Shown: positions 1 through 19,235 of the stretch, piece by piece
How positions within the stretch are numbered: position 1 is the first letter of the stretch
How the letters are laid out: each line of letters opens with the position of its first letter
Assembly: GCA_964610875.1 (NCBI GenBank)
Contig: CAZSWP010000054.1
Span: 1-19,235 of the forward strand
DNA: 19,235 bases
Direction: 5' to 3'
DNA from: an uncultured archaeon
GTDB lineage: Archaea; Asgardarchaeota; Thorarchaeia; Thorarchaeales; Thorarchaeaceae
Translations under genes and position numbers: made by a program
Notes under the pieces: generated by a model
What the model was told of the DNA's origin: nothing
Seen by the model: the letters and a program-made list of their open reading frames with translations, nothing else
Databases searched by the model: none

Positions 1-2
1 GT

Positions 3-95
3 TTCCATGAGTCTGATGAACACGCACAGCTGTCCTTTAGTAGACTGTGGGAACGAGTGGACAAGACGAAGTGTCCAGTAATGGGGGTTAGATAG
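3..95 (+). CDS. 3' end of a hypothetical gene entering from outside the window (...FHESDEHAQLSFSRLWERVDKTKCPVMGVR*)
   Basis: Open frame from the window edge to TAG at 93-95, 2 nt before the next ATG. Its GGGGGT tail could serve as the RBS of the next gene. Confidence 0.5.
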   Translation, partial: FHESDEHAQLSFSRLWERVDKTKCPVMGVR

Positions 96-97
96 AA

Positions 98-844
98 ATG
101 CCTCACTTTGGCGTTGCTGAGGGTTCTCTCACTCGTTGTCCAAAGTGTGGGGCAATCGCAAAGGACACGATAGAGAACAGCATCTTAGGCGGTCAGTTTG
201 AAGTTACTGACGGTGATTATGTCCATATGACACTGAAATGCCTGAGCTGTGGGCATGTCTTTAGTGACGATTCCACACAGCATGAGAAGAGCTTTCAACT
301 GCCTCTCTTCATCACTGAACAAGAAGTTTGTGAGGCCTTCAGGATGGAGATTCCTCTCTCGGACTATGAGATGTATGTTATAGTAGACAAGGTTCGGGAG
401 ATAGTGAAGGGCGTTGGCTGGGAGAGACAACTGGCTCTCATCACACAGGAAGTCCTCAAGGGACAGTTAGAGTGTCCGAGATGTGACACGAAGGGCGATA
501 ATTACGAGGTCAGAGGGAACATTGTTGGGCGACAGTTCCTCATCAATAGTGCTGGGCATAAACGACTCGGCCTGACCTGTCTGAGCTGTGGATATGACAG
601 GATTCAGATATGCGAGCATGAGGTGTGTAAGGTTTCCAAGGAAGAAGAACTCTTCACCTGTAGCCAATGCGGTAAGACACGTTCTCGACACTACTTCAGT
701 AGGAAACCATATCCTGATGATGTGAGCGGTGAGAAAACCTGTGTGGACTGTATAAGATGCTACATTACAAATAATAGCAGACAAAGTAAAACCAGCCTCA
801 GCAGAAGATGCCTCTCATGCACTTTTTGCTCTGAGTCGTCTTGA
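98..844 (+). CDS. Hypothetical multi-zinc-ribbon protein with an internal duplication; the last ~27 aa may be run-on past a junction
   Basis: CxxC pairs CPKC/CLSC, CPRC/CLSC, CSQC/CVDC. Two homologous ~45-aa units (CPxC...IxGxQF...LxCLSCG). Confidence 0.7.
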   Translation: MPHFGVAEGSLTRCPKCGAIAKDTIENSILGGQFEVTDGDYVHMTLKCLSCGHVFSDDSTQHEKSFQLPLFITEQEVCEAFRMEIPLSDYEMYVIVDKVREIVKGVGWERQLALITQEVLKGQLECPRCDTKGDNYEVRGNIVGRQFLINSAGHKRLGLTCLSCGYDRIQICEHEVCKVSKEEELFTCSQCGKTRSRHYFSRKPYPDDVSGEKTCVDCIRCYITNNSRQSKTSLSRRCLSCTFCSESS

Positions 845-1070
845 TGAACAAATACTCACTGTAGATGCATCACTAAGAGGAATTATGGAGTGTATGAAGG
901 ACCCAAACCATCCAGAGTTGACTTTATACTCTATGCTTGTCCTGAAAGGAATGAATGACTCAAGGATAAAAGAAGCTATACGTGAAGTCAAGAATGACCT
1001 TCGATACTGGATACAACGAAGAATGGCTGAAATGGTAAGTGGTCTCACATTGCAGGACTTGTTATCATGA
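756..1070 (+). pseudogene. Headless (5'-truncated) HEAT/alpha-solenoid-like reading frame, 104 codons. The 885-1070 ORF is its in-frame tail.
   Basis: Frame is open from TAA(753-755) to TGA(1068-1070) with no ATG/GTG/TTG start before 885. Amphipathic helical pattern ASHALFALSRL...IMECMKDPNHPEL...LVLKGMNDSRIKEAIREVKNDLRYWIQRRMAEMV. Confidence 0.45.
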
Positions 1071-1211
1071 ATTATGCTATGAATGCTATGAGAATATCCA
1101 TGCATCACTAAGGCGCAACTCACTGTACGTAAATTGCTTAGTACCTATGATAACACTCATTAACGGCTTGGAGAAAATTCATCTTGAGTTAATACCCAAG
1201 AGGGCTTTGCC

Positions 1212-2438
1212 ATGGCTACCAATAATAGAAGAACTATCACCCCTCCAAGAGTAACAATTCCCATTGGGCCACAGCATCCTGCATTAAAAGAGCCAGGGAT
1301 GTTTAAACTTACCCTTGAAGGAGAACTCATCGTAGATGCCTACGTTAACATTGGATACAATCACCGCTCCATTGAGAAGCTGGCGGAGACTAACACCCAC
1401 TTACAGAACCTGTATCTACTAGCACGAATCTGTGGCATCTGTTCTGCCACACATAATGGCAACTATGCACAGGCCGTAGAGTTCGCAGCTGAAGTAGAGA
1501 TTCCTGAGCGTGCAAGATTCCTCCGTACATTGGTCTGGGAACTTGAGCGAATCCATTCACATATTCTATGGCTTGGTGTTGCTTTTCACGAAGTCGGGTT
1601 TGATACTGCTTTCATGTACTCATGGAGAGACCGGGAAATCGTCATGGACATCCTCGAAGACATCTCTGGGAACAGGGTCAATTATGATTACAATACTATT
1701 GGTGGTGTTAGAAGAGACATCACTCCTGAGTTGATTGATAGCGTAATGAAACGTCTTGACAAACTTGAAGAGAGGATGATCTACTATCGCGATGTTGCAA
1801 TCTATGAAAAGACGTTCTGGAATAGAATCGATGGTGTTGGAATCCTTGAAAATGATATTGCAAAGAAGACTGGTGCCGTTGGTCCTACCGCACGAGGTAG
1901 CAACGTTCCCGTTGATGTCCGGTTCAACGATCCTACACAAGCGTATGTTGACATCGTAGAATCTGGTGAGTTCGAAATAGTCCTCTCTGATAGAAATGAC
2001 GTGGCAGGAAGAGCTGTCGTACGAGTTGTTGAAACCATAGAATCAATCAAGATGTGCAGATGGCTCTTACAGAACCTCCCAGAAGGCCCAATCCGAGAGC
2101 GAGTACGTCCAAGAATTCAACCAAATGAGGTGCTTGCAAGATATGAAGCACCACGTGGTGAAGTAATCCACTTTTTGGTGACAGATGGTTCACAGAATCC
2201 TGAGCGAATCAAGATTCGCGCTCCTACTCACGCAAACTGGGTGAGCATGCCTCACTGTCTGAGAGGTAATTATCTTGCAGATGCACCAATCATCCTGGCT
2301 GCAATCGATCCCTGTTTCAGCTGCACAGACAGAATGGTGCTAGTTGATGCTAAGGATGAATCAATGGAGCTTGTCACTTCTGATGAGCTCAGAACACGCG
2401 CCAACAAATGGCATGAGGTCAACCCACGAAGATTCTAG
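1212..2438 (+). CDS. mbhL: Group 4 (Mbh-type) membrane-bound [NiFe]-hydrogenase large catalytic subunit
   Basis: N-terminal GPQHP..EP, L1 motif RICGICSATH, ELERIHSH, EAPRGE, L2 motif DPCFSCTDR followed by a 34-aa C-terminal extension typical of protease-matured subunits. Confidence 0.92.
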   Translation: MATNNRRTITPPRVTIPIGPQHPALKEPGMFKLTLEGELIVDAYVNIGYNHRSIEKLAETNTHLQNLYLLARICGICSATHNGNYAQAVEFAAEVEIPERARFLRTLVWELERIHSHILWLGVAFHEVGFDTAFMYSWRDREIVMDILEDISGNRVNYDYNTIGGVRRDITPELIDSVMKRLDKLEERMIYYRDVAIYEKTFWNRIDGVGILENDIAKKTGAVGPTARGSNVPVDVRFNDPTQAYVDIVESGEFEIVLSDRNDVAGRAVVRVVETIESIKMCRWLLQNLPEGPIRERVRPRIQPNEVLARYEAPRGEVIHFLVTDGSQNPERIKIRAPTHANWVSMPHCLRGNYLADAPIILAAIDPCFSCTDRMVLVDAKDESMELVTSDELRTRANKWHEVNPRRF

Positions 2439-2450
2439 GGGGAATAATAG

Positions 2451-3542
2451 ATGCAGACCATCTTTGATTCGATTTTTAGCGTCTTTATCCAAGGACTTTA
2501 CGTTCTCATATTTCCTGGAATCTTTTTCATTACCTTTCTAGCACTATTTTGGGAATGGATTGACAGAAAGGTCTATGCACGGCTTCAGAATCGAATGGGG
2601 CCATTACATACCGGGTGGCGTGGCATCCTGCAGCCCTTGATGGACTTCTTAAAGCTGCTTGGTAAAGAAGATCTGACCCCCAGGAAGGCTAACAAAAGGG
2701 GATTTGCAGCTGTTCCAGTTGCAATGTTCGTTCTGAGTATAGTACTCTGTATGTTTCTACCCATTGTTGATATGGATGCTTCAACGCTTGGTGTCCAAGG
2801 GATTTTGAGCTTTGAAGGTGACTTGATTCTTATTCTATTCCTCACGACACTAATGGCAGTGTTAATTATTCTTGCAGGCTATTTCTCATCCAATCCATTT
2901 GGTCAGACCGGGGCAGCAAGAACAGGAATGCTTCTCATTAGTTTTGAGATTCCTCTTATTCTTGCTCTGGTGACTCCAGCTTTCATTACGCAAAGCCTAC
3001 GACTTTCTACTGTCGTGTATAATATGACCCAGCTCAATCCGATCTTTGCTTGGTTAATGCTCATTCCATTCGCTATCTACCTCATTGCTATTCAAGCTGA
3101 ACTAGAACGAATCCCATTTGACGTGAGCCATGCGGAGACCGAGATTGTTCACGGTTGGCAGGTAGAGTTCAGTGGTAAGAAGCTCGCAGTAATTCACATG
3201 GCTGAGGACATCATGTTGGTATTCAGTGCTGGAATGGCTGTAAGTCTGTTCTTAGGTGGTCCTTATCTCTTAGAATTCATACCATTACCCTTGTTCTCTG
3301 CAGAATTCGCCACACTCGTTGCAACAACATGGCTTGGTTGGATATACTATCCACTTGTCTTTGTCTTCAAATCTGCTCTTGTAATCTTGGTTCTAGCTAA
3401 CGTGCGTACAGTATTCGCACGCTGGCGGATCGATCAGATCGTTCATGCAGGCTGGAGATACATGGTACCAATTGCAATCCTGAACATCGTTCTCGTACAG
3501 GTCGCTTTGACCTATCTCTTTCCCCTACTTGGAGTAATCTAA
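2451..3542 (+). CDS. mbhM: Complex I subunit 1 (NuoH/MbhM-like) membrane subunit of the hydrogenase
   Basis: DRKVYARLQNRMGP, LQPLMDFLKLLGKE, AELERIPFD, AETEIVHGWQVEFSG, RWRIDQ; multiple TM segments. Confidence 0.92.
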   Translation: MQTIFDSIFSVFIQGLYVLIFPGIFFITFLALFWEWIDRKVYARLQNRMGPLHTGWRGILQPLMDFLKLLGKEDLTPRKANKRGFAAVPVAMFVLSIVLCMFLPIVDMDASTLGVQGILSFEGDLILILFLTTLMAVLIILAGYFSSNPFGQTGAARTGMLLISFEIPLILALVTPAFITQSLRLSTVVYNMTQLNPIFAWLMLIPFAIYLIAIQAELERIPFDVSHAETEIVHGWQVEFSGKKLAVIHMAEDIMLVFSAGMAVSLFLGGPYLLEFIPLPLFSAEFATLVATTWLGWIYYPLVFVFKSALVILVLANVRTVFARWRIDQIVHAGWRYMVPIAILNIVLVQVALTYLFPLLGVI

Positions 3543-3543
3543 C

Positions 3544-3921
3544 ATGCCCGATATTGGACTAGGTAAGATGGAACGCGAGCTACTGAAGAGTGCTACAAAG
3601 AAACAAGCAACAGTACTCTATCCTTTTACAAAAGAAGGACTCAATATTCCCGAAGGACTCCGCGGAAAATGGGTCTACAAGAACCCTGACAACTGTACTG
3701 GCTGTAAGATCTGTGAGAGGGTCTGTCCCAGTGGGGCGATAGAGATGATTGAATGTAGACCTGATGATGTGCAAACAAAGACTGGTTTCCGTCCTATCTG
3801 TTATTTTGATAGATGTATTCTCTGTGGGCAATGTGTAGAATCATGTCCGAGAAATGTGCTTGAACTCTCTGGTGAGTTCGAAATGGCATATCTCAGTCGT
3901 GATGATATGGTCATCGAATAG
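3544..3921 (+). CDS. mbhN: 2x[4Fe-4S] NuoI/MbhN-like hydrogenase subunit
   Basis: TVLYPF...RG, CTGCKICERVCP and CILCGQCVESCP; 1-nt gap after mbhM. Confidence 0.9.
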   Translation: MPDIGLGKMERELLKSATKKQATVLYPFTKEGLNIPEGLRGKWVYKNPDNCTGCKICERVCPSGAIEMIECRPDDVQTKTGFRPICYFDRCILCGQCVESCPRNVLELSGEFEMAYLSRDDMVIE

Positions 3922-3928
3922 GATCTTC

Positions 3929-3953
3929 AGAGCACTGAGAAAGATGGTGCTCT
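3929..3953. terminator. Stem-loop between the convergent mbhN and kor-gamma genes (possible terminator or 3' stabiliser)
   Basis: AGAGCAC(3929-3935)/GTGCTCT(3947-3953) inverted repeat starting 7 nt after the mbhN stop. Confidence 0.35.
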
Positions 3954-4027
3954 ACACCTCCTGTCTTCCAAGTCAATGAACATTAGGATTTACCGATGTG
4001 AAAATGCAATACGTTCACTGGATGCAA

Positions 4028-4585
4028 TCATACCGCAGCTGCTTTTGCAGCTTTACCAGCCTCAATACCAAGTTCTAATGCTTTGAAGTTGGTCTCGACG
4101 AATCGCGGCCATCGGTCCTTGATTGCTTGTTGTAGACCTTCTAATGATACAATGCCTGTGATTGCAGCTAGAGCTCCGAGCATCACAACATTTGTGGACT
4201 GCTTCGTGCCCACATCCTGATCTGCAATTCTTGTTGCTGGTACCTTATAGACGGTGACCCCTTTTGGAAGGTCTCCTTCAATCTCAACAAGGTCTTCATC
4301 AATGATGAGTGTACCATTCTCTTTGAGTCCTTCAATATACTCCAGATAGGCAGCTCTACTCATGGCAATGAAAACATCTGGTGCTTGTACTTTTGGATAG
4401 TCGACCTCTTCGTCATCCACCACAATCTCGCTCTTGCTCGCTCCTCCACGAGCCTCGGGACCGTAGCTCTGGGTCTGAACACACTGCCTCTTCTCAACTA
4501 GTGACAGGGTCTCTCCAAGAACAACTGCCATAGTGACTATTCCTTGTCCTCCAAATCCCCCAATACGAATCTCAGTACGTGCCAT
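4028..4585 (-). CDS. korC: 2-oxoacid:ferredoxin oxidoreductase gamma subunit
   Basis: EIRIGGFGGQG, TQSYGPEARGG, NVVMLGAL. Confidence 0.93.
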   Translation of the reverse strand: MARTEIRIGGFGGQGIVTMAVVLGETLSLVEKRQCVQTQSYGPEARGGASKSEIVVDDEEVDYPKVQAPDVFIAMSRAAYLEYIEGLKENGTLIIDEDLVEIEGDLPKGVTVYKVPATRIADQDVGTKQSTNVVMLGALAAITGIVSLEGLQQAIKDRWPRFVETNFKALELGIEAGKAAKAAAV

Positions 4586-4589
4586 GTCC

Positions 4590-5432
4590 TCACATCCTGA
4601 CTTTGGAATGAGCTTCTTTGAGCACTGCTGTGTACTCGGGCTTTTCTATGTCTACAAACTCTCCGCAGACAATATGGGTATCATAGTCAAGTTCAGCTTC
4701 ATGAGGTGGTAACCCATTCTTGATCTCAGCAACTTCCAGGAGGTGTTTATGCATATCAAGCCCTGCACCAAGGCGGTTCATCCTTCCAAAAGCGGTTGGA
4801 CAGGCTCCGACAATCTCTACGAATGAGAACCCTTCCTTCGCAATACCCTTCTCAATGGACTTTGTCGCACGTCGTGCCTGTACAGCTGTCCATCGTGCCA
4901 CGAAGGTTGCACCTGAAGAGGCTGCTAGCTTGACGAGGTTGAAGGGATGCTCAATGTTGCCAATCGGCCGTGGACTGGTCTGTGAGAATCGCTCATGTTC
5001 AGTAGTGGGACCGAACTGACCGCCCGTCATGCCATAATTGAAATTATTAATGCATACAACTGTCATGTCGATGTTACGTCGGCATGCATGAATGAGATGG
5101 TTCCCACCAATTGCAGCGATGTCTCCGTCCCCCGAGATGACAACCACCTCTAGTTCTGGATTGGCGATCTTCACACCCTCTGCGAAGGCAATTGCACGCC
5201 CGTGAGTAGTATGGTAGGTTCCAGTCTTGAAGTATCCTGATGTTCTGCCAGTGCAGCCGATTCCAGATACTACGACTACCTTGTTAAAATCAAGTCCCAG
5301 ATTGTCAATGGCTCGTGCTACCATGTTCGTGACGATGCCAATTGAACAACCGGGGCAATATATCCATGGCTGTCTATCTTCTCTGATGTATTTCGCCATT
5401 GGATGTTTGAGGACGGGTACAGACTCTGTCAT
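4590..5432 (-). CDS. korB: 2-oxoacid:ferredoxin oxidoreductase beta subunit (TPP-binding)
   Basis: CPGC, SGIGC, HTTHGRA, GDGD...NN TPP motif, YGMTGGQ; RBS GAGGTG. Confidence 0.94.
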   Translation of the reverse strand: MTESVPVLKHPMAKYIREDRQPWIYCPGCSIGIVTNMVARAIDNLGLDFNKVVVVSGIGCTGRTSGYFKTGTYHTTHGRAIAFAEGVKIANPELEVVVISGDGDIAAIGGNHLIHACRRNIDMTVVCINNFNYGMTGGQFGPTTEHERFSQTSPRPIGNIEHPFNLVKLAASSGATFVARWTAVQARRATKSIEKGIAKEGFSFVEIVGACPTAFGRMNRLGAGLDMHKHLLEVAEIKNGLPPHEAELDYDTHIVCGEFVDIEKPEYTAVLKEAHSKVRM

Positions 5433-5470
5433 CTACACACCTCTTTGGTGAGGTCATGCGGTTCTGCAAG

Positions 5471-5484
5471 TTATCAAGATAAAA
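5471..5484 (-). promoter_or_regulatory. Putative internal promoter for korB-korC: TTTTAT TATA box overlapped by palindrome TTATC-N2-GATAA
   Basis: Lies in a 187-nt korA-korB spacer, about 50 nt upstream of the korB ATG. Confidence 0.45.
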
Positions 5485-5619
5485 GGCTTGTTGATGTGGC
5501 TAGGCTGAAGTTCGACACCGCAAGTGGAGGGGACAGGAATACGGAATACGGCATTAACATAGTTAATTGAAATTATTGATGAACGTCAGATTCCCAAATG
5601 TCACAAGACACTAAGCAAT

Positions 5620-6759
5620 CTATTTGATCTCATTGACTTCTCTGATCTTGTCGAGAATCTCATGTGGAAGCTGTGGCATACCCGCGGGTTTTGTCATTGA
5701 ATGTACTGGTGTCGTACCTGCCTCAGGCTTGACCATATAGTAGACCTGTCCGAGGTTCTGCTCAGGAACAATCAGGTGCTTTACCTGTCCTGCGAGGTCT
5801 GCGACTGCGTCTGCTGGGAATGGCCAGACTGTCTTTAGACGAAGCATACCCGCCTTAATGCCTTCTGCACGTGCATCCTTGATTGCTTTCTTTGCACTAC
5901 GAGAGGGAGTACCATATGCTATGACCCCAATCTCTGCATCATCGAGCATGAAACGCTCCAGGTCAATGATTTTGTCAGCATTCTTCAGAATCTTATCATT
6001 AAGCCGTGTGATCAACTCTATCTGGATATGTTCCTTGTCACTGGGATACCCGCGCTCATCATGAGTGAGTCCGGTGGCATAGAATTGATACTTACTTCCG
6101 AGAAGCGCCATTGGTGGCACAAGGTCATCATCTGCTTTGAACGGTAAATAATCTTCTGGCGGTCCTGAGGGTGTCTTTCTGTACTCTAGTTTCAAGTCCT
6201 TCTCATCTGGAATCACAAGCCTCTCACGCATATGTCCTACAGTTTCATCAGCAAGGATGAAGACTGGTGTCCGGTATCGTTCGGCCAAGTTGAATGCCTG
6301 AACTGTCTGGTCAAACATCTCTTGTACTGATGCTGGTGTGAGTGCAATAATCTGATAGTCTCCATGACTGCCCCATTTTGCCTGCATGATGTCTCCCTGC
6401 TGCCCTCTTGTAGGCTGTCCTGTACTTGGACCACCTCTCATGATGTTTACGAGAACAAGGGGGGTTTCAGTCATGACTGCCAGACCAACTGCTTCTAACA
6501 TCAGGCTAACACCGGGCCCAGATGTTGCGGTCATTGACTTGGTACCGGTCCATGATGCACCAATGACAGAGGTGATACTTGCTATCTCGTCTTCGTACTG
6601 CACATATGCTCCGCCTAGTTCTGGCATCCGTATGGACATCCATTCAGCTATCTCAGTAGCTGGCGTAATAGGATAACCTCCAAAATAGCGACAACCTGCG
6701 CTGAGAGCTCCTTCGGCGCATGCAATATCGCCCATTGTGAACATGACATGTTCTGGCAA
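5620..6759 (-). CDS. korA: 2-oxoacid:ferredoxin oxidoreductase alpha subunit (start re-assigned to TTG at 6759, 379 aa)
   Basis: GYPITP, EDE, TATSGPG, RGGPSTG. GAGGAGGA RBS in the korD tail precedes TTG, 4 nt after the korD stop. Confidence 0.93.
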   Translation of the reverse strand: MPEHVMFTMGDIACAEGALSAGCRYFGGYPITPATEIAEWMSIRMPELGGAYVQYEDEIASITSVIGASWTGTKSMTATSGPGVSLMLEAVGLAVMTETPLVLVNIMRGGPSTGQPTRGQQGDIMQAKWGSHGDYQIIALTPASVQEMFDQTVQAFNLAERYRTPVFILADETVGHMRERLVIPDEKDLKLEYRKTPSGPPEDYLPFKADDDLVPPMALLGSKYQFYATGLTHDERGYPSDKEHIQIELITRLNDKILKNADKIIDLERFMLDDAEIGVIAYGTPSRSAKKAIKDARAEGIKAGMLRLKTVWPFPADAVADLAGQVKHLIVPEQNLGQVYYMVKPEAGTTPVHSMTKPAGMPQLPHEILDKIREVNEIK

Positions 6760-6763
6760 TTGA

Positions 6764-7123
6764 CTATTCCTCCTCTTCTTTCTCTTCCTCGACACCATCT
6801 CCCATGAACTCGGGGATGAGTGTACCTTCTTCCATTGCTCCGTCTTTGTAGGCTTTCTCAGCCTCATCTTTGTCAGCGAGGAATATTGCCATATCAGGAC
6901 AGATTCTCTCACAGAATCCACAATTGACGCAGGCGTCAATATCGCATGTAGTTACAGGGTGGTAACCCTTTCTATTATACTTGGACATATCAAAGCACAG
7001 GACATTCTTTGGACAGAATGCTATGCAGAGTTCACACTGCTTACACTGTTCTTGAAGGATTACGAGGACTTTCTGTCTCGTTCGAGGGGGTTTTGGTGTG
7101 ATTGGCTTACGCACCGCTGACAT
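6764..7123 (-). CDS. korD: 2-oxoacid:ferredoxin oxidoreductase delta (ferredoxin) subunit with an acidic C-terminal tail
   Basis: CKQCELCIAFCP, KGYHP, CVNCGFCERICPDMAI. GGAG precedes ATG 7123 (alternative start 7138). Confidence 0.88.
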   Translation of the reverse strand: MSAVRKPITPKPPRTRQKVLVILQEQCKQCELCIAFCPKNVLCFDMSKYNRKGYHPVTTCDIDACVNCGFCERICPDMAIFLADKDEAEKAYKDGAMEEGTLIPEFMGDGVEEEKEEEE

Positions 7124-7365
7124 TGTTCTTTTCTCCATGCGTCCTGTTGGGAGCTGACACTACTCCCACGGTATTGGAGCATTACCAAGACCTCATTCTG
7201 TCTGGCTAGGTTGGCCTCATTACCTCACCTATTTTAGCCTTCCCGTGAAGGACCTATTTCAAAATACTGTCCATGAATGATTTATTACAGTCACTACCAT
7301 TGACGAACAGAGTTAAAGGCAAGTGGTGTCTCTCTGTTGTATCGCGAGTCGGAGGTGCAGAGGTC

Positions 7366-7830
7366 TTGGTTGATGACAGACCGTCAGAAGAAGAATTAGC
7401 GAAAGACCTCAAAGGAAAGACCTTGCGTGTATATTGGTACATGCTACGTCACCCTGAACCAATGACTGCGAGAGAGATTCAAAGAGGAGCAGACCTTTCA
7501 AGTCCCTCCCTTTCAATGCATCATCTTGAGAAACTAAAGAATATGGGTCTGGTGGACAAGGATGTACATGGGCAATACACTGTGGCACGAGATGTAAGAG
7601 TCGGCGTTTTGAAAATGTTTGTTGGAAGAGGACGATTACTTGTCCCAAGATTCCTTTTCTATGCGACTTTCTACACATCTGTTGCAGCATCCATTACCGT
7701 GATGCTAGTAGCATTCTTTTCCTGGTCCGCATTAGTACTGCTTCTCTTGGTCTACTCTATTTGCATAATAATGTGGTATGAATCATTGAGAATATGGAGG
7801 CAACAACCATTCCCCGAGAACGACGAATGA
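7366..7830 (+). CDS. Membrane-anchored winged-HTH (ArsR-like) transcriptional regulator (start re-assigned to TTG 7366)
   Basis: LKGKTLRVYWYML...AREIQRGADLSSPSLSMHHLEKLKNMGLV...GQY wHTH, then two hydrophobic helices. GGAGGTG at 7351-7357. Confidence 0.8.
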   Translation: MVDDRPSEEELAKDLKGKTLRVYWYMLRHPEPMTAREIQRGADLSSPSLSMHHLEKLKNMGLVDKDVHGQYTVARDVRVGVLKMFVGRGRLLVPRFLFYATFYTSVAASITVMLVAFFSWSALVLLLLVYSICIIMWYESLRIWRQQPFPENDE

Positions 7831-8831
7831 GTTCTAAGATTAGAACTAATTACATTCCTGAGAAGTACTTGGTGAGTGTGTCCTCTGGAATGAATAAGGA
7901 TTCGTTGAAACAGAAACACCACCAACCAACAGGTGTCACTCTATTTCTCGCCCTATTCCTTTGCCTTACTATTCTACCCGTTCTATCTTTAGACACATTA
8001 CCAATCTCTCCCAATAATACTGTGAACCCTTACATTGTGGCTGCAGATTTGCCTAATCTCAGCTTAAATTACTATTCGAAATGGAATTCTAGTTTCACGC
8101 CTGTTGAATCTGGAGCTCGTCTCGTGGGAGATCATATCACGCTCAATGCCACTTGGACTCCATCGAATCTGAGTAATGACACAATCATAACTGTAAATGC
8201 TACTGCTATTCCTCTTGCCATCTCTCAGGAAAGTGACACGACTACAGTTGAAATAGATACCCGCCAGATTGGAAATAATGCTACTTGTTCCGTGAACGTG
8301 ACAACCATTCTATTGAACGGAACACCTTATTCTATCCTCTACAACAATATTTTCTTTGGTAATTTCTTTATTCCTCATATTCAAGTAGTGTCTCCTGATA
8401 ATGGAAGTACGTATGCAGGTGATGTAGCAATAACTTGGGCAGCATGGGATAACAATACCGAAGAAACATTGACCTTTGATGTACTTCTTTCAGCAGATGC
8501 TGGTATTTCCTATCAACTTCTTACTGCTGACCTGACGACAAATTCATACATCTGGGAATCAGAAGGGTTCACTGTGAGTAGTGATTACAAAATCAAGGTA
8601 GAAGTATCAGATGGGATATATGAGGCATTTGATGTATCAGATGGTACTTTTACCGCGGGAACAGTACCCCCCGTTACTACTCCCACATCATCTACTACTA
8701 CCACTGAACCTTCAACATCTGCGACTCCGCTGCCTACTGCTGACGAACGTTTAGCATTGTTCATGGTTGCTGCAATAGTCATCTCTGCTGTACTTTCCCT
8801 TGTCGTCTATTATCAAGCAAGAAGATTTTAG
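7827..8831 (+). CDS. Cell-surface glycoprotein: signal/TM segment, beta-rich (Ig/FN3-like) region, Thr/Pro/Ser linker, C-terminal TM anchor. Start is 7827 or 7890.
   Basis: Hydrophobic LFLALFLCLTILPVLS, about 12 N-x-S/T sequons, VVSPDNG...ITW...DVLLS.D.G.SY, TTPTSSTTTTEP, C-terminal TM plus ARRF. ATGA overlap with the regulator stop. Confidence 0.75.
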   Translation: MSSKIRTNYIPEKYLVSVSSGMNKDSLKQKHHQPTGVTLFLALFLCLTILPVLSLDTLPISPNNTVNPYIVAADLPNLSLNYYSKWNSSFTPVESGARLVGDHITLNATWTPSNLSNDTIITVNATAIPLAISQESDTTTVEIDTRQIGNNATCSVNVTTILLNGTPYSILYNNIFFGNFFIPHIQVVSPDNGSTYAGDVAITWAAWDNNTEETLTFDVLLSADAGISYQLLTADLTTNSYIWESEGFTVSSDYKIKVEVSDGIYEAFDVSDGTFTAGTVPPVTTPTSSTTTTEPSTSATPLPTADERLALFMVAAIVISAVLSLVVYYQARRF

Positions 8832-8833
8832 TT

Positions 8834-9730
8834 TCATTCTAGTATCTTGTCTAGGAATGGTTGAGTGCTAACAACATGCTTGTGTAGACCTAATTCATCT
8901 GGTTCTATTCCCATTGCAAGACCAAGTAGCTGTGTATAGTATATCACTGGAATCTGGTATTTCTTCTCACCAAGTTCTTTATTCAGTTGAGCTTGTGAAA
9001 CTTCGAATTGAAGATGACAGAACGAACAGACATTGATAACACAATCTACTCCAGCATCTATCATATTATCCAACTTTTCTTTTGCTATATCAACTGAAAC
9101 AGGCACATTTGACCCACGTACACCGCCACCAGCACCACAACACATGAATTTGTCACGATATTTCACACTCTCAACACCGGTAGCTTCAACAAGTTCATCC
9201 AAGAACGTATGACGCTCTGTTTGTTGCCATGGTCTTTGTTTGCTTGGTTTAAGTAAATGACAACCGTAGTGAACAGCTGTCTTTATGCCCTTTAGAGGTC
9301 TTTTTACGAGTTTCTTAATATTGTCAGGTCCGATTTCCATGATCACTTCAATGATGTGCTTTGCATCAACTTCAGCATTATACTTGAGACCAATCTCCTT
9401 GAAATGCTGTTGCACTTCTTTTAGTCTCTCTGGATGCCGATGAATTTCGTGTAATGCGTCTTTGAAGGTACCATAACAACCATTGCAACCGGTTATGATA
9501 TCATGTCCAGCATTCTCTGCTAGGGCGAGATTTCGCGACGCCAGTGTCAGCCAAGTAGGCTCATCAAATGATCTGATGACTCCTGGTGCAGGACAACAGC
9601 TTGCACCATCAAGTTCTTCGAGTACTATTCCCAGTTCAGGCAATACTCTTCTGATACTTTTCTCAATATTAGGAAACCTATTTGGCATCACACATCCAAG
9701 AAAGAACGAGTAGGTCTTCGCTTCTGTCAT
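8834..9730 (-). CDS. hdrB: Heterodisulfide reductase subunit B (paralog 1)
   Basis: Two CCG domains: FLGC...SCCPAPG...GCNGC and HYGCH...MCCGAGGG...CSFC. Alternative start GTG 9739. Confidence 0.95.
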   Translation of the reverse strand: MTEAKTYSFFLGCVMPNRFPNIEKSIRRVLPELGIVLEELDGASCCPAPGVIRSFDEPTWLTLASRNLALAENAGHDIITGCNGCYGTFKDALHEIHRHPERLKEVQQHFKEIGLKYNAEVDAKHIIEVIMEIGPDNIKKLVKRPLKGIKTAVHYGCHLLKPSKQRPWQQTERHTFLDELVEATGVESVKYRDKFMCCGAGGGVRGSNVPVSVDIAKEKLDNMIDAGVDCVINVCSFCHLQFEVSQAQLNKELGEKKYQIPVIYYTQLLGLAMGIEPDELGLHKHVVSTQPFLDKILE

Positions 9731-9735
9731 AGTAA

Positions 9736-10281
9736 TCACTTTTCTGCATCTTGTCCCTCGATGAGCTTATCGAAACCTGTGAGTTCCATCAGTTTCTTCA
9801 CATCATTCAGAGCATCTTTGCTTGCATGAACAGTAGGTGGGATCTCAGGAATACCAAGTTCTCTTCGCATCTCTTGGTTTGCTTCATCAAGGGGTACTGC
9901 ATGACCTGTAGCTAGTAGTTTCATTGATGCTTTCTTATGTTGGGGGAGCATGAATCCTTCGTCCACAGCCATATTTCGCATAATGATTATAGCATCTGTC
10001 ACCTTGATTTGCCTTGGGCATCGTTCAAGACAAGTCAGACAAGTTGCACAGAGCCAGAGGTCTGGTGATGATAGCACTTCTTCCTTTAATCCGAGAAGTG
10101 CTTTCCTGATTAACTCCCGGGTTCGGAATGCGGTCCGTCTTCCACTAGGACAGACGCTTGAACAGGTCCCACATTGAATACAGGTTCTGATTCGGTCTGC
10201 TCCCGCTTCGACAATCTTGTCTACAAATTCGGGGTCAATCTTGTCAGTTTCTATTGTTTCACGAGAGATTGAGTCTGGCAT
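9736..10281 (-). CDS. hdrC: Heterodisulfide reductase subunit C (paralog 1; start re-assigned to ATG 10281)
   Basis: CIQCGTCSSVCP, LWLCATCLTCLERCP, TGHAVP; AGAGGT RBS before ATG 10281. Confidence 0.94.
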   Translation of the reverse strand: MPDSISRETIETDKIDPEFVDKIVEAGADRIRTCIQCGTCSSVCPSGRRTAFRTRELIRKALLGLKEEVLSSPDLWLCATCLTCLERCPRQIKVTDAIIIMRNMAVDEGFMLPQHKKASMKLLATGHAVPLDEANQEMRRELGIPEIPPTVHASKDALNDVKKLMELTGFDKLIEGQDAEK

Positions 10282-10332
10282 TCTATAACCTCTTGAGGAT
10301 GTCTGACGATAGCGGCTCACACGATACGTACG

Positions 10333-10338
10333 TTATAA
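10333..10338 (-). promoter_or_regulatory. TATA box (TTATAA) for hdrC1-hdrB1
   Basis: About 55 nt upstream of ATG 10281, just downstream of a T6 run that follows the radical SAM gene. Confidence 0.45.
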
Positions 10339-10354
10339 GAGTGGCGTTTCCTAC

Positions 10355-10360
10355 AAAAAA
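10355..10360 (-). terminator. Oligo-T archaeal terminator candidate for the radical SAM gene
   Basis: T6 on the minus strand about 30 nt after the stop at 10390. Confidence 0.35.
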
Positions 10361-10389
10361 CCAAATGAAGATATCAGTCATCATCCGTT

Positions 10390-11466
10390 TCAGTCATAAC
10401 AATACTCGGCAGTTGACAAAAGATGGGTATTGCCAAGTCTCACATTCGTGAGCCCTGAATCCTTAGCCAAAGCCAGAGCGTCCTCTGCGTGATTTCGACT
10501 AGTTCTTGGCAGGTCTCTCATCAAATGATGTGGATAGAATCCCAACAGTGCTGTTGGTATTGAAGAATCGCAGTAAGAGATGAAGTCTGCGATCCTGCCA
10601 ACCTCGTCGAGGCCTACATATCCCGGAACAAGCAATATACTCGCAACAAGAAACTCATTCTCTCTCCCTAGCCCTCTTCTTGCGAGCTTACGGAAGTTGT
10701 TAATCACGGTCTGATTGCTGACATTCGTGAGTGCCTTATAGAGGCTTGGAGTCACTGCTTTCAAATCAAATTTCATTGTCCCTTTGCTCTTTATGACAAT
10801 GTCTGCAATTTGGTCAAGCCATTTTGCTGATATGTTTCCATTAGTTTCGTAACAGACTCTAAGGCCTTGTTCATCTAGAATTTTTGATGTTTCCAAAGAA
10901 TGCCATGGATTACACGAGGGGTCTCCACCAAAATAACATGCACAGGCGGTATAATCATCTGCAACATTAGCCAGTTCCTGTGGTGTCATCAGAGGTTTAC
11001 CCTCTCTCATCATATCCTGGTAGCTTATGTTCTGACAAAAGAGGCAATCTGAATTACATGACCCATAGAATATAGCCAAGTTTTTCAACCGTGTCTTACC
11101 AAATCCCAATTCTGTTTCATCCCTGACAGGACAGACCCAATCTGCGACACAGTTTGTTGGTAATGGATCAAAATACCATCTAACTGGTGCCTTCTCGCCA
11201 TATTTCTTCACAATTCTACCATCAGCAACATAACGTAAATTACAGAATCCAGATACTCCTTCAGACAATCGACAGTGGTTTCCACAGTCGCTACAGACAA
11301 CCTCGCCTTGATCTGGAACTGCTGCTGGTAATCTGGCTTGGTTGCGTGAATGTCTATGTGCGCTTCTTGTTATCTCAGAATCTACCTTACCCTGACTGTA
11401 GCATTCACCACAGTGAACCAAGGATCTTGTTACTATTCGGTCAGGATGGATTGAACATCTCATCAT
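10390..11466 (-). CDS. Radical SAM protein (PFL-activase/AmrS-like) with Cys-rich N-terminal extension; probable start 11466 or 11463
   Basis: CNSDCLFCQN (CxxxCxxC), FGGDP, ETNG, KFDLKA, LLVPGYV, LLGFYP, NVRLGN; N-terminal CSIH..CGEC and CSDCGNHC..GFC. Confidence 0.85.
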   Translation of the reverse strand: MMRCSIHPDRIVTRSLVHCGECYSQGKVDSEITRSAHRHSRNQARLPAAVPDQGEVVCSDCGNHCRLSEGVSGFCNLRYVADGRIVKKYGEKAPVRWYFDPLPTNCVADWVCPVRDETELGFGKTRLKNLAIFYGSCNSDCLFCQNISYQDMMREGKPLMTPQELANVADDYTACACYFGGDPSCNPWHSLETSKILDEQGLRVCYETNGNISAKWLDQIADIVIKSKGTMKFDLKAVTPSLYKALTNVSNQTVINNFRKLARRGLGRENEFLVASILLVPGYVGLDEVGRIADFISYCDSSIPTALLGFYPHHLMRDLPRTSRNHAEDALALAKDSGLTNVRLGNTHLLSTAEYCYD

Positions 11467-11531
11467 GCTAAGCAATGTAGTTGTCTCAATCAATCTTTTG
11501 CTTTTTGACAACGATACCAATTGGTAACTGA

Positions 11532-11537
11532 TTTAAG
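11532..11537 (+). promoter_or_regulatory. TATA box candidate (TTTAAG) for hdrC2-hdrB2 in the divergent intergenic region
   Basis: About 40 nt upstream of ATG 11576. Confidence 0.4.
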
Positions 11538-11575
11538 GTTGAAAATAGTGCGAACTTCACAGGTCGGTACGGACT

Positions 11576-12118
11576 ATGACGAGTGCAGAAGAAAAGGCAC
11601 CCATTGACATTGATACAGTTGATCACGACTTCGTTTCCATGATCAAAAAGACTGGAGGTCCAAACATTCAGTCATGCTACCAGTGCGGGACGTGTAGTGG
11701 TAGTTGTCCTGCTGGAACTCGTACTAACTATCTTGTTCGTGGAATTATACGGAAAGCATTGCTCGGTCTGAAAGAACAGTGCATCTCCGCTCCAGAGTTA
11801 TGGTACTGCACGACATGTTATACCTGTACAGACAGATGTCCTCAAGACGTTAAACCAACGGATGTCATCAAGGCCATAAGAAATGTTGCGGTCGCTGAAG
11901 GCTACATGCTAGAGCCACATCAAAAGGTTGCTCAGAAAGTACTTGAGACTGGTCATGCAGTCCCCCTCGATAAGGAGTCTTGGGAAAAGCTACGCGAGAA
12001 GGTATTTCTCCCAGCTAAACCGCCCAATGCAAGTAGTCATCCTGAAGCTATTGAAGAGATAAAGAAGATTGCAGCAAAGACCGGTTTTGATAAGCTTGTA
12101 GAAGACAAGGAGGAGTAA
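11576..12118 (+). CDS. hdrC: Heterodisulfide reductase subunit C (paralog 2)
   Basis: CYQCGTCSGSCP, LWYCTTCYTCTDRCP, TGHAVP. Confidence 0.95.
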   Translation: MTSAEEKAPIDIDTVDHDFVSMIKKTGGPNIQSCYQCGTCSGSCPAGTRTNYLVRGIIRKALLGLKEQCISAPELWYCTTCYTCTDRCPQDVKPTDVIKAIRNVAVAEGYMLEPHQKVAQKVLETGHAVPLDKESWEKLREKVFLPAKPPNASSHPEAIEEIKKIAAKTGFDKLVEDKEE

Positions 12119-12121
12119 TAG

Positions 12122-13036
12122 ATGGCAAAACCGAAGTTTATTCATTTTCTGGGATGTATCATCCCCCATAGATATCCTAGTATTCAGAAAGCCACAGAAA
12201 TAGTCTTTGAAGACCTTGATATGGAGCTACTCGATATGGAGGGTGCTTCTTGTTGCCCTGCTCCTGGAGTCTTTGGTTCCTTTGATAGAATAACTTGGGC
12301 TTCGATTGCTGCAAGGAACCTCACCATCGCTGAGGAGGCTAAGGCTAGCATAACCACGGGATGCAACGGTTGTTTTGCCAGTCTTTGGGATGCAAATTAT
12401 GAACTCAAACATGATGACGAGCTCCGTGATGCTGTCAACGAAGCACTTGCTGAAGTAGACCGTGAGTTCAAAGGCACAATAGAAGTGACTCACTATGTTG
12501 ACGCACTCTATAACACAGCGGGCCTAGAGAAAATCCGCAAACATGTCACACGACCGTTCAAAGATGTAAAAATGGCGCTTCACCCAGGTTGCCACTGGAT
12601 GAGGCCTAAGATACTGAAACAGAAAGACGAGTCTGAGAGACCTCACATCTTCAGAGAACTCTGTGAAACCTCCGGTGCCACATATGTCCCTTATAAGGAC
12701 GAGCTCATGTGCTGTGGTGCTGGTGGAGCTGTGCGAACTGCTGACATCAAGGTTGCGCTTGATTTCACCAAGCAGAAGTTCGATAGTATTGAGGATGCCG
12801 GGGGTGCTGATATGATTATTACACCCTGTCCGTTCTGTGAACTCCAGCTTGACCTTGGACAGGTTGAGATCAAGAAACATTTCGATGAGGAATATGTATA
12901 CGATGTACTCCATGTCACAGAGCTGCTAGCCTTGGCATTTGGACATGAACCTGAGGAGTTTGGACTCGCAACTCACTTACAATACATGCAGAGAAAGAGC
13001 GAGCCCGCATGGGAGAAAATTGGAATTGCTCATTGA
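12122..13036 (+). CDS. hdrB: Heterodisulfide reductase subunit B (paralog 2)
   Basis: FLGC...SCCPAPG...GCNGC and HPGCH...MCCGAGG...CPFC; GGAGGAG RBS. Confidence 0.95.
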   Translation: MAKPKFIHFLGCIIPHRYPSIQKATEIVFEDLDMELLDMEGASCCPAPGVFGSFDRITWASIAARNLTIAEEAKASITTGCNGCFASLWDANYELKHDDELRDAVNEALAEVDREFKGTIEVTHYVDALYNTAGLEKIRKHVTRPFKDVKMALHPGCHWMRPKILKQKDESERPHIFRELCETSGATYVPYKDELMCCGAGGAVRTADIKVALDFTKQKFDSIEDAGGADMIITPCPFCELQLDLGQVEIKKHFDEEYVYDVLHVTELLALAFGHEPEEFGLATHLQYMQRKSEPAWEKIGIAH

Positions 13037-13469
13037 AGAACGGTGTCAATACATCAGGTGAATCGCTAGCCGCATATTTCCAACATTAAGAGAAAAGAAC
13101 AGCCTACCCAATGCTTATTCATTATAGTTACCTAGTAATTAGAATGAGCCATCCGGGCAGCGGCTGGATGCGTCCAAGGTTCCACCGAAATCTCAAAAAA
13201 CTATCTAGAATACTGTACAAGCTGCACTCAGATTAATTCTGCAATGTTGTCAACATAGAAGTCCTCAGTGGCGACCTCGTTTGTCATATTCGCCCAAGAA
13301 TATTCATCATGATGAAGTACTATCAATATGACCATTGGAACTGAAACACAGAATGATGTGCTTTATACACTAATGAGGAGTTCTAAACCGTCCTAAGAAC
13401 CTTTATTCTTTAGTTTGCTACATATTGCAATAATTCAAAGGACTATCCTCAGCATGGAGAGTAGGAGAG

Positions 13470-14999
13470 ATGTTGACGACATTGGAAAATAGATTGACAC
13501 GATGGGCAGTTCTGGTGCTATTTCTTGTCACACTCATTTTCTTTACTTACATGTATGTGTCTGGCATCGCATGGAATATTCTAGAACCACCTGAATTCTC
13601 TTTCTGGCTGACTATTCTCACAATCATTTTGACATTGTCCGCTGGCACTGTGGCTACGTACTCTTTCGTTTCATTCTCGCAATTCAAGGAAATGCGAAGC
13701 TTGATGCTTCTCTTGTTGGGTGCGAACCTCGTTCTCTGGGCATTTCTCTATCTTATGACTCATCCCGCCTCTGCTGAGTGGGCTGTGACCTTCTCTGATA
13801 GGGATAGGAATCGGACTCTGGGTATGGCTCTTGTTTTGATTATTGTTCCGTGTATTATTCTTGGATCCTTTTCTGGTGATGTGAAACCCAATCGACCTAG
13901 TGTCGCTCTCCTCTTGGCTTGGGGTGGAATGTTGATGCCTATAATATCACTATGGCTGTTCTTCAGTGAAGAACCTGTATTTCTCATGACCTCACCAGAG
14001 GGGGGTATTGAGGGATTGACCATTGAGGGTATGATAATATCCTTTGGATTCTTGATTTCCCAAATAATAGCTGGACTCAGGTTAATTCAGAAATGGCGGG
14101 AAACACAAGATATGCTTGATTTTGCCCTTCTTCTTGCTATTCTCGTGTGGATTACTGGAACATTCTTCATAATTATACTATGGGATCCACTCCAAGTGGC
14201 TGAATTGATGTGGGTTGGAAGTATCATTTTGGGCATGCTACAGATCTCGGTCGTTCAGTTCATGACTTCGATTATTGAACCACATAGAACACTTGAGGAG
14301 ATTGTTAAGGTGCGTACAGAAGAACTTGACTTATCAAAACAAGAGAGTGAGTTCTACCTCAATCTCTGGACACATAAGATGGGAAATCTATTACAAGGGC
14401 TGATTACATATCTCGATCTTCTAGAAAATGTCGCCTCTCAGAGTAAGGAGGATATCAATACCAGAGGCGCAGCACGTGATCTAAGTAGAGAGGCCATATT
14501 AGTTAATCACCAGGTCCTCCAGCTCTCCAGAATAAAGGAACGTCTTCAAGAAGAACTGTACATTGTAGAAGTTGTAGATGCAATTCAACAGGCTATTAAG
14601 ACTGCTAAGGAACACCTTGGACCAGGTGCTTTCAAAATAGAGATGGATGACAAAGGACCTTGTACTATTTTTGCTGACGATCTTCTCGAATTGGTCTTCC
14701 TGAGTACAATCCTATTCCATATGAGGAGCATCTCATCTGAACCTCTTGAATTGTCAATCAATGTTAGAAATGATGATGATATTTGCTCAGTGGCAGTAAT
14801 CTCTGATGGTCTGAACATCTCAAAAAATGTGTCTGCATATCTTCAAGGCAACATAATAATTGGTGATCTTTCTCTAGATCTAGATTTGTTCACAATGAAA
14901 CTCCTAATGAGTAGATATGATGGATGGATAGAATGTTTCAGAGATGAAACAAGAAATAGAACTCATTGCATTTTGAAATTTTCAACCGTTTCGAAATAG
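13470..14999 (+). CDS. Polytopic membrane sensor with degenerate histidine-kinase domain (probable pseudokinase)
   Basis: About 8 TM segments, coiled coil LEEIVKVRTEEL, H-box-like EFYLNLWTHKMGNLLQ; HATPase-like region lacking N-box Asn and G-box glycines. Confidence 0.75.
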   Translation: MLTTLENRLTRWAVLVLFLVTLIFFTYMYVSGIAWNILEPPEFSFWLTILTIILTLSAGTVATYSFVSFSQFKEMRSLMLLLLGANLVLWAFLYLMTHPASAEWAVTFSDRDRNRTLGMALVLIIVPCIILGSFSGDVKPNRPSVALLLAWGGMLMPIISLWLFFSEEPVFLMTSPEGGIEGLTIEGMIISFGFLISQIIAGLRLIQKWRETQDMLDFALLLAILVWITGTFFIIILWDPLQVAELMWVGSIILGMLQISVVQFMTSIIEPHRTLEEIVKVRTEELDLSKQESEFYLNLWTHKMGNLLQGLITYLDLLENVASQSKEDINTRGAARDLSREAILVNHQVLQLSRIKERLQEELYIVEVVDAIQQAIKTAKEHLGPGAFKIEMDDKGPCTIFADDLLELVFLSTILFHMRSISSEPLELSINVRNDDDICSVAVISDGLNISKNVSAYLQGNIIIGDLSLDLDLFTMKLLMSRYDGWIECFRDETRNRTHCILKFSTVSK

Positions 15000-15005
15000 A
15001 TGTAA

Positions 15006-15017
15006 TTTTTCTCTTTT
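15006..15017 (+). terminator. T-rich archaeal terminator
   Basis: TTTTTCTCTTTT starting 6 nt after the stop at 14999. Confidence 0.45.
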
Positions 15018-15056
15018 GGCAGGATTCTGCATGTTATAGAATCATAGTGATATAGA

Positions 15057-15185
15057 TCAACTAGAAACCGGTGTTCTTGGATTGAGTTTGATCTCTATCT
15101 TACTGAGATCGTCAATAACAGGAACATCCCCTCTCGATTTGATACGTGTAAGATACACCCTTGTATAGGACCTGGCCGCCTTCAT
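15057..15185 (-). CDS. Possible leaderless 42-aa small protein MKAARSYTRVYLTRIKSRGDVPVIDDLSKIEIKLNPRTPVSS
   Basis: TTATATAT (15216-15209) begins 31 nt upstream of the ATG, the spacing expected for a leaderless archaeal transcript. Confidence 0.25.
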   Translation of the reverse strand: MKAARSYTRVYLTRIKSRGDVPVIDDLSKIEIKLNPRTPVSS

Positions 15186-15201
15186 AACAATCATGTATCA
15201 T

Positions 15202-15333
15202 CTAGATAATATATAACTCCCACAGTTTCTCGTCGGACGTAAACGTTTGATTTGCGCATACAACCCAGTACCAGATAATTGTCGGTCTACTGCCAAGCTG
15301 CCTTGCTACATCAGATATCAAGTGTTCAATCAA
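15202..15333 (-). pseudogene. 43-codon HTH-like micro-ORF or transposase/regulator remnant
   Basis: TTG start; LISDVARQLGSRPTIIWYWV matches the xxVAxxLGxxxxTIxxW HTH pattern. Confidence 0.35.
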
Positions 15334-15370
15334 TCATCAAAGATTTACTCGAGCTTGGAGTGCTTTGGCG

Positions 15371-15591
15371 CGGAAGCGGCTAATTCTATGATTTGACTTG
15401 GAGGCTCGATGAGTTGTCCATTACGACTGATTCTCCTAGGAAACTAGTCTTCGGGTGTACACATCGTTTCAAATCCGAAAACGCTTGAGACCACACATTG
15501 AGGTTGGTCTTAACGGTTCGGGAACAGATACTAGTTTCTAAAGATATCGAATTATCATTTCATCGAGCCTGCACTCAAGTCTTACGCTCCG
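15371..15591. ncRNA. Candidate structured RNA or fold-back element (nested inverted repeats topped by two hairpins)
   Basis: Perfect 11-bp (15402-15412/15560-15570) and 9-bp (15440-15448/15530-15538) inverted repeats, plus outer and inner helices in nested order. Confidence 0.5.
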
Positions 15592-15703
15592 GGTGCTTGG
15601 TTGTGGTTATGCACTCATATCTGCCAATGGATTCTACATTATTTTGTGCATGTCAACGATTTATGCATGAAACACGTAATTCGCGATTAGTTTATAGCTT
15701 ATT

Positions 15704-15723
15704 TACGAACTCGGCAGTTCGTA
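15704..15723 (-). terminator. 8-bp hairpin downstream of the hdrA-DUF2096 transcript
   Basis: TACGAACT-CGGC-AGTTCGTA, 25 nt past the stop at 15749. Confidence 0.4.
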
Positions 15724-15748
15724 TCTTGACATTTGACGAGTTCTGCTC

Positions 15749-16318
15749 TCAGTTTTTCATCTTACTCTCGCCGTAAAACAACTCTCCAAGTCGTTTCATA
15801 GTGTCACGGACACAGTCCTTTTTCCCACTTATCTGTAGATGGCGGTTTCCGTCAAGATGAATAAGCACACCACAGTCCTCAGCAATCTCGCTGATTATTT
15901 CAACGGGAATATCCTCGGGCAATTTAATTCTGAAAAAGCTGACATCCTTTTCACGAGGAAGGTCCGAGATTGGAACTTGTGAGTCTAATGAAGGTGGAGG
16001 TGTTTTGCCCTGTAAGGCATCATGAAATTTTGTTTCCCATTCCTTACGATATTCAACTTCGTTGCTTTCTTCTGCCCACTGCATCATGGTCTTACTGATA
16101 CTTTGAATTTTGACTTCAATATCATCTCGGAGTCTGACATCTGCGCCTTCTTGAACACTGATATCTCCCTTGAAAGATCTCAAATATTCTATACTCATCT
16201 TCAGGTTTCTGAGGTCTGCATAGGCCAGATCTGGAATGAATCTGCCCTTTTCTTCTAGTGCACCGAGTAAATCATTTAGGACCATCCAAGCTGCATGAAT
16301 TCCCTCAAGAGATGCCAT
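15749..16318 (-). CDS. DUF2096-like archaeal protein
   Basis: W.VL.DLL..L..KG..IP....DLR N-terminus and R..LPE.I..E.I.EI.E..GV.I......I.G.K..V C-terminus, recognised from memory of the family; 4 nt downstream of hdrA with RBS GGAGTGA. Confidence 0.65.
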   Translation of the reverse strand: MASLEGIHAAWMVLNDLLGALEEKGRFIPDLAYADLRNLKMSIEYLRSFKGDISVQEGADVRLRDDIEVKIQSISKTMMQWAEESNEVEYRKEWETKFHDALQGKTPPPSLDSQVPISDLPREKDVSFFRIKLPEDIPVEIISEIAEDCGVLIHLDGNRHLQISGKKDCVRDTMKRLGELFYGESKMKN

Positions 16319-16322
16319 CTAC

Positions 16323-19235
16323 TCACTCCCTGAGCATCTCTTCAATCTGATTCAAGAAACTTTTCTCACGCCACCAGCGAAGGTCTCGTGCTCCTGTTGG
16401 GCAGATTGCAACACATGCTCCACACCCCTCGCACTTTATATCATCAGTGACACTCTTCTTCACACCTGGTTCTACTTCAACCATTGATACTGCATCATAA
16501 GGACAAATCTCAGAGTAATGACAGAGATCACACCCAACACAGAGTTCCTCGTCGACCTCTGCAGTCACAAGCTCAATCTCAACTTTACCCAGATTGAGTG
16601 GACCTACTGCTGCACTGGCAGCTCCTCGTGCCTGGTTTATTGAGTCCTGCACACTCTTAGCATATGTGACACCAAGAAAGACACCTGGTACTGTGGTTTC
16701 AACTGGGCGGAATTTCATGTGCATCTCTAAGAGAAATCCATCTTGTCCTCGGTTAATTCCCATCGCTCGCACAAACTCGTTTACATCATGAGGTGCTTCA
16801 AGTGCGACTGCTAATACTACCATGTCTGAACGAATCTTGAAGGTTTCTTGAGAAAGAGTGTCGTACACGGTCACGATTGCTTCATCTGAGTCGGGAGATT
16901 TCTCCACAGTGACCGGATTCTCTCTGACCCATCGAAGATATGAAACACCATGTTGTCGATTTTCCCTCCACATCTCCTCAAGACCATCGGCATAGGGTCG
17001 AATATGTTCCTTGTAGGCTGAGAATATCTTGATGTCAGGAAACATCTCTCTAAGCTCTTTCTGCATGGTAATTACTGCAGAACAGCATACGCGAGAGCAA
17101 TATCTATTGCCTTCCCCAGGATTTTGTCTTGAACCTACACAATGAATGAAGACCGGGTTCTTAGGTGCTTTCTTAATCTCTCCTGCTTTGAGTTTCTTTT
17201 CCAAATCAAGAGTGGTCATGACACCTGGCACCTCACCCCATCCATACTCTCCTTTCTTCGAATCATATGTATCACAACCTACAGCAATGACCATGGTGCC
17301 AATACGATAGATCTCTTCTTCTCCTGATTCACTGTTTTTCACTGAAATATCATAATTTCCATAAGACCCATCACGTTTGACTACTTTTGAATTCAATAGC
17401 ACTCGAATTCGCTTCTCTTTCTGAACACGTTTTACCAAATCATCAACTAAGTCTTGAGCATTGTCCATATGAGGGAAGATTCTATAGAGTTCGTTCATTC
17501 GACCTCCGAGGACTGGTTCCTTCTCAATGAGCAACACTTCATAGCCCTTCTTTGCAATATCGAGTGCAGCAGTCATACCTGATACACCGCCACCGACTAC
17601 CATTGTAACTGGAGTGACCTCTACTATCTTAGTTGGGACATCTTCGTTATTGATAGCTTTTGCAACCCCTGAGCGGATCATATCTTGAGCTTTCTCTTGT
17701 CGCTCATCTCGGGATGCATTCTTATGAACAAGTGTCAATTGCTCTCTCAGTCCTACTGGCCCAACTAGGTAATATCCCGAAAGGCCTGCAGCTTCAAGAG
17801 ATCTGCGAAATGTATCTTGATGTTGAAGCGGTGAGCAGGAGCCAACTACCACTCTATTCAGTTTATGTTCCTTAATGGCTTCTGTGACAAATTCTTGTCC
17901 TGGGTCAGAGCACATGAAGATGTAGTCCGTACTATAGACAACATTGGGTAAATCGCTAGCCCACTCTGCAAGACCCGGTGCATCAATCTCATTTCCAATG
18001 ATACCTCCACAGTGACAGATGAACACACCCACACGAGGCTTATCACCTAGTTCAGCTGGTGGTATCTCTTCCTTCTCTAACGGGATAGGTACTGGGAGAA
18101 TCGATTGAGCTGCCATTGCGGCTCCTTTGCCTTCATTGACGGTGTCTGTGCCATCTTTTGGACCATGGACACAACCTGCAACATAGATTCCGGGTCGTGT
18201 TGTTTCAATACCCATCGTATTTGCGTGTTTTTCCTTCACCCAATCTTTTTCATCCAATTCAATACCTAGTGTTTGAGCTAGTTCTTCATGTCCTTCATTG
18301 GGTCTAAAACTGGCATTAAGGACAACCATTGATATATCTTCGAGCTCTGTTATCTCTCCAGTTTCAGTGTCTTCCAACTTGATTGAGAGATTGTGCGTAT
18401 CAACATCTTCGTATATTTCAGCTATTCTTCCTCGAATGAAATTGATGCCTTGATTCTTCTCACTATCCCAGAGGAACTCTTCCAGAGATTTTCCCGCGGT
18501 ACGCATATCCATATAGGTGTAAATTATCTCACAGTGATCCTCGGGATAATGCATTCGTGTCACTTGTGCCAATTTCAGTCCAAAAGAACAGCAGACCTTA
18601 TTGCAATGATCACTGTATCCCTGAATGTTCTCTCTGACATCCCTGCTTCCTACACAATTGACAAAGACAATTCGTTCAGGCTCCTTTCCGTCAGACGGCC
18701 GGACCATATGTGCATCTGTTGGACCGGTTGGATGAGTCTGTCTGTCATATTCAAGTGATGTGACAACATTTGGAAATATCCCATATCCATACTCTGCATA
18801 GTCTAGAGGTTTGTATTCTTGGAATCCTGTGGCTACAATAATAGAACCAACATTCAGGTCGTATGTCTTGTCTTCATCACCATACATGATACAATCTTGT
18901 GGACAAACTGCCGCACAGGTCCCGCAGCCAATACAAGAATCTCTGTCGATGGTAGCTATGAGTGGAATCTGCTGTGGAAAGTTCATGTAGATTGCCTTTC
19001 TCATGGAGAGCCCGAAATCATATTCATTGGGCACTTCAATTGGACAGGACTGTATGCAAAGCTGACATCCTGTACATTTGTCTTCGTTCACATACCTTGC
19101 TTTCTTTCTAACTGTGACTGTAAAATCACCCGGTTCTCCGGTTACCTTCTCCACTTCGGAGAGTGCATGAATCTGAATGTTTGGGTGTTTTCCTACAAAT
19201 GATGTCAAGGGTGTCATGACACATGCAGAGCATTC
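16323..19235 (-). CDS. hdrA: Tandem (two-module) heterodisulfide reductase subunit A, 5'-partial (frame runs off the window through ...ECSACVMTP)
   Basis: Two CVGSR...C...CC clusters, inserted 2x[4Fe-4S] domain, GCVHGPKD, a second-module start RVGVFICHCGG, VVGGGVSG FAD motif, C-terminal 2x[4Fe-4S]. Confidence 0.93.
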   Translation of the reverse strand, partial: ECSACVMTPLTSFVGKHPNIQIHALSEVEKVTGEPGDFTVTVRKKARYVNEDKCTGCQLCIQSCPIEVPNEYDFGLSMRKAIYMNFPQQIPLIATIDRDSCIGCGTCAAVCPQDCIMYGDEDKTYDLNVGSIIVATGFQEYKPLDYAEYGYGIFPNVVTSLEYDRQTHPTGPTDAHMVRPSDGKEPERIVFVNCVGSRDVRENIQGYSDHCNKVCCSFGLKLAQVTRMHYPEDHCEIIYTYMDMRTAGKSLEEFLWDSEKNQGINFIRGRIAEIYEDVDTHNLSIKLEDTETGEITELEDISMVVLNASFRPNEGHEELAQTLGIELDEKDWVKEKHANTMGIETTRPGIYVAGCVHGPKDGTDTVNEGKGAAMAAQSILPVPIPLEKEEIPPAELGDKPRVGVFICHCGGIIGNEIDAPGLAEWASDLPNVVYSTDYIFMCSDPGQEFVTEAIKEHKLNRVVVGSCSPLQHQDTFRRSLEAAGLSGYYLVGPVGLREQLTLVHKNASRDERQEKAQDMIRSGVAKAINNEDVPTKIVEVTPVTMVVGGGVSGMTAALDIAKKGYEVLLIEKEPVLGGRMNELYRIFPHMDNAQDLVDDLVKRVQKEKRIRVLLNSKVVKRDGSYGNYDISVKNSESGEEEIYRIGTMVIAVGCDTYDSKKGEYGWGEVPGVMTTLDLEKKLKAGEIKKAPKNPVFIHCVGSRQNPGEGNRYCSRVCCSAVITMQKELREMFPDIKIFSAYKEHIRPYADGLEEMWRENRQHGVSYLRWVRENPVTVEKSPDSDEAIVTVYDTLSQETFKIRSDMVVLAVALEAPHDVNEFVRAMGINRGQDGFLLEMHMKFRPVETTVPGVFLGVTYAKSVQDSINQARGAASAAVGPLNLGKVEIELVTAEVDEELCVGCDLCHYSEICPYDAVSMVEVEPGVKKSVTDDIKCEGCGACVAICPTGARDLRWWREKSFLNQIEEMLRE

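Follow-up and report, generated by a model that had tools for sequence, protein, structure and literature searches.

How many of the two flavins in a fused HdrA-HdrA' protein bifurcate electrons, and how the parts of two incomplete HdrA halves would be shared to allow this, is the question raised by a gene at the end of a Thorarchaeal contig. HdrA-type flavin-based electron bifurcation lies at the heart of energy conservation in anaerobes, and Hdr paralogs are numerous in Asgard archaea. The window, meaning the whole stretch of DNA that was analysed (19,235 nucleotides), is the entire contig C54, and the fused hdrA-hdrA' ORF, a type II HdrA gene, occupies 16323..19235 on the minus strand. Translation gives a single open frame of 970 codons and a stop, still open where the contig end cuts off the 5' end of the gene. 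Full-length orthologs (1032-1036 aa, 75-81% identical to the window protein) have about 64 residues ahead of the ECSAC motif, made up of a leader and GxGxxG...FP, so about 64 codons are missing from the ORF, and module 1 therefore begins at its FAD (Rossmann) fold, without an N-terminal Fe-S domain. This settles the point, raised by the initial annotation, of whether module 1 lacks a CHCG domain of its own. As the 5' end lies off the contig, the module 1 FAD motif of this genome is read from the orthologs, all of which, when full length, have GxGxxG; a genome search for the missing 5' end with the N-termini of three paralogs gave no match at any contig end.

Module 1 (residues 1-385; 18081..19235, minus strand, as are all parts of this gene) is a TrxR-like FAD core with an inserted ferredoxin and matches HdrA 193-510. 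It has neither the N-terminal Fe-S domain nor the C-terminal ferredoxin, as judged by the HdrA alignment and the homolog architecture survey, and its translation contains no ferredoxin from residue 350 to the linker. ECSAC forms residues 1-5, in which the CxxC pair Cys2 and Cys5 (19221..19232) aligns with HdrA Cys194 and Cys197. The inserted 2x[4Fe-4S] ferredoxin follows at residues ~46-124 (18864..19100; Pfam Fer4 at 53-116), with the motifs CTGCQLCIQSC and CIGCGTCAAVC at residues ~54-111 and 8-9 Cys in homologs. The module also carries CVGSR...HCNKVCCSFGLK, and the HdrA alignment and the orthologs place the [4Fe-4S] ligands of its TrxR domain at Cys194, 211, 215 and 216 of the window protein, followed by Lys221 (together 18573..18656), whose codon at 18573-18575 equals HdrA K409. 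At the HdrA E356 position the alignment places Asp164, within LEYDR (18744..18746). This Asp, a feature of the Thorarchaeota clade, departs from the canonical Lys/Glu pair. A Pro-rich linker (residues ~378-398; 18042..18104) without secondary structure in the model and without a ferredoxin motif joins the two modules.

The second module starts, in the middle of the protein, with the HdrA N-terminal Fe-S domain (residues 399-540; 17616..18041), which matches HdrA 3-196 and reads VFICHCG...MCS...GSCSP; its Cys407, 409, 442 and 467 are invariant in the ortholog alignment (A1). The TrxR-like FAD core behind it (residues 541-885; 16581..17615) has GGGVSG, matches to Pfam Pyr_redox_2 and NAD_binding_8, and [4Fe-4S] ligands of its own (Cys699, 713, 717 and 718), and it is devoid of CxxC and inserted ferredoxin. 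By translation and HdrA alignment, FPHMDNAQD (17451..17477) replaces the FPxxDCxxC element. Module 2 further carries YCSRVCCSAVIT; translation and the ortholog alignment put Thr723 (17067..17069) at the HdrA K409 position, and translation puts Glu679, in LDLEK (17199..17201), at that of E356. The C-terminal 2x[4Fe-4S] ferredoxin (residues 886-970; 16326..16580; Pfam Fer4_7 at 899-949) matches HdrA 483-650 and completes the protein. Every motif and codon named by the initial annotation was recovered in its place by translation. Because each domain type save the FAD core occurs once, only one complete cofactor path remains.

The relationship to structurally characterised HdrA is close. Against five HdrA structures phmmer aligned the window protein in three pieces, residues 1-325 with HdrA 193-510, 399-594 with 3-196 and 800-968 with 483-650, at E-values from 2.4e-178 to 1.9e-152, and a residue count along the 5odc alignment equates Lys221 with K409, Asp164 with E356 and Cys5 with Cys197, which confirms the register. 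All four domain types, K409 and Cys197 of the canonical HdrA homodimer (MvhAGD-HdrABC; 5odc, 8rvu, 7bkb, 9sfi) are recognisable in the window protein, the canonical enzyme being built of two identical chains and the window protein of one. The folds match as well: a single-chain AlphaFold model (pLDDT 81, pTM 0.79) found HdrA 5odc, 8rvu and 7bkb as its best Foldseek matches, with target TM 0.71-0.75 and probability 1.00, a comparison with single PDB chains that speaks to the fold and is silent on module packing. The packing was modelled with two chains, and this model scored 0.82 against 0.00 for the best control. The mark that it passed was cleared by 58 of 80 solved complexes and by 2 of 110 mismatched pairs; since solved HdrA homodimers exist, the pass may echo the likeness to known dimers. 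Its runs share at least 92% of contacts, with a partner pLDDT of at least 87. The predicted interface brings residues 5-16 of module 1 up to residues 409-412, 442-445 and 467-468 of module 2, and includes the symmetric pairs 243-253/743-754 and 362-378/860-877. The prediction is thus of a pseudo-twofold contact between the modules that resembles the HdrA dimer interface, with the Cys197 equivalent of module 1 lying at the N-terminal cluster of module 2.

Loss of complementary domains in single-chain HdrA/HdrA' proteins, suspected from this one gene, proved to be systematic rather than random. Of the 116 close fused homologs 113 show the complementary division, as do 76 of 103 distant representatives (50% clusters), the relatives spanning at least 595 species genomes, and it is the dominant fused HdrA architecture across Archaea and Bacteria. 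Two homologs, P0124 and P0092, have another, non-complementary division. Four candidates among the distant representatives for a fused HdrA with the N-terminal-domain module first (P0227, P0236, P0246 and P0251) were rejected, being canonical HdrA with a GltD-like insert.

The two flavin sites differ in constraint throughout this set. In module 1, both CxxC positions are Cys in 115/116 close homologs and Lys409 is present in 115/116 close and 96/103 distant ones, and module 2 has Cys at the CxxC positions in none of the 116 close or the 103 distant homologs. Its K409 position is Lys in 25/116 close and 66/103 distant homologs, and Thr or Ala throughout the Thorarchaeota clade. The initial annotation had pointed to loss of this Lys, which holds for the Thr of the window protein and for most close homologs (25/116 keep Lys) but gives no general rule, with 66/103 distant homologs keeping it; on alignment, the loss is lineage-specific. 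The E356 position is D in 59/116 and E in 56/116 close homologs in module 1, with Asp in the entire Thorarchaeota clade, and E in 101/116 in module 2. The FAD-core [4Fe-4S] motif CVGSR...C...CC is present in both modules, its Cys invariant in A1 and in 98-103 of the 103 representatives; for the four module 2 cluster Cys the range is 99-103/103. Near-invariance of Lys409 in module 1, together with its looser conservation in module 2, agrees with a protein in which one flavin bifurcates and the other does not.

Systems of this kind have been described before. ANME carry complementary HdrA in tandem (HdrA5/6, 12/13) or fused (HdrA3/4), and Moorella has a fused HdrA (Chadwick 2022, PMC9012536); type II HdrA of methane- and alkane-metabolising archaea has been described as a fusion of A6 and A12 (2025, PMC12054007), and for complementary HdrA a heterodimer or a self-partnering chain has been proposed (PMC9012536, PMC12054007). 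[quoted passage not shown] The window protein has its Cys197 module first, whereas HdrA3/4 (PMC9012536) begins with the N-terminal-domain module. It further differs from type II HdrA as described in that its host is a non-methanogenic Asgard archaeon, its Thorarchaeota clade lacks K409 in module 2 and has Asp at E356 in module 1, and its gene is followed by a DUF2096 gene and has no MvhD/FdhB/molybdopterin cluster.

BamE, part of the class II benzoyl-CoA reductase of Geobacter metallireducens, for which cryo-EM found one bifurcating and one non-bifurcating FAD (bioRxiv 10.64898/2026.04.10.717634), likewise unites an HdrA dimer in a single chain; its parts follow in the same order as here and include an early Cys pair (Cys59-Cys62). 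In its first TrxR core the bifurcating FAD has Lys280 at N5, Gln768 occupies the second core, the C-terminal ferredoxin domain is the point of electron entry, and the second FAD lies off the branching point; a structural role for TrxR2 is favoured by its authors (10.64898/2026.04.10.717634). Cys59-62, Lys280 and Gln768 correspond to about positions 66/69, 285 and 787 of the full-length orthologs, as matched by the paper's description and not by sequence alignment. The window protein departs from BamE in having Thr instead of Gln in the second core and no Sec, and the window is without genes for BamB/AOR, BamC, BamD and BamGHI. Membership in a class II benzoyl-CoA reductase (BamB-I) is ruled out by this lack of Bam neighbours.

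The window gene is therefore an Asgard representative of the published and widespread fused complementary HdrA. The novelty that had been seen in its exact division of parts falls away, this division being dominant in Archaea and Bacteria and described in PMC9012536, PMC12054007 and the BamE structure. The fused HdrA opens no new kind of system; it is a clean Asgard example of an asymmetric single-chain HdrA.

The favoured reading, with a probability of roughly 0.78, is that the window ORF encodes a type II fused HdrA that is a single-chain pseudo-heterodimer with one bifurcating flavin, that of module 1, the module 2 flavin most likely being non-bifurcating. Two diverged HdrA paralogs in one chain would fold back on each other as a pseudo-heterodimer, and electrons would enter at the C-terminal ferredoxin, supplied by module 2. 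Module 1, with Cys194/Cys197, Lys409, the inserted ferredoxin and the TrxR [4Fe-4S] cluster, would hold the sole bifurcating flavin and both output routes. The cluster of the module 2 N-terminal domain, completed or reached by the module 1 Cys pair, would form the first relay on the low-potential branch that leads to the inserted ferredoxin. In module 2, with neither the Cys pair nor the Lys (Thr723 instead), the flavin would most likely be non-bifurcating, structural or at most a simple relay, as in BamE. By analogy with the characterised systems, this direction of electron flow, a non-bifurcating second FAD and a partnership with HdrBC may be expected.

In published structures the low-potential output runs from the FAD over the Cys/Sec pair and the N-terminal cluster to the inserted ferredoxin (PMC9012536, 10.64898/2026.04.10.717634, PMC13518236), the Cys/Sec197 relay being treated in PMC13518236. 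The wiring first proposed for the window protein can accordingly be kept for the input ferredoxin of module 2 and the putative bifurcating FAD of module 1, but the N-terminal cluster, which it had assigned to the input arm, belongs on the output path; module 2 would therefore contribute the input ferredoxin as well as the first relay on the output side.

The little-known part of this locus lies beside the fused gene. A DUF2096 gene of 189 aa (15749..16318, minus strand) starts 4 nt past the hdrA stop, is probably co-transcribed with the fused hdrA, and takes the same position at the Thorarchaeota loci L002, L003/L004 and L006, where DUF2096 is the only neighbour conserved beside the orthologs; being locked behind the fused hdrA in this way is the one little-known feature found. 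In a Lokiarchaeal relative the place directly downstream is taken by MvhD. Neither the window protein nor the window ORFs contain a FlpD/MvhD domain, and mvhD homologs are present elsewhere in the genome. No AOR-family or HydBC-like ORF occurs among the window ORFs or the ortholog contexts, bar one AFOR_N fragment of 79 aa far upstream in L002. Two hdrCB pairs lie 3-7 kb from the fused hdrA in other transcription units. The first (11576..13036, plus strand, convergent with the fused hdrA; hdrC-like 11576-12118 and hdrB-like 12122-13036, Pfam Fer4_8 and CCG) is a possible partner of the fused HdrA, with 31-37% identity to the HdrBC beside orthologs; the second (8834..10320, minus strand; hdrC-like 9736-10320 and hdrB-like 8834-9739) was also assigned by Pfam. 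At 31-41% identity the two pairs are not orthologous to the HdrBC encoded beside the orthologs, so they were rejected as proven partners and the HdrBC partners are uncertain.

These features could also be taken to mark a distinct Thorarchaeota enzyme, in which the module 2 flavin site is repurposed, the partner of the module 1 Lys is retuned to Asp, and the translationally coupled DUF2096 protein is a new subunit, adaptor or regulator. DUF2096 would then have a first function, and the whole would constitute an Asgard-specific bifurcating complex, but this reading is considered unlikely.

A second alternative makes both flavins catalytic, so that a single chain would house two sites of bifurcation (or confurcation). 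It has been proposed that both type II HdrA flavins may bifurcate, and 75% of type II sequences are reported to retain K409 and E356 in each of their cores (PMC12054007); the 66 distant homologs with a module 2 Lys, the GxGxxG, E356-equivalent Glu and TrxR [4Fe-4S] ligands that module 2 keeps, and the two hdrCB pairs of the window are consistent with such a scheme. The Cys194/Cys197 pair, however, never occurs in module 2 of any homolog surveyed, Thr or Ala stands in for the module 2 Lys in the window protein and its whole Thorarchaeota clade, and BamE, with the same layout, has its second FAD away from the branching point. As the chain has a single N-terminal cluster domain and a single inserted ferredoxin, moreover, nothing is left to carry a second low-potential branch, and two catalytic sites seem improbable here. 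Published accounts differ on one versus two bifurcation sites, and the survey puts numbers on the matter: across hundreds of homologs only module 1 is under the constraint expected of a bifurcating site, a result in favour of the BamE-type reading over the two-site proposal, at least in this clade.

The retention of GGGVSG, the Glu at the E356 position and the four TrxR [4Fe-4S] ligands implies that the module 2 flavin and cluster are under selection for something. They might have been repurposed as an ordinary relay or as a second substrate site, for instance one docking an HdrBC-like unit or another donor, for which the near-universal cluster Cys, the wide retention of Glu679 and the several HdrBC pairs of the genome, two of them in the window, could be cited. 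This too is given a low probability, since DUF2096 is the sole conserved partner beside the orthologs and the BamE authors favour a structural TrxR2.

The halves are of separate ancestry and derive from anciently diverged HdrA paralogs. The core HMM finds two domains in the window protein, and in the FAD-core tree the cores separate by module, those of module 2 in one clade (SH-aLRT 98) and those of module 1 in another (90), each including split genes of contig C28 of this genome. An origin of the fusion in faulty assembly or gene calling, or its being a decaying pseudogene of two adjacent hdrA genes, has a negligible probability. The stop and start of the separate C28 halves nearly abut, so a single error could fuse such a pair, and the contig end truncates the ORF, but some 60 independent orthologs (1032-1036 aa), found in many Thorarchaeota assemblies, refute this reading with the same continuous frame and linker; the cofactor ligands are all intact, and the two halves evolve together as a single clade.

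The two split pairs on C28 (11121-12458 with 9376-11211, and 50880-53630 with 47747-49516) are adjacent half genes that show the same division of parts as the window protein and cluster with the corresponding fused modules. Unlike the window gene, the split pairs are separate genes, operonic with hdrCB and mvhD, with a [NiFe] hydrogenase or GltD-like insert in their operons, and the C28 module 2 proteins retain the Lys that the window protein lacks. A further pair of adjacent genes on contig C16 (52689-53993 with 53923-56163) is similarly laid out, but the tree traces it to an independent duplication.

The open reading frame encoding the fused HdrA occupies the minus strand between the contig end (19235) and a TGA stop codon at 16323-16325 and comprises 970 codons with an open 5' end, the window being an entire contig of a 3.75 Mb assembly in 124 contigs. 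When compared with solved structures by phmmer, the fused protein is cut into three matching pieces, residues 1-325 corresponding to HdrA 193-510, residues 399-594 to HdrA 3-196, and residues 800-968 to HdrA 483-650, with best E-values of 2.4e-178 to 1.9e-152 against five methanogen HdrA structures. Translation recovered all motifs quoted in the initial annotation, each in its place. Counted along the alignment to the methanogen HdrA structure 5odc, Cys5, Asp164, and Lys221 (codon 18573-18575) of module 1 (residues 1-385) are equivalent to HdrA Cys197, Glu356, and Lys409, respectively. In module 2 (residues 399-970), FPHMDNAQD occupies the position of HdrA FPTNDCSIC, and Thr723 (codon 17067-17069) stands at the fifth residue past the CC pair. 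K409, which touches N5 of the FAD, and E356, which positions K409, are the residue pair thought to mark bifurcating HdrA (PMC12054007); the Lys/Thr register proposed earlier is therefore correct.

The missing 5' end of the gene was not found at any other contig end of the genome. Its close orthologs (75-81% identity) are listed in public records as Candidatus Thorarchaeota, which makes the source an Asgard archaeon. Because about 60 full-length orthologs of 1032-1036 aa carry only some 64 residues ahead of the ECSAC motif, namely a short leader, GxGxxG, and FP, module 1 is without an N-terminal Fe-S domain, as had been predicted. The layout was scored as a module 1 with no N-terminal domain ahead of it, an 8-9-Cys insert, and a ferredoxin-free linker of about 51 residues after it, combined with a module 2 that has an N-terminal domain with 4-5 Cys and a C-terminal ferredoxin with 8 Cys and lacks an insert. 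It occurs in 113 of 116 fused homologs (all of at least 900 aa) and in exactly the same form in 76 of 103 representatives of 50%-identity clusters, the remainder being mostly truncated or bearing extra inserts; the domain loss is thus complementary rather than random, as first proposed. In the same genome, three loci encode the two sets of parts in neighbouring but separate genes, next to hdrCB and mvhD. A scan of species genomes found relatives in at least 595, full-length ones occurring in Bathyarchaeia, Thermoplasmatota, Methanomassiliicoccales, Archaeoglobi, Methanoperedens, ANME-2, Desulfobacterota, Chloroflexota, and others. Judged from these sequences, the complementary division of parts is systematic. 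P0124 and P0092, homologs of about 1085 aa (the latter labelled Nezhaarchaeota), are a different fused HdrA, rare among the representatives.

The two modules are constrained asymmetrically. The Cys194/Cys197 pair is Cys in 115/116 module 1 sequences and never Cys in module 2, among both the 116 and the 103 homologs. The Lys409 position of module 1 holds Lys in 115/116 close and 96/103 distant homologs; in module 2, Lys is found in 25/116 and 66/103, the others having T, A, M, E, S, R, or Q. From these counts, the loss of the module 2 Lys is lineage-specific and recurrent: it holds throughout the Thorarchaeota clade and, bar one sequence with Lys, in the aligned Loki/Hel/Hod relatives. The [4Fe-4S] ligands of module 2's own TrxR domain are kept almost without exception in the 103 representatives, and at the E356 position of module 1 the Thorarchaeota clade has Asp where the others have Glu.

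In methanogen Hdr and in BamE, the fused HdrA of class II benzoyl-CoA reductase, electrons reach the FAD by way of an MvhD-type adaptor and the C-terminal ferredoxin; the high-potential electron passes from the FAD via the TrxR-domain cluster to HdrC/HdrB, or BamD in BamE, and the low-potential electron via the Cys/Sec197 pair and the N-terminal-domain cluster to the inserted ferredoxin (PMC9012536, 10.64898/2026.04.10.717634, PMC13518236). In the window's fused protein, module 1 alone contributes the Cys pair and Lys together with the inserted ferredoxin, and module 2 alone the entry ferredoxin and N-terminal cluster domain; by analogy, one complete electron path would therefore be left, centred on the module 1 FAD. 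This part of the cofactor wiring first suggested is retained, but in the published structures the N-terminal cluster is part of the output branch and not of the input arm. BamE, whose parts come in the same order, shows just such a single path: its first core holds a bifurcating FAD with Lys280 and its second a non-bifurcating FAD with Gln768, judged mainly structural (10.64898/2026.04.10.717634).

A single-chain model of the fused protein (17-row alignment; mean pLDDT 81, pTM 0.79) has HdrA chains as its top PDB matches. A two-chain model of the modules scores 0.82, the best control reaching 0.00; this value may stem from the HdrA homodimers already solved and indicates likeness, not binding; the score mark is reached by 58/80 solved complexes and 2/110 mismatched pairs. 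Three runs agree in at least 92% of contacts, with partner pLDDT of at least 87. Residues 5-16 of module 1 are predicted to lie against residues 409-412, 442-445, and 467-468 of module 2, which would place the Cys197 equivalent beside the N-terminal cluster cysteines, and the symmetric contact pairs 243-253/743-754 and 362-378/860-877 are those that a dimer with HdrA-like pseudo-twofold symmetry should show.

In a tree of the FAD core (about 250 residues; 41 cores sampled per module), 40/41 module 2 cores and the split module 2 genes of contig C28 group in one clade (SH-aLRT 98), and 40/41 module 1 cores and the module 1 genes of C28 in a separate one (SH-aLRT 90). Support for the Thor/Loki/Hel/Hod subfamily is 100% in each half, and fused and split forms interleave. 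By this tree, the two halves are old paralogs, as reported for 'type II_N' and 'type II_C' with their likewise interleaved forms (PMC12054007), and the split pair on contig C16 is an independent duplication. One module 1-type HdrA on C28 (50880-53630, minus strand; 917 aa, 'type III'-like) has a GltD/NfnB-like NAD(P)H module of about 470 aa set into its inserted ferredoxin; its operon also includes hdrCB, a module 2-type hdrA, mvhD, and a [NiFe] hydrogenase.

The idea, initially thought novel in its exact division of parts, has been published repeatedly: complementary tandem or fused HdrA has been described (PMC9012536), duplicated HdrA fusions of Thor- and Lokiarchaeota have been catalogued (PMC11237513), type II HdrA has been named (PMC12054007), and a 2026 preprint gives the structure of BamE (10.64898/2026.04.10.717634). 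The fused architecture is already known; what is still little known is its link to DUF2096 and which donor and substrate the enzyme uses.

The window's other genes are rich in ferredoxin-linked enzymes, with NuoD-, NuoH-, and NuoI-like subunits of the complex-I/group-4 [NiFe]-hydrogenase type (1212-3921) adjoined by a four-subunit 2-oxoacid:ferredoxin oxidoreductase (4028-7138), which fits ferredoxin-linked metabolism; no Bam genes are among its ORFs, and other parts of the genome encode mvhD homologs. A radical-SAM gene (10390-11520, minus strand) is flanked by two divergent hdrC-hdrB pairs (8834-13036) that share about 40% identity. With only 31-41% identity to the pairs beside orthologs, they are unproven, candidate partners of the fused HdrA; since the genome's two-CCG HdrB genes and its HdrA units both number five, these pairs may work with the fused HdrA and with the canonical HdrA on contig C12. 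A plus-strand ORF of 509 aa (13470-14999) separates the hdrCB pair from the DUF2096-hdrA unit; it has no Pfam match and no counterpart at that place in the Thorarchaeota loci L002 and L003.

The DUF2096 gene (15749-16318, minus strand) starts 4 nt past the fused hdrA stop and is single-copy in the genome, its product combining a four-helix N-domain with a KH-like C-domain and containing only 2 Cys. Each of the four Thorarchaeota ortholog loci that were examined (L002, L003/L004, L006) has it in the same position, but none of some 79 distant fused-hdrA loci does. The lokiarchaeal relative (RDOG01000001.1) has mvhD in its place, inside a large hdr cluster. This cluster (6505-20802) is one co-oriented run encoding a fused HdrA-MvhD of 1168 aa, the relative of the window's fused HdrA (1021 aa), MvhD, a pair of split proteins (module 1 and module 2-MvhD), an Fe-S protein of 734 aa, and HdrCB, in total three double-HdrA units (six FAD cores) with a single HdrBC.
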